Source of the DNA: Methanotrichaceae archaeon
Lineage (GTDB): Archaea > Halobacteriota > Methanosarcinia > Methanotrichales > Methanotrichaceae
Assembly: GCA_963813075.1 (NCBI GenBank)
Contig: CAWEXU010000010.1
Span: 32,001-96,000 of the forward strand
Direction of reading: 5' to 3'
Length of the DNA stretch: 64,000 nt
The notes beneath the pieces are model-generated. The model was not told where the DNA came from. It worked only from the letters and a program-made list of their open reading frames with translations, and did no database searches. Both the position numbers and the translations under genes were made by a program. The stretch's first letter is position 1, and the number at the start of each line of letters is the position of its first letter. Positions 1-64,000 of the stretch are shown here, in pieces.

Positions 1-139
1 ATATAAATTTAACCTTCAAACTTTAAGGCTGTCCCAGCAAGCACTTGATTCTGGATGGGGTTCATCTCCATAAGATCTGATCGATATAATCATATCAAAT
101 ACATAATATCTAATACAATGAACTTTAAAGAGATCGATC

Positions 140-2491
140 ATGCCCTCGTATCTGGAGCATCCGTTTTTGAAGCCAGAGACCGTAGAAAAGAGGTTCTTCC
201 AGCTGGACTTAGCCGCCAATGCCCTCAAGTCCTCCAGCTTGATTGTGGTTCCTACGGGTCTCGGCAAGACGGTCATAGCTCTCATGGTTCTTCTCGCCCG
301 GCTGGACAGGGGACGGATTTTGTTCCTCGCTCCCACCAAGCCACTGGTCGAGCAGCATGCTGTCTTCCTGCGCCGGGTGCTCAAAGATAAAGATGTGGTG
401 GTCATGATGACCGGAGAGATGATGCCCGAAAAGAGGACAGCCACCTGGGAAGGTGCGCGAATAGTGGTATCCACACCCCAGGTGATAGAAAACGATCTTC
501 TCTCCCGCAGGATAGACCTTCAGGATGTATCGCTGATAATATTCGACGAGGCCCACAGAGCGGTGGGAAACTATGCTTACGTCTACATAGCCGAGCGTTA
601 TGCCCGGGAGGCAGCCAATCCTCTGGTCCTGGGAATCACCGCCAGCCCGGGAAGCGAAAAGGAGAAGATCGCCGAGATCTGCACCAATCTCTCCATAGAG
701 AATATTCAGACCCGGACGGAGAGGGACTCTGATGTAGCGCCTTTTGTTCACCAAAGAGATATCGAGTGGGTGAAGCTGACCGTTCCCAAGGAGCTTCTCG
801 ATATCAGGACGGCGATCGAAGAGGTGTTGCGAGAGAGAATAGATGATCTCAACCGCCTGGGGATCGTCCCAATGGGGATCGACCCCAGAGCCTCGAAAAA
901 AGAGCTCCTCGGCCTTCAGGCCATGCTCATGTCCTCTGCCAAGAGACAGGCCAATCCGGCCAGCTTCAAGGGCATCTCCATTCTGGCCGAGGTTCTGAAG
1001 CTCCATCATGCCGTAGATCTGGCGGAGACCCAGGGCACAGAGGCCCTTCTCAAGTACTTCCAGCGGCTGCAGGGTGAGGCCCTCTCCAAGAGCGGCTCGA
1101 AGGCCTCCAGACGGATAATGGAGGACCCGAAGTTCCGCCAGGCCATGCAGGCCCTGGAGGAGCTGAAGGTGGAGCATCCCAAGCCCGCTATGGTCAGGAA
1201 GATACTGACCGAGCAGATCGAGGCCAGGCCCGAGTCCAGGATCATGGTCTTCACCAACTACAGGGATACTGCCTCTGCTCTCCTCCGATTTCTGAAGGAC
1301 GATCCAGAGATCAAAGCGGTCCGCTTTGTGGGCCAGTCCAGCCGGGCGGATGACGAGGGCCTGAGCCAGAAAAAGCAGGCAGAGATCTTGCAGAGCTTCA
1401 GGGACGGGGAGTATAACGTCCTGATCGCCACCTCTGTGGGGGAGGAGGGAATCGATATTCCGGCCACGGATATGGTCTTATTCTACGAGCCGGTTCCCTC
1501 TGAGATTCGCAGCATTCAGCGCAAAGGCAGGACGGGCAGGGCGCGGAGCGGGAGGGTGGTGGTCCTGATGGCCAAGGGCACCCGTGATGAGGCCTATTAC
1601 TGGATATCTGACCGCAAAGAAAAGACGATGAACAGGCAAATGCGAGATCTGAGCGGCCAGGCTTCTGAGTCATTGTCCCGGGAGTTCTCCCCCCGCCAGC
1701 GGCAGATCACAGAGGAGCATCCTGGGGGCCAGAGCGCTGAACCATTCATTGCTGATGAATTTATTGCCGGGACATCCGTCGAGATAGAGGGTGGTGCTCA
1801 GGCAGAAAAGCAGGACCGGAAAGGTCCGGTGAGCCTGGCGAATTGGGCGACGGAAAGGGGCAAGATCTATGTGGACCCCAGAGAGCGGGGAATGGCCAGG
1901 CTTCTGGAGGCGAGAGGGCTTGAGATCACCCTCCGCAATCTGGAGGTGGGCGACTATGTGGTCAGCGACAGAGTGGCGATCGAGCGGAAGACCGCCCAGG
2001 ATTTCGTGGCCTCGATAATCGATCCGGAGAGAAACCTCTTCCGACAGTTAAAGGATCTATCCCGGAGCTACGAGCGGCCGGTTCTAATTTTGGAGGGAAG
2101 AGACCTGTACTCCAGGCAGGTGAGCGCGAACTCCATTCAGGGTGCTCTGGCAACAGTCGCAGTTGATTTGGGCGTGCCCATCATCCCCACAGAGGACCAG
2201 GAGGATACAGCATCGGTCATCAGCATGCTCGCCTCCCGGGAGCAGAAGGAGGGGCACGAGCCGAAGCTTCACGGCCACAAGACCGCCCGAACGCTAAAAG
2301 AGCAGCAGGAGTATTTGATTTCCGCTATTCCCAGCGTGGGGCCGTCGGTGGCAAGAAACCTCCTCCGGCACTTCGGATCGATTGAAAAGGTGATGACCGC
2401 CAGGAAGGATGAGCTGCAAGAGGTGGACATGGTGGGGCCCAAGATCGCAGAGCGCATCCGGGAGCTGGTTGAAGGAGAATATAAGGGCTAG
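140..2491 (+). CDS. hef: Hef helicase/ERCC4 nuclease (FANCM-like)
   Basis: 783 aa; SF2 motifs PTGLGKT, DEAH, TAS, QRKGRTGR; C-terminal ERCC4 motif GDY..ERKT..D and HhH2. Confidence 0.95.
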   Translation: MPSYLEHPFLKPETVEKRFFQLDLAANALKSSSLIVVPTGLGKTVIALMVLLARLDRGRILFLAPTKPLVEQHAVFLRRVLKDKDVVVMMTGEMMPEKRTATWEGARIVVSTPQVIENDLLSRRIDLQDVSLIIFDEAHRAVGNYAYVYIAERYAREAANPLVLGITASPGSEKEKIAEICTNLSIENIQTRTERDSDVAPFVHQRDIEWVKLTVPKELLDIRTAIEEVLRERIDDLNRLGIVPMGIDPRASKKELLGLQAMLMSSAKRQANPASFKGISILAEVLKLHHAVDLAETQGTEALLKYFQRLQGEALSKSGSKASRRIMEDPKFRQAMQALEELKVEHPKPAMVRKILTEQIEARPESRIMVFTNYRDTASALLRFLKDDPEIKAVRFVGQSSRADDEGLSQKKQAEILQSFRDGEYNVLIATSVGEEGIDIPATDMVLFYEPVPSEIRSIQRKGRTGRARSGRVVVLMAKGTRDEAYYWISDRKEKTMNRQMRDLSGQASESLSREFSPRQRQITEEHPGGQSAEPFIADEFIAGTSVEIEGGAQAEKQDRKGPVSLANWATERGKIYVDPRERGMARLLEARGLEITLRNLEVGDYVVSDRVAIERKTAQDFVASIIDPERNLFRQLKDLSRSYERPVLILEGRDLYSRQVSANSIQGALATVAVDLGVPIIPTEDQEDTASVISMLASREQKEGHEPKLHGHKTARTLKEQQEYLISAIPSVGPSVARNLLRHFGSIEKVMTARKDELQEVDMVGPKIAERIRELVEGEYKG

Positions 2492-2536
2492 GTGGGCTAG
2501 ATAACTGATGAAAAGGCGGGTATTTCTGGAATTTAA

Positions 2537-2666
2537 CCAACAAGTATATAAGGCAATTAGACCACCCTGAAGGTGCTGCACAAGCGTCGCTTCAATTGAG
2601 TTTGATGGGATGTTTTGTAGTATAGGATCGGTTCATGGAATCGATGCCAAAGGTAAGTGAGTTTAA
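2537..2666 (+). promoter_or_regulatory. BRE/TATA promoter plus long structured 5' leader of CxxC-x17-CxxC gene
   Basis: CCAACAAGTATATAA at 2537-2551; hairpin ATCGGTTC/GAATCGAT at 2627-2645; same layout upstream of the paralogue at 47664-47793. Confidence 0.6.
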
Positions 2667-2852
2667 ATGGAAAGATATGGAAGCGGAAGCAGAGGCGGCT
2701 ACAGCAGCGGCCCGAGAGAGATGCACGATGCCACTTGCGCTGAGTGCGGAAAGACGTGTCAGGTTCCTTTCAAGCCCGATGGCTCCAGGCCAGTTTATTG
2801 CAGCGACTGCTACCAGAAGCATAAGCCAGCCAGACCACCCAGAAGATACTGA
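2667..2852 (+). CDS. CxxC-x17-CxxC zinc-ribbon protein (copy 1)
   Basis: 61 aa; REMHDATCAECG...VPFKPDGSRPVYCSDCY signature, Gly/Arg-rich N-terminus. Confidence 0.9.
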   Translation: MERYGSGSRGGYSSGPREMHDATCAECGKTCQVPFKPDGSRPVYCSDCYQKHKPARPPRRY

Positions 2853-2927
2853 ACTGGAAAATCATCCCTTTTTTGGGATTGTATAGGAAGCGGGGTCGAT
2901 TTTTTTAAGCCCTGCATGAACTCATTT

Positions 2928-3176
2928 TTAATCATCCTTCTCCCAGAGAGTCGATCCCTGGTAAGATATTCGCCGGATGCGGTGGACGGGTATGAGCTTC
3001 GTTTTCAGATCCGAATTTATCACCATAATCCCCCGCTCTATACGGATGATCTCATCTCCACCGGCTGCAGATATGTCGCCCGGAGCCCCCCGGTCAACGT
3101 ACTCTACCCTTACTCTGCCCAGATCATACTGAGGATCGTGGATGAGACGCAGCAGAAGGGCGTGACTGGTCCTCAT
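2928..3176 (-). CDS. DUF504/UPF0248 (MJ1316-like) RNA-repair-associated domain protein
   Basis: 82 aa; YVDRGAP...IPVHRIRRI...LWEK pattern. Confidence 0.8.
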   Translation of the reverse strand: MRTSHALLLRLIHDPQYDLGRVRVEYVDRGAPGDISAAGGDEIIRIERGIMVINSDLKTKLIPVHRIRRISYQGSTLWEKDD

Positions 3177-3208
3177 TCTTATCCGCTACCCAACTCTTGC
3201 TAATTCTT

Positions 3209-3370
3209 CTATCCTACTCGCCAGGCACCATCCTTCAGGTCAGGATTGGGGATCCTCCCCTGATAGCCGCACATCTTGCAGCAAATCCTCATATTCAGTC
3301 CATCAAAGGCCCTGGCTTCTGCCACATATCCGCATCTAGGGCAGTTGGTCAGGAAATGGGTTCCTGGCAT
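3209..3370 (-). CDS. Small zinc-finger protein (53 aa, below ORF-track cutoff)
   Basis: Manual translation MPGTHFLTNCPRCGYVAEARAFDGLNMRICCKMCGYQGRIPNPDLKDGAWRVG; two CxxC motifs; GGGAGGAG just upstream of ATG. Confidence 0.7.
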   Translation of the reverse strand: MPGTHFLTNCPRCGYVAEARAFDGLNMRICCKMCGYQGRIPNPDLKDGAWRVG

Positions 3371-3477
3371 TGCTCCTCCCTGGCCCAAACAGTGGCATTG
3401 TCATCGATCTATTCCTCGCAAGCGTTATGTGAGTATGATCTATCAAAGAGAATCACTCTCCATCGGCAACTATTAGC

Positions 3478-3547
3478 AGCTATCCGCACTCTATCATTCG
3501 CTATCGCACTCTATCATCCGCTATCAGCACTCTATCATCCGCTCTCT
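3478..3547. repeat. Imperfect ~20-21 nt tandem repeat (GCACTCTATCATCCGCTATC-like, ~3 copies)
   Basis: Directly visible, next to the stop codon at 3550. Confidence 0.8.
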
Positions 3548-3549
3548 AT

Positions 3550-3877
3550 TCAGCGGTCCAGGCTCTCGGCACTGATGCCTGCTGCGGCAAGCTCTGCTCC
3601 AATCAGCTCATTTAAGAGGCCGGCCCGGATCTGCTGGGCATAGTTCCATAAATCAGGCCCGCATTTGCCGCAGTCCTTGCTTGATTCCTCCAGGATCCTG
3701 ACCAGATCGAGCAGGGAGCGGTACATCAGTGGAGCCGCATCCTGGAGCTTCTGCTTCAAAAGGGCTAGGGCCACCAGGTCCCTGGATCAGTCTGCAGTCT
3801 CCCTCCCTCCAGGCCATGCAGCGCTCATCGATGCATTCTCTGGCCACAAAGGGGCAGGCTTTATGCAGTTTGGACAG
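3550..3877 (-). CDS. Cys-rich hypothetical protein, apparently frameshifted
   Basis: ACPFVARECIDERCMAWREGDCRLI in one frame continues as DAAPLMYRSLLDLVRILEE...CGKCG in another; GGTGA upstream. Confidence 0.5.
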
Positions 3878-4061
3878 TTGCAGGTCACCTTACCGGAAGC
3901 TGAATTGAGATTACTTAGTGACTATATATTGTGCTTTTGAGGTGTTATTTCTTTCCCTGGATTTTGCCCTGATTACCCTTGGGATGTGTTCTCTGAATCC
4001 CTGGCGATCAACCTTTGCGGGAAAGCTTAATAGCTCAGAAGCGGCGACTACCTCTCTGGAT

Positions 4062-4150
4062 GGGCTCGTAGGGTAGTGGACATCCTAGCGGGCTTCGGTG
4101 ACATTTGTCGGAGATACCCGCTGACCTGGGTTCGAGTCCCAGCGAGTCCG
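4062..4150 (+). tRNA. tRNA-Arg (TCG) with 17-nt intron (4099-4115) at position 37/38
   Basis: Acceptor GGGCTCG/CGAGTCC; anticodon stem GCGGG/CCCGC; TTCGAGT T-loop; canonical bulge-helix-bulge (CTTC/GGAG helix, GGT and ATA bulges). Confidence 0.95.
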
Positions 4151-4178
4151 TTCCATTTTTTCCCTGAGAAGGAGCGAG

Positions 4179-4505
4179 ATGAAAATGGGAAAATTCAAAG
4201 CAGCATTTATGTTTGTATCGCCGGATTGCGATCCAAAAGAGCATATTGTGAGGCTATCCACGCCGGAAAGGCTGAACGGGACGGCGGTGGGCGTCAAGGA
4301 CTACGATCAGGCGGTCTTTGTGGCAAAGGAATTGGCAGACCAGGGTTTTGAGGCTATTGAGCTGTGTGGCGGCTTCGGCCATATTGGAGTGGCCAGGGTG
4401 GCAGAGGCAGTTGAAGGCAGGGCGGTTGTAGGAGTGGTTCGCTTTGACCACCATCCTGGGATGGGGCATAAGAGCGGCGACGAGTTCTTCCTTAAAGGGG
4501 ATTAA
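4179..4505 (+). CDS. DUF6506 family protein
   Basis: 108 aa; KAAFMF, IELCGGFG, VGVVRFD motifs. Confidence 0.75.
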   Translation: MKMGKFKAAFMFVSPDCDPKEHIVRLSTPERLNGTAVGVKDYDQAVFVAKELADQGFEAIELCGGFGHIGVARVAEAVEGRAVVGVVRFDHHPGMGHKSGDEFFLKGD

Positions 4506-4511
4506 TAATTG

Positions 4512-5454
4512 GTGGACTTTTTCGGCAAAAAAAGGCTGGAAGAGCGCATAATCGAGCTGGAGGAAGCAATAGCAGTACAGGAGCGCGAGAGAGAAGAGCT
4601 GGTTCGCACTCTGGAAAAAAGGGATGAGAAGATCAAAAGGCTTACCAGCGCCAATCAGGAGGCCAATATAGCCCTGAAGGCGTTGGAGCGAAAGGCTGCC
4701 GCGCAGATTGCCTCCACCGCTCAGATTACGGAACAGGTGGGGGAAAAGCCGGGGTTGCCTGATGCCATGGAAGCCGTACACGAGAGAGCTGAATATCCTC
4801 ATTCAGAGGCTCAAAGGATTCCGTTCACCCAGGGAGGATCTGCTGGTTGCATGCTTTCCCTCATCCGTACCCGAAAGCTCAGGCCTCCCGGAGAAAATCA
4901 GAAATGCGGCGAATATGGTTAAATCCCCGCGGGGAAAGATAGTCATATACTGTCCCCAGCTTTTTGCCCTGCTGTTCATTCCACCCTTTCCCATCAAGGA
5001 GGGTGTATCCAGAGAGGGCGGCACCTTTTTCCTCGAGCCCATCTCTGAGATGATGGACTGTCCTGTTTTAGTGGTATCAGCTCACGCGGGAAGCACATTC
5101 CTGGGAGTGGCATTGAGCCGGGAAGGCTTCGAGGTGAAGGAGCTGGTGGAAAGCCAGGTGAAAGAGAAGCACTCCAAAGGGGGATGGAGCCAGAAGAGGT
5201 TTGAGAGGCTGCGCGAGGAGGATATCAAAAATCATTTCGATCTCGTCACAGAGAAGCTCGCCCAGCTTGAGAGCAAATACGGGAGCATTGTGAAATATGC
5301 TGTCCTTGGTGGTGAGGAAAGCCTCGTCCGGCAGATCGCACCTAACATCCGCCTGCCCCTGGTGGAGAAAAGGCTGGAGCAGCATGATGAAAAGGATCTG
5401 GACTCGCTCTTAGAAGAGGTCTATCTTTTCACATGCTACAGGATAGAGATATAG
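4512..5454 (+). CDS. Vms1/Ankzf1 (VLRF1)-like release-factor family protein with N-terminal coiled coil; frameshift near 4770
   Basis: KHSKGGWSQKRFERLREE motif in the 4708-5454 frame; coiled coil in the 4509 frame. Confidence 0.75.
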
Positions 5455-5462
5455 GAAAAGAA

Positions 5463-6305
5463 ATGACACCAGAATCAGCAGAATCGGCAGAAGAAAAAGA
5501 AGATCCCGAAGAGCTCATGCGCTCTCGGGACTGGCATGTGAGACGAAAGCTGGCCTGGAATCCTGATACTTCTGAGGAAATCCTGAGCTTTCTCGGCCGG
5601 GATACAGTGCAATGGGTAAGAGAGGCGGTGGCGGGCAATCCTCGCACCCCTGCATCGACATTGGCCCGGCTGGCCGAGGACAGCTCGGGATTTGTGAGAG
5701 CAGCCGTGGCCCTGAACCCTCAGGCTACGAGCGAGATTCTGGAGGCTCTGGCAGGAGACGAGATGACGGACTACGACTCCACCCTGCAAGTGAATCGATA
5801 TCTCGTGAAGGAAGCGGCGGCAAAAAGCGCTAATATAAGCCTCCCGGCCCTGGAATTTCTCGCCCGCGATCCAGATGAGCACGTGCGGGCATCTGCCGCC
5901 ACCAATCCCAGGCTTTCGGCCGAGCTGATGAAAAAGATGGTCCGGGATGTGAGCTGGCTGGTGAGAAACAATTTAGCCCAAAATCCGTCCACTCCCGAGG
6001 AGCTGCTGGTATACCTTTCTCTAGACCGGATCATGGACGTGAGAGCGACGGCTGCTCTTAATCCCCGCACTCCGGCAGAGGCGCTGGCTGCTCTTGCTGC
6101 GGACAGGAGCTGGGAGATAAGAGAGGCGGTGGCCCGCAATCCAGCGGTTGATGGAAAGATCCTTGACGAGCTCGCAGGTTACTGGTCCTGGGCGGTGAGG
6201 GAGGCGGTGGCCAAAAATCCTCGCACCTCCGTCCAGACGCTGAAAAGACTGGCTCAGGATCCCGACCAGAGCGTGCAGAAGGCGGCCAGCAGTCGGCTGA
6301 ATTGA
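5463..6305 (+). CDS. Leucine-rich-variant/HEAT-like repeat protein
   Basis: Repeated 24-aa units VRxAVAxNPxTPxExLxxLAxD. Confidence 0.85.
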   Translation: MTPESAESAEEKEDPEELMRSRDWHVRRKLAWNPDTSEEILSFLGRDTVQWVREAVAGNPRTPASTLARLAEDSSGFVRAAVALNPQATSEILEALAGDEMTDYDSTLQVNRYLVKEAAAKSANISLPALEFLARDPDEHVRASAATNPRLSAELMKKMVRDVSWLVRNNLAQNPSTPEELLVYLSLDRIMDVRATAALNPRTPAEALAALAADRSWEIREAVARNPAVDGKILDELAGYWSWAVREAVAKNPRTSVQTLKRLAQDPDQSVQKAASSRLN

Positions 6306-6443
6306 TTCGCCGCTTTTTTAATGCGACTGCTTATTTTGCCTCTTCACCGAAATAGTAATCAACCAGATCATATAACGAAAATTTCATGAATTTGAGCCCA
6401 TGGAAATCTCAGCCGCAATATAGCTCTCGGTGGAGGCATTGAG

Positions 6444-9195
6444 TTGGATGCGGTAATAGATGCCCATTCAATTCCTGCAGATGAAGTAATATTGGCATTA
6501 AAAGCAAACCCCGACGGCCTGGGAAAAGATGAGGTTTCCGAGAGGCTGAAGATTTATGGGCCTAACAGCCTTCCCAAACCGAAGACGACAAGCGTTGCCG
6601 TCTTCTTTCTCCGCCAATTTTACAGTCCATTGATTTACATTCTACTCGCAGCAGCGGCCATCTCCCTCTTCCTGGGGGACTGGCAGGAGAGCATATTCAT
6701 CATGATTGTGCTCCTGCTCAACTCGGTCATCGGCACCATCCAGGAGTATTCGGCGGAGAAGAGCGCTGAAGCATTGAAGGATATGGTCCGAACCAGGACC
6801 CGGGTGATCAGGGATGGAGAGGAGTTCGAGATAGACTCCGAGGAGCTTGTCCCTGGCGACATAGTCCTCCTGGAGTCAGGGGGCAGGGTCCCGGCAGACG
6901 TCAGACTGATATCCGTCCAGGATCTGGTGATCGACGAGTCTCTGCTCACCGGAGAGTCCATACCGGACAGCAAGGACTCCGAGCTGATCCTTGACCCGAG
7001 GACCCCTCTGGGCGACAGGGAGAACATGGCCTTTGCCGGCACCATTGTAGTCTCTGGTAGGGGCAAAGGTGTGGTGGTCAGCACAGGATCGCAAACCGCA
7101 GTGGGCGGACTGGCCGCTTCATTGGCCGGCAAGCCCGAGACCAAGCCCCCTCTGATCCTGCGTATGGAGAAGTTCAACTCCAAGATCGCTCTGGGCGTTG
7201 CGGTGGCGGTGGCGGTGATCTTCGCGGTGGAGATCTACCGGGGCGAGCCCATCTATGATATCTTCATGCAGTCAGTGGCCCTGGCGGTGGCTGCAGTCCC
7301 CGAGGGCCTGCCTGTGGCCATGACTGTAGCTTTGTCCATAGGCATGTCCCGCATGGCGAAAAGGAATGTCATCGTCCGCCGGCTGGTGGCGGTGGAGGCC
7401 CTGGGTTCATGCAACTTCATCGCTTCGGATAAGACGGGAACCCTGACCGTCAACCAGCTTACCGTTACCAGGGCTATCATTCCCGGCCGGGATGGCTGGA
7501 ATTTGATCGAGCTGGCGAAAGGCCCGATAACCGCAGAGGTGGCAGAGGAGGAAGGGGGATCTGCAGGGAGTGATGCCGAAGGAGGTCCGTCCGCTCCGTC
7601 CGCTGTCCAGGCTGGCCAGGCTGTCCAGCTATCTATTCTGAAGCCCCTGGCCAGAGCCTCGGTCCTGGCAAATGAGGCATTTTCCGGTTTCAGGGACGGC
7701 AAATGGGAGTACCACGGAGATGCAGTGGACGTAGCCCTGCTCATGATGGCCCTGGAAGGAGGGATAACCCAGCAGGAGGAAGAGAACAACTATCCCAAGG
7801 ATCGCCCAGATACCCTTTGAATCCAAGCGCCAGTTCTCAGCCACCCTCCATCAGGGTCCGGATGGAAAAATCGCCTTCGTTAAGGGCTCACCAGAGAAGA
7901 TCCTCAAGATGAGCAGCAAGATGGCGACCTCCGAGGGCGAGATTCCCCTGGATTCGGCGGGGGCGAATAAAGAGGGCGAGTCTCTGGCCACTGCGGGCTT
8001 CAGACTCCTGGCCCTGGCCAGTGGAAAGTTTCCGGATAATGAGGAGTTCACCGAGGACCGGCTGGAGGGCCTCACATTTCTGGGATTGGTGGGGATGATC
8101 GATCCCCTCCGGCCTGAGGCAAAAGCAGCAGTGGAAGCATGCAAGCGCTCCGGGGTCCAGGTGGCCATGGTCACCGGAGACCACCCGGCAACCGCTTTCG
8201 CCATCTCTCGCGAGCTGGGGCTGGCAGATAGCCCCGATCAGGTGGTCACCGGAATCGAGCTGAAGGATGCCGAGGCCAAAGGCCCGGAGGCAGTCGATGC
8301 CCTGACCCGTAAAGGCAGGGTCTACGCCCGGGTTGAGCCCCAGCAGAAGGTTCTGATCACCAACTCTCTGGTGAGAAATGGCAAGCTGGTGGCAGTTACC
8401 GGCGACGGAGCCAACGATGCCCCAGCGCTGCATGCTGCCCATGTGGGGGTGGCCATGGGCAAGGGCGGGACCGATGTGGCCAAGGAGAGCGCTGACCTGA
8501 TCATCACCGATGACAACTTCGCCTCCATAGTCTCGGGAATCGAGGAAGGGAGGATAGTCTACAACAACCTGAGAAAGGTGATCTTCTTCTCCATATCCAC
8601 CGGAGTGGCAGAGATCTTCCTGTTCATCCTGGCATTGATATTCAATATGCCCCTTCCCCTGATCGCCGTGCAGCTGCTCTGGCTGAACCTGGTCACCAAC
8701 GGCATTCAGGATGTGGCCCTGGCCTTTGAGCCTGCTGAGGGCGGGGAGATGAACCGGGACCCGAGGCCGGCCAACGAGCCGATATTCAACCGCTTGATGG
8801 TGGAAAGAGTGGCTCTGGTGGCGCTTGTCGTCGGCGGTCTGACCTATGCCGTCTTCCACTGGCAGGTAGCTATAGGAAAGAGCATTGAGGAGGCGAGAAA
8901 CATCGCTATGATCATGATGGTCCTCTTTGAGAATGCAGTGGTCTTCGCCAGCCGGTCTGAGCTCAAGAGCGCCTTTGCCACCAGTCCCCTTAGAAATCCC
9001 CTGCTGGTCTTCGGCACCATAGCCGCCATTCTGATCCAGGTGGCTGCCATGTACCTGCCCGGTCTCTCGGACGTGCTGCAGATTCATCCCGTTTCCATTT
9101 ATCAGTGGGTGGAGCTGGTGGGAATAGCCCTGCTGGCCTTCGCCGCCATAGAGCTGTATAAATTCATGCGCCGGAGGTATCCGCTGAGTGGGTGA
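6444..9195 (+). CDS. Cation-transporting P-type ATPase (P2A-like), frameshift near 7810
   Basis: TGES, PEGL and DKTGT in ORF 6444-7820; KGSPE, DPLR, TGDH and GDGANDAP downstream. Confidence 0.9.
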
Positions 9196-9303
9196 TGATC
9201 AGGAAATCGATCGGGACGATAAATCGATCTAGATGATAAAAGGCAGATGATCGAGATTCTAAAAGGCAGATTATAGAAGTAGAAGGCAGAGCGAGAGGGG
9301 CGG

Positions 9304-10367
9304 TCAGACTCTCTGGTATAGAGTCGTCCTCTGCACCGCTTTTCTTCCGCAGCTCTCGATCAGCTCTTTCATCTCCTCCGCGGATATGCCCGGCTCCTCG
9401 CGGGAGTTGCGGGCGATTCTCTCGTCCATCAGGGTTCCACCCAGGTCGTTTGCCCCCCACATGATGGCTGCTCTTGCCGCCTCCCGTCCCAGCTTGGTCC
9501 AGCTCGCCTGGATGTTGGTGATGGCGGGATAGAGGGCCACCCTGGCCAGGGCATGCATCTTCAGCCGGTCGAGGAGATCCGCTCCGGGAACGGTTTTCCC
9601 CAGCAGATTGTTCTCCGGGATGAAGGGGAGGAGGACCAGCTCGGTGAAGCCACCGGTCTCATTTTGAATTCCCTTCAGGATCTCCAGGTGCTCGCAGCCG
9701 GTCTTCCATGCTCTCCACATGGCCGAAGAGAATGGTGGAGGTGGTGGGAATGCCAAGCTGATGTGCATTGGTGATGATCTCCTTCCACTCCGCGGTCTTG
9801 AGCTTCTCCGGGCAGATCATCTGGCGGACGGAATCGACCAGGATTTCCGCGGCGGTGCCGGGCATGGACCCAAGACCGCTCCTCTTCAGCTCCTTCAGGC
9901 AGTCTTTCACCGGCAGATTGGAGTTGCGGGACATATGGAGAACCTCCATTGGGGAGTAGGCATGAAGATGCAGCCGGGGATGGCTGCAGCGGATGGTCTC
10001 AAGGATATTGCAGTAGTCCTCCAGGTGCATACTGGGTGAGAGGCCTCCCTGCAGGCAGATCTCTGTTGCTCCCCGCTTCCTCTGCCTGGTCCGCCCGGCT
10101 GAGGATCTCCTCGGTTGAAAGGCGGTATCTCTCACCATGCTTAAATGAGCAGAACAGGCAGCTTGCTGTGCACTGGTTGGTGAAGTTGATGTTCCGGTTT
10201 ATGACAAAAGAGACCTCATCCTTGCCGCTCTTCTGGCGCAGCAGATTGGCCAGGCGGTATAGCTTCACTGGCTCCGACCAGAGACTTTTCAGCAGATCAT
10301 GATCAATGCTGGGGCTGTTGGGTGAGGGGCAGGCTCTTTTTATCTCCGAGAGATCTGAAGCGATCAA
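9304..10367 (-). CDS. cofH: CofH-family radical SAM protein (F420/FO synthesis), two frameshifts
   Basis: NRNINFTNQCTASCLFC, EICLQGG, SMPGTAAEIL, GGFTE, NIQASW and GANDLGGTLMDE spread over three frames. Confidence 0.8.
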
Positions 10368-10456
10368 AGATTCTCACACTTCCATGGGGCAAATTGGGCA
10401 ATCAGTACAAAACTGCATGGCGATCTATTTGGGATTATCGCATATCGACCGGCATT

Positions 10457-10987
10457 TCAATGGCTTTCTTCATCTTTTGCGCTCTGATCAGCGCTTTCTT
10501 CTGCTCTTTCTTCCGCTCTCTCTTCGACTCGCTCTTCTGCGCTCTCCTCAGCGCTTGCCATCCTCCGCTCTTTGGGAATCTGACTTACCAGCAATCCGCG
10601 CGAGTACAGACCGCATCCGAGCACCTCCCCTCTATAAAATACCACCACATATCCGGATTCCGAGTCTGATTCAATGGCCAGGGTCCTGCCCTCCATGAAG
10701 CTCCTGGCATCTGCTGAATCCAGGTGGATGAGGTTCTTTGTGGCATGCCGGCCGAAGACCTGCAGGGCGCTGGTGGTCGGCTTCCAGGGGCGGTCCTTCA
10801 GGTTCATGATGCGCATCCCGATGGCCTCGTAGCTGAGCCTGGGAATGATAGCTTCGTTGGCCGCCCAGACGCTGTGCGCCTTCTGAAAGAAGACATAACC
10901 AGAGAAGGCAGACTGGGGGATGCCAAACCGCTCGCCCCAAAGCTCCGCTACGAAAGACCTTTCCAGGGGCTCAAAGATGTTCCTCTT
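10457..10987 (-). CDS. RsmF/NOL1 C-terminal (PUA-like) accessory protein
   Basis: Open frame RNIFEPLERS...WGERFGIP...WKPTTSALQVFGRHATKN; no start codon, but one substitution at 10986 would give an ATGA overlap with the upstream gene. Confidence 0.6.
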   Translation of the reverse strand, partial: KRNIFEPLERSFVAELWGERFGIPQSAFSGYVFFQKAHSVWAANEAIIPRLSYEAIGMRIMNLKDRPWKPTTSALQVFGRHATKNLIHLDSADARSFMEGRTLAIESDSESGYVVVFYRGEVLGCGLYSRGLLVSQIPKERRMASAEESAEERVEERAEERAEESADQSAKDEESH

Positions 10988-11878
10988 TTCCGGACGAGTT
11001 TGGCGACAAAGAATCCTCCTGTATCATTGAGATGGGGATAGTAACGGGCAGTCTTCTCAAGCTCATGGTTCAAGTTATTGCCGGCCCATTCAGTTATTCC
11101 CGGACAGGCCACTAAACCCGGAATCGATATCCTCTCCAGACTGGCCAGGTCGAGAACGCTTTCTACTACCAGCTCGTTCTCCTCTGGAGCATAGGTGCAG
11201 GTGGAGTAGACCACTGTGCCTCCTGGTTTTGTCAGCCGGATGGCATTCCGGAGCAGGTCGGCCTGCAGCCTGTGCAGATCCATCGACCTCTTGCTGCTGC
11301 TTTTGCACAGGACTCCCGGACCCCTCCTCTCCCGGCCCTCGCTGGAGCAGGGGGCATCCACCAGCACCCGGTCAAACTGGACCGGCCGGGAGGGAAATCT
11401 CCGGCCATCATAACGGGTGATGGCGACGTTCATCACCCCCAGCCGTTCGCAGTTCGAGCGCAAGGGAGCGATCCTGGCCAGCGATGGCTCGTTGGCGATC
11501 ACTCTACCGAGGTTATTCATCATCTGAGCGATCTGGCAGGTCTTGCTGCCGGGGGAGGCGCACATGTCCAGTACCAGCTCTCCTGGCTGGGGATCTGCCA
11601 CCAGGGGCGGGACCATGGACAGCTCCTCCTGGATGTGGATGTAGCCTAAGAGGTTCTCGGCCAGCTTTCCCGGGCTTTCCAGGTTCAGCTTCAGGCCCAG
11701 GGGATACCAGGAAAAGCTCTGATAATTGATCCCATTCTCAGCAAATCGTTCCAAGAGGGCGCTTCTTTTAGTCTTTCAGGGTGTTTATCCGGCAGGAGCT
11801 GGGAAGCGCCTGGCTCTGCACCGCCCGGAAACCATCGAAGTCCGGTATCAAATCCCTGTATCTCTCCAGCCATTCCAT
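10948..11878 (-). CDS. RsmB/NOL1/NOP2/Sun family RNA m5C methyltransferase; frameshift near 11770
   Basis: QEELSM, LDMCASPGSKT, DAPCSSEG, YSTCT and PH..DTGGFF motifs. Confidence 0.9.
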
Positions 11879-11997
11879 ATTTTTGCAAGAATGCATTATA
11901 GCAGAAATAGATTGGCCCAATTGAGCAAAAGAATTTAATAGTCGGGTGTCGAGGCCAAGACCAGCGCAAAACTATTTTCTGGTTTTCGCGAAGGACA

Positions 11998-12228
11998 GTG
12001 ATGCAATTGGCAGATTATGATACAGATAGGTCCTCTATGAGCACTCCAGCTCCTGTAGAGGCTGGGGGAGAGTACGATGTCAATATTGAGGACATTGCAC
12101 GCGAGGGCGATGGCATTGCCAGAGTCGAGGGATTTGTGATCTTCGTGGCTGATACCAGTGTCGGCGACGCTGTCAAAATCCAGATCGACAAGGTGATGAG
12201 GCGCTTTGCCATAGGCCACAAGATTTAG
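11998..12228 (+). CDS. Single TRAM domain RNA-binding protein
   Basis: PVEAG.EYDV.IEDIAREGDGIARVEGFVIFV. Confidence 0.92.
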   Translation: MMQLADYDTDRSSMSTPAPVEAGGEYDVNIEDIAREGDGIARVEGFVIFVADTSVGDAVKIQIDKVMRRFAIGHKI

Positions 12229-12362
12229 GCGATAAATAACAAAGTATGATGGCAGGATTTTTTCCTGCCAAAGCAAACTCAATTTTGCCCGGTTGAGGTT
12301 CATCATGTACGAGCCCCTGATAAACCGGAGAGAGCTTAAATACAATCCAGGTTAATTGATCC

Positions 12363-13247
12363 ATGATACCGATGGACCCGACTTTAGCTCAGACGGGCAC
12401 GGATGCTTTCAGCAGCCTGCTCAGTAACGCCTGGATCATAATATTCGTACTGCTTTTTCTGGTGCCGATGCTCCAGAGAAACTATCTTCAGGCGGAAAGA
12501 AAGCGTGTCTTAGCCCGGCTGGGCAAAGCCAGAGGCACCCAGGTTATAACCCTGATCCACCGCCAGGAGACGATCAGCTTTCTTGGCATTCCTCTCGCCC
12601 GGTACATCGATATCGAGGACAGCGAGAAGGTCTTAAGGGCCATTCGCCGGGCGCAGAAGGATGTCCCCATAGACATCATCCTCCATACCCCGGGAGGCCT
12701 GGCCCTGGCTGCCACCCAGATCGCCATGGCTCTGAAGTCCCATCCCGCCAAAAAGACGGTGATTGTGCCCCATTATGCCATGAGCGGCGGGACGCTGATC
12801 GCCTTTGCCGCCGACAAGATAGTCATGGACCCCCATGCCGCCCTCGGTCCGGTCGATCCTCAATTGGGCGATGCCCAGGGAGCTTACCCCGCCACATCCC
12901 TCCTGGCGGTGGCCGAGAAGAAGAAGATCGATGAGATGGATGATAAGACTCTGGTCTATGTGGAGGAGGCGAGAAAGGCTCTGGCCCAGATTAGAGAACT
13001 ATTGGGGAAGATCCTGGAGGGCAAATGCGATGATGCCGCCAGGCTGGAGACTATCATAGAGGAGTTCGTATCCGGAAAATACACTCACGACCATCCCTTC
13101 ATGGCGGAGGATGCAAGAGCCTTGCTGGGCGACTGCGTGCAGACAGATGTGCCGGAGGAGGTCTATTCCTTGATGGAGCTTTACCGCATGGAAATGGGCA
13201 GGAGCCGGCCGGGTGTGGAGTACGTGCCGCTGGTGAGAGAGCGGTAG
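12363..13247 (+). CDS. SDH-family Clp-fold serine protease (DUF114)
   Basis: N-terminal TM; IHRQE, LHTPGG, YAMSGGT, LGPVDPQ and THD.P motifs. Confidence 0.9.
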   Translation: MIPMDPTLAQTGTDAFSSLLSNAWIIIFVLLFLVPMLQRNYLQAERKRVLARLGKARGTQVITLIHRQETISFLGIPLARYIDIEDSEKVLRAIRRAQKDVPIDIILHTPGGLALAATQIAMALKSHPAKKTVIVPHYAMSGGTLIAFAADKIVMDPHAALGPVDPQLGDAQGAYPATSLLAVAEKKKIDEMDDKTLVYVEEARKALAQIRELLGKILEGKCDDAARLETIIEEFVSGKYTHDHPFMAEDARALLGDCVQTDVPEEVYSLMELYRMEMGRSRPGVEYVPLVRER

Positions 13248-13274
13248 TGAGAGAGCGGTAGTGAGAGAGCGGTA
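13233..13274. repeat. Perfect 14-nt tandem repeat x3 (GTGAGAGAGCGGTA) spanning a stop codon
   Basis: Directly visible. Confidence 0.95.
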
Positions 13275-13417
13275 AATTGTATAAGGCAAAGCATTGGGGA
13301 AGGAGCGAGATCAGGCCTCGCTCATTTGCCTATTCTTTCAATCATAAATTGAAATTTCTTTAGTCGATATGACTCACTTTAATCGTGGTTGTATGCTGGT
13401 TGCAGGAATCCCGCTTT

Positions 13418-13460
13418 CTCTGCGAGTCCTTTGTGAGCTTTGTGTTCTTTGTGGTTAAAT
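13418..13460 (-). repeat. Dispersed 43-nt AACCACAAAG-type repeat, copy 1
   Basis: Reverse complement ATTTAACCACAAAGAACACAAAGCTCACAAAGGACTCGCAGAG; near-identical to 61680-61722. Confidence 0.8.
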
Positions 13461-13551
13461 TAATGAACATGTTATAAAATGAGCGATGATGGGCGGGTAA
13501 AGGCCCATCCTTTTCGTAACAGTCTTTTCTGACTCCTAGCTTTTCAGGATT

Positions 13552-13956
13552 TCAAGCTATCTGCTTTCCTGCGGCCGGTCCCCACATGGCGTTGTAGATC
13601 TCAGTGACCTTGACCATGACGCAGGCCTTGGCCGGGAGCTTGTTGTTGACCCCGTGCACCCAGGTCTTCATGGCCTCGTAGTCCACACCTTCCTTGCAAA
13701 CGGTAGCATCGCCCTTGATCTGGAAGGACTTCTTGGTCTCGCCATTGTAGCACAGGATGGAGATCTTGGGGTTCTCTCCCAGGTTTTGGGCGGTCTTGTA
13801 GAAGAAGTTGTCCGCAATCATCAGCGTCTCATCATCCACGACCTTGAGCAGTCCAACAAACACCACATTCGGGACACCCGATTTGCTGGCAGTGGCAATG
13901 GGGACGGGCTTTTGCTTCTCCAGGGTCTCTTTCACTTCGGCTGGCATTTTCACCAT
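13552..13956 (-). CDS. Pyridoxamine 5'-phosphate oxidase-like FMN-binding split-barrel protein
   Basis: IATASKSGVPNV, ADNFFYKTAQNL.ENP, FQIKG. Confidence 0.88.
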   Translation of the reverse strand: MVKMPAEVKETLEKQKPVPIATASKSGVPNVVFVGLLKVVDDETLMIADNFFYKTAQNLGENPKISILCYNGETKKSFQIKGDATVCKEGVDYEAMKTWVHGVNNKLPAKACVMVKVTEIYNAMWGPAAGKQIA

Positions 13957-14049
13957 ATAATTCACCTTAGCGCTAATAGAAGTCCGCATTCAATAAATAC
14001 CTGAGCGTCAAATATTCTATCTTATTTAATTTTTTAAACCAATTCGGTA

Positions 14050-15439
14050 TTATTGCCGCCTATCCCGGCAGGCAGTGAGGAAGTTGGCCGGGAAGCCTCG
14101 AAAGGATGCGCTGTGAATATGCGAATAGCTGGCCACCAGGTTTCCTATGTGGATTCCATCCCGGCCGTCCGCAATTCCCGTGCCCCGATCCAGCCGGATG
14201 GCATAATCCACCTTCGCCTCCTGGTCCATCACCATCTCTGAATGGTGGAACTCGTGGCCCATGATATACTCTCCCGCTTTTCCCAGAGGGGAGTCCTTCG
14301 CCAGGTGGCCGTGCACATAGCTGACTATGCGTCTCGTACCCCGTCGGGCCTTGCCCGGAACCAGTCCCGCCATCTCCTGCGGCCCTCCGTCCCAGTCGAT
14401 CTCCTGTCCCAGGTACATCAGCCCTCCGCACTCTCCAAAAATGGGGATATCCCTCTCATGCGCCCTCTGGATCGAGCTGATGAAGCTGTGGTTTTCGGAT
14501 AGCTCGCGAGAATAAATCTCCGGATACCCGCCGCCTATGTAGATCCCGTCCACCTTCGGCAGAGAGGCGTCATGCACCGGGCTGAAGGGGACGATCCTCG
14601 CTCCCGCCAGCTCCATCATCTCCAGATTGTCTTTGTAGTAGAAGTTGAAGGCCTCGTCCTGGGCGACGCCTATGGATAAATCCCTTCCTGAATCGTTTTT
14701 CAGATAGAGGTCCGGCTCGATCTCGGGCAACGGCTCCGCCTCGCGGGCGATCTCGGCAATTCTATCCAGGTCCAGGCCCTCCTCCACTATCTGCCGGATC
14801 CGGTCCACTCTCTCCTGAAAGCCCTCATGGCGGGTCTTGCCCTCCAGCACCGGCACCAGGCCCAGATGGCGCATGGCAAGGTGCATATCCTCATTGCGCC
14901 GGATAGTGCCCACCACCTCCACCTTGGCGTAGCGTTCGATCTCCTTTATCGCCTTTTCCGCATGCCTGGCCGAGCCCACCTTGTTTAATATCACTCCCCG
15001 GAACTGAACGGCAGGATCGTAGTCCATGTACCCCTTGACCAGAGCCGCACAGCTGCGGGTGATGCTGCGCGCGTCCACCACGAAGATGACCGGCACTCGG
15101 AGCATCTTGGCGATCTGGGCGGTCGAGCCCAGGTCCCCGTCGTATCCCTCGTAAAGGCCCCGTACCCCCTCGATCACCGCCGATGTCTGCTCCCTGGGCG
15201 GCATGGGCATAGATCTCGCGGACAGCAGCCTCTTTCATCAGATAGCCATCCAGGTTGCGGCAGCTCCTGCCGGTGATCCAGGTATGATAGCTGGGATCGA
15301 TGTAGTCCATGGCCACCTTGAAAGGCTGAACCTCCTGGCTGCGACGTCGCAAGGCGGAGAGAAGGCCGGCTACTATGGTCGTCTTGCCGCTGGAGCTTCT
15401 GTCCCCTGCCAGGAGGATGCGGGGACAGTCTGCCTTCAT
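14050..15439 (-). CDS. cfbB: Ni-sirohydrochlorin a,c-diamide synthase (CbiA/CobB family), frameshift near 15180
   Basis: [43 protein letters not shown]; adjacent to cfbC. Confidence 0.85.
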
Positions 15440-15444
15440 CCTTT

Positions 15445-16261
15445 TCACTCCTCCGAGCCCAGATCGCGAGAGAGCTCCATCAGCCTCTCATCGCTCAGGG
15501 GCTCGGGGACCCGGGGCTCAGCGCCGGACATGACCTCTCTGGCCAGGGCCCGGTAGACATCTGCGATCTTCGAGTCGGGCGCGCCCTCGATAACAGTCAC
15601 TGTCCTCCTCTCACACTGCTGAACTATTGGCTCCTTGGGAATGAAGGCTACCATCCGGCTGTTCAGCTCCTGGGCGAACTGGTTGACTATTTCGCGTTCC
15701 CTCTCCCCCGCTGACTCCCGAGAGTTGCAGATCACTCCGGCAAGTGGGGTGTTCAGTCGCCTGAGGCCTTTGCTGATATTGTTCGCCGCGTAAAGGGGCA
15801 TGTACTCGCCCGAGGTTATGATGTAGGCCTGGCTGACCAGCCCTTTCCGGATGGGGGCGGAGAATCCCCCGCAGACGATGTCCCCTGGCACATCATAGAG
15901 CACCAGGTCCACCTCCTCCATCGCCTTTGATACCTTGCGCAGAAAATCAATGGCAACGATTATCCCCCTTCCCGCGCATCCCACGCCCGGCTCTGGGCCT
16001 CCCACTTCAATGCATCTGACCCCCCGGTATCCCTGATGGACCACATCCTCCTCTTTGATCTCTCCGCCCTTGGAGGATGAGGTCCATCATAGTGGGAATT
16101 CTCTTTCCCACGAGAGTGATGCTTGAGTCGCTCTTCGGATCGCAGCCCACCACTAAAACCCTGTGGCCTTCCTCGGCACAGGCGGCGGCGATGTTCGAGG
16201 CAGTGCACGACTTGCCGATCCCGCCTTTGCCGTATATCGCAACGTGTTTAATAGATGACAT
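15445..16261 (-). CDS. cfbC: Ni-sirohydrochlorin a,c-diamide reductive cyclase ATPase subunit (NifH-like), frameshift near 16060
   Basis: [37 protein letters not shown]; no nifDK nearby; linked to cfbB. Confidence 0.88.
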
Positions 16262-16426
16262 CTAACTCCGCTATGCTCGTGGTTAGCCATAGGATATACA
16301 GCTTATCCAGGCATAGCTATTATCCGGGCACAGCCCTATCGAGCATAGCCAATTAGGGCATGTCTTATCCATCATGGATCTACAAAGAGGTGACTTAAGA
16401 TAAGCAAAATCCGCTTTGCGATCGCA

Positions 16427-19321
16427 TTGGCCATCATGGTCATGCATCTAGGGCTCCTTTCTGGAGCAATTGCACAGGACGCAGCTGAGGCTGCCAGCGT
16501 TCGAGGTCATCTCGCGGATGGCGAAGCTGTCTGGAGGGCAGATGACTTCGGCTGGTTCTACTACGATCTGGACGATGACACGGGTGGGGAAGAGCTCAGG
16601 GTAAAGGATCTGGAGGGAAGAACGGCAAAGAAGAGCAGTATAGTCTACTCCTCTCGCACCTGGTCAAAGCAGTTTGAGTATGCACCCTGGGGAAGCTATG
16701 AGGTGGTGGCCCTCATGGGAAAGCCCTATCTGGCCAGCTATCCGGAGAGCTCTTTTACCGAAGAGGTCAGCTCTCTGGCCAAAGGAGAGCTGCGGGAGAT
16801 CCTGAGAGATGAGGATAAAGAGTACACACTGACCTCCAATGACACCCTCCCCCTCGATCAGGGATACTCTCTGGTCGCAGCCGGGGCCTCAGAGAAGAAT
16901 GGGGTGGTGAACTTCATCCTCCTGAAAGATGGAAAGGCCATCTATGGATCTGTGGTGAGCATCGGCGACACCTTTGTCTATAAGGTAAACGACGTCCCGG
17001 TGATTCTCGTTCACCTGTCCAACTCCATGGGCAGCAATGAGGGGGGATTCGCCTCGGTGGACGGGATCTTCCAGATCAGCGACAGCCCGATCGCCAGGCT
17101 AGTCGAGGGTGGAATCCTGGGCAATATGAAGCTGGATGAGCTATCTGAGGAAGGGATCGAGTTCAGAAATGCCATCGACCTGAATCTCAAGAGAGACAAT
17201 CAGCTCTACCTTACCCCAAATCTTGCTGCTATTCGTCCTGGATCAGCCGGATCTGGTTTACTATCCTCTGGGCATAATCACCGACTACGGGATCCACGAG
17301 ATAAGAGGTCCGACATTCAGTGAGAGCACCAGAATCCCGGTGAAGATGGGACAGTGAAATGATTCAACGCCATAGCCAAATGGAATGCTACGAACTACAG
17401 CGGATTTTACTTTGATCCGGAGGATATGCTGGGAGATGAGACCCTGGTTCTGTATTCTCGTCCAGAGCAGAGGAAGGTATCTCCTCCGTCCAATCCACAG
17501 TACTTCAGGAAAAAATACCGTATTCCAGAAAGGTTTCCAATATACAACATTCTTGCAGCCTAAGGAATTTGAGTTCAAGCCCTGGGAGAACTATTACGTA
17601 ATAAATTTCATGGGCATGCAATGGTTTGCCGGATACGATAGCAGCACAACTGGCACAAAAGCAAAAAAGAGCCTGCTGGAGCATGAGTATCTGGGCAGAG
17701 TGCTCTGGGACGCAGAGCTGCAGGGAAAAACATTTGCCGGAAACTATACTCTCCAGGAAGGATACGAGATTCGCATTCATGATGTGGGCAATGACAGCAT
17801 ATTTCTGGAGCTATCAAGGGACGGAACGTCCATAGAGAGCTCTGTGGTCAAGCCCAACTCCACATATGTCTATGAGAAGGATCTGGGCGATGTCGATGAC
17901 CTGCCAATTATAATGGTGCATGTCGATAATGTTTTCACCAACGGCACAGAGGGTTTTGCCACCATCGATGCCATCTTCCAAATATCCGATCAGAATCTAA
18001 TTCAGATTGAGAGAGGGGATGGAATTGGCGAGATGCAAATTGTGGGCCTCTTTCCCGATGCGATAATGATGGTCAACGATGAAAACATCAATCTCAACCG
18101 AGACTCCAGGGTCTACATAGCCCCGATGATGAGCATCCGGGTGGCGGACAATGATACCCTGCGATACTATCTCTATACAGAGCAGAATGTCGTTCCGGCT
18201 CCAAGTGCTCCAATAACAAATATTCCCGATAATATAACCTCAGGGACACCAGCGAACTTCTCCATATTTGAGCAGGCAGCGGAGATCAAACAGGTCACTG
18301 TGGATATAGTTGACTCCTCCAACCGGACGGTCTTCTCCAGAGACATCACCGAGCTTGGCCGGGGGTCGGGCGAGTTCTGGATGTTTAACTGGATCTGGAA
18401 TGCTACAATCCTTCAGCTCAGCGATGATAGGAGCCGGATAATGGATGTTGGGGAAAATCTGGTGCCGGCATTGCTGCGGCTGAATCAGTCCTCACCGGAA
18501 GAGCAGGTGGGTGTATACTTCAACTCCTCGGGGAGGATCGGCAGGATACTGAACAGCAATTCGATCTACTATGTATCCCGAAGCGAGTACGAGAAGCTGA
18601 AGGTCACCTCTGATTATGATACAATGCTCGCCAATGAGACCCTCAGGAAGCAGTACATAAAAATTGAGCCAGAAAAGAGCGTTTTGCGCTTTCAGGATAT
18701 CGTAAACGGCAGACTAGACCCCAGCTGGCCAGAATCATACCCTGCATGGGACGATTGAATCTTTAGAACCTCATGCAAGAGAGGTAGGAGCCCCACCAGG
18801 CCGGTATGAGCTGAGGGCGAGGGTAGAGAATGCTAGTCGATGCCATCCAGGTAACGGGTGAGTATTTCAATGTCACTGCAGCCCCCATGCGCGGCATATA
18901 TCTGGGCTCGGCTCAGGCTCTTGCCGGAGAAGAGGTCTCCATTCCGATCGAGGTGCCATCATCAGAAATGGAAAGAAGGGTCAATTTAACATATAATACC
19001 TCTCTCGCAGATGCACTGAGCATTTCCGGGAATTGCAGCTCCTCCTGGCAGTTGGAGGAGGATGAGGGATGGATAAGCATTCTCTTTCCCGCCAACTGCA
19101 GCCAGGCAAGCTTGAGCTTTGATGCAAAAGAGGAAAACGCTACCATAGATCTCAATGTGACTGGATGGAGTGGATTTGAGCCGGAAGATATCACCAACGG
19201 CACAATTACCGTCCTCGCAGGAGAGAGTGCGGCAGATAAAACGAAGAAGAGCAATGGTCCTGGCTATGCCGCATCTCTTCTCGCTCTTGCCATAGCTCTT
19301 TATCTGAGGCGCAAGGGCTAA
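16427..19321 (+). CDS. S-layer duplication domain (DUF1608-like) surface protein with C-terminal anchor; several frameshifts
   Basis: Two S-layer repeats (FGWFYYDLDD..G.E / YSGFYFDPED..GDE; DGIFQIS / DAIFQIS; RVADNDTLRYY); C-terminus GPGY-hydrophobic-RRKG resembles a PGF-CTERM signal. Confidence 0.8.
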
Positions 19322-19397
19322 AGTGAGGCGCAAGGGGCTGGGACCGGCCCAGGCCTCACTGGCTTTATTCTCTTTTCTTTTTCTTTGAATTTCATCT

Positions 19398-19925
19398 TTA
19401 TTTTCCGGAATCTTTCAAGGCTCTCCTGATTGCCCTGCCCAGAGCGATGCTCATCGCCTCGATCTTGCTCATGTCATCTCCGTCCTCTGCCCTGATGACC
19501 AGGGTGAACCCTCCGTTATAGGCCAGGGCGCGCAGTAAGTGGCCGAAGTTCTCGAGAGTCATACCTCCCAAGCTCTCGCTCTTGAAGCTGAACTCTCCCC
19601 GGTATCCGGGCTCGCCGAACCGCAAGGCGGCCATGGCCAGGGCTCTCCTCGATGGCACAGTTGAGCTTCCAATGCCGCTTTTTATCGCCTGGGCAATCGT
19701 TTTTCCCAGGGTGATTCCCGTATCCTCAATGGTGTGGTGGTCCCCTGTCTTTAAATCCCCAACAGCTTTGATCTTCAGATCGAAAAGGGCCGCTCTTCCC
19801 AGATTGGTCAGGATTATGTCCAAAAGCTCAATTCCCGTGTCTACATCGGTCCTGCCTGTGCCTTCCGTCTCAAGGACCACATCGATGCATGTTTCTTTTG
19901 TCTCTCTCCTGCTCGATTGCAGCAT
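19398..19925 (-). CDS. Divergent imidazoleglycerol-phosphate dehydratase (HisB)-like protein
   Basis: RETKET and DHHTIEDTG retained; other catalytic motifs degenerate. Confidence 0.75.
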   Translation of the reverse strand: MLQSSRRETKETCIDVVLETEGTGRTDVDTGIELLDIILTNLGRAALFDLKIKAVGDLKTGDHHTIEDTGITLGKTIAQAIKSGIGSSTVPSRRALAMAALRFGEPGYRGEFSFKSESLGGMTLENFGHLLRALAYNGGFTLVIRAEDGDDMSKIEAMSIALGRAIRRALKDSGK

Positions 19926-20206
19926 GATATGCCACTACCTTCTGGAAACTATTAAGCTCATCGATCCGGGAATGATGCTCTTGTCAGCTTAAGCAAAAAG
20001 AGTCCATCTCATGATAACTCTTGAATCCCTTCTCTGTCCTTTTCTCTGTCCTTTTCTCGGTGCTCTTCTCTGGTATCCATTCCATCCTGGTCATCATTCC
20101 GTCCTGTTAATCCAATCCATCTGCGCGCCTCAATCTCTCCGAAGGGCTTATCTACCTTTGAGCGAACCCTAATATTTCAAAGGTCATAATTCAAAGGGAT
20201 ATCACC

Positions 20207-21277
20207 ATGATTTCTAAAGAGGAGATTTCGGAGATTTTGAAGGGGTACGATAAGAAAAATATCACTATAGCCACCATCTGCTCGCACAGCAGCCTGCAAA
20301 TCTTTCATGGCGCTCGTAAGGAGGGATTCAAGACACTTGGCCTTTGCATCGGCCAGCCGCCCCGATTCTATGATGCCTTCCCCTTAGCCAGGCCAGATAA
20401 ATTCGTCTGCGTCGAGAGCTATAAGGCTCTCCTGGATTATGCCGATGATCTGACCGCAGAGAATGTCATCGTAATTCCCCATGGATCGCTGGTCGAGTAT
20501 CTGGGGATTGACCGGTTCGAGTCCCTGGCAGTGCCCACCTTCGGCAACCGTCGCGTTCTGGCCTGGGAGAGCGATAGAGAGATGGAGAGGGAATGGATGC
20601 TCAAGGCCGGGGTCAATGTCCCCATGCGGTTTGAAAAAGCGGAGGATATCGACCGCCCGGTCATCGTCAAGTATCATGGCGCCAAAGGGGGGCGGGGCTT
20701 TTTCATCGCCAAGACCAAAGAAGAGCTTCAGAGCAAGATGAGCAGCCAGGAAAAGTACACCATCCAGGAGTTCATCCTGGGCACCAGATACTACATCCAT
20801 TTCTTCTACTCACCCATAAAGCCGGACGGATACCGACTGAGCAAGGGGTCGCTGGAGATGCTGGGCATAGACCGGCGGGTGGAGTCGAATGCCGACGAAA
20901 TATTCCGCATCGGCAGCATGAAGGAGCTGGCTGAGGCGGGCATCTATCCCAGCTTTGTGGTCACCGGCAACCTCCCCCTGGTCCTGCGCGAGTCCCTCCT
21001 GCCCCGGGCCTTCGAGCTGGGGGAGAGGGTGGTGGAGACCAGCCTCGACCTCTTCGGAGGGATGATCGGCGCCTTCAGCTTGGAGACCATAGTTACTGAC
21101 GAGCTGGAGTTCAAGGTCTTTGAGATATCGGCCAGAATCGTCGCCGGAACCAACCTCTATACCAGCGGCTCGCCTTACTCCGACTTCGTCGAGCCGGGAT
21201 TGTCCAACGGCAGGCGCATTGCTCAGGAGATCAAGCGGGCAAATGAGCTTGATCTGCTGGACGAGATTGTCACCTGA
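20207..21277 (+). CDS. purP: Formate--AICAR ligase (ATP-grasp)
   Basis: ICSHSSLQI, PHGS, GAKGGRG, FEISARIVAGTN, GRRIAQEI. Confidence 0.93.
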   Translation: MISKEEISEILKGYDKKNITIATICSHSSLQIFHGARKEGFKTLGLCIGQPPRFYDAFPLARPDKFVCVESYKALLDYADDLTAENVIVIPHGSLVEYLGIDRFESLAVPTFGNRRVLAWESDREMEREWMLKAGVNVPMRFEKAEDIDRPVIVKYHGAKGGRGFFIAKTKEELQSKMSSQEKYTIQEFILGTRYYIHFFYSPIKPDGYRLSKGSLEMLGIDRRVESNADEIFRIGSMKELAEAGIYPSFVVTGNLPLVLRESLLPRAFELGERVVETSLDLFGGMIGAFSLETIVTDELEFKVFEISARIVAGTNLYTSGSPYSDFVEPGLSNGRRIAQEIKRANELDLLDEIVT

Positions 21278-21332
21278 TTGGCATTGGCTGGCCCAGAAGA
21301 CTTATCTCTGCCGGGCTTTACATTGAGCCACT

Positions 21333-22523
21333 ATGTCAGGCCTGATAGAAACCTTCCGCGAATCCACGAATCTGCAATGCAGCTTCCTGGAGAAGCTGCT
21401 GGATCTGGATATGCCAAGCGTCGCCGCATTCTCCGAGTCCATGGTGGACTTTCTCCAGCCCACCCCGGAGAACAAATTCGTCTATGGCCTTGCAGCGGGA
21501 CGGTCCGCTCTTGCCCTCTACAGCTTCATGCAGCTCATCCAGAACCATTTCGAGAACGTTTTTCCTTTTACTCTGGAGGACCCGGTTCAGAGGCACTACC
21601 GCAAAGGGATGAACCTGGGCATTGCCATATCAGGCTCTGGAGAGACACAGTCCGTCAATAAATATATAAGCGACTTCATTACTCGCGGCGGGGATTTAAA
21701 GCTCATTACCGCCAATGAAGAGAGTACTGCCTACAAGATGGTAAGCGAGTATGAGAAGGGCTCCGTTCTGGTGATCAAGGCCCGGACGAAGCATGCCACA
21801 GACAAGGATATGCGCTCCAGGCTCTCCCCTCTGGGCACGGAGTTCGAGCTGGAGGTCCTGGCCTTTTTGAATGCCCTCTTCGCGGACATTCAGTGCCGGC
21901 TCAGGGGAGTCTGCGATCCTACCTGCCCGGAGTATCGATCCATAATCATGGACCTGATGGAGAACGCCCGCCTCATCTCCGGCATGGATCCCGAGCACCT
22001 GGAAAACTGGCTGGTCAGGCTCCTTCCCCGCAGCGGACGATACATCATCGGCGGAGTGGGCAGATCCGGTCTGGTGGCCAGGGCTTTTGAGATGAGGTTC
22101 ACCCATCTGAACAAGATCAGCTATTGGGAGAGGGATTTCAATACCCCGAGCTTTCAGATAGGCGATGTCTACATACCAATAACCGGGACAGGCAACACCT
22201 ATGAGACCCTGGAGGGGACGACGATGGCCTTGAAGAAGGGGGCGGATGTGATGCCCATAACCGCCAATCCCTCGTCCCGGCAGGTCTCCATTCTGAGAAA
22301 ATGCGGGAGGACCAGGGATATTGCTGTGGTGCCGGTGAAAGAGGAGTACCAGAGTCTCTTCAGCGGCGATTCATCCTCTACCACCTGGCTGATGTCCGAC
22401 TACACCAAGTTCAGGTATCCCATCTTCGAGATCAACGCCTCCATATTCACCAACAGCGCGGTAGCAGTGGGCGCGGAGTTCCTGGGTATAGCAGAAGCAG
22501 GGATGAGGCGGATGCACGTATGA
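21333..22523 (+). CDS. Tandem SIS-domain protein (6-phospho-3-hexuloisomerase-like duplication)
   Basis: Two PHI-like halves: AAGRSAL/ISGSGET/PLGTEFE and GVGRSGLVARAFEMRFTHL/ITGTGNT/PIFE. Confidence 0.7.
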   Translation: MSGLIETFRESTNLQCSFLEKLLDLDMPSVAAFSESMVDFLQPTPENKFVYGLAAGRSALALYSFMQLIQNHFENVFPFTLEDPVQRHYRKGMNLGIAISGSGETQSVNKYISDFITRGGDLKLITANEESTAYKMVSEYEKGSVLVIKARTKHATDKDMRSRLSPLGTEFELEVLAFLNALFADIQCRLRGVCDPTCPEYRSIIMDLMENARLISGMDPEHLENWLVRLLPRSGRYIIGGVGRSGLVARAFEMRFTHLNKISYWERDFNTPSFQIGDVYIPITGTGNTYETLEGTTMALKKGADVMPITANPSSRQVSILRKCGRTRDIAVVPVKEEYQSLFSGDSSSTTWLMSDYTKFRYPIFEINASIFTNSAVAVGAEFLGIAEAGMRRMHV

Positions 22524-22553
22524 GGCGGATGCACGTATGAGGCGGATGCACTT
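22503..22553. repeat. 17-nt tandem repeat x3 (ATGAGGCGGATGCACGT) between two genes
   Basis: Directly visible; one mismatch in copy 3. Confidence 0.95.
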
Positions 22554-23108
22554 ATGAGCGGGAAGACCAGGATACTTGCACTCTCCGATACTCATCTGGG
22601 GGACGATGACCGGCTCCCTGGTGCGGTGGTCGAGCTGGCAAGCGAGGCGGATATAATCCTTCATGCCGGGGACTTCGTCTCCGTTGGGGCCTATTCCGCC
22701 CTGAAGGATCTGGGAAGGCTGGTGGCGGTGAGGGGAAACTCCGACTCTCCTCCACTCAAAAAACTCCTGCCGGAAAGAGAAGTGATCGATGTCGATGGAG
22801 TGAAAATAGGCATCGTTCATATGGCCTCGCATGGCGCAGATCTGGTGGGCGCGGAGATGATGGCCAGGGAGATGGACTGTGAGGTCCTGGTCTTCGGCCA
22901 TATCCACCGTCCTCTTATTGAGAAGTCGAGGAGGCTTCTAATCTGTCCCGGGAGCACGACCCTGCCCCGGATGTCAGCGCCTTCGGTGGCGGAACTCGTG
23001 GTTATTGAGGGCACTGTACAGGGGAGAATCATCCCCATCGGAAGCCCAGCCTGCAATTATCTGAAGTATGCGGAGACGCTGGGAAAAAAGAAGTCAGAAG
23101 AGGGATGA
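22554..23108 (+). CDS. YfcE/MJ0936 (Vps29-like) metallophosphoesterase
   Basis: SDTH, HAGD, GNSD, FGHIH and PGS motifs. Confidence 0.9.
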   Translation: MSGKTRILALSDTHLGDDDRLPGAVVELASEADIILHAGDFVSVGAYSALKDLGRLVAVRGNSDSPPLKKLLPEREVIDVDGVKIGIVHMASHGADLVGAEMMAREMDCEVLVFGHIHRPLIEKSRRLLICPGSTTLPRMSAPSVAELVVIEGTVQGRIIPIGSPACNYLKYAETLGKKKSEEG

Positions 23109-23111
23109 TCT

Positions 23112-23552
23112 TCAGGACTCAATTATGATAAAATCCTCGGGACTGGCCACAAGCCAGACCTCTTTTGCTCCATGTCCCTTAAAGTCTCCTGGCGCGGTAT
23201 CCTCAATGTAGGTGTATAAAGGCCATCCCTTATAGGCGGTCTGTTTCACGTCGTCTGCCCTTATGGCATCAGCGAAGTCGGAGGCGTTCAGGCCTTCTGG
23301 GACAGTGATATTTTCCGCATAGAAAGCAGGCCAGGCGTCAAGACAATCCCCTGAGCAAGTACTGTTGCCGTCTCCTGGATCACTTAAGAAGTAATAGAGG
23401 GTAAAACCCGTCTCGTTGACCATAAATGTCCCGATAGAATCGTTACTGGCCAGGTTCACTGCATACTCATCTGTCTCTTCTGCCGCAACAGTTAGACCGG
23501 ACAGCATTGAAATGGCCAGCAACAGGATGCTCGTTCTTAGTCTGATTGACAA
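23112..23552 (-). CDS. Secreted COG4315/Lipoprotein_15 repeat protein (copy 1)
   Basis: Signal peptide; G.TLY...D, C.GDC...WP.F and Q..YKGWPLY motifs. Confidence 0.85.
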   Translation of the reverse strand: MSIRLRTSILLLAISMLSGLTVAAEETDEYAVNLASNDSIGTFMVNETGFTLYYFLSDPGDGNSTCSGDCLDAWPAFYAENITVPEGLNASDFADAIRADDVKQTAYKGWPLYTYIEDTAPGDFKGHGAKEVWLVASPEDFIIIES

Positions 23553-23699
23553 TAAAATCACCTTCAAGGTGTCCTCCTGCAAAAGCCTTAAAGCTTTCGA
23601 TAGTGCGAAATAAAATATTTGTAAAAATATGACCTTTTCAAGTCAAAAAGTTCTTAAAGCATATAGTTCCTTATCATAAATTGAAGGAAGTAGATTTAG

Positions 23700-24059
23700 A
23701 TGTCCGCCTGTGAACACAATCTATCCGGCAGCCGAGAAAAAATATGGTTGCCGTACTACTTTGAAGGCAGAGAGCGAGGTCTGAAACCCCATCCCTATTG
23801 CACCGAATGCGGCCTGATCAAAAACCTTTCTTCTGAACGGCTCAGAAGTATAGGCTTTTTCATGAACCTGATTGCCGATCTTGGGCAGCGCCATAAGATT
23901 GCCAAGACCCAGGTCAGGCTAATTGCTCTGGAGATGGAACGGCTCCGTCTAGATGACAATTTTGGAATGGATCGGCAGCAACAAGAGGATCTGTTTGTGG
24001 ATATCGCAGTTAAGATCCTCAATGTGCCGCCAAGATCGGTATTAGAACTATTAATATAA
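23700..24059 (+). CDS. Hypothetical protein with CxH / CxxC motifs
   Basis: 119-aa ORF; upstream AT-rich promoter-like region. Confidence 0.7.
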   Translation: MSACEHNLSGSREKIWLPYYFEGRERGLKPHPYCTECGLIKNLSSERLRSIGFFMNLIADLGQRHKIAKTQVRLIALEMERLRLDDNFGMDRQQQEDLFVDIAVKILNVPPRSVLELLI

Positions 24060-24273
24060 ATTAATTTGATCTTTGGTATACCACGTAGAAAAAAACATAA
24101 TGTATAATTCTGACCGACATCCTTATAGCTTGAGCAATGCCACGTGCTACCACTTACCACAATAGTCCTTCCTGCGAACCGAGGAAGTATTGTGGCTGTG
24201 CGGGCTAGAGCCTCAGGCTATGGCCAGCAATAGGATTCAGAATTAAGCTACAGCAACATGGTTGGTGTTATGC

Positions 24274-24462
24274 ATGCTCGGCATTGAGGATCCTTGGATC
24301 TGGGGGGTCTATCTTCTCAGCATTCTAAGCACGCTCTTGTGCGTGATCTATGGAATCATTTATTGGAATAGAGGCGGTGAGAGGGAGGCAGAGGAGATCG
24401 TAGAGGAAGCCGCCTGGGAATCGAATGAGGAAGAGATGGAAGAGAAAGAGCTTGGGTTGTGA
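24274..24462 (+). CDS. Symporter small accessory membrane protein
   Basis: MLGIEDPWIW..Y.L.I..LLCVIYGI..WN; overlaps the SSS gene. Confidence 0.85.
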   Translation: MLGIEDPWIWGVYLLSILSTLLCVIYGIIYWNRGGEREAEEIVEEAAWESNEEEMEEKELGL

Positions 24463-26054
24463 CGGGAATGAATCTGCTTTTATTCAATGTTATCATATTG
24501 ATTTATCTTCTGGTCACTCTCTATTTAGGCTATCGCGGCTGGAAAGGCACCAAAGACACAGAGGGCTATCTGGTAGCAGGAAGGAAGGCCCATCCTTATA
24601 TCATGGCCATGAGCTATGGTGCCACATTCATCAGCACCTCGGCCATAGTCGGGTTTGGCGGTAACGCAGGACTTTTCGGCATGGGCCTGCTCTGGCTTAC
24701 GTTCTTCAATATCTTTGTCGGCATTTTCATAGCCTTTGTCATCTATGGCAAGAGGACCAGAAGAATGGGCCACAACCTCGGTGCCATGACCTTCCCGGAG
24801 CTATTGGGAAAGAGATTCGACAGCCGGTTTATCCAGTATTTCAGCGGGCTGGTCATCTTCCTTGGAATGCCCCTTTATGCATCAGTGGTCCTGATAGGAG
24901 CAGCACGCTTCATGGAGACCACTTTAGCCATAGACTTCCATGTGGCCCTGTTCATATATTCTATTATAATCGCGGCTTATGTTATCTGGGGAGGGCTTCG
25001 GGGGGTTATGTATACTGATGCCTTCCAGGGTACCATCATGTTCGTTGGCATGGCATTTCTGCTGTTTATGACCTACACCCATCTGGGAGGGATAACCGCT
25101 GCCCACCAGGCTCTCACCAATATGGCCCATCTGGTTCCTGAAAATCTCGCTCAGATGGGGCATGTGGGCTGGACGGAAATGCCAACCTTAGGCAGCAGCT
25201 GGTGGTGGACACTGGTCTCCACCATTGTGCTCGGGGTGGGAATAGGGGTTTTAGCCATGCCCCAGCTCGCTGTCCGGTTCATGACCGTCAAGTCCAGCAA
25301 GGAGCTGCACCGGGGAACGCTGATCGGAGGCATATTCATTCTTTTCATGACCGGGGTGGCCTTCACTGTCGGTGCCCTCTCCAATGTCTTCTTTTTCCAA
25401 AGACAGGGCGATATTGCCATAAATGTAGCAAAGGGCAATGCCGACAGCATCATACCCATTTACATCAATGCGGCAATGCCTGAATGGTTTGTATACCTTT
25501 TCATGCTCACCCTCCTGGCGGCAGCGATGTCCACATCCAGTTCCCAGTTTCATACCCAGGGAAGCGCCATTGGCAGGGATATTTATGAGACGATCAGCCA
25601 TAAGAAGGGTGGGGGCTCAATAATGGTCACCAGAGCAGGAATAATTGTGGCCATGATAATCGCCGTCACCCTGGGCTACATTCTCCCCGATAATATCATC
25701 GCTCGCGGCACCGCGATCTTCTTTGGGCTGTGCGCATCCGCATTCCTTCCCATGTACACCACTGCTCTTTACTGGAAGGGAGCTACCAGGGCAGGAGCAA
25801 TTGCCGGCCTGTTGACGGGGACATTTGTTACCGTTTTCTGGTATCTATTTGTTCATAAGGCAGAGGCAGTGCCGCTGGGAATAAGCAAGATGCTCCTGGG
25901 CAGGGATCTGCTGGTGGCCCAGATGCCCTGGCCGGTGGTGGACCCGATCCTGGTCGCTTTGCCCCTGGCAATGATCGCCACCATTGTGGTGAGCCTCTTC
26001 ACAAAGAGGATCGACAAAGGGCACCTGGAGGAATGCTTCAAGGGAATGAAATGA
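24459..26054 (+). CDS. Sodium:solute symporter family transporter
   Basis: 531 aa polytopic; YLVAGR, GGLRGVMYTD, AAAMST. Confidence 0.92.
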   Translation: MTGMNLLLFNVIILIYLLVTLYLGYRGWKGTKDTEGYLVAGRKAHPYIMAMSYGATFISTSAIVGFGGNAGLFGMGLLWLTFFNIFVGIFIAFVIYGKRTRRMGHNLGAMTFPELLGKRFDSRFIQYFSGLVIFLGMPLYASVVLIGAARFMETTLAIDFHVALFIYSIIIAAYVIWGGLRGVMYTDAFQGTIMFVGMAFLLFMTYTHLGGITAAHQALTNMAHLVPENLAQMGHVGWTEMPTLGSSWWWTLVSTIVLGVGIGVLAMPQLAVRFMTVKSSKELHRGTLIGGIFILFMTGVAFTVGALSNVFFFQRQGDIAINVAKGNADSIIPIYINAAMPEWFVYLFMLTLLAAAMSTSSSQFHTQGSAIGRDIYETISHKKGGGSIMVTRAGIIVAMIIAVTLGYILPDNIIARGTAIFFGLCASAFLPMYTTALYWKGATRAGAIAGLLTGTFVTVFWYLFVHKAEAVPLGISKMLLGRDLLVAQMPWPVVDPILVALPLAMIATIVVSLFTKRIDKGHLEECFKGMK

Positions 26055-26140
26055 AGTCCAGGCAATTACTATTTTTTTATTCATTTTATCCAGGAGAAAG
26101 CTATAAACCTAATTCAAGAGTCTCTGGCCGCGAGGATACT

Positions 26141-26563
26141 ATGATAATTAAGATCAGGACAGCAGCATTCTTGATTGTGCTATTTTTGGCCTTCTTGGTG
26201 CCGGTTTTTGCGGAGATGAGCGAGTATCAGAGAGGGGTGGCCAATGGATTGAAGATCGGGCTATTCATGGGAGAATACTATGGAAGAGGGCAGTATGTGA
26301 CAGACTATTCCGGGCAGTATAATACCTATCTGGATAGCTATAACCAGTTCCTCTGGGCCTCGTTTGGCGATAACAGGACGCTGATAAACGAGTTTACCCG
26401 CTATCCTATCCCTGCCCCGGTAAGATCATCCAGCACCGGGGTATTGAAGCCCGATGCCAGCGGAAGAATCCTTGGCTATCCAGCCGATTCGTATTATACC
26501 TGGATTGGAGCGGTGCCGGGGACAGCACCAGAGAACCCAGGAAATGCCCTGCCGGGAGTATAG
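26141..26563 (+). CDS. Secreted hypothetical protein
   Basis: Signal peptide-like N-terminus; GAGG upstream of ATG. Confidence 0.65.
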   Translation: MIIKIRTAAFLIVLFLAFLVPVFAEMSEYQRGVANGLKIGLFMGEYYGRGQYVTDYSGQYNTYLDSYNQFLWASFGDNRTLINEFTRYPIPAPVRSSSTGVLKPDASGRILGYPADSYYTWIGAVPGTAPENPGNALPGV

Positions 26564-26570
26564 AGCACCT

Positions 26571-27715
26571 TTAGACTAATACCTCTTCCATCGGCCTTCT
26601 GGGAGTGAGCTCATTGGCGGGCCCAACATCATCCAGGCAGAAGATCTGCTGAACAAATGAGTCATTTAAAAGTCCTTTTGCCTCGGATTCCGTCTCCACA
26701 GCCTGCAGCGCCCGGTTCATGGGCTGAAGGCTCAACCCAGCAGATATGGCTGAGAGCCTGAAGCGCTCGTACACCCGCCCGGCCCTGAGCTGAGACTGAA
26801 GATCATTTTTCTCGCTGGTGACAAATCCCAGATATAGAGAGCTATTGATGGTCTCTTTATCCTTTTTTATCTGGCCGGGGACGCTGTCCATGAATGCCAC
26901 CTTTATCTGCTCGACCTTGGCCTGGACTCCTGTCGGCCCCATGGCTCCTCGGGAGAGCCAGTGGCCCAGCTCGCTCTTAAAGGTGACATTAGAGTATAGT
27001 GATCGGTCTGCCTCCTCTGTCAGATCGAGAAGTCTCTTTTTGGTCAGAGGATCGTCGGAGAGAAAGATGCCGATATCCTGATCCGTGTTGAGGGCCATGA
27101 GGTCCACGAGGTCCATGATGGCTTCGATATCCCTCAGCTCGGCTTTTTGCACAATCTGGCCATCAGATGCCTCAAGGCTCGCGGTTACTGCTATTTGTCG
27201 AGGTGATGGCAGAAAAGAGGCGTGGGTCCATTGAGCTTATAGCACCGGGCTGCAATGAGACTCTGGCCACGGGATGATACGATTCCGGAAGGTCCGATTT
27301 TAGGAAATCTGATTCGGACAGGTCCGATTCCGTAAGGTAGCTGACTGTGCTATTGTAGCCGAAATGGTCTGCTGCTACGATCAGGTTTTCAAGCGCTCCG
27401 CCAATGCTGATATACATATCTCTCTTATTGCTGTCCGCGATCTTCGAGCCATCGGGATTCATCAGCAAAGATCAGGATCTTGTCTCCGGAGACATTGAAA
27501 CTCCAGGGCTGGGTGTTGTAGATGGAAGGGGCCAGTATGGCATAATTGAGCAGGAAGGTTCCCTTCTCCTCTGAGCTGCCATTATCAGGAAAGTCGTTCT
27601 CCTCGACGCTCCATACCTCAAAGGATCCTTTGGGCTGCCAGATAATTCCTGGCAGCAGCATTCCCACCATCAAAAACAGGCTTATTAATACTACTCTGGT
27701 TGCAGACATCCCCAT
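26571..27715 (-). pseudogene. Acg-family nitroreductase-like gene in three fragments
   Basis: AILAPSIYNTQPW.F, ISIGGALENL and AGRVYER...TPRRP in different frames. Confidence 0.7.
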
Positions 27716-27838
27716 TTTTCAAGCCTCATAACTGAATTCTCTATTCAGGCCATTGTGAAGCCAGAGAAATATAGCCTGCGGTAGGATAGGCTGCGGCGGG
27801 ATCGGCTGAGGTGGGATGTAGCCTGCTATCGGGAGGCC

Positions 27839-28045
27839 CTAAAAGGCTCTTATTCTACTGTGATCTGCTGGCATCATTTCTATGTTCCTGTGCAGGTCGT
27901 ATTCAAGCTCACAGCTCTCTATCACTGAGATCTCATGATCTATCTGTTCAGTTTCGGCCATGCATCGCTCTAATTGCTTAAGCAGTGCCGATCTGCGTTT
28001 GAGCAAAGCGGTCTTTTGGAGTGAGAGGTCATCTAACATAGACAT
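27839..28045 (-). CDS. Small coiled-coil hypothetical protein
   Basis: 68 aa; GGAGGA upstream. Confidence 0.55.
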   Translation of the reverse strand: MSMLDDLSLQKTALLKRRSALLKQLERCMAETEQIDHEISVIESCELEYDLHRNIEMMPADHSRIRAF

Positions 28046-28305
28046 TTTCGTCTTCCTCCATTTGAATACATTTCAGCTAATATCTATCACTATTAATTGT
28101 TATGTATAAGCATAAAAGCATTTCGGTCTCAGAACGAATTCCCCCGGATCGCTGGGGAAGACTATATCCGGTTACAGGATCATATTCTTTCTAAACGCAT
28201 CTATATCGGAAGAAATTCGGATATAGTATCAAGCCTTTTGCCCCTGAAGCAAGTCTGCAATTTGGCTTTCTGCATAATGGCCCGGGCATTTGATGATATG
28301 AGGAG

Positions 28306-28983
28306 ATGAAGATGGTACACCCAAGCAAATTCAGCGCAATTAACCTATTGCCCAAGCTAAATCTGGATACGGAGAAATGGAACCGAATACCTGAGGAGCA
28401 GGTCATTGCATCAACCGTAAAAGCCATCGAAGAGAGGGGCATTCAGGTGGAGCGACTGGCAGATGGAAACCAGGCTCTGGCCAGGATCAGGGAGTTGATT
28501 CCTCCCGGATCGGAGGTTATGAATGGCTCATCGACCACCCTCATCGAGATTGGCTTTCAGGAGCTAATGGACAGCGGCAAGCACGAATGGAAGGATCTGA
28601 AGCTGGCGGTGACAGGAGAGGACGATGCTCAGAAGAGAGCCAGGATCAGGCGAAAGACCGTCACCTCCGATTACTTCCTCTCCGGAGTGAATGCCATTGC
28701 CCAGACCGGGGAGCTGGTGGCCTGTGATGCTACCGGGAGCAGAGTAGGCGCCTGGCCTTATGGCGCCGGGAAGCTGCTGCTGGTGGCAGGAGCGAATAAG
28801 ATCGTACCCACCCTGGATGATGCTCTGCGCCGCATATGGGAGTACACCTTTCCCCTGGAGGATGTTCGATCCCAGAATGTTTATGGGGTCCCGAGCAAGA
28901 TTGGAAAATGCGTCATCCTCGCCAATGAGTCCCAGCCTGGCCGGGTCACGCTGCTTTTGATAGATGAAAGCTATGGGTATTAA
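28306..28983 (+). CDS. LUD domain (LutC/YkgG-like) protein
   Basis: GSSTTL.EIG, FLSGVNAI..TGEL, GANKIV; C-terminal E.YGY. Confidence 0.85.
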   Translation: MKMVHPSKFSAINLLPKLNLDTEKWNRIPEEQVIASTVKAIEERGIQVERLADGNQALARIRELIPPGSEVMNGSSTTLIEIGFQELMDSGKHEWKDLKLAVTGEDDAQKRARIRRKTVTSDYFLSGVNAIAQTGELVACDATGSRVGAWPYGAGKLLLVAGANKIVPTLDDALRRIWEYTFPLEDVRSQNVYGVPSKIGKCVILANESQPGRVTLLLIDESYGY

Positions 28984-29048
28984 TCTTTAATATATAGTAA
29001 TTGAATAAAGTTAATCTAAAAAAAGCGATTATGATAGTCTTGCCCCTC

Positions 29049-30224
29049 TCACTTCGTCGAGACTATCTTTATCACGTCCCCGTCCTTCAGCTCGTGCTTC
29101 TCCCCCAGCCTCATCTTGGTCCTGGCATCGATGGCAAAGAGGAAGCTCTCGCCGATATCCGAGTGCACCCGGAAGGCCAGGTCCCGGGCGGTGCTCCCCC
29201 GCTTCATCAGGAAGGCGTCGGGCAAAATGACTCCCTTGCGGTCGGTGAACTTGCTCTCATCCTCCACCGGATAGAGGACGATGTAGTCCAACAGCTCGAA
29301 TATCGCCCGGTTGATGCACTCCTGCACCCCGGTCCCGCCGTACTCCTTCATCAAGGCCCTGATCTTCTCCAGGCCCGCCTTCTGGGCGGGGCTGAGTTCG
29401 CCCTTGATCTGGAAATCCGGGTCCCCAGGCCGGTAGCTGATCAGGCCCGCCTTCTCCGCCATCCGCAGAGCGATCTCCGCTGCTCCGCTGACCGGTATCA
29501 CCATCTCGTCCTTGAGGGCAAGGAGCTTTTTCACGTTCTCCGGCGGAGCGACATCCATCTTATTGGCCGCCAGGATCATGGGCTTGCTGTACCTGCGCAA
29601 AAGAATGGCGAAATTCTTCACGTCCTCCTCATTCCAGGCTCCCAGGTCCTTTTTCATCTCGGTCAGGGCGCGACGGATGTGGCTGTCAGAGACCCCCGCC
29701 CCCGCCATCTGCTCGATTAAGACCTGGTCCGGCTTGCCCCCCAATGCCCGGAAGTTCCTCATCAACTTTTCCCAGTTGCGGTTGATGATGCCATTGAGCC
29801 ACATGCTGATCTCGTACTCCAGGAATTTTACATCCGATACGGGATCGTAGTTGCCCGTGCCCACCGGGTTTCCTTCGGCGTCTGTGCCGCCGGAGGCGTC
29901 CAGCACATGAATGACTGCCTCCGCCACCCGCAGGGCATCCAAAAACTCATTGCCCAGGCCCTTGCCGAGGTGTGCATCCGGCACCAGGCCGGCAACGTCG
30001 ATCAGCTCGATGGCGATGAAGCGCACCCCATCCTTGCATCTCCCGCAGCCCTTCTCAATGCCCAGCTCCTTGCATGGGCAGGGGACGCGCACATAGGAGA
30101 CGCCGTGGTTGGCGTCAATGGTGGTGAATGGATAGTTGGCTATATCCACCTCTACCAGGGTCGCAGCCTTGAAAAAGGTGGATTTGCCAGAGTTCGGCTT
30201 TCCAGCCAGCCCGACTGAGAGCAT
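29049..30224 (-). CDS. ychF: Archaeal YchF/Obg-like ATPase
   Basis: GKPNSGKST, YPFTTI, DVAGLV, NKMD; C-terminal TGS domain. Confidence 0.92.
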   Translation of the reverse strand: MLSVGLAGKPNSGKSTFFKAATLVEVDIANYPFTTIDANHGVSYVRVPCPCKELGIEKGCGRCKDGVRFIAIELIDVAGLVPDAHLGKGLGNEFLDALRVAEAVIHVLDASGGTDAEGNPVGTGNYDPVSDVKFLEYEISMWLNGIINRNWEKLMRNFRALGGKPDQVLIEQMAGAGVSDSHIRRALTEMKKDLGAWNEEDVKNFAILLRRYSKPMILAANKMDVAPPENVKKLLALKDEMVIPVSGAAEIALRMAEKAGLISYRPGDPDFQIKGELSPAQKAGLEKIRALMKEYGGTGVQECINRAIFELLDYIVLYPVEDESKFTDRKGVILPDAFLMKRGSTARDLAFRVHSDIGESFLFAIDARTKMRLGEKHELKDGDVIKIVSTK

Positions 30225-30242
30225 GTAAGTCAGAGTTCCCGC

Positions 30243-31334
30243 TCAGCGAGAGATGTTCTTGACATTCATCTCGACTGACTTGGCCTCAAACCGGGCTTCT
30301 TTATTCCCGGCGAGCTTGCCCGCCAGGGCCAGCCCCTTCTCCGAGACTGCTTTCTCCTGCAGGGCACCTGCAGCCAGGGCACCGGAGTAAAGCTTCTCCC
30401 CCTTGTCCGTCCGGGTGAGAACAGTCGACCAGCCGTCACCCGATCCCACGCTGCCCACGGATATGTCTGCCAGCTCGCTGGCAAAGTCAAAGCACGGCCC
30501 GCATCCCTTGAAGTTGTACTGGTCCGTCTCCTCCAGCTTCACCTCATTGACCTTGCCCTGCTTATCGATCACCCGGAACATGCCCTTCTTGATCTCAAAG
30601 CGTGCTACATCTTTGGGATCCAGGCCGAACCTGCCCTTCACCAGGCCGTTCATGAGCAGCTCGTAGTCGAAGTTCTCCATGCAGAACAGGCCAACGAGAA
30701 GAGCGATCTTATCCTGGCCGAACTGGTAGGGCTCCTCGATCAGCTGAACCTTTCTCAGCCCCTGAATCTGGCAGGGCGTCCCCACAAAGCCGATCTTCTC
30801 GAATCCCATATTCATGGCCTCGGCCAGGGCGTTGACGCTGTTGTTTATGGTGTACTTGGTGCCGGCAGCGGACTTGATCTCCTCCGCGCTGGTAACAACC
30901 CGGGATACCGTCCTCCACTCCTCATCCTTGTCGGTGATGATGGCGCAGTCGATCATCCCCGACTCCAGGGCATAAACGAGCAGAGCAGTGGCCACACCGC
31001 CATCCTGAGCAATACCTTCGCGGGATACGGCCTGAGCGGAGACCGCTTTTTTGTATATGCCCAGCTTCTCCTCCGGTTTCCGGGTTCTTCCGAAGAGCTT
31101 TGACTCCATCTGGCCCATATCCAGGAAGTTTCTGGGGCAGTAGGTGAAGCACAGGCCGCAGTGGGGGTCGTACATCACCAGCTCTGGCCTGTCCTCCACA
31201 TGCTCAATCCTGGGGCAGAGGGCCTCGCAGGTGCCACAGCGGCAGCATATATCTGATTTTATGACCTTGTATTCCAGCTCTCCGAAACCACATTCCAGGT
31301 AAGTGGGCTCTGCAATCTTCTCCTTAGCGGCCAT
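30243..31334 (-). CDS. Stand-alone FrhB/FpoF-family F420-dependent oxidoreductase subunit with N-terminal ferredoxin
   Basis: CCRCGTCEALCP, QDGGVAT, AGTKY, GTPCQ, GLFCMENF, ADISVGSVGS. Confidence 0.88.
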   Translation of the reverse strand: MAAKEKIAEPTYLECGFGELEYKVIKSDICCRCGTCEALCPRIEHVEDRPELVMYDPHCGLCFTYCPRNFLDMGQMESKLFGRTRKPEEKLGIYKKAVSAQAVSREGIAQDGGVATALLVYALESGMIDCAIITDKDEEWRTVSRVVTSAEEIKSAAGTKYTINNSVNALAEAMNMGFEKIGFVGTPCQIQGLRKVQLIEEPYQFGQDKIALLVGLFCMENFDYELLMNGLVKGRFGLDPKDVARFEIKKGMFRVIDKQGKVNEVKLEETDQYNFKGCGPCFDFASELADISVGSVGSGDGWSTVLTRTDKGEKLYSGALAAGALQEKAVSEKGLALAGKLAGNKEARFEAKSVEMNVKNISR

Positions 31335-31411
31335 GATCATAATCTCCAAAAGTTAGTGGCCTAAATCACCTCCCGACCTAAAGCTTTTATGGTTCGAATG
31401 AGGTTTGCTCG

Positions 31412-32422
31412 TTGATGATCCTGGGTCTGGATATCGGCGGGGCGAACACCAAGGCGGCTAGTGTTGACGGCAAATATGCCAGGAGCGTCTATCTTCCCCT
31501 CTGGAAGAACTCGCCCCTGGAGAAGGTGCTGAAGAGAATCAATGCAGAGCAGAAGCCGGAGGCGGTGGCGGTGGTCATCACCGGAGAGCTTGCCGACTGC
31601 TTTTCCTCTAAAAAAGAGGGATTAGAGAGCATCATGAATGCGGCCTGCCGGGCCTTCTCCTGTCCGGTCTATTTCTGGGGACATGCCGGGTTTGCGAGAA
31701 AGGATGTGACAGATATCATGGCGGCAGATAACATGGATCTCGCTGTCATGGATCTCGCTGCAGCCAACTGGTCCGCATCGGCTGAGCTTCTGGCTCGCGA
31801 GCTAGGCACCTCTCTTTTTGTGGACATGGGCAGCACCACCACCGACCTGATTCCCATTAAGTCAAAGCCCCTGGCAGCGAAGACCGACTTCCTCCGCCTG
31901 GCCTCCGGAGAGCTGGTCTACATGGGCCTATTGCGAACACGTCTCGATTCCATTCTGCCCGTGGCCAGAATCAGAGGACATCATGTGCCGCTTGCCCCGG
32001 AGCTGTTCGCCATCATCGCCGATGCTCATCTTGCATTGGGGCATATAGATCAGGATCGGTATTCCTGCGATACAGCAGACGGAAAAGACCGGGGTCGCTC
32101 TTCATCCCTCCGCCGGCTGGCCCGTTCGGTCTGCGCCGACCTGGAGGAGATTGGGGAACGCGGTGCCATGGCCATAGCGGAGCAGGCCTGCACCGAGCAG
32201 AAGAGAATTCTTGTTTCGGCCATGGAGAGGCAGGCAGAGAGGCACGGCCTGGAAAGGGTGGCGGCAGCGGGAATCGGAGAGTGGCTGGTTGCCGAGGCGG
32301 CAATGACCCTGGGCTTGGAGTGCATTCTGCTCTCAGAATTGTATGGCAGCACGATCTCTGATGTCTTCCCCGCTTATGCTGCTGCGAGGCTGCTGGAGAC
32401 GGATCCGGTCTATCTTCATTAG
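31412..32422 (+). CDS. mfnF: H4MPT/methanofuran pathway protein (hydantoinase-A-like)
   Basis: GLDIGGANTK, TGELADCF, AAANW, DMGSTTTDLIP, GELVY.G..RT. Confidence 0.8.
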   Translation: MMILGLDIGGANTKAASVDGKYARSVYLPLWKNSPLEKVLKRINAEQKPEAVAVVITGELADCFSSKKEGLESIMNAACRAFSCPVYFWGHAGFARKDVTDIMAADNMDLAVMDLAAANWSASAELLARELGTSLFVDMGSTTTDLIPIKSKPLAAKTDFLRLASGELVYMGLLRTRLDSILPVARIRGHHVPLAPELFAIIADAHLALGHIDQDRYSCDTADGKDRGRSSSLRRLARSVCADLEEIGERGAMAIAEQACTEQKRILVSAMERQAERHGLERVAAAGIGEWLVAEAAMTLGLECILLSELYGSTISDVFPAYAAARLLETDPVYLH

Positions 32423-32434
32423 AGGCTTTGAGGC

Positions 32435-33238
32435 TCAGGTTTGATTTTCCGCGGAAAAGTCCCACATGACCTCGAATCCCTGGTAGGGAAGTATCTCTGC
32501 ATTGAATTCGAAGATGATTTCATTCGATTCCTCTATCAGCTTCATCTGATCAAGGATATCCTGTTCGCAGTGGTGATTGATCTTCACCTTGAATACGTTT
32601 TTCCATCCGGTTTGGTTTTTTATTCTGACCCGAAAATTCTCCGAAAGATCCTGAACCGTCCAAATCATGCGGTCAGAAAGTCGATAGTAGTCAACAGAGC
32701 GAAACTCGAAGGCGTTCTTATCACCTGGCTGAAGATCATATGTCTTTCGAAACACATGTTTTCCGCTCTCAAAGGATACATATCTGGCCAACGACGGCCC
32801 TTCAAGCTTCGTTCCGTCGGGTTCGAGAACAAGAATGAAGCCGCTTCGATGTATATCTGAAGCAGGCGAGGTGTCAGTGAACATTGATATGCGGTGAGGA
32901 CGGGTATAGTGTCGCGTATTTCGCAAATAGTAGAGGTGTCGTTTTTCAAGTTTGACTCTATCGTCCTGATAAGTAAAAGTTAGCTCTGCTTCCTGGTTCG
33001 TTCGCATGAACTCGGTCTTTTGCGCCAGAGCCTCGACGATTGAGCTGATAGGAATGCTTCCGAGTTGGCGGGTAAGAATCCAATTGACTATCGCCGTGGC
33101 AAGAATGGAGCCGCCGATGCCCGCCAATGGCGTTCCGAGCACGGGCTCGAGCGTGGGATAGTTGAGCAGGAGGAGTCCAACAAGCATGATAATCAGTCCA
33201 ATGCCGCCGACGATGAGATTCAACGAGGATGTATTCAT
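32435..33238 (-). CDS. Hypothetical protein: two N-terminal TM helices plus beta-rich domain
   Basis: 267 aa; appears lower in GC than neighbours; C-terminal ILPYQGFEVMW. Confidence 0.7.
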   Translation of the reverse strand: MNTSSLNLIVGGIGLIIMLVGLLLLNYPTLEPVLGTPLAGIGGSILATAIVNWILTRQLGSIPISSIVEALAQKTEFMRTNQEAELTFTYQDDRVKLEKRHLYYLRNTRHYTRPHRISMFTDTSPASDIHRSGFILVLEPDGTKLEGPSLARYVSFESGKHVFRKTYDLQPGDKNAFEFRSVDYYRLSDRMIWTVQDLSENFRVRIKNQTGWKNVFKVKINHHCEQDILDQMKLIEESNEIIFEFNAEILPYQGFEVMWDFSAENQT

Positions 33239-33353
33239 TCTTCCCTTCTGCTTGTTATCGAGCGAACAGGCATGATTGAGACTACCTTATCAATCTATCT
33301 TATATCCATAAAAGTATCTAGTACTGAGATTATTAACTTCAACTTTTAAATCA

Positions 33354-33391
33354 GCGCCATAGTCCCATCCTTCTGGGTGGGGAGGAGGCGC
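33354..33391. mobile_element. Possible IS200/IS605-family terminal hairpin remnant
   Basis: GCGCC-atagt-CCCATCC-TTCT-GGGTGGG-gagga-GGCGC resembles subterminal hairpins of tnpB-type elements; no transposase nearby. Confidence 0.35.
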
Positions 33392-33464
33392 GTATAGATC
33401 CCAATCACTTTCATTCCACCATTAACTAGTTATAAAACTGGAATGAAAGGCACAAGCGATTATT

Positions 33465-33899
33465 ATGCCGAAGATTGCCATAATTTATGCCAGCCAATCG
33501 GGAAAGACGAAGAAGATGGCAGAGGCCATTGCCGGTGGAGCGAAGAGCGTTGCAGGCGTGGATGTACTGCTGAAAGGAGTATTTCAGGCGAAATCTGGCG
33601 ACGTCCAGGACGCCGATGCGGTCATTTTAGGCGGCTCGACCTATAACAACAAGCTGATCAAGAGCATGGACCCATTCCTTGCCCAGCTGGAGAAGCTCGA
33701 TTTAAAGGGAAAGGTGGGAGTGGCCTTTGGGTCGTACGGATGGAGCGGCGAGGGGGTGCCCATTCTGATCGATCGGATGAAATCCTTTGGCATGTCGGTC
33801 ATCGAGCCAGGGACAACAGCGGTCCAGATGCCCACTAAAGAGGACCTGGAGAGGTGCACGGATCTGGGAAAGACGGTAGCCAATGGTTTGATCAACTAG
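33465..33899 (+). CDS. Flavodoxin-domain protein
   Basis: IIYASQSGKTKKMA, AFGSYGWSGEG. Confidence 0.9.
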   Translation: MPKIAIIYASQSGKTKKMAEAIAGGAKSVAGVDVLLKGVFQAKSGDVQDADAVILGGSTYNNKLIKSMDPFLAQLEKLDLKGKVGVAFGSYGWSGEGVPILIDRMKSFGMSVIEPGTTAVQMPTKEDLERCTDLGKTVANGLIN

Positions 33900-34008
33900 A
33901 CTCTGGACAATCTATATAGTCTATGGGTGCATAATATCGGTAAGTATAATACCATATTTTATTTAGGTTAGATTTAGATATTATTCCTGCAGAGCTTCCG
34001 GCGGTGAA

Positions 34009-34836
34009 TTGATGAGAAAGCTGTTTGGAGCTCTGTTGATCGCCATGATCGTATGTGCAACCGGCACTACCATGGTTGGGGCAAAGGATACCGTTCGCAT
34101 TGCAGGCTCGACAACCGTTCTGCCTCTGGCTGAAGGCGGGGCAGAGGTCTTTAACGAGGAGCAGTCGGATCACAAGGTTACTGTCACTGGTGGGGGCACC
34201 GGCGTGGGGATGAAAAACATCGCCGAGGGCAACTCCGAGATAGCCATGGCCTCAAGAGAGGTCACTGATGACGAGCGGGAGAAGTTCGGTGACAAGTTCC
34301 AGGAGAATCTGATCGGCTACGATGGCATAGTGATTGCAGTCAGCCGGGAGATCTATGATGCAGGCGTGACCTCTCTGACGAAAGATGAGGTCAAGGGAAT
34401 CTATGCCGGCGAGATCAGCAACTGGGAGGAGCTTGGCGGCCCGGATGAGGAGATACTGGCCATAGGAAGAGAGCAGGGCTCTGGAACCCGGGACACCTTC
34501 AATGAGGAGATCATGGGCGACAAGTCCGCCGAGACTCCGGGCGTGAGCACAACCGCGGGCAGCAATGCCGAGATCAAGACTGCCCTCACCGGGAGCGAGC
34601 AGGCCATTGGATACCTGGGATACTCCTATGTCAAGGATGATTCAATAGGCACCATAACTCTTGATGAAGTTGTGCCAACGGAGGAGACCATCAAAGATGG
34701 AAGCTATGAGCTGGCTCGCAAGCTGTACTTCTATACCTATGATGATGCAACTGCCGGCGCTCAGGCCTTCATAGATTTCATGCTGGGCTCCAAGGGCCAG
34801 GAGATCGCCGCAGAGTATGGATTCATACCGCTCTAA
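34009..34836 (+). CDS. pstS: Phosphate ABC transporter substrate-binding protein (no pstCAB adjacent)
   Basis: AGSTTVLP, GGGTGVG, IAMASR, REQGSGTR. Confidence 0.9.
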   Translation: MMRKLFGALLIAMIVCATGTTMVGAKDTVRIAGSTTVLPLAEGGAEVFNEEQSDHKVTVTGGGTGVGMKNIAEGNSEIAMASREVTDDEREKFGDKFQENLIGYDGIVIAVSREIYDAGVTSLTKDEVKGIYAGEISNWEELGGPDEEILAIGREQGSGTRDTFNEEIMGDKSAETPGVSTTAGSNAEIKTALTGSEQAIGYLGYSYVKDDSIGTITLDEVVPTEETIKDGSYELARKLYFYTYDDATAGAQAFIDFMLGSKGQEIAAEYGFIPL

Positions 34837-34997
34837 GTCAAATCAAATTTTTTTTATTTGAGGCTTTATCACAATTAAGGTTGACTTTTCCTGACGGTCG
34901 AGACATTGTCTGGCTAACGGTTTTGTCTTTTTTAGATCCGCGCATGCGCCTTAAATAGGAGATGGGCCTGGAATTGATTTGAGGTCGTATCTGGTTT

Positions 34998-35459
34998 ATG
35001 AGGGCAATAGCAGTTTCAGTTGTCTTTCTGTTCATCAGCCTTGCCGCTTCCGGCATGCCCGCATCATTCTATCAGGCCATGGCCAATATGGACACCTCAA
35101 ATTACCTCTGCGTCAAGAACTACGATGCCGGTGCCAGCGTCACCGAATCGTACTCGGACTTCGATCAATTGGAAAAGGAAACTGAGGTCATAAGCCAGTC
35201 TTTTCATCCCTCCGGCAGTGTAGCTGAGGGCAGCAGAGGCAATGCAACCCTGAAAGCCAGCATGAGCTCTTCTGTCGCCGGCAAAGCCCACATTGCCTGG
35301 CAGTCCAGGGATACTGAGCCGGGCATCTACGGCCGCCATGAGATCTACGGCCTCGCGCAAGAGGACCTGACCGGTGTCTATAGCATAGAGAAGTTCATTC
35401 ATCTGAGCAGCAACCGTTCATGTGCTCTCACCCGGCCGGACTGGCTTTCCTGCATATGA
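34998..35459 (+). CDS. Secreted hypothetical protein
   Basis: Signal peptide; CVKNY..GAS..E.Y and EDLTG...IEKFI motifs. Confidence 0.7.
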   Translation: MRAIAVSVVFLFISLAASGMPASFYQAMANMDTSNYLCVKNYDAGASVTESYSDFDQLEKETEVISQSFHPSGSVAEGSRGNATLKASMSSSVAGKAHIAWQSRDTEPGIYGRHEIYGLAQEDLTGVYSIEKFIHLSSNRSCALTRPDWLSCI

Positions 35460-35654
35460 AATCATAATTTCAGTTCATTCCTGTCCTGCTCCTTCCGACC
35501 TCTATTATTATGCTTATGGCATTGCTATGGCCAAGATTCCAGTGGAACCTGAACGGTTCAGACGAAAGCTTCGAGGAACATCATCCATAGCTTCATTAAT
35601 TCTATTTAAAATTTATAATATTAGAAAAATATTTATAAACATCTTATCTACTGA

Positions 35655-37049
35655 TTATGATAAGCTGATCCTCTCAAGATTCCTATCTGCATTCTTCCTC
35701 TTCATCCTGGCCAGCTTCACGATATCCTCAATTCTTGCCTCTTTCCGCTTGAGCGGCAGTCCTTCCATTAGCCGCTTGCCCTTTTCGGATCTGATGATCA
35801 CTGTTGAATATCCTTCCGGGCTTCCAACTGAGCCTATGGAAATATCGGCCAGCCTTGAGACCAGATCTTGGCAAAATCGGCAGCCTTCGCGGATATCATT
35901 CTCCAGCTCTCGCACGCTGCAAGAGTGCTCCATATCCCCGAGAGTTGCAGTGTATTTTCCTTTTGCGATTTGAATCCGTTCTGCTTTCTCGATATCCACA
36001 CCTAAAAGCTCTTTTAAATGAACTCTTAATTTTCTATAGTCGAAGCTCTCAAAGCAGAACAGGCCAATGAGAAATATCTCCGCGTCTGGAAATTCATCCT
36101 CAAAGTAGCCCGATTGCTCCATCTTTCTGATCACCCTTATTTGACAGGGCGTGCCAACCACGGCAATTCTTCTCTTTCCCTCTCTCAAAGAATCTAAAAG
36201 CGGCTCTATGGCTGAGACCCGCACATACTTGGTCCCCTTGGCCTTCACCACTCCCTCTACATCATCCACCGCTGCCGCCTTTCCCCCATATGTCTCCCTT
36301 TCGTATACTACCACTGCAGCATCAATTAGATCCTTCTCCATGGCTCTGGCTAATAGGGCGGTGACAACTCCCCCATCCTGGCCCTTGATATCGGTCCTGG
36401 CAGCGAGGATGTCGCTGTAGACTCCCAGGTCATTGTCCCTATTACCGTTCAGGTGCTCCTCTTCGATCTTTTGGCAGTCCTCGGGACTCAGGGGGAAGAT
36501 GTTTCTCTGGTCGGATATGGCACTGGTGGGGCAGACCAAAAAACAGGCACCGCAGGCAATGCAGTCCTCTGACAGCTCTCCGTAAGGCGCATCCACATCC
36601 CTCTCAGTGCCACGATTCTGGAAATTGATGGCAAATACGCCCACAAGCTCTGCACAGACCCGGCAGCACAGGCCGCAGAGAATGCATTTCTCATTCTCGG
36701 TCCTGAACCTGGGCTCAGAGATACCATACTCTTTTGCCAGGTTTTGTATCCTCTTTTCCCCGGGGCACCTGGCAAAGAAAAGCTCTATTATCATCCGCCT
36801 GATGTCCAGCACGGCAGGGGTTGCCGTCCTTACCACCAGCCCGTCTTCTGTCGGATAGTTGCAGGCGGTAACGAACCTCTTTCGGCCAGCCTTTTCTATC
36901 TCCACAGTGCAGAGCCTGCAAGAGCCAAAGGGCTCAAGTGCAGGGTGATGGCACAGAGTGGGAATCCGGATTCCGATAGATAGGGCCGCCTCAAGAATAG
37001 TGCTGGAAGTCTCGGTTTCTATCTGCTGATCATCGATCCAGAATTTCAA
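35655..37049 (-). CDS. NuoG/HydA-type FeS N-terminus fused to FrhB (F420-binding) domain
   Basis: IPTLC..GSCRLC..TAC (2Fe-2S); CILCGLCCRVC and CIACGACFLVCP; then QDGGVVT, GTKY, GTPCQ, GLFCFESF, ADISIGSVGSP. Confidence 0.9.
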   Translation of the reverse strand: MKFWIDDQQIETETSSTILEAALSIGIRIPTLCHHPALEPFGSCRLCTVEIEKAGRKRFVTACNYPTEDGLVVRTATPAVLDIRRMIIELFFARCPGEKRIQNLAKEYGISEPRFRTENEKCILCGLCCRVCAELVGVFAINFQNRGTERDVDAPYGELSEDCIACGACFLVCPTSAISDQRNIFPLSPEDCQKIEEEHLNGNRDNDLGVYSDILAARTDIKGQDGGVVTALLARAMEKDLIDAAVVVYERETYGGKAAAVDDVEGVVKAKGTKYVRVSAIEPLLDSLREGKRRIAVVGTPCQIRVIRKMEQSGYFEDEFPDAEIFLIGLFCFESFDYRKLRVHLKELLGVDIEKAERIQIAKGKYTATLGDMEHSCSVRELENDIREGCRFCQDLVSRLADISIGSVGSPEGYSTVIIRSEKGKRLMEGLPLKRKEARIEDIVKLARMKRKNADRNLERISLS

Positions 37050-38920
37050 CTTCTCCCCCTTGACTCTTTTACAACCGCTCTGACCTTTTTGGGGCAGACC
37101 TCAAAGCATATCCCGCATCGCATACATTTTGACTGATCGATAACCGAGAATCCTCTTCTATCCGCATCGATTGCCCCCTGAGGGCAGTTCTCCCGGCACA
37201 AGTCGCAGCCGATGCAAGTTCTGTGGTCTATGGTGTAAGATACAAGGGACTTGCAGGAGAGAGCGGGACATCTTTTCTCTTTGATATGGGCATCGTATTC
37301 CTCTCTGAAATAGCGAATGGTGCTCAGGACCGGGTTGACTGCCGTTCGTCCCAGGGCGCAGAGAGATGCTGTTCTCATCAGTTCTGCGATCTCCTGCAGA
37401 TTCTCGATATCCGACTCCGTGCCCCGGCCGGATTCTATGGCATCGAGTATCTCTCGCATTTGCTTGAGCCCCTCCCGGCAGGGAAGGCATTTGCCGCAGG
37501 ACTCGCTGCAGAGAAAGTCCACAAAGTAGCGGGCCAGGTCGACGGCACAGGTATCCTCGTCGATGACGATAATGCTCCCCGAGCCCATCATGGAGCCCAG
37601 ACGGGTCAGCTCGTCGAAGTCCACCGGTGTTCCCAGAAACCTGGCCGGGATAATTCCTCCTGATGGCCCACCGGTCTGCACCCCTTTGAGCTTCTTGTTC
37701 TCGGGAATTCCTCCCCCAATCTTGTAGATTATATCGGCCAGGGTCATTCCCATGGGGACCTCCACCAGACCGGTGTTGTTCACCTTGCCCACCAGGGAGA
37801 AGATCTTGGTCCCTTTGCTCTTCTCTGTGCCGATGGAGTTGAACCATTCTGCGCCATGTTTTATGATCAAAGGCACATTGGCAAAGGTCTCGACGTTGTT
37901 CAGGGCGCTGGGCCGGCCCCAGAGCCCCATCTCGGAGGTGTGGACGTACTTCGGCCTGGGTTCGCCCACCTTTCCCTCCAGAGCGTTCATCAGAGCGGTC
38001 GACTCTCCGGAGACAAAGGAGCCGGCACCCCGATGAATGGACACATCAAAATCAAAGCCTGTGCCCAGGATATTCTCGCCCAGCAGGCCATACTCCCGTG
38101 CCTGTTGCAGGGCAATAGTCGCGTTCTGGACCGCCAGTGGGTACTCCATACGCACATAGATGAAGCCGCTATGCGATCCCATGGCGTAGGCGGCGATGAT
38201 CAGCCCTTCCAGGACGCTATGGGGATTGCCCTCCATCAGTGCCCGGTCCATGAAGGCGCCCGGGTCTCCCTCATCGCAGTTGACGATCACATATTTGGGC
38301 TCGCCCGGAGCATTTCGGGTCGATTCCCATTTCCGCCCGGTGGGAAATCCGCCTCCTCCTCTTCCCCGGAGATTGGATCTCTTCACCTCATCGATCACCT
38401 CTTCCGGGGTCATCTTATAGAGAGCTCTGGCCAGGGCACTGTAGCCACCCAGCACTATATAATCTTCTATATTTTTAGGATTTATTTTTATGTTATTTTT
38501 TATTAGATGCCTCATCTGATGCTTATAAAAGGGAATCTCGCTCTCGATGACGGCATTCTCACCCGTTTCGGGATCTTTATAGAGGAGGCGGTCAACCAGA
38601 TTGCCTTTTAGTATTGTCTCCTCAACTATCTCGGGCACATCACCCGGCTGGACACCGATATAGTAGACCCCTCTGGGGTAGATCACCATCAGGGTTCCTT
38701 TTTCGCAAAATCCAGGGCATCCGGTCTCTTTGATCTCTACCTCCTTTTCCAGGCCTTTTTGGAGGAGGTATTCATGGAAAGCTTTAACCACCGATCTGGC
38801 CCCGAGGGTCAGGCAGCCTGTTCCGGCACAGATTGCGATCAGGGGCTTTGCAGGATCTCTTCTGGAAAGAATTTCCGATCTGAGCCGTTCGAGCTCTTCA
38901 ATTGATCTCAGCCTCACCAT
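37046..38920 (-). CDS. NuoF/HydB-like NAD(P)H-FMN subunit with N-terminal 2Fe-2S and C-terminal 2x4Fe-4S
   Basis: CAGTGC..CPGFC, GRGGGGFPTG, DEGDPGAFMDR, SCGKCLPCREG, CALG, HIKEKRCPALSC, CIGCDLC, CMRCGIC. Confidence 0.92.
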   Translation of the reverse strand: MVRLRSIEELERLRSEILSRRDPAKPLIAICAGTGCLTLGARSVVKAFHEYLLQKGLEKEVEIKETGCPGFCEKGTLMVIYPRGVYYIGVQPGDVPEIVEETILKGNLVDRLLYKDPETGENAVIESEIPFYKHQMRHLIKNNIKINPKNIEDYIVLGGYSALARALYKMTPEEVIDEVKRSNLRGRGGGGFPTGRKWESTRNAPGEPKYVIVNCDEGDPGAFMDRALMEGNPHSVLEGLIIAAYAMGSHSGFIYVRMEYPLAVQNATIALQQAREYGLLGENILGTGFDFDVSIHRGAGSFVSGESTALMNALEGKVGEPRPKYVHTSEMGLWGRPSALNNVETFANVPLIIKHGAEWFNSIGTEKSKGTKIFSLVGKVNNTGLVEVPMGMTLADIIYKIGGGIPENKKLKGVQTGGPSGGIIPARFLGTPVDFDELTRLGSMMGSGSIIVIDEDTCAVDLARYFVDFLCSESCGKCLPCREGLKQMREILDAIESGRGTESDIENLQEIAELMRTASLCALGRTAVNPVLSTIRYFREEYDAHIKEKRCPALSCKSLVSYTIDHRTCIGCDLCRENCPQGAIDADRRGFSVIDQSKCMRCGICFEVCPKKVRAVVKESRGRS

Positions 38921-39059
38921 CCTTCTACACGCCCTGATTCTCGTTGCATGCTGTCATTTCCGTTGAGTGCCATGGTTATTTGCTGTGGTCCTGCCAGAAT
39001 GCGGTGATAGCTAGCAAAGTCCTCGATTCTCACTGTGCCTCATGCTGATATTCAACGAT

Positions 39060-39521
39060 TCAGTCGTACTTTTTTAGTATCCTTTCCACTCTGTCCGATG
39101 TCACCCGGCCAATGTAATCATCATCCACTACTATTACCGGGCCTATGGCGCAGCATCCCATGCAGTTGACCCGTTTCAGGGTGAATTTCATGTCCGGGGT
39201 TGTCCCGCCCTGTTTTATCTTCAGCTTCGATTCGGTTCTGTCCAGTATCGTCTGAGATCCCCGCACCTGGCAGGCAGTGCCCATGCATACGCTTATTTTA
39301 TGTTTTCCAATGGGCTTCAGGCTTATGGCCTCATAGAAGCTGGCTATCCGGTATATCCGGCTTCGGGGAATCTTCAGTCTCTCGGATATCTCTCGGAGGG
39401 CATCTTTTGAGATCCAGTTGAACTCGCTTTGCAGGTCTAAAAGAAGCTGAATTAAAGATCCATCCTGGCCGTTATATCTATCGATTATCTCCTCCAGCCT
39501 CTTATGCTCGTTATCCTGCAT
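39060..39521 (-). CDS. NuoE/HydC-like 2Fe-2S subunit
   Basis: ASFY, CMGTAC, CMGCCAIGP. Confidence 0.92.
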   Translation of the reverse strand: MQDNEHKRLEEIIDRYNGQDGSLIQLLLDLQSEFNWISKDALREISERLKIPRSRIYRIASFYEAISLKPIGKHKISVCMGTACQVRGSQTILDRTESKLKIKQGGTTPDMKFTLKRVNCMGCCAIGPVIVVDDDYIGRVTSDRVERILKKYD

Positions 39522-39681
39522 TTCAACTTCCTCTCTGCCTGAATCTGCCTTCATCCCTTCGCCGATATGTCATCACTAAGCATGAATATATACGTTTGCT
39601 CGACGGAGCCAAGAGCTATTTCAGATACTAACATCAAAAAATTGAAATAATTAGGTGGTTTGGATTTTCTCTTTCAAATGA

Positions 39682-40047
39682 TCATATCGATGAGTCAATT
39701 TCATTCATTTTTGTTTCGATATACTCCTTCAATGCCACCGCATTATTGTGCTGTTCATCTTTAGCTGCATATAGAAAGACCAGATCACTCTCCCTCGCTT
39801 TTACGATGAGCTGATCCACGAGCTCGGCCTTCCCGTCAAGCTCTTTGAAAAATCTCTTTTTGAACTCCTCCCATTTGCCTGGATCATGGCCGAACCATTT
39901 CCTCAACTCATCGCTGGGACCTATCTCCTTTTGCCAGAGGTCTACTTTAGCCGCCTCTTTGGTCATGCCCCTGGGCCAGAGCCTATCCACCAGTATTCTA
40001 AAGCCGCTGCCTGGTGCAGCATTATAAATCCTCTCAGTCTTTATCAT
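39682..40047 (-). CDS. DUF488/YeaO family protein
   Basis: RILVDRLWPRG, PSDELRKWFGHD, HNNAVAL. Confidence 0.92.
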   Translation of the reverse strand: MIKTERIYNAAPGSGFRILVDRLWPRGMTKEAAKVDLWQKEIGPSDELRKWFGHDPGKWEEFKKRFFKELDGKAELVDQLIVKARESDLVFLYAAKDEQHNNAVALKEYIETKMNEIDSSI

Positions 40048-40129
40048 TGCAGACTCTCATCCGTCATCCATTATCAAGCATCTCCGAGAGCTTTCCGCTT
40101 ATGTCTTTGCCATACGGGCCCGTACATAG

Positions 40130-40216
40130 ATGCGATCAACTGCCAGACATCAGAATAAAATTTCGTAGCGCGCTCAGGCTGGTCTGCATTATCTCGAAGC
40201 GTATCACTCTCGGCAT
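40130..40216 (-). pseudogene. VOC/glyoxalase-family N-terminal remnant
   Basis: MPRVIRFEI / ADQPERATKFYSDV across a frameshift, then lost. Confidence 0.6.
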
Positions 40217-40586
40217 TTCGTCACCATTAAATGGTTAGAATAGGCTTTAGTTGATATATAATTTTCCTGAGCTGAAGTTGCAGAAATCACGGTTCTAAAT
40301 TTAAATGAAATCTATACTACGAAGATTATTTCTATCGGGCAATATGATCAACCAAAAACATATTAACTGATCAATTGAGTATAATATATCAGTTTATCTG
40401 CGTTGGGTGCAATTTCGCTGGATTCAATTACAGATGGTGTCTTCGAAAATAAAATCATGTTGTGAAGCGTGAGGCCAATGAATAAGAAAGGATTCCGGGG
40501 CAGTGATGGCTGGGATTAGTCGGACCGCTGATAGCCGCATAAATCCACGCCACATTTCAGAATTTATATTTCTGGGGCCATAAAGC

Positions 40587-43500
40587 ATGGATTATATTGA
40601 TCTCTCTATAAGGGTTCAAGATGACGCAGATGTACTGGCATCATCGGATTTGGGTGAATCATATGGCCGGCTCAATCTCAATCCAGATGAAATCCGTCCG
40701 ATGTTAGATGCCATTGACAAGGATGATACCGATGGAGAGCTCCTCAAGAAGCTGGGCAAAATCCTGTTTGATGCACTCTTCGACAAGAGTATCTCCAATC
40801 ATTTAGCTGCTGTTTTGGCCGAAGGGGAAAGCACCGGACGAGGCGTCCGCTTGCGACTGATCTTTGAAAAGCCCCAGATAGCTGCTATTCCCTGGGAGTT
40901 TCTCTATGATGAGAGCACCAATACATTCCTGGCCAATGATCCCAAGACGGCACTCTCAAGGTATATCGATGTTCCCTTAAAAAAACAGGATATCAGGCCT
41001 GCCAGCATTCCTTTGAAGATGCTCCTGGTCATCTCCAGTCCCAAAAACCTTGACCCTCTGGACTCTCTGGGAGAGGAACGGCTAATCAAACAGGCTCTGG
41101 AAAAGCACATTAGCTCGGGCCTGATTGAGATCGATGTAATTTCCAAAGCCACCATTGATGCCGTCTATCAGAGGCTCAGTGACCGGGAGTATAATGTTTT
41201 TCATTTCATAGGGCACGGGGTTTTCGAGAATAACAAGGGCCATATTGCCCTGGTGGACGAGAATGATCGTGCCAAATTATTGGATGATGAGGCCTTTGCA
41301 AACCTGTTCCTTGGAAAGAGAGGGCTGGGTTTAGTGATACTGAATTCCTGTGAAGGAGCCACAACATCATCCGGCCAGGCTTTTAGAGGCATGGCCCCCC
41401 GCCTGGTGCAAAGGGGAATACCGGCAGTAATAGCTATGCAGTATACCATCCTGGACAGCACCGCCAAGACCTTTGCCGAGGAGTTCTATCGCAGTCTGGC
41501 CCGCGGCAATCCGGTTGACCGGGCAGTGCAATCAGCACGAAACCTCATTTCCATCAAAGCCAAGCTGGATAATAGAGACTTTGCCACTCCCGTTCTTTTC
41601 ATGAGGGCCAAGGATGGGGTGATTCTGGATCTCCAAGCCACGCGACCTGCAGTCTCTCCTCCGCCTGAAAAACTACCGGATATGAAGATATCTGAGAAGG
41701 TCTCCGAGGTGGTTTCTGAGAAGGTGCCTGAGAAGGAGACAACGGTGCCTGAGAAGGATGTGAAGGTATCTACGAAGGTGGCCGAAAAGGGGACAAAGAT
41801 GGCCGGTAAGGAGACAAAAGACGCCAAAACCCCAATTTACATTCTGGCTGCTTCGCTAATTATTGTAATCGCTGCCGCTTTATTTTATTTCTTATCTCCT
41901 GATTATGTCCAGATCTCCGGGACGGTGAAGGACTGGAATGGCAATCCTGTAAAAAATGCTGATGTAATGGCACTGCCTTCTGGCATATCGATCCGGACCG
42001 ATTCCAATGGCTACTTCATTTTATCCGATATACCGGCGAACGGTGTGGATAAACTGCGAATAAGAAACTATCGCATAGGTTAGTGATGGTGGCAGGGCAT
42101 ATTTAATCACATAGTTTATATACTATGAGATACATATGCCCTGTGTTCCCCACCATGACAGCAATAGCTACTAATTTCTTAAACCTTCCGTTTGCCCATC
42201 AGCTAGTGGATGCATTTAAAGAATACTCAAATGAGTATGAATTCACAGCGGAAGGTGTATTTCGCAGGATAATACCTCCTGCTTGCTCGCAATGTGGAAA
42301 ACAGATGTGCCATAATGGCTCAAACAAGTATCAAATTTTAGGTTTGGCAACTATAAAATTAGGTAGATATCATTGCAGCAAATGCGGCCTGAATCTGCAA
42401 GAGGAAAATATATTTTTGGACAATATGAAATTTGAAATCAGCAGAATTTTTGCAGGCTTGTATCAAGTGTTGAGAAATCACGATGTCTCGTACGAAGGCA
42501 TATCGGATGTGATGGATTATCTGATTCCGCAAAGCAGTGACACTATCTGCAGAAGATTCTCCGACTCTGTTGCCAGCGTTCAGTTGCCTGAAACTTCGCC
42601 GATTCAAGTTATCCACTACGATGAGCAGCATCCCAAAGCAGGAAGATGCCAGAAGTATCGTTTGACTCTGTTGAACGGAGTGACTCATGAAGTGATTGCG
42701 GAAGAGGTTTCAGATAACAAGTCTCAAAAGGCCATTAAACCATTTTTTGAGAATAATTTAAAAGATGTTATAGAAAAGTTCAACACCAGTATTCATCGTA
42801 ACCGATCAAGGCAAAGGATATGCAGAGCTGATTGCTGATGTATTCAATGGCAACGCAATCCACCAATACTGCATCTTTCATCTGAATCAGAATATAGCAA
42901 AAGAATTCTCCAGAAGATGTCAAAATGAAAGACGAGCTTGTAAAATACAAATTATTTAATATATTTTATAATCGAGAGGAAGAGCTGAATTATTTGAAGG
43001 ATCTCTGTGAAGAAGAAGCATCAATTAGCTTTAAAGACAGGAACGAAGAACATGAATGGCTCAAGAAGGCAAAGATCAGATTTTACGACTTTTTGCATGA
43101 ACAGGAATTGTCGCGAAGGCGCGCGCACAAGAATTTAGGACTTAGAACATATTATGAATCATATGTAATAATGAATGAGTTATTAAATAATGCTCAATTC
43201 ATTCAGCCCGATTGTTCAGAGACGACTTGATAAGATCCAAAAGGATTGGAACCATTTCACCGCCTTTCAGCGAGTTGATGATGCACCTGCCACCAATAAT
43301 GCTATCGAAAACTACTATTCCACCAGCTTGAAAGGCCAAAGCAAGAAACAGCTTAGGACCGATCGCGGCATCAATCTCCACATGAAGCTCTCATCGATGA
43401 AGCGTTTTGATATGATAGGCAAACCAAAAATCACTTTTCTTGAAGATGTGACCAATGAGTTCATTGAGATGCATATCTCTGATGAAAAAAAGAAAGATAA

Positions 43501-44089
43501 ATCGATACTATTCGATAACATTGTATTTCAGCCCACCTCGATAAGACTGTATGGCGACATTCGAGATTATGCCGGCGATCCTACCGGAGCAGCAGCGAGG
43601 ATAACCATAAAATCAGGAATTAATTATTTAGTGAATTTGACTGACATTGAGTTCGGCAGGTATGAAACCAATATATACAGCAACGCCACCGCCATCACCG
43701 CATATGACACAGACGGGAAAATAATCTATACGTCACCACTCCGATTTACCGATCATGAAATAGAGGTCCGAGAGAAGAAGCTCCCAATAAAATTTCCATC
43801 AAAGACAGAAATTGATATTATTGGAAAAGTTTTTAACATATCTGATAATAAGGCTCTGGCCAATACAACGGTGAAGATTGGACCCACTTCAGATAGAACA
43901 AATGATTCAGGTTATTATAATCTGTATGGCGTGCCCAGGAGCAGTCAATACTATCAGGTCTCAAAAGAAGACCAAATAATTGTGAAGAAAAATCTCTCTG
44001 ATCGGTATATAGACTGGACGCAGCCCAACTGGATCTACTATCAGAATGCATCACTCCTCATACCGATAGCACCGGATGATGAGGGATGA
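40587..44089 (+). pseudogene. CHAT (caspase-like) protease - TM - carboxypeptidase-regulatory-like domains, interrupted by an IS (~42070-43446)
   Basis: PWEFL, HFIGHG, LNSCEG, VIAMQY; TM IYILAASLIIVIAAALFYFL; ISGTVKDWNGNPV..A.V before the IS and similar GKV..ISDNKAL..T.V...TNDSGYY after it. Confidence 0.8.
42070..43446 (+). mobile_element. Methanogen ISNCY/ISH6-like insertion sequence, transposase frameshifted, right end apparently deleted
   Basis: AT-rich; CSQCG..HNG..GRYHCSKC zinc ribbon, IHYDEQHPK, HQYCIFHLNQ, PATNNAIENYYS; stop-less fusion into the host ORF. Boundaries approximate. Confidence 0.8.
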
Positions 44090-44207
44090 TCTCTTTCCTT
44101 TGGAGAAGAGATTGTCTCATCTCTAGATATCCAGATTCCTGCAAGCGTAAACTTAATAATTGATGTAAACCTATTCTCAATAAGAAGGTGAATATAGAGG
44201 GTAGATT

Positions 44208-44625
44208 ATGTTCACAAGGTCTAAAGATTGCATTTTGGTTGCAGCGATCCTCATAACCATGGCTTTAGCAGAGGGAGAGCAATACACGGTGGATATATCC
44301 CCGGAAGGGTATTTGACTACCAGCGATAAAATGACCTTATATTATTCCCTTAATGATGCTCCTGGCAATGGCATCAGCAATTGCATGGGCGAATGCTCTT
44401 CGTTATGGCCTCCATTCTATGCCGATCAAATTCTGGTGCCCTCCGCACTTAGCACCACCGACTTCACAACCATATCCAGGACCGATGGCAAGATGCAGAC
44501 GGCATACAGGGGATGGCCTCTATACAGGTATATCGAAGACAAAAAGCCTAAAGATGCCAATGGGGATAAAGTAAACTCTATCTGGTTTGTTATTTATCCA
44601 ACAAAATTCCCTCCTGGCGTAATTC
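44208..44625 (+). CDS. Secreted Lipoprotein_15 repeat protein (copy 2); stop codon probably obscured by an indel near 44615
   Basis: [27 protein letters not shown]; similarity ends at KFPP while the ORF runs on to 44855. Confidence 0.8.
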
Positions 44626-44664
44626 TGCAGGCTCAAGATGCAGGCTCAAGATGCAGGCTCAAGA
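44626..44664. repeat. 13-nt tandem repeat x3 (TGCAGGCTCAAGA)
   Basis: Directly visible. Confidence 0.9.
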
Positions 44665-44745
44665 GGTCTATACGAATAGATCGCCTGGGCTTGCATGCAA
44701 AAATTTATAATCAATCAGCTTTATCTTTAAGTGGAAGGCAGGCCT

Positions 44746-45237
44746 ATGTGGACAAGGAACGGACTTTGCATCCTGGTTGCATTGATCACCACAGTGATCA
44801 TCACTTCTATCGCCTTTGCATCAGAAGAGGATTATACTGTAAAGCTCTCCTCTGAAAGATATATGACTGATGAGGATGGAATGACTTTATATTATTCTCT
44901 TAATGATGCTCCTGGTAATGGTATTAGCAATTGTATGGGCGATTGTTCTTCATTATGGCCTCCGTTCTACACAGATCTGATTCGAGTGCCATCAGTGCTC
45001 AGCACATCCAGCTTCGATACTACATCCAGAATCGATGGCAGTTACCAGACGGCATATAAGGGGTGGCCGCTATATCGCTGCAGCAAAGACGAAAAGCCTG
45101 GTGATACCAATGGCGACGGTGAAAAAGGCATCTGGTTTGTGGTGGACCCAATAAAATTCCCTCCGGCTTATGGCGGATCATATGGCTCAAATACCTGGCT
45201 ATTTTACATCAGGTCCATCCTGAATAAATTTGATTAA
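44746..45237 (+). CDS. Secreted Lipoprotein_15 repeat protein (copy 3, tandem paralogue)
   Basis: Shares [29 protein letters not shown] with copy 2. Confidence 0.85.
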
Positions 45238-45260
45238 GGGCCATTCTGGTTCATATCAAA

Positions 45261-45470
45261 AATGCTTTTCGGGCGGTAGAACGGATAGATGCAGGCATCA
45301 CCTATGTCAATGCTCCCACCATTAGTGCGGAGATCCACCTGCCGTTCGGCGGGACCAAAGCCAGCGGAAACGGGACTGGAGGCCGGGACCATAGCCATAG
45401 ATGAGTTCACCGATCTGAAGACCATCTACTTCGATTACGCGACCGGCTGCAAAAGGCGCAGATAGACACC
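45261..45470 (+). pseudogene. Aldehyde dehydrogenase C-terminal remnant
   Basis: [37 protein letters not shown] / [20 protein letters not shown] / RLQKAQID across frameshifts; not in the ORF track. Confidence 0.8.
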
Positions 45471-45572
45471 CAGGTGGTGGAATGAGAAAATAGGCAAAGA
45501 ATGGCATTGCAGTGCATCTAATACATCTATTATAAATTCCAGGGCAGCGAATATTATGCTGGTGATTTTCCC

Positions 45573-46274
45573 ATGGTGGCGACGGTAATTGAGGATCCCA
45601 GCCTCAGGAATAGATGCGGCGTCTTTCAGGATCGGCATGAAGCAGGAGAGCTTCTGGCCAGAGCCCTGGAGAGCTTCAGAGGAAAAGATGCCATCGTCCT
45701 TGCCATACCCTCAGGTGGCGTTCCCATCGGCCTGGCCATAGCCACTCATCTGGATCTGCCTTTCGACCTATTCATCGTAAGAAAGCTTCCCATTCCTGGC
45801 AATCCCGAAGCCGGCTTCGGAGCGATAAGCCTGGAAGGGGACGTAGTCCTCAATCATGCGATGGTCAGGATGCTGGGCCTGAGCGATACGGAGATCGAAG
45901 AGCAGGCAGATTCGGTTAGAGTTGAATTGAGGGCCAGAGAGCGCATATTTCGAGGGAAGAGGCCCCCTCTGGACTTGCGGGGAAGGACGGTCATACTGAC
46001 CGACGACGGACTGGCATCCGGTTACACTATGATGGCCGCTGTCCGCATGGTCCGAAGACAGAAGCCCCACGAGATCGTCCTCGCCGTACCCACAGCATCC
46101 CTAAGTACAATCGATCTGCTGGCCAGGGAGGTGGACAGGATCATCTGTCTCAATGTTCGAACGGGCAGCTATTTTGCGGTGGCCGAAGCCTACAGGAACT
46201 GGCATGACCTTTCCCGAGAAGAGGTTGTGGATCTATTAAGAGCGCATAAGTTTTTGGCCGATGACCTGGAATGA
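45573..46274 (+). CDS. Phosphoribosyltransferase (COG1926 type)
   Basis: FQDRHEAG, LAIPSGGVP, VRKL..P.NPE, VILTDDGLASG.T. Confidence 0.9.
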   Translation: MVATVIEDPSLRNRCGVFQDRHEAGELLARALESFRGKDAIVLAIPSGGVPIGLAIATHLDLPFDLFIVRKLPIPGNPEAGFGAISLEGDVVLNHAMVRMLGLSDTEIEEQADSVRVELRARERIFRGKRPPLDLRGRTVILTDDGLASGYTMMAAVRMVRRQKPHEIVLAVPTASLSTIDLLAREVDRIICLNVRTGSYFAVAEAYRNWHDLSREEVVDLLRAHKFLADDLE

Positions 46275-46431
46275 GGCCGATGACCTGGAATGCGTCGAAT
46301 GAGAGGGCTAATCCCGGGAAAAAGGTCGAACTTTTTTTCAGCCGGGATATAAGAGGCTCTATACGGGATTTCTATTTTCCTATGCAGGCCTGGAAAGTAA
46401 TGGCAAGCAATAAAATATTACCGGAGCCAGA

Positions 46432-46716
46432 TCAGCTCTCAAGACGCCTCTCGGCTAAATATGCCCTGGCTTTCATGGGATCACAAGCCAGCTCATCAAT
46501 CCGGTTCTCGGACATCTGCCAGAGGATATCGTCCGCCTCGGCCACTTCATCTCTCTCCTGCCACCAGGAGAGGCAGGCTTCAGCAGCCAGCCTGCAGGCG
46601 TCTTCATCCGTCAAATGCAGCGATGCACAGTACGCCTCGCCCACGCATGCACTCGCAAGGGCCCTGGTACAAAGGTCACAGGTCATTTTGACACCTTTTT
46701 TGGTAATGGCATTCAT
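46432..46716 (-). CDS. Cys-rich hypothetical protein
   Basis: 94-aa ORF co-oriented with 46740-47213. Confidence 0.5.
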   Translation of the reverse strand: MNAITKKGVKMTCDLCTRALASACVGEAYCASLHLTDEDACRLAAEACLSWWQERDEVAEADDILWQMSENRIDELACDPMKARAYLAERRLES

Positions 46717-46739
46717 GGATCATAATTAGCCTCAGCTGT

Positions 46740-47213
46740 CTATAGATCTTCAGCCGCAATTGAGCATCGTTGTTTGGCGCTGAATAGATCGCACAGTATT
46801 TGGTAATCGCTCACAGGAAAGCGGATGGATATGGATAATGTAAATCCGCATGCTTGTGAGGGGTTCAATTCTACAGTACCCGACTCCTGGTCAATGTATT
46901 CTCTCACATCGTGAGGATGGCCGGTATATTGCCAGCCTCCATTTAAACCCATAATTCTGGGGTACAGCCAGTTATGGGCTCCAGGGTTGTTAATGGGATC
47001 AAAACCCGACACTATGCCTGCTAAAAATGCTTCTGCATCTTCGGCAGCGAGAAACTCGATCCATATGATGCCCGGCTTATTTTCTTGACAGGAATTGCAG
47101 GTGATGATACCGCAGCTCCAGATGGCTTCCAGCAGGGGTGCTATCCTTTCGTCCACCTCGATCATCGTGTTCGATCTAGGGTCGTGAATTGCGGTTTGCT
47201 TGTGCTCAGTCAA
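46740..47213 (-). CDS. Hypothetical protein (VDE.I.PL...GI.T.NSCQ motif)
   Basis: 157-aa ORF; AGGA upstream. Confidence 0.6.
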   Translation of the reverse strand: MTEHKQTAIHDPRSNTMIEVDERIAPLLEAIWSCGIITCNSCQENKPGIIWIEFLAAEDAEAFLAGIVSGFDPINNPGAHNWLYPRIMGLNGGWQYTGHPHDVREYIDQESGTVELNPSQACGFTLSISIRFPVSDYQILCDLFSAKQRCSIAAEDL

Positions 47214-47459
47214 AATCCTTTAGCTCCTTTCATGAAAGCCTCTTTTCTTTGCACTATTATTAATCATCATAAATTAACATCATAATTACCATCTTAAATC
47301 CATCTCCCCTGCAGATGCATAAGTTTAGCTTATGCAGAGGTAACAGCTGCTAACTGCCAAAGCTGCAAATTGCCAAAAAGTTTAAAATCTGAAGGGCAGG
47401 TTGACGCCCCACCTGGCCGATTTATAGACGCAATTTCGGCCAGAACAGATATATCTAGT

Positions 47460-47663
47460 TCAGTACCTTCCAGAAGACCTGGCAGGTCTGTGCTTCTGGT
47501 AGCAATCGCTGCAATAAACGGGTCGTGATCCATCCGGCTTGAATGGAACCTGGGTTTGCTTGCCGCATTCTGAGCAAGTTACGTCTGTCATTTCTCTCGG
47601 GCCACTGTTGTAGCCACCGCGACTGCCGGAGCTACCGCTGTTTTCGTATTTTCTCTCAAACAT
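47460..47663 (-). CDS. CxxC-x17-CxxC zinc-ribbon protein (copy 2)
   Basis: REMTDVTCSECG..VPFKPDGSRPVYCSDCYQKH. Confidence 0.9.
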   Translation of the reverse strand: MFERKYENSGSSGSRGGYNSGPREMTDVTCSECGKQTQVPFKPDGSRPVYCSDCYQKHRPARSSGRY

Positions 47664-47929
47664 TTTATTTCACGTACCTTTTGGATCGACTCAAAAGAAT
47701 CGAACTCGCTACAAAAGACATCTCAACAAATCTCTTCGAATCGATGAAAATGTAACATCCCTTATAAGATCAATCAGGATGATATACCTGTCGGTAGAAT
47801 TATGAAATCAGCGGAGGAAATTATGATACATTGAATTGATATACTCGAAGATATGTGGTGAGGAAATATCTGAAATACGGGGTCTGCTTTGGCAACTGAG
47901 GTAATTTCCCCGGCGAGAAGGATTAAAGC

Positions 47930-50338
47930 ATGAACGATCTGGATGGACTCTCATACGCCGAAGCGGCGGAGCGGCAAAAGCAATACGGCCCCAATGCATT
48001 GCCCGAGACTAAAAATCGTTTTTTGCGGCTCATTCTGCGCCAGTTTTCCGGAATCTTCAATCTGCTCCTCTTAGGTGCAGCGGCGGTAACCTTTGCATTG
48101 GGCGAGGTTATTGACGGGACATTTATCCTATTTTTTGTGTTCCTTGGAACTGCACTGAATGTGTATCAGGAGTACAAATCAAATGCTGCAGCGGACAAGC
48201 TGAAATCCTATTTTGTTCGCTCGATTACCGTTCGGCGGGATGGCAAAGATCAAGAGGTCCCTGTGGCCGAGATCGTCCCGGGAGATATCCTGAACCTGGA
48301 ATCCGGTGATATCGTCCCTGCGGATGCCATTGTTCGAAGGGCGCACAATTTGCTGGTCGACGAGACGACCTTTACCGGCGAGAGTATTCCTGTATCCAAA
48401 CTGGCTGCCGATTCGTCAATAAAGGAAGAGGACGATGATCACCGCCTCATGCAGGGTGTGGTGATTGTGCGCGGCAATGCCCTGGCCGAGGTCACTGCTA
48501 CCGGCGAGAAAACCCGGTTTGCGGCAATTGCCAGGACCGCTTCCGAGGTTCAGGCGGAAAGCGAGCTCACAAAGGGCATCGACCGTATCAGCACCTTTAT
48601 TCTGCGAACCACTATCATCACCCTGCTGTTTGTCGTCCTGGCAAATGTGCTGATCGAGGGCAAGGGCACGGATATTCCCCAGCTTCTAGTCTTCGCTATC
48701 GCCCTTGCGGTATCGGTCATTCCCGAGGCCCTGCCCCTGGTCCTGACATTTTCCCTCTCTCGCGGCGCCCTGCAGCTGGCCAAGAGGGATGTGATCGTCA
48801 AACGTCTCTCCTCTGTGCAGGACCTGGGATCAGTGAACCTCTTGTGCACTGACAAGACCGGCACCATTACCGAGAACCGTCTGGTCCATAAGGGAGATTA
48901 CATGGACCCGGACTCCCGCTACCATCCGCTGCTTTTAGCCCGCCTGGCAGCTCACGGCCTTATAGAGAGCAATCCGGAGCCATTTGACCGGGCCACTGAC
49001 GAGGCCCTCACCCCTGAGCAGAAAAAAGAGCTGGAAGACTTCCAGATCCTGCAAGAAGAGGCATTCGATCCCAGTCTACGCAGCAATGGATCGATATTGA
49101 GGCTGAAAGACGGCTCACAGCTTCACATCCGCCGGGGCAGCCCGGAGTACTTCTTCGAGCAGGGATTGATCGACAGGGAGCATCTTGGACCCTGGCTGGA
49201 GGACGAGGAGAGGCATGGCAGGAGGGTTTTGGGCGTCAGCTATGATGATGGCCGCGGACCTAAATTCGCCGGTTTTGTCTCTTTTGTCGATAGCCTGAAG
49301 GCCACGACAATCGAGACCATCGAGCTGGCCAGACAGCTGAATGTGGCCATCACGATCATCACCGGCGATGCCCTGAAGGTGGCGGAAGCAGTGGGCTGGG
49401 AGGCCGGGCTGGTAGCAAGCAGCGATGAGGTCATGAGGGCGCAGGATTTTTTGGCTCTCCCCACTCAGGAGAGGCACAAACTCATTGGCAAAATTCGTGT
49501 CTTCGCCCGCACCACTCCCGAGCAGAAGCTGGAGCTGATAGAGCTGCTCAAAGAGCAGTATACAGTCGGCTTTCTGGGAGAGGGGATTAACGATGCTCCC
49601 GCTCTAAAGGCGGCGCATGTCTCGATGGTGGTTCAATCGGCTGCAGACGTGGCCAGGGAGACGGCAGACATCGTGCTGGTAAAAAACGACCTGAGGGTCA
49701 TAGTCGATGGCATTCGTTTCGGGCGGGAGACACACGCCAACACCCTGAAATACATCCGGGCGACGCTTGTCTCCAACTTCGGCAACTTCTATGCCGTGGC
49801 CATAGGATCGCTATTAATCACCTTTTTGCCTATGCTGCCAAAGCAGCTGTTGCTACTCAATCTCCTATCGGATTTTCCGATGATGGCAATCGCCTTTGAC
49901 CGGGTATCCGCACAGGAGGTGTCCCGGGCGCAAAGCTATGATTTCCGATCGCTGTACATCACCTTTGTCACCTTGGGTTTGATCAGCACAGTCTTCGATT
50001 TCATATACTTCGGCCTGTTCTATCGCATTTCGCCGCAGGTCCTGCAGACCAACTGGTTCATCGCCAGCGTGATCACCGAACTGCTGCTTATGGTATCTAT
50101 TCGGTCTATGCTGCCAATCGAGAAGGCTGGCTGGCCGGCGCCGATGGTTGTGCTCATATCAGCAGCGGCCTTTGTAATCACCCTGGCACTTCCAATGATA
50201 CCATGGACTGCCAGTCTCTTTGAGTTCACCAGGCCCACCTCAGCCCATTTGGCTATCATTATGGGCCTGGCTGTGCTCTACCTCATCACAACTGAGATTG
50301 CAAAAAGGCCGATTGCCCGTTTCTTGAACAAGAGCTGA
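47930..50338 (+). CDS. P-type ATPase, MgtA/P3-like
   Basis: TGES, PEALP, DKTGT, TGD, GEGINDAP, SNFGN, LNLLSD. Confidence 0.85.
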   Translation: MNDLDGLSYAEAAERQKQYGPNALPETKNRFLRLILRQFSGIFNLLLLGAAAVTFALGEVIDGTFILFFVFLGTALNVYQEYKSNAAADKLKSYFVRSITVRRDGKDQEVPVAEIVPGDILNLESGDIVPADAIVRRAHNLLVDETTFTGESIPVSKLAADSSIKEEDDDHRLMQGVVIVRGNALAEVTATGEKTRFAAIARTASEVQAESELTKGIDRISTFILRTTIITLLFVVLANVLIEGKGTDIPQLLVFAIALAVSVIPEALPLVLTFSLSRGALQLAKRDVIVKRLSSVQDLGSVNLLCTDKTGTITENRLVHKGDYMDPDSRYHPLLLARLAAHGLIESNPEPFDRATDEALTPEQKKELEDFQILQEEAFDPSLRSNGSILRLKDGSQLHIRRGSPEYFFEQGLIDREHLGPWLEDEERHGRRVLGVSYDDGRGPKFAGFVSFVDSLKATTIETIELARQLNVAITIITGDALKVAEAVGWEAGLVASSDEVMRAQDFLALPTQERHKLIGKIRVFARTTPEQKLELIELLKEQYTVGFLGEGINDAPALKAAHVSMVVQSAADVARETADIVLVKNDLRVIVDGIRFGRETHANTLKYIRATLVSNFGNFYAVAIGSLLITFLPMLPKQLLLLNLLSDFPMMAIAFDRVSAQEVSRAQSYDFRSLYITFVTLGLISTVFDFIYFGLFYRISPQVLQTNWFIASVITELLLMVSIRSMLPIEKAGWPAPMVVLISAAAFVITLALPMIPWTASLFEFTRPTSAHLAIIMGLAVLYLITTEIAKRPIARFLNKS

Positions 50339-50440
50339 GCGACGGGGCCAGCCGGCTCAGCTCAGCTGGCCTTGGACCATAGACCTCTGCTCTTTTCAGC
50401 TCTTTTGGGGCTGGCAGAGGTCCTTTACCCCATTTCCATT

Positions 50441-50854
50441 TCACTCCCCCATTATCTGCACTACCACCTTCCGGTGACGATTGCGATTATCCAGCTCCAG
50501 GAAGACGATCTGCTGCCAGGTGCCCAGCATAAGCTTCCGACCGCTGAAGGGCACCACCAGGCTGGGCCCGAGGAGCGAGGCGCGGATATGGGAGTGGCCG
50601 TTTCCATCATGCCAGCGCAGGTTATGGGCATAGTCCAGATCCTGGGGGGCAATTCTTTGCAGGGCATATCCCAGGTCTGCCACCAGACCATCCTCATACT
50701 CGATGGTGGTAACCGCTCCCGTCGCTCCGGGAACGAAGATCACCACCACTCCTGCGTTCAGGGAAGTGCTATCCAGATTGTTCTGCACCTTTGCGGTTAT
50801 GTCCACTATCTCGCCGCTATGGGTCTCAAAATCGATGTACTTTGTCTCGATCAT
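50441..50854 (-). CDS. yjbQ: YjbQ/UPF0047 family protein
   Basis: GNGHSHIRASLLGPS, LGTWQQI.F.E.D. Confidence 0.92.
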   Translation of the reverse strand: MIETKYIDFETHSGEIVDITAKVQNNLDSTSLNAGVVVIFVPGATGAVTTIEYEDGLVADLGYALQRIAPQDLDYAHNLRWHDGNGHSHIRASLLGPSLVVPFSGRKLMLGTWQQIVFLELDNRNRHRKVVVQIMGE

Positions 50855-50938
50855 GCTCGCTTCCACCAGATGGTGACCTGATTGGGGTCAAGATAATTGA
50901 TAAAAGAATGGTATAAATGATATGAAAGGGATAAAAGG

Positions 50939-51706
50939 TTAAAAGGAGGATGCAGAGCTGGATGATGAGCTCATGGATCCTCCACCAGACATCATGCTGG
51001 TTGATTCTTTTGTGCTTATTCTTCCTTTTAGCCCTTGAGGCGCAGAGAGCTGAACAGGAGTGGAGGGGGTTGAGCTTCCAGCTGCATTTCCTGTGGCATA
51101 TGCGCTTGATTCCTCTTTGGCATCTGCTGGCGGCTGCCTGAATATATTCGAGGAGACGGAAAATGTGACCTCTCCGGACCGGCTGGATCCGTCTGCCATA
51201 TAGGCGGTAAAGATGCCTGTTGAGAGAGAGGATAGGGATAGATTGAGCCGGTAAAGGTCCAGGACTCCCACGGGCATCACAATCAAGCTCAGCTTATCTC
51301 CTGATACCGAGCCGCTGACTGTGGCGGTTTTTGTTTCATTTCCTCTGGTTATCGCACCCTGGCCCATGACCATCTCATCATTCTGAACCAAATTCAGTAT
51401 CATCTGCTCTTGAGGAGTGCCGCCCAGTTCGATTGACCATGTGCCGGTCACATTCACATTGTCGATAGAATTAACCGCATCCGTTTCTGTTACAGGCCCG
51501 GCTGAAAAGGATGGTTGTTGGCGGTCAGGTTTGCTGATAGGATTGGACCCGGTTGTCACCCCTGCTCTCTCTGCAGCTAAAATAAGCTCTGGGGAAAGGG
51601 GCATGGACATCGATTCCCCCAGCTGGCCCGGATCGAGCGGGTCAGATGCCCCGGCTTGAGCCTGCACCAGCAAAAAGACTACCGTCATCATCCCAATCAA
51701 CAGCAT
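50939..51706 (-). CDS. Secreted hypothetical protein, Ser-rich C-terminus
   Basis: Signal peptide; beta-rich middle region. Confidence 0.65.
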   Translation of the reverse strand: MLLIGMMTVVFLLVQAQAGASDPLDPGQLGESMSMPLSPELILAAERAGVTTGSNPISKPDRQQPSFSAGPVTETDAVNSIDNVNVTGTWSIELGGTPQEQMILNLVQNDEMVMGQGAITRGNETKTATVSGSVSGDKLSLIVMPVGVLDLYRLNLSLSSLSTGIFTAYMADGSSRSGEVTFSVSSNIFRQPPADAKEESSAYATGNAAGSSTPSTPVQLSAPQGLKGRISTKESTSMMSGGGSMSSSSSSASSF

Positions 51707-52022
51707 ATGGCCTTTAGTATTGGCAAATCCAAATTCTGAACCATATTTTTTATGGTCAGAACACTCTATTTCCTTTGCACCACACATATTCTCAGAACCC
51801 AAACCCAGGATTCTGCTATTACTATATGACGATTTTGGTATAGCAAAATGTCGAAGATACTATCCCACCGCCGGCCGCTGCAAGTCTTCTAAAGGCTTGC
51901 GGGATCCGGACAGGCGACAAGCCGAAAACTCAGGAGGGCACTGGGCCGCTAAAAACACCCTGGAAGATCCTCCTCACATCTCCTCAGAACATTTCTATAC
52001 CTTGCAGCATAGCATCATTGTC

Positions 52023-52322
52023 ATGATAGTAGCCGAATTCTCCATGGTCCCCATGGGATCGGGAACCAGTGCCGGAGATTACATCAAAGCCGTACACGAC
52101 ATCCTGAAAGAGACTGGGGTTACGTTTATTCCCGGGCCGATGTCCACGGCAGTGCAGGCCAATAGCCTCCAGGAGCTCTTCGCGCTGGTGGAAAAGGCCA
52201 ATCACAGGCTTGTGCAGATGGGCGTCCAGAGGATAATCACCTCCATAAGAATAGACATGCGTTTGGACAGGGAGATCTCTCTGGAGTCCAAGCTGTCCCG
52301 ACTTGAGGCTGGCCAACAATAG
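52023..52322 (+). CDS. MTH1187/DUF77 thiamine-binding family protein
   Basis: MIVAEFSMVP.G, GPMST, RI.TSIRID.R.D. Confidence 0.88.
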   Translation: MIVAEFSMVPMGSGTSAGDYIKAVHDILKETGVTFIPGPMSTAVQANSLQELFALVEKANHRLVQMGVQRIITSIRIDMRLDREISLESKLSRLEAGQQ

Positions 52323-52551
52323 TCCCATGCCATTCGCGAAGATAGTTTTATCTTTGAATAGATATTAAGACACTGATGCCGATTTAGCCATGTGCTCAAC
52401 CAACTTTTTAAAATTATTTTTAATCAAATATATTTCCCAATGGAAAACTTTTTAATATTTCAGAGAGCAATGAGATGCAACAGTCTCCTCTGCCACTTGA
52501 TTATCCTGATAGGTGAGATCAAAATTATGCATTGAATGAGGCAAAATTATT

Positions 52552-55080
52552 ATGAAACCATTGCTGCAAAACCGGACCCCGACGATGGAATTCCATACAG
52601 ATGCCGATCAGGCAACTGAGCCCTTATCTTCAAATGAGCTGGATTGTGCCTATCGCTTAATCATCGAGTCCATGGATGAGGGAGCAGTCATACTTTCCGC
52701 GGAGGGGAATATTCTCTACTCCAACTGCCGCTTTGCGCAGATGGTGAAATCACCCCCTGAAGAATTGAACGGCTGCTATATCTTTAGCTTCATCTCGCCC
52801 ATAAGCCGGGCAGAGATTCAAAGACATGTGAACGGAGAGGATTCCGGATGGTGTGAGCTGTCTCTCCAGGCTCTTGACGGCAGCGTTCTCCCCGTCCTGA
52901 CAGTCATTCTTTCCCTATCAATCGGCAAACCAGATGCCCCCATGGTTGCCATTTTTAGGGATTTAACCTATCAGATGCAGACTGCTTGCCTGGCCGCAGC
53001 CGAAAGGCTGGCCCGTTCCATCATAGAGCAGGCAACAGAGGCCATTGTGGTCTGCGATGACGGGGGAAAAATCGTCAGAGCGAGCGATGTCGCCGCTCTG
53101 ATCTGTGGGCGGGACCCGGATGGGCTCTGCTTTGAGGAATCTTTCGATCTGCGCCAATCGAACGGAGAGCTCATCTCTCCAGTCAAGATCGCCCTTGAGG
53201 GAAGGATCATGCTCAAGTCCGAGGCCAGATTGCGTTGCTGCAATGGCAAGCTCTTTCAGTTGCTCGTGAGCGCCGGGCCACTGAGGGACTCCAGGGAAGA
53301 GGTCATTGGGTGCGTAATCACCCTCTTTGACATCACTGAGCAGAAGGTGATGGAAGACGAGCTGCGACGGGCGCGGGACGAGCTGGAAACGAGGGTCGGG
53401 GAGAGGACGGCCGCCCTGTCACAGGCTAAAGAGGAGCTGGAACGCACAAATGAGGATCTGCTCATTGAGATCGAGGAGCATAAAGAGACGGAGCGCGCCC
53501 TGATCAGAGCGAAAGAGGCGGCGGAAGCGGCTGCCCAGGCCAAGTCCGACTTCATGGCCAATATGAGCCACGAGATTCGAACCCCCATGAATGCGATCAT
53601 CGGGATGACCTCTATCCTGATCGATGATGAGGATCTCAACTCTGAGCAGAGGGATTTTATAGAGACCATCCGGGTCAATGGTGATGCTCTGATGGTGATC
53701 ATCAATGATATCCTGGACTTTTCCAAGATGGAGAGCGAAAAGGCGGTCCTGGAGGAGCAGCCCTTCGAGCTGCGAGGCAATCTCGAAGAGGCTTTCGGCC
53801 TCGTCTCGGCCAGAGCCAGGGATAAGGACCTGAAGCTGAGCTATGTGATAAGCGAGAATGTGCCTGAGCATATCATCGCCGACCCCAACAGGCTGCGCCA
53901 GATCCTGGGAAACCTGCTTCATAATGCCATCAAATTCACTGAACAGGGCGAGGTAAAGCTATCCGTGTGGGCAGAGGAGGCTTTTGAATCAGGCTCAGCA
54001 TCTGGATCATATGAGGTCCATTTTTCGGTCCAGGATACGGGAATAGGCATCCGAGAGGATCAAATGAACCTCCTCTTTCAGCCATTTTCCCAGGTCGATG
54101 CCACAGTCACCCGCGAGTATGGAGGAACGGGCCTGGGACTGGCCATCAGCAAGAAGCTGGTGGAGATGATGGGGGGAGAGATCTGGGTGGAAAGCCAGAT
54201 CGGCAGGGGTTCGACCTTTCACTTCTCCATCCGGGCGGATGCCGCCCAGGAAGGTCAGAGCTCATTGATCGGGGTCCAGCCCCACCTGGCAGGAAAGAGC
54301 GTTCTGATCGTGGAGGATAACCGGGCCTGTCGCCATATACTGGGAGGTTATGCCTACTCCTGGGGAATGTCGCCTCTGATTGCCGCTTCGGCTAAGGATG
54401 CGCTCCGGTGGATTCAAAGAGGGGACCGATTTGATGTCGCCATCCTGGATTTCAACATGCCACAGATGGATGGAATGACGGTGGCAAACGAGATCCGGAA
54501 ATACGATAAGTCCATTCCACTGATCATGTTGACCTCCATGGGCCAGCAATTAAGCTCAGGCATCTTCGATGCCCACCTGTTCAAGCCCATAAAGCCGTCT
54601 CAATTGCATAAGATCCTGACCCAAATCTTCGTAATCCGGGAGAGCCAAAAGCCGGCCAGGCCTCACCGGGGGGATGAGGAGGAAAAGGTCCAGATCAAAC
54701 ACCTCAAGATACTGCTGGCTGAGGACAATGTATCCAGCCAGAAGGTGGCGCTTCAGATGCTCAAGCACCTGGGCTACCGGGCAGATGTGGCGGCAAATGG
54801 CATTGAGGTGCTGCAGGCACTTGAACGCCAGCCTTATGATCTGGTGTTCATGGATGTCAGGATGCCGGAGATGAACGGCCTGGAGGCCACCAGCATCATC
54901 CGCCAGCGCTGGCCGGATAGCGGCCCCTCAATAATCGCAATTACCGCTTATGCTCTGGAAGGAGATCGGGAGAAGTGCCTCGATGCGGGCATGGACGGAT
55001 ATATCAAAAAGCCCATCAGAATAGAGGATCTGCTAGAGCAACTGAGCGGCATAGAGCCCAGGTGTTGTGACAGTGATTGA
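52552..55080 (+). CDS. Hybrid sensor histidine kinase PAS-PAS-HisKA-HATPase-REC-REC
   Basis: [28 protein letters not shown]; two receiver domains. Confidence 0.95.
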
Positions 55081-55134
55081 TGACAGTGATAATTGAGAGA
55101 AAATGATACATACCTCCGGCGCAAACCTGGGATT

Positions 55135-55614
55135 ATGATGAATTCGGCTCGAACGATCTATATGACTACATCGATTCTCATTCTCCTGGCCTGTGCAGCC
55201 GCTTCCGCCATCTCTTCAACAGATCCAGTATGCCCAAATGAAACAACTCAGTGCAATGGAAGCTGCATTAATGAGACCATTCCCTGCAATCAGACCTGTC
55301 CGGATGGCGCAATTCTGTGCAATGGAACATGTGTCGATACATCAACAGAAGCTCAGAACTGCGGAGAATGCGGAAATGTATGCTCTTTGGGCACGTTCTG
55401 CATCAAGGGAAATTGCAGCTGCATGGCGGGTCTGGTCCTGTGCAATAAGACCTGCACGGACACGAGCATCGATCCACGGAACTGTGGTGAATGCGGAAAC
55501 GTCTGTCCGGGATTTGCGATCTGCAATCAGGGAGCCTGTTCGAATGCGCCCCCCGAGATATGCATCGATGGCGATTGTTCTTATCCGATCATTGTCCAGC
55601 ACCGGAGGCTATGA
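55135..55614 (+). CDS. Secreted Cys-rich protein with Stig1-like repeats
   Basis: Two repeats C..TC.DTS....NCGECGNVC.....C..G.C. Confidence 0.75.
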   Translation: MMNSARTIYMTTSILILLACAAASAISSTDPVCPNETTQCNGSCINETIPCNQTCPDGAILCNGTCVDTSTEAQNCGECGNVCSLGTFCIKGNCSCMAGLVLCNKTCTDTSIDPRNCGECGNVCPGFAICNQGACSNAPPEICIDGDCSYPIIVQHRRL

Positions 55615-55638
55615 AGCTGATAGTTCATGTTACAATCG

Positions 55639-56172
55639 CTATGGCTCAGCATCTTCAAAGCTCTGATCAATGTCAAAACCAGTCCCCATCTCTCTTATAA
55701 ACGAGTTGAGCTTTAAGATGGGGACGATCGGGACGCATTCATAGGATTTGACCTCCTCCTCGATCAGGGTAACCACAACTGCATGAGCCTCCGTTCCGGT
55801 CAGCATCCGGTAGAATTCGCATCGCTCCTTATGCTGTTTTATCGCTCGTTTCAATGCCGATAATCGGGGTCGATGGGCTCCCCATTTCTTGCACTCCACC
55901 AGAATCGTTCGGTCATTGTTCCGGGCAATGACATCATATTGCCTGCGCTTTCTTTTCAGGGTTTTCACTTTATTTATCTCCACTGAAAAGTCGTTCTCTT
56001 CAAAGATGTAGGCAGCAAGTCTTTCAAAGTTCTGCCAGATGACAATAAATGAAGCCCTCTCCAGATCGGCAATGGATTTTATCTGGGCAAAATCGGAGAT
56101 CTCCTTCTCCTCTTTCTGCTCTCCTTTCCAGCTGGCGACAAATGGGATTGAGCTCAGTATTTTGGGCTCCAT
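55639..56172 (-). CDS. Mrr_cat-like PD-(D/E)xK nuclease
   Basis: WQNFERL..YIFE, QYDVIA, VECKKW. Confidence 0.75.
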   Translation of the reverse strand: MEPKILSSIPFVASWKGEQKEEKEISDFAQIKSIADLERASFIVIWQNFERLAAYIFEENDFSVEINKVKTLKRKRRQYDVIARNNDRTILVECKKWGAHRPRLSALKRAIKQHKERCEFYRMLTGTEAHAVVVTLIEEEVKSYECVPIVPILKLNSFIREMGTGFDIDQSFEDAEP

Positions 56173-56368
56173 AATAAGAGCTAGGGGTCCTGCGATATAT
56201 AGAAGTCGATATTTAAAGTCTTAAGTGTGTTGTCTTCGTTGTGCAGTCTTCAGTGTGTAGCATTCAGCAATATTCATATATCAGATGGCCGGAACATATA
56301 TGCTGGCAGGTGCAGTAGATGGTGAATATGGTTTGCGAGATTGCGGGCCAGGATGGAGGGCGTTGGTC

Positions 56369-58414
56369 ATGTCGTCAAAGCTGATTGCATCCCTCTGCCC
56401 CTATTGTGCGGTGGGCTGCGGCCTTTTCATTCGGGTCGATAAGGGAAGAGCCACTGGTATCGAATATATGACAGACCACCCAACCAGTGCCGGAGCCCTC
56501 TGCCCCAAAGGAAACTCCGTCCTGGAGCTCTTGGACAACCAGGAACGCCTCAAGCATCCTATGAAGAGGTCTGGGAGCGATTTCGTTCCCATCAGCTGGG
56601 ACGAGGCCCTGGACCTGGTGGCTCAGGGTCTATCGAGGAACCTTGACCGCTACGGTCCAGAATCTTTAGGCTTTCTCGCCTCCTCCCGCACCAACAACGA
56701 GGAGAACTACCTGATGCAGAAGATGGCCCGGCTTTTGGGATCGCCCAATGTGGATAACTGCGCCCGGCTATGCCATTCTCCCACGGTGATGGGTCTGGGG
56801 GCTACCTTTGGCGCCGGTGCCATGACCAACAACCTTCCCGACCTGGAAAACTCCAAATGCATCTTCGCCATCGGCACAAACTTCACCGAGGCTCATCCGG
56901 TCGTATCTCGCTGGGTGCAGAGGGCAAAGGACAATGGAGCGGTGGTTATAGTAGCCGATCCCAGGATCACATCCACCACCTGGATGGCGGACATCCACCT
57001 CCGCCTGAAACCTGGGTCCGATATCGACCTGCTCCGGGCGATGATGAAGGTCATCGTGGATGAAAAGCTGGAAGATGCTGACTTTATCGGCTCCCGCACC
57101 ACCGGTTATGAGAAGCTCAAAGAGGGCCTGTCGGACTTCTCTATGAAAGAGGCAGCAGAAAAGACGGGCCTTTCCATCGAGCAGATCACAAAGGCGGCCA
57201 GAACTTATGCAAAGTCCTCCTGCTCGGCACTGCTGTACTCCATGGGCATCACCCAGCATGTCTCCGGTACGGACAACGTCATGACCTGCGCCACCCTCGC
57301 CCTCATATGCGGCCAGATAGCAAGGCCTGGAGCCGGGGTCTGGCCTATGCGCGGCCAGAACAATGTCCAGGGGAACTGCGATGTGGGAGGAATGCCGGAG
57401 TTTTATCCCGGATACAAGAAATCAGTGGATCCCGAGACGGTTGAATTCTTCAAAGCGGCCTGGAATGCCATTGATCTCCCCTCAGGTCCCGGCCTGACCT
57501 CGACCGAGATGAACGATGCGGCAATGGAGGGAAGGCTAAAGGCCCTTTACATCACTGGCGAAGATCCCATTGTATGCGACGCCAATGTCACGAAGACCCG
57601 CCGCGCTCTGGAGAGCCTGGATTTCCTGGTGGTACAGGAGATATTCATGACTCCCACCGCTAAAATGGCAGACGTCGTCTTGCCTGCTGCCGCCTGGGCG
57701 GAGAAGAGCGGCAGCTACACCTCTATGGAAAGGAGAGTGCAATGGATTGACCGGGCCATAGAGCCGCCCGGGGAGGCGAAAGAAGGCATCTGGATCATCT
57801 GCCAGATCGCCAGGAGGCTGGGACTGGGCGAGCAGATGGCCTATGATAATGCCTCCCAGGTGTTAGAGGAGATACGTCGTCTGGTGCCTCAATACGGGGG
57901 GATGAGCAAAGAGAGGATCTCCAGGGTAGGTGGGGTCCTATGGCCCTGCCCGGATGAGCTGCATCCCGGAACGGATATCCTGCACACCCAGAGGTTCTCG
58001 ACCCCCGACGGCAGGGCGAGGATCTTCGATCTGGAAAACACTCCACCGGGAGAGGTCACAAACTCAGAGTATCCCATTCTGCTGAGCACGGGCAGGATTG
58101 TGCTGCAGTATAACAGCGGCTCCATGACCATGCGCAGTCAGTCGCTAAAGGAGCGCGAGCCAGAACTCTATGTGCAGATCAATCCTCTGGATGCAACAAA
58201 GCTCCTGATCGCTGAAGGCGATAGGGTGGCAGTGATAACCCGGCGGGGAGAGGCTGAGGCTCATGCCAGGATCACAGATGGGGTAATGCCCGGGATGGCC
58301 TTCATGCCTTTCCATTATCACGGGACCAACCTCCTTACATCCGACGCCCTTGACCCCGTATCCAGGATCCCGGAGTACAAGATGGCTGCTTGCCGGATAG
58401 AGTCAAGGGCCTGA
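56369..58414 (+). CDS. fdhA: Formate dehydrogenase alpha subunit (Cys type, short)
   Basis: CPYCAVGC..CPKG, DNCARLCH, RGQNNVQG; molydopterin-binding C-terminus. Confidence 0.9.
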   Translation: MSSKLIASLCPYCAVGCGLFIRVDKGRATGIEYMTDHPTSAGALCPKGNSVLELLDNQERLKHPMKRSGSDFVPISWDEALDLVAQGLSRNLDRYGPESLGFLASSRTNNEENYLMQKMARLLGSPNVDNCARLCHSPTVMGLGATFGAGAMTNNLPDLENSKCIFAIGTNFTEAHPVVSRWVQRAKDNGAVVIVADPRITSTTWMADIHLRLKPGSDIDLLRAMMKVIVDEKLEDADFIGSRTTGYEKLKEGLSDFSMKEAAEKTGLSIEQITKAARTYAKSSCSALLYSMGITQHVSGTDNVMTCATLALICGQIARPGAGVWPMRGQNNVQGNCDVGGMPEFYPGYKKSVDPETVEFFKAAWNAIDLPSGPGLTSTEMNDAAMEGRLKALYITGEDPIVCDANVTKTRRALESLDFLVVQEIFMTPTAKMADVVLPAAAWAEKSGSYTSMERRVQWIDRAIEPPGEAKEGIWIICQIARRLGLGEQMAYDNASQVLEEIRRLVPQYGGMSKERISRVGGVLWPCPDELHPGTDILHTQRFSTPDGRARIFDLENTPPGEVTNSEYPILLSTGRIVLQYNSGSMTMRSQSLKEREPELYVQINPLDATKLLIAEGDRVAVITRRGEAEAHARITDGVMPGMAFMPFHYHGTNLLTSDALDPVSRIPEYKMAACRIESRA

Positions 58415-58473
58415 ATCGGACTGTCCGGCAGGAAAGCTCTTCTCTCCTATTTTTGACTTGAATACCTCCCGCC

Positions 58474-61221
58474 TCAAGCCGCGATCTTCTCGATCTTAAT
58501 CGCGCAGGCCTTGTACTCCGGCGTCTTGGCCTGGGGATCGAGAGCGGCGTTGGTCAGAAGGTTGGTCAGGACATCCTGGTAATGGAAGGACATGAAGGCC
58601 ACACCGCGAGATGATTTGTCTGTAACCTTAGCCTTTGTCTTGACCGAGCCCCTTCTCGAGCTGACCAAGACCATCTCTCCGTCCTCGATCCCAAGCTCCC
58701 TGGCATCGGCAGGGCTTATCTCTATTGACTCCTCCGGCCATACCCACATGATACCTCTGGACCTGCGGGTCATGGATCCGCAGTTGTAGTGCTCCCGTCT
58801 CCTGCCGGTGGTGAGAATTATAGGATATTCAGCATCCGTCTTTTCTGCCGGTGGCCTGTGCTCCACGGCATTGAACCTTCCCAGGCCGCAGCTGAACTGT
58901 CCAACATGCATCGTCTCTGTGCCCGGGCTATCAATGGTGGGACAGGGCCACTGCAGCCCGCCGTCATCCAGCCGGTCAAACCTCACTCCTGCGAACATGG
59001 GAGCTAATGCGGCGATCTCATCCATGATCTCTGAGGGATGATCGTATTCCATCTGGTAGCCCATCCTCTGAGCGATCTGGCAGATCGTCTGCCAGTTCTC
59101 CTGGCCACAGAGGGCAGGGATCGCTTTGCGCACCCTTTGAATACGTCGCTCGCCATTGGTGAATGTCCCGTCGCACTCAGCGAAGCTGGCCGCGGGCAGT
59201 ATCACGTCCGCATATCCGGTGGTCTCGGTGGGGAATATCTCCTGGATGACCACAAACTCCATCTCCTCCAGGGCTTCACGCACCCGGTTGGTATCTGGAT
59301 CGGTATGAGCAGGATCCTCTCCCAGGATGTAGATTCCTTTTATTCCGCTCCCTGGCTCGATCATATTGGTGGAGGTCTTGCCGATGTTTGCAGGTAGCTT
59401 AACCTTCCAGGCCTCCTCGAACTTTGACCGCACGCCGGTGTCCACTACCTGCTGATAGCCTACAATGGCATTGGGAAGAGCTCCCATATCGCAGGCTCCC
59501 TGAACATTGTTCTGGCCGCGCAGGGGCATGACGCCAGTGGCAGGCCGGCCTACGTTGCCGGTGAGCATTGCCAGGTTGCCTAAGGACATCACATTTTGCG
59601 TTCCAGTGATGTGTTCGGTCATCCCCAGGCTGTAGATGATCATCGCTTTATCGACTGAGGCATAGAGCCTGGCCGCCTCAATTATGTCCTCTGCGGGAAC
59701 GCCGGTTATCTCTGCTGCGCGCTCAGGCGGATAGGCGGCCACGACCTTCTCCAGCTTTTCGAAACCATCTGTGCGGCTTGAGATGAAGTCCTCGTCCTGC
59801 AGGCCTTCCCTGATTATCACATTCATCATCCCGTTCAGCAGAGCGATATTGGTCCCGGGCTTCAGGTTGAGCCAGACCGAGGCCAGGCCGACCAGCTCTA
59901 TCTTCCTGGGGTCGGCGACTATTATCTTAGCTCCCTTTCTGGCTGCTTTGATGATCTTCAGGCTGACTATGGGATGGGCTTCAGTGGTGTTGGAGCCGAT
60001 GATGAAAAGGACATTGGCATCTTCGATCTGGTCGAAGGAGTTGGTAGCTGCACCGCTGCCAAAGCAAGCGGCAAGGCCGGTCACCGAAGGGGCATGACAG
60101 ACCCGGGCGCAGTTGTCCACGTTGTTGGTGCCGAAGACTGCTCGGGCGAGCTTTTGGACCAGGTAGTTCTCCTCATTGGTGCAGCGAGAGGAGGAGAGCG
60201 CTCCCAGGGAATCGGGGCCGTATTTGTCTTTGATCTCGCTGAACCTGCGGGTGACCAGGTCCAGGGCCTCGTCCCAGGAAGCCGGCTCGAATTGGCCGTT
60301 CCGCTTTATCAGGGGGGTGGTTATGCGGTCGGGATGGTGGACGATCTCCTCCAGGCCATAGTGGCCTTTAACGCAGAGCTGTCCCCGGTTTACCGGGCTG
60401 TTTTTATCTGGATGGACGGATATGATCTTATCTTCAGATATTCGGAGTTCCAGGCTGCAGCCCACCCCGCAGTAGGGGCAGATGGTGACCACGGTATTGT
60501 CCGGCCGGACCCATTTCTCCGAGCGGTCGAAGAGAGCGCCGGTGGGGCAGGCATCCACGCATGCGCCGCAGAACTTGCAGTCTGCCTCTTGCAGGGATTC
60601 GGGGCCGATCCAGTGGTTGCGGTGAAAGTCCGGATTGGTGGATAAGATGCCCAGACCGCGCACCTCTTCGCACATTCTTATGCACCGGCCGCACATGATG
60701 CAGAGGTTGTAGTTGCGGTCGAAGAATGGCTCTCTTAAGACCGGCATGTCCCGAAAAGAGGTGTGGTATCTGATTTTGTCCAGGCCGACGAATGTGACGG
60801 CCTCTTGCAGCTCGCATTGATTGTCGTTAGGGCAGTATTTGCAGCCTACTGTTACCGGAAACTTTCGCATGCACTCCCGCAGGTCGGTGCATTCGTCTTT
60901 TCTCTCGCAGAACAGGCAGGAGGTGGGGTGGTTGGTGAGGGCGAGGAGCATCTCCAGGGTGTTTCGCCTCATCTCCTGCAGCTCCTCGGTGCGGGTCCTG
61001 ACCACCATTCCCTCTGCTGCAGGAGTGTTGCAGGATGTGGGATAGTAATCCAGCCCCTCCACAGAGACGATGCACAGCTTGCATGAGCCTATAGGCAACA
61101 AGTCCGGGTGGTGGCAAAGAGACGGCACATAAGAGCCCGCAATGCGGGCAGCATCGAGGATGGTGGACCCCTGGGGGACGGACACCTCTCGATCATCGAT
61201 AGTGATTTTGATTTCTGACAT
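58474..61221 (-). CDS. fdhA: Formate dehydrogenase alpha subunit with NuoG-like FeS N-terminus (Cys type)
   Basis: 2Fe-2S, extra Cys cluster, 2x4Fe-4S; CPYCGVGC, DNCARVCH, RGQNNVQG. Confidence 0.92.
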   Translation of the reverse strand: MSEIKITIDDREVSVPQGSTILDAARIAGSYVPSLCHHPDLLPIGSCKLCIVSVEGLDYYPTSCNTPAAEGMVVRTRTEELQEMRRNTLEMLLALTNHPTSCLFCERKDECTDLRECMRKFPVTVGCKYCPNDNQCELQEAVTFVGLDKIRYHTSFRDMPVLREPFFDRNYNLCIMCGRCIRMCEEVRGLGILSTNPDFHRNHWIGPESLQEADCKFCGACVDACPTGALFDRSEKWVRPDNTVVTICPYCGVGCSLELRISEDKIISVHPDKNSPVNRGQLCVKGHYGLEEIVHHPDRITTPLIKRNGQFEPASWDEALDLVTRRFSEIKDKYGPDSLGALSSSRCTNEENYLVQKLARAVFGTNNVDNCARVCHAPSVTGLAACFGSGAATNSFDQIEDANVLFIIGSNTTEAHPIVSLKIIKAARKGAKIIVADPRKIELVGLASVWLNLKPGTNIALLNGMMNVIIREGLQDEDFISSRTDGFEKLEKVVAAYPPERAAEITGVPAEDIIEAARLYASVDKAMIIYSLGMTEHITGTQNVMSLGNLAMLTGNVGRPATGVMPLRGQNNVQGACDMGALPNAIVGYQQVVDTGVRSKFEEAWKVKLPANIGKTSTNMIEPGSGIKGIYILGEDPAHTDPDTNRVREALEEMEFVVIQEIFPTETTGYADVILPAASFAECDGTFTNGERRIQRVRKAIPALCGQENWQTICQIAQRMGYQMEYDHPSEIMDEIAALAPMFAGVRFDRLDDGGLQWPCPTIDSPGTETMHVGQFSCGLGRFNAVEHRPPAEKTDAEYPIILTTGRRREHYNCGSMTRRSRGIMWVWPEESIEISPADARELGIEDGEMVLVSSRRGSVKTKAKVTDKSSRGVAFMSFHYQDVLTNLLTNAALDPQAKTPEYKACAIKIEKIAA

Positions 61222-61327
61222 GTTCCCAACCGCGCCGGAGTTTGGTAAGGATCTATTGTATTTGTAGGTTGCTCTGAACACATATTGAACATCTGTGGAG
61301 ATTGGAATGGTGAGTATATCTGGCAGT

Positions 61328-61675
61328 CTACCAGTTGTCGCTGTTATTTTTATCGGCCCGCTTCGGAAAAGTAGATTCGACTTTTTCGGGCGTCCTGTCA
61401 GTTTCTATTAGCTTTTCCTCTTCTTCAATTTTTACATCGATCAATCGAAGGAAAAACCTTTCGGAGAAGCCAGAAATAAAAGCAGCCAGCAGAATTGCAC
61501 CAAGATTATTTAAATCTATTCCTGAAATAATTTTATATGAAATGAATACGTATATCAGCAATGCAGCAAATGCACCGACTATGGGCTTTAGCTGTGTTCT
61601 GATTAAACTCTCTCGATACTTTGAAAGATTGGTTGTGGATCCTCGACTTCTGTGGTTTGATTGGATTACAGATAA
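61328..61675 (-). pseudogene. 5'-truncated AT-rich membrane protein
   Basis: LSVIQ...KPIVGAFAALLIY...AFISGFSERF; frame is broken at the repeat at 61680. Confidence 0.65.
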
Positions 61676-61679
61676 CGGA

Positions 61680-61722
61680 TTTTAACCACAAAGAGCACAA
61701 AGATCACAAAGGCCTCGCAAAG
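61680..61722 (+). repeat. Dispersed 43-nt AACCACAAAG-type repeat, copy 2
   Basis: TTTTAACCACAAAGAGCACAAAGATCACAAAGGCCTCGCAAAG. Confidence 0.8.
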
Positions 61723-62235
61723 GTTAATCCAGTTCTTGATAGTGGCTTTGAGGGCCACCTTTGCCTGCATCCTGAAGGGCCGACTCGCGGCGTCCACTGA
61801 AAAGCAGCTCGTGTTAATGGATCGAACTCCCTCAGAATCTGGCCTGAAAGAAAATGACCGCAAAAGTCATCTCATCGGAGCATCGGCGGCCACGCAGCCA
61901 AGAGTGGTCGAGGGGCCAGGTGGTGGATGTGACGCTGTCAGAAGGCGATAATAGTGCCATCATACGAGCGGGCAGGCAGATGCACGAATCCTGGCCTGTC
62001 TGGAGAATATTAATCATTTTATAGCCCGCTGGGGCCAGGCTGCAATTCTGCTGCTCACCACCAGGGCAGTGCGGCGCAAATTGCGAGAGCGCTGGAATGC
62101 CCTAATTTATTGTCTTCCCATTCATCGGATCTCGTATTTGCTGCCAGCCGGACATAACGGCAGACGATCAGTGGCTTTCAGGCTATTCAATAAGAAAAGA
62201 AAACTGATTGCGGGATATGAGCAAGGATGCAGACC

Positions 62236-62355
62236 GAGATCGTTCATCCCATGCATAATGATCATAGATCTTGGTCCAAATGATGGCATAGCTATGGTGA
62301 GAATTGAATTTATAAGTGTTCATAGGGAGCACTTGGACCGGAAATTTATTATAGA
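62236..62355 (+). pseudogene. Possible decayed cas2 C-terminus
   Basis: EIVHP / IMIIDLGPNDG...RIEFI.......RKFII resembles C-termini of type I-G-associated Cas2; lies just before the leader. Confidence 0.4.
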
Positions 62356-62399
62356 AAGATCGCTGATAAAAGGCAACGTGGTTCCAGGAGGTCCTTTGG

Positions 62400-62607
62400 G
62401 TCTGAAGCGCCCAGTAATACGAAAACTCCTGTGAAGACATACGCACAATTATTAAAACTATAAAGAGTATCGACGATCCGCGCTAAATCAGCGCATAGCG
62501 ATATTAGATTAATAAAATCTCTTGAATCTGAGAAATATTTGGCAGTCAGGTCGATCCGCGAATAACGGCGTTATTTCGACAGCTGCAACAGCCCTAAAAT
62601 GGCTGCC
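62400..62607 (+). promoter_or_regulatory. Putative CRISPR leader
   Basis: AT-rich non-coding stretch directly 5' of the first repeat. Confidence 0.55.
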
Positions 62608-62928
62608 CTATCCATTTCTGAGAAGAAGTGGCCCCATTGAAACGCAACTTGAGATGTTCACACATTCCTTCTGCCTCTATCCATTTCTGAGAAGAAGTGG
62701 CCCCATTGAAACAATGGGTTGATTAATATCTACCCTTATCTATGCGGTCCTATCCATTTCTGAGAAGAAGTGGCCCCATTGAAACTATCGTTCTTATTTC
62801 CTGGGGCTGCCGATGTGACAACCCTATCCATTTCTGAGAAGTGGCCCCATTGAAACAAGAGTTCATTTCAGTTTGCATTTATCTCACCTTCACTATCCAT
62901 TTCTGAGAAGAAGTGGCCCCATTGAAAC
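62608..62928 (+). CRISPR. CRISPR array: 5 repeats CTATCCATTTCTGAGAAGAAGTGGCCCCATTGAAAC (36 nt), 4 spacers of 33/37/38/36 nt; interrupted by IS110
   Basis: Repeats start at 62608, 62677, 62750, 62824 (lacks GAA) and 62893; hairpin CCATTTCT-GAGA-AGAAGTGG; ATTGAAAC 3' handle. Confidence 0.97.
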
Positions 62929-62998
62929 GCCCATGAGCCCAGGCAGGGGCTCACACGTGACGGATGGAAAACCAGATATTTTAATCCGTCCATGTTAA

Positions 62999-63149
62999 GT
63001 CTGATATGGGCAGTGAAGGCTGACAAGTTTATGGGACACTTGATCCCGCGATTGAAACCAGCCAATACCCCTCGAATACGGGACTGCGTCTTAGAACGCG
63101 TATGGGAAATTATCCCCAATAAGGGAATGATCATCTGCCCATATCAGGC
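62999..63149 (+). ncRNA. Putative IS110 bridge RNA
   Basis: Perfect 13-bp basal stem CTGATATGGGCAG (63001-63013) / CTGCCCATATCAG (63135-63147) enclosing two stem-internal-loop domains, directly upstream of the recombinase ATG. Confidence 0.7.
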
Positions 63150-63159
63150 AGAGACATAT

Positions 63160-64000
63160 ATGAAAAAACGAAGAGAAAGAGTTTGCGGTGCAGATGTCCA
63201 TAAAGATCTGATCGTTGCCACAATAGCAGGCGACGAAGTGCCGCCGATTCGAGAGAATTTTGGGACAACAAAATCCGAACTTGATAGATTTAGAAGCTGG
63301 CTTGCAGCTAACAAATGCGAACAGGTTGCATTCGAAGCTACTGGAGTCTATTGGATCCCGATTTATGATGCTCTGAGCCGAACCATAGATACCATTGTTG
63401 CCAATCCTCTGCAGATAAAGTCCATTCCAAATGACAAATCAGATTCAAAAGATTCAAAGCATATTGCAACTCTGTGTTTGAATAATCAAATCAAGAGATC
63501 TCGGGTTTTTTGCGATGAAGACCGAGAACTCAGGAACCTAACGCGAGCCAGAGCAGGATATGTCAAGACGCGAACTCAGTTCAAGAATCGGATACACAAA
63601 TATCTCTCATCAAATGGCGTTAAACTCAGCTCTTCTATGGACGATATATTCTGCAAATCTGGAAATCATATCATAAGAGGTCTGGCTGAAGACAACCCTA
63701 CCGAAGAGATCCTAAAAGGCATACCCTGCGGAAAGATCAGGAAAAAACAAGACGAGATCAGATCAGCACTTGCCAATGAACTGAGTGATACAAATAGAAT
63801 GCTGATAAGGGATGCTCTCGAAATCATGGACAATGTCGAATCCAAAATAGAGAAGACAAGTTTTGAGGTTCTGAAAAAGATTCAAAAGAAGAGCACGGAT
63901 TTGGCTATTGTTATGTCCATCCCTGGAATCGCATTTATCTCAGGTTCAGTCATTCTGTCAGAGATCGGAGACTACAGAGATTTTCAGACCCCTGACCAAC
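63160..64000 (+). CDS. IS110 family recombinase/transposase (partial, not in ORF track)
   Basis: Manual translation MKKRRERVCGADVHKD...FEATGVYW...ANP...KSDSKDS (D-E-D-D) ... SIPGIAFISGSVILSEIGDYRDF; open to the window end. Confidence 0.95.
   Translation, partial: MKKRRERVCGADVHKDLIVATIAGDEVPPIRENFGTTKSELDRFRSWLAANKCEQVAFEATGVYWIPIYDALSRTIDTIVANPLQIKSIPNDKSDSKDSKHIATLCLNNQIKRSRVFCDEDRELRNLTRARAGYVKTRTQFKNRIHKYLSSNGVKLSSSMDDIFCKSGNHIIRGLAEDNPTEEILKGIPCGKIRKKQDEIRSALANELSDTNRMLIRDALEIMDNVESKIEKTSFEVLKKIQKKSTDLAIVMSIPGIAFISGSVILSEIGDYRDFQTPDQ

What the first reader, a model, noticed from the sequence alone, without database searches (positions are those of the whole stretch)
62921..64000. IS110 element whose putative bridge RNA appears programmed against the CRISPR repeat 3' handle (ATTGAAAC)
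Seen: an IS110 element begins immediately after the ATTGAAAC end of repeat 5 (62921-62928), where spacer 5 should be. Its non-coding left end contains GGCTG(63018-22)-ACAAGTTTAT-GGGA/TCCC-GCG-ATTGAAAC(63051-58)-CAGCC(63059-63), so the 8 nt flanking the insertion recur in the internal loop of the first hairpin. The two loop strands overlap the way bridge-RNA guides overlap at the core: ACAAGTTT plus the reverse complement GTTTCAATCGC spells a target GCGATTGAAAC-TTGT. Established: IS110 recombinases such as IS621 use a bridge RNA whose loops base-pair with target and donor; some family members target conserved repeats (REP, attC, transposon IRs); ATTGAAA(C/G) is the most widely shared CRISPR repeat end. 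Inference: this is an RNA-guided recombinase that homes into CRISPR arrays, possibly of several repeat families, and thereby splits the array. The guide orientation is flipped relative to IS621. A chance 8-mer match on either strand of ~230 nt is under 1%, but this is one insertion, and GTTT/AAAC could simply be stem pairing.
Basis: partly seen in the sequence, partly recalled or inferred. Interest (0 to 1): 0.93.

Follow-up and report, generated by a model that had tools for sequence, protein, structure and literature searches.

The report
RNA-guided transposon targeting CRISPR repeat ends
A jumping gene in a methane-producing archaeon carries its own guide RNA that spells the last eight letters of CRISPR repeats, so it and its relatives keep landing inside the host's CRISPR immune arrays; the mechanism is a known one, the target is new.

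Summary
A 1.59-kb IS110-family element starts right after repeat 5 of a CRISPR array, and the array resumes after its right end.

- **Copies:** the genome has three, all at a CRISPR repeat end with different spacers around them.
- **Relatives:** among close Methanotrichaceae and metagenome relatives, 32 of 56 left junctions are CRISPR repeat ends from at least four repeat types. Another 22 are ordinary ATTGAAAC-like sites, and one lies in another copy's guide DNA.
- **Target guide:** the 3' strand of the first RNA loop matches the left flank and changes with it across 16 guide classes. A match of 8 nt or more occurs in 43 of 55 pairs, against 6 of 2008 mismatched pairs.
- **Other guides:** the 5' strand matches the core plus right flank, and a second loop matches the element's right end.
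- **Guide order:** it is reversed relative to IS621 and equals the published IS1111 order.
- **Expression:** RNA-run contigs pile up on the predicted 143-nt RNA (contigs only).

CRISPR repeats hold 93 of the genome's 119 ATTGAAAC sites, so the 8-9-mer alone explains the array location. This is a new variant of a known kind.

The parts
62608..62928 (+). CRISPR array, repeats 1-5 (36 nt, CTATCC...CCCCATTGAAAC; repeat 4 lacks 3 nt), with spacers of 33-38 nt
   Evidence: The same repeat lies next to cas1 on contig C7.
62920..62928 (+). Left half-target plus core, (C)ATTGAAA|C. It is the repeat's 3' end, and the crossover falls within AAA.
   Evidence: Left and right junctions of the copies compared.
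62928..64000 (+). IS110-family element, about 1.59 kb. It runs off the window and ends at C10:96521, which would be window position 64521.
   Evidence: three copies share the same ends.
62930..62935 (+). Subterminal inverted repeat CCCATG. Its partner CATGGG lies in the right end at C10:96513-96518.
   Evidence: Conserved in all clades.
62976..62985 (+). ATATTTTAAT, a possible archaeal TATA box about 20-25 nt upstream of the RNA's apparent 5' end. This is inference and the motif is not conserved in all clades.
   Evidence: RNA contig starts lie at window 63000-63008.
63003..63145 (+). Bridge RNA core, closed by the outer stem GATATGGGCAG / CTGCCCATATC.
   Evidence: Fold z-score -5.0. Alignment of 56 unique cores with compensatory pairs. 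RNA-run contigs of high word depth are confined to this stretch.
63018..63063 (+). Target-binding loop: closing stem GGCTG/CAGCC, inner hairpin GGGA..TCCC, and two guide strands.
63023..63030 (+). Right-target guide ACAAGTTT, complementary to the top strand AAA-C-TTGT. GTTT is invariant in 32 of 32 ATTGAAAC-class cores.
63050..63058 (+). Left-target guide (G)ATTGAAAC. It has the same sense as the left flank and so pairs with the bottom strand. Invariant in 32 of 32.
63086..63099 (+). Invariant hairpin GCGT..ACGC at the centre of the donor-binding part.
   Evidence: paired in 56 of 56, with no variation.
63102..63109 (+). Left-donor guide ATGGGAAA, which equals the right end ..CATGGGAAA.
   Evidence: match of 7 nt or more in 15 of 17 distinct pairs; mismatched pairs reach at most 5.
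63160..64000 (+). Transposase gene, 439 aa in full (C10:95160-96479), with DEDD and Tnp domains.

Best explanation
This is an active-looking IS110-family insertion sequence that chooses its site with its own bridge (seek) RNA.

The RNA is about 143 nt and is encoded at 63003-63145, upstream of the transposase gene. Its first internal loop carries two guides that overlap at an A-rich core:
[quoted passage not shown] A second part of the RNA carries ATGGGAAA, which recognises the element's own right end in the donor form.

Recombination within AAA puts the element at ATTGAAA^C. That site is the conserved 3' end of many CRISPR repeats, so the whole recognised target lies inside the repeat and the variable spacer is not needed. 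CRISPR arrays therefore supply most of the sites in these genomes. The element lands at repeat-spacer junctions, co-oriented with the repeat, and splits the arrays.

Shown here: the anatomy, the copies and their flanks, guide-flank and guide-end covariation, and the presence of the RNA stretch in RNA libraries. Inferred: base pairing during recombination, the circular donor, activity today, and any effect on immunity.
For: 1. **Own copies.** All three are preceded by a repeat end and followed by a spacer-like stretch and then a repeat. The neighbouring spacers differ.
2. **Close copies.** Of 21 full copies in 8 Methanotrichaceae genomes, 12 sit at CRISPR repeat ends and 8 at non-CRISPR sites ending in ATTGAAAC or 1-2 mismatches from it. 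One is joined to the ATTGAAAC of another copy's guide DNA.
3. **Metagenome contigs added.** Of 56 left junctions, 32 are CRISPR (29 repeat bodies recur in the locus), 22 are other sites, 1 is guide DNA and 1 is too short. At least four repeat types are hit.
4. **Target guide.** The left-target guide against its own left flank gives a longest common string of 8 nt or more in 43 of 55 distinct pairs. For pairs from different guide classes the figure is 6 of 2008. There are 16 guide classes.
5. **Right-target guide.** Its reverse complement matches core plus right flank over 7-9 nt in L006, L043, L045, L047, L049, L052, L058, L071 and L076.
6. **Donor guide.** Against its own right end the match is 7 nt or more in 15 of 17 pairs. 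Cross-class pairs reach at most 5 in 190 comparisons.
7. **Fold and structure.** MFE -83.4 kcal/mol against -60.8 for shuffles, z -5.0. Compensatory pairs occur in the outer stem (AT to GC in 4 sequences; GC to TA or AT) and in the closing stem (TA to CG in 13).
8. **Protein.** PF01548 and PF02371. NF033542 'IS110 family RNA-guided transposase' at 255 bits, cut-off 140. It aligns to the IS621 transposase 8wt6 at E 1e-7, with the ES serine and the D..D stretch aligned.
9. **Expression hint.** In two RNA runs of one study, contigs over L001:1625-1774 (window 63004-63153) have word depths of 6522/3065 and 2511/1540. Depth over the ORF is mostly about 9-130, and the DNA run is flat. Adapter letters abut at 63000-63008 and at 63145.
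10. **Site supply.** CRISPR repeats hold 93 of the 119 ATTGAAAC sites in the genome.
Against: - **No direct proof of activity.** No circle junction and no empty/occupied pair of the same site was found.
- **Weak RNA evidence.** It comes from assembled contigs, which cannot prove ends, strand or level. Some contigs on that stretch belong to a related element. A third RNA run from another study shows no peak.
- **Right half barely matched.** At CRISPR sites the right-target guide matches only AAAC plus at most one base, 3-5 nt.
- **Fourth guide missing.** The guide for the element's left end was not identified.
- **No preference for arrays as such.** 22 of 56 junctions are outside arrays. In G035 only 2 of 6 copies are in arrays, although most of its 162 ATTGAAAC sites appear to be repeats (the site list was cut at 100 rows). 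With 78% of own-genome sites in repeats, 3 of 3 is expected about half the time.
- **Assembly quality.** The genome is a MAG, 82.8% complete with 3.4% contamination, and the two ends of contig C7 share spacers. Contexts within repeats could be partly mis-assembled.
Confidence: 0.88

Rival explanations
1. The element is specific for an 8-9-mer, and the link with CRISPR is a by-product of where that motif is common. It is not an evolved preference for arrays.
For: CRISPR repeats hold 93 of 119 sites in the own genome, so 3 of 3 has a chance of about 0.48. Outside arrays are 22 of 56 junctions, and 4 of the 6 copies in G035. Sister clades target unrelated motifs by the same rule.
Against: The ATTGAAAC guide is invariant in 32 of 32 unique cores. 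It is also kept in a subclade only 58% identical in protein, although that subclade's inner hairpin, right-target guide and donor guide have all changed. On a midpoint-rooted tree the ATTGAAAC classes bracket the clades with other guides. This fits long retention of a target that is abundant only because of CRISPR. Non-CRISPR ATTGAAAC sites number only 23, against about 66 expected from base composition for all sites.
Confidence: 0.45
2. The site is chosen by the protein, and the ATTGAAAC in the left end is a passenger, for example a captured piece of repeat or plain stem pairing with GTTT.
For: GTTT and AAAC in the two loop strands are complementary, and the MFE fold pairs part of them.
Against: The loop strand changes with the flank in 16 classes, while mismatched pairs do not match. 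The other strand tracks the right flank. The core complementarity of the two guides is what the published bridge-RNA design predicts (PMC11208160, section 7 passage).
Confidence: 0.03
3. The copies in arrays arose once and spread by duplication or recombination of arrays, not by repeated insertion.
For: Repeats and IS copies invite homologous recombination. Some contexts are rearranged: L072 and L097 have a repeat on the left but non-array DNA on the right, and the ends of C7 share spacers.
Against: The spacers on both sides differ among the three own copies. Four or more repeat types in different genomes and samples are occupied. There are also 8 or more single-copy non-array sites with the same motif.
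Confidence: 0.05

Closest known systems
IS621 and its bridge RNA (IS110 group; Durrant et al. 2024, PMC11208160, passages read; Hiraizumi et al. 2024, PMC11208158, search listing and abstract start only)
   Same: A DEDD plus Tnp recombinase, with the non-coding RNA upstream of the gene. The RNA has an internal loop whose two strands pair with opposite strands of the two target halves and overlap at a core, and a second region recognises the element's own ends. The natural target is a multicopy repeat (REP for IS621).
   Different: [quoted passage not shown] The core is A-rich (AAA) rather than CT. The subterminal inverted repeat is 6 bp rather than 2-3 bp. The protein is 439 aa against 326-343 aa and is only distantly similar (E 1e-7). 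The host is an archaeon, and the target is a CRISPR repeat end.
IS1111-family seekRNA elements ISEc11, ISPa11, ISKpn4 and ISPst6 (Siddiquee et al. 2024, PMC11187229, sections 6, 9, 12 read)
   Same: The segment complementary to the top strand lies 5' of the segment complementary to the bottom strand. Subterminal inverted repeats are present. The targets are conserved repeated sequences.
   Different: In those elements the RNA is encoded downstream of the transposase gene and the proteins are 330-350 aa. Here it is upstream and the protein is 439 aa. The paper notes rare exceptions with an upstream non-coding region (ISMtsp17) and archaeal ISHvo10 with both.
Tn7-like transposons of cyanobacteria that target CRISPR repeats (Chacon Machado and Peters 2025, PMC11837452, passages read)
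   Same: Small cargo-less transposons found repeatedly inside CRISPR arrays, using the repeat as an attachment site.
   Different: Those elements recognise the repeat through a TnsD/TniQ protein and transpose by the Tn7 machinery. Here the repeat end is read by an RNA guide of a DEDD recombinase.
ISC1229 of Sulfolobus (IS110 family) with binding sites for the CRISPR-repeat-binding protein Cbp1 (PMC10883916, passages read)
   Same: An archaeal IS110-family element that contains CRISPR-repeat-like sequence.
   Different: The paper treats the sites as protein-binding sites in the 3' flank. No guide RNA or array insertion is described in the passages read. Its relation to the present case was not tested.

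Membership tests
IS110 family (broad sense) RNA-guided transposase | [quoted passage not shown] | tested here: met
   PF01548 at E 1e-21 and PF02371 at E 2e-25. NF033542 at 255 bits, cut-off 140. In the alignment to IS621 chain 8wt6, query ...NPGENESAG aligns with ...TPRRYESGS, and SDSKDSKHIA with TDTVDARMLA. That these residues are catalytic is recalled.
IS110 family (broad sense) RNA-guided transposase | A structured non-coding RNA in an element end whose loop strands match both strands of the target, overlapping at the core | tested here: met
IS110 family (broad sense) RNA-guided transposase | The RNA also recognises the donor (the element's ends) | tested here: inconclusive
   The guide for the right end is clear: 15 of 17 pairs match over 7 nt or more. 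The guide for the left end was not identified.
IS110 family (broad sense) RNA-guided transposase | Insertion without target duplication, with a short core shared by target and donor | tested here: met
   AAA (GAAAC in most copies) is shared by the left flank and the right end, and no other duplication is present.
IS110 family (broad sense) RNA-guided transposase | A circular double- or single-stranded intermediate with abutted ends | not testable with these tools
   Only contigs were available and no right-end/left-end joint was reported.
IS110 group (IS621, ISEc21 type) | Long non-coding region upstream of the gene | tested here: met
   Left end 231 nt, right end 42 nt.
IS110 group (IS621, ISEc21 type) | The guide pairing with the bottom strand lies 5' of the guide pairing with the top strand | tested here: not met
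   The order is reversed, compared with PMC11208160 section 6 and PMC11187229 section 12.
IS1111 group | RNA encoded downstream of the transposase gene | tested here: not met
   The RNA lies upstream.
IS1111 group | The top-strand match lies 5' of the bottom-strand match in the RNA | tested here: met
   compared with PMC11187229 section 9.
IS1111 group | Subterminal inverted repeats of 7-17 bp | tested here: inconclusive
   CCCATG/CATGGG is 6 bp. That is longer than the 2-3 bp of the IS110 group and just under the stated range (range from PMC11208160 section 12).
CRISPR array (the target) | Regularly spaced identical repeats with unique spacers, and cas genes in the genome next to arrays of the same repeat | tested here: met
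   36-nt repeats and unique spacers of 33-38 nt. Cas1 at C7:3766-4611 lies beside the C7 array, and cas1 fragments lie beside the C17 array. No cas gene was found next to the window's own array. Cas6 PF01881 was not found in this 82.8%-complete genome.

The most novel reading that the evidence does not exclude
This lineage may be a long-standing specialist of CRISPR arrays. On this reading its ancestor was already programmed for the ATTGAAAC repeat terminus. The guide has been kept through divergence to 58% protein identity because arrays offer many identical, harmless and widely shared landing sites.

The whole recognised target lies inside the repeat, so the element would not need to recognise the spacer beyond it. 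It always lies co-oriented with the repeat, so it could be read through from the array's leader and be cut by Cas6 at the upstream repeat. It costs the host one spacer per insertion and may silence distal spacers.

That would be a direct conflict, or a commensal relationship, between an RNA-guided transposon and RNA-guided immunity. A corollary seen here is that the DNA encoding the guide is itself a target, so copies insert into and disable each other (three cases).
Probability: 0.35. Interest if true: 0.82.

Novelty: new variant of a known kind. Interest (0 to 1): 0.68.

Why it matters
- **A new kind of natural target.** Bridge and seek RNAs were described in 2024 with REP elements, attC sites, transposon ends and IS genes as natural targets. 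A natural guide that spells the conserved end of CRISPR repeats did not turn up in the four literature searches that bear on it. The only array-targeting transposons found there are protein-guided Tn7 relatives.
- **A link between two RNA-guided systems.** The case connects RNA-guided transposition with RNA-guided immunity and offers one way arrays get split and eroded in methanogens.
- **A readable rule set.** It provides a natural series of 16 or more reprogrammed guides in one archaeal clade, from which the pairing rules can be read.
- **A hybrid layout.** The RNA is upstream as in the IS110 group, while the guide order and the subterminal repeats resemble IS1111. This bears on how the two groups diverged.
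- **A practical pointer.** This recombinase appears to work with very little pairing on the right half-target.

Tried and rejected
- **Rfam:** no family matched 62400-64000. The only two hits had E values of 0.22 and 0.38.
- **Spacers against the element:** none of 448 spacers from the own genome and the fetched loci matched the element over 18 nt or more; the best was 17 nt at 88%. There is no sign that hosts are immunised against it.
- **Viral contigs:** no relative found.
- **Empty site:** one end of C7 carries the same four spacers as the other end and lacks the element after the shared repeat. The next spacer differs, so this is not a clean empty site.
- **Guide for the element's left end:** I compared the 5' side of the donor region with the left end by eye in both senses. 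There were only partial, inconsistent matches, for example CCATGATC in the same sense in L006 and L058. It stays unresolved.
- **Read laying:**
  - Stretches without cover (L001:1325-1474 and 3200-3330) say nothing, because arrays differ between strains.
  - A joint 1644 to 1751 appears in three RNA runs but has only 21 letters on its shorter side. It probably comes from relatives or from the assembly graph.
  - No right-end/left-end circle joint was reported.
- **Cas6:** PF01881 was not found in this 82.8%-complete genome. That is not evidence of absence.
- **Earlier notes of this scan:** nothing on this genome or this protein.
- **Distal right-target guide:** I expected it to drift freely in the CRISPR-targeting class. 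It varies only moderately: 10, 4, 3 and 0 of 32 at four positions. I make no claim from this.
- **Tree:** FastTree with midpoint root and no clade test, so it is used only as a hint.
Full report
**What is in the window**

Five 36-nt repeats (CTATCCATTTCTGAGAAGAAGTGGCCCCATTGAAAC; the fourth lacks 3 nt) lie at 62608-62928 with unique spacers. Directly after the ATTGAAAC of repeat 5 (62921-62928) comes GCCCATGAG..., a 231-nt non-coding stretch. An ORF follows from 63160 and runs off the window.

The full protein is 439 aa. It has the two IS110 domains PF01548 and PF02371. It scores 255 bits on NCBIfam NF033542 'IS110 family RNA-guided transposase', cut-off 140. It also aligns distantly with the solved IS621 transposase (E 1e-7), with the D..D stretch and the ES serine aligned.

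The window is G000:C10:32001-96000. In the contig the element ends with ..TTTTCCATGGGAAAC at C10:96521. A 28-nt spacer, a full repeat and the truncated terminal repeat follow.

**Copies and boundaries**

The genome, a MAG that is 82.8% complete, holds three copies. All three are preceded by a repeat end (CCCCATTGAAAC twice, CCCAATTGAAAC once). All three are followed by spacer-like DNA of 28, 30 and 36 nt and then a repeat. The spacers on both sides are different in each case.

The flank and the right end share GAAAC. In relatives the right junction can read GGGAAA|T (L068, L074, L097, L098) or GGGAAA|GGATGGGG (clade B), while the left junction still reads ..AAAC|GCCC or ..AAAC|ACCC. The exchange therefore lies within AAA, and the element is CGCCCATG...CCATGGG plus the shared core. 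CCCATG near the left end and CATGGG near the right end form a 6-bp subterminal inverted repeat.

**Relatives**

A search of the 105 genomes of the order found matches at E 1e-30 or better in 58. I fetched 31 regions.

Among the 21 full copies with 76-100% protein identity, in 8 genomes:
- 12 have a CRISPR repeat end as left flank.
- 8 sit at single-copy sites ending in ATTGAAAC or 1-2 mismatches from it (TATTCAAAC, ATATGAAAC).
- 1 is joined, through the right end of its upstream neighbour, to the base after the ATTGAAAC inside another copy's left end.

A metagenome scan added 51 loci. A regular expression for the left end found 56 junctions in all the fetched DNA:
- 32 at CRISPR repeat ends, of which 29 repeat bodies recur in the same locus.
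- 22 at other sites.
- 1 inside another copy's guide DNA (L129).
- 1 with too little flank.

These 56 are not dereplicated. At least four pairs (L100/L101, L105/L106, L113/L114, L117/L142) look like the same insertion in sibling samples. Diverged left ends such as L109, L123, L128 and L133-L139 were missed by the expression. By eye, L128, L138 and L139 are also at repeat ends, and L123 and L133-L136 are not.

At least four repeat types are used: the CTATCCATTTCTGA..GTGGCCC(C/A)ATTGAAAC type and its variants, ATCAAGAGCAAGTTCCACGAAAACAAGGATTGAAAC with GTCCGAGGGCGAGTTCCACAAAAACAAGGATTGAAAC, GTTGCAGCGAACCAGAAAACCCGATAGGGATTGAAAC, and ATTGCAGAGCCTATCCCGATGAAAAGGGAATTGAAAC.

All 12 hits among GTDB species representatives are Methanothrix, Methanotrichaceae or an uncultured Methanosarcinales archaeon, going by record titles. 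No relative was found on viral contigs.

**The RNA and its guides**

The left end folds far better than shuffles (-83.4 against -60.8 kcal/mol, z -5.0). A 10-11-bp outer stem (63003-13 with 63135-45) encloses two parts.

An alignment of 56 unique cores from all clades keeps four elements:
- the outer stem,
- the closing stem GGCTG/CAGCC,
- the inner hairpin,
- an invariant hairpin GCGT/ACGC.

A few pairs are compensatory: AT to GC in 4 sequences and GC to TA or AT in the outer stem, and TA to CG in 13 sequences in the closing stem. Most pairs never vary, which says nothing either way.

The decisive evidence is covariation with the DNA.
- **Left-target guide.** The 3' strand of the first loop (63048-58) was compared with the 25 nt upstream of each element's CATG motif. 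The longest common string is 8 nt or more in 43 of 55 distinct guide/flank pairs, against 6 of 2008 pairs drawn from different guide classes. The 16 classes include ATTGAAAC, CCCTAAAC, GGCTAAAAC, TTTATAAAAC, TAGTGAAAC, TAGTCAAAC, TGCGGAAAC, GTTTAAAAC, CAAAAAAC, CACAAAGA and CGCAAAGA.
- **Weaker cases.** L042 matches 5 nt, L057 and L135 match 7, and three members of the GCGGAAAC class match 5-6.
- **Right-target guide.** The reverse complement of the 5' strand equals core plus right flank over 7-9 nt in L006, L043, L045, L047, L049, L052, L058, L071 and L076. In L071 the guide variant GCAAGTTT goes with the flank AAACTTGC.
- **Donor guide.** A third segment (63102-09, ATGGGAAA) equals the element's right end and changes with it (GTGAAG, GCGAAA, AGGAAT, GGTAA, GAGAAA). 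The match is 7 nt or more in 15 of 17 distinct pairs, and mismatched pairs reach at most 5 in 190 comparisons.
- **Not found.** I could not identify the fourth guide, the one for the left end.

**Guide order**

It is not new in itself. Siddiquee et al. report that in IS1111-family seekRNAs the top-strand match lies 5' of the bottom-strand match, and that the order is reversed in the IS110-type ISEc21 (PMC11187229, abstract and sections 9 and 12). The present clade thus combines an upstream RNA gene and a long (439 aa) protein, as in the IS110 group, with the IS1111 order and a 6-bp subterminal repeat. That paper mentions rare exceptions of this sort (section 6).

**Is it CRISPR or only the 8-mer?**

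The own genome has 119 ATTGAAAC sites: 93 in CRISPR repeats, 3 in the element's own guide DNA and 23 elsewhere (two repeat sites were reassigned by eye). With 78% of sites in repeats, three of three insertions in arrays has a probability of about 0.48.

In G035 one array of 22 GGATTGAAAC repeats holds 2 copies. The other 4 copies are at non-array sites, and the genome has 162 ATTGAAAC sites against 28 for the reversed control (the list was cut at 100 rows, so I could not split all 162). No determinant beyond the motif is needed.

At array sites the right-target guide matches only AAAC and at most one more base, so the whole recognised target, (G)ATTGAAA|C, lies within the repeat.

Some evidence favours a long association with this motif.
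- The 8 guide bases and the GTTT of the other strand are invariant in 32 of 32 unique cores of this class.
- A subclade with 58% protein identity keeps GAGATTGAAAC although its inner hairpin, right-target guide and donor guide differ. Two of its three parsed copies are at repeat ends.
- On a midpoint-rooted FastTree the ATTGAAAC classes bracket the clades with other guides. This tree was not tested further.

**A by-product: the guide DNA is a target**

The left-target guide has the sense of the target's top strand, so the DNA that encodes it is itself a site. Three independent nested insertions show this: L129 (complete), L096 (right end joined to ..CAGCCAATATCCC) and G077 L070_2/L070_1. Each splits the recipient's RNA between its two loops.

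**Expression**

Only assembled contigs of public runs could be laid.
- In two metatranscriptome runs of one study, contigs over L001:1625-1774 (window 63004-63153) have word depths of 6522/3065 and 2511/1540.
- Depth over the ORF in those runs is mostly about 9-130.
- The DNA run is flat at 11-37.
- Adapter letters abut the contigs at window 63000-63008 and at 63145, which are the ends of the outer stem.
- A third RNA run from another study shows no such peak.
- Some contigs on this stretch come from the related element on contig C8.

Contigs cannot prove ends, strand or level. This is a hint that the predicted 143-nt RNA is abundant, and no more. ATATTTTAAT at 62976-85 could be its TATA box. 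That is inference, and the motif is not conserved in all clades.

**The target is a real CRISPR system**

Cas1 lies beside the C7 array of the same repeat family, and cas1 fragments lie beside the C17 array. The window's own array has no cas gene nearby. Formate dehydrogenase genes end at 61281. Cas6 PF01881 was not found.

**Literature**

Four full-text searches bear on this. None returned a paper describing an IS110, bridge-RNA or seekRNA element that targets CRISPR repeats.

The nearest items are:
- a Tn7-like family that targets CRISPR repeats through TnsD (PMC11837452, passages);
- Cbp1 binding sites in the IS110-family ISC1229 of Sulfolobus (PMC10883916, passages);
- a 2026 preprint on bridge RNA diversity, whose section 2.4 mentions neither CRISPR targets nor guide order;
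- a 2026 preprint on 'half-match' recombination (abstract only), which makes insertion with little right-half pairing plausible.

Supplements were not read and may hold target lists that bear on the novelty claim. Earlier notes of this scan describe several bridge-RNA elements aimed at other repeats and rate them as ordinary members. None concerns CRISPR or this genome.

**Verdict**

The finding is real and the mechanism reading is well supported by comparative evidence. The kind of system is known. The target (the CRISPR repeat terminus, across several repeat types), the archaeal clade with its mixed IS110/IS1111 layout, and the self-targeting of the guide DNA are new details. Whether arrays are the evolved target or merely the main reservoir of an 8-9-mer remains open.

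Noticed in passing
window 62824-62856: Repeat 4 of the array is 33 nt long. It lacks GAA within the GAGAAGAAG stretch.
   Followed up: no
L001:3171-3233 (C10:96550-96612, just beyond the window): The last full repeat abuts the truncated terminal repeat with no spacer between them (..ATTGAAAC|TATCCATTTC..). This may be a deletion scar, and a link to the element is not shown.
   Followed up: no
G000 C7:1-400 and C7:110000-110300: The two ends of contig C7 carry the same four spacers with homopolymer-type differences. Only one end has the element after the shared repeat. The cause could be strain variants or an assembly artefact.
   Followed up: partly
G000 C13:45187-45270: An element of about 85 bp without a gene. 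It is the first 50 or so nt of a related left end fused to a right end of the ..ACATGCGAAAA type, after the flank GTGCTGAAAC. It looks like a MITE. A left-end fragment also lies at C31:103300-103350.
   Followed up: partly
L059:100-1500 and L060:128-1500: A second IS110-family element, 33% identical, sits tail to tail inside the right end (TTTTT^CATG..) of the L059 and L060 elements in two genomes. One guided element appears to target the end of another.
   Followed up: no
L081-L087 (G003): Clade C copies (7 or more) all sit in one conserved repeated sequence, ..CTTCTGGGGCTAAAAC^TAATGGTTTTCCTAGCGCGCTC.., which looks like a REP-type host repeat. Clade B copies sit in CCCCACCCTAAA^GGATGGGG, an imperfect palindrome.
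   Followed up: partly
L049, downstream of the element: A long tandem array of a 15-16-nt unit (AGTGCAATGTCAATT) starts directly after the right junction.
   Followed up: no
P0001 residues 217-337: A weak match to NCBIfam NF052498, the TIGR-Tas RNA-guided endonuclease: 24.8 bits against a cut-off of 100. It is probably the shared Nop-like domain.
   Followed up: no
G035:C1:2852813-2854178: A second CRISPR array in G035 has a 1.37-kb gap between regularly spaced repeats. It may hold another inserted element, but the gap was not fetched.
   Followed up: no
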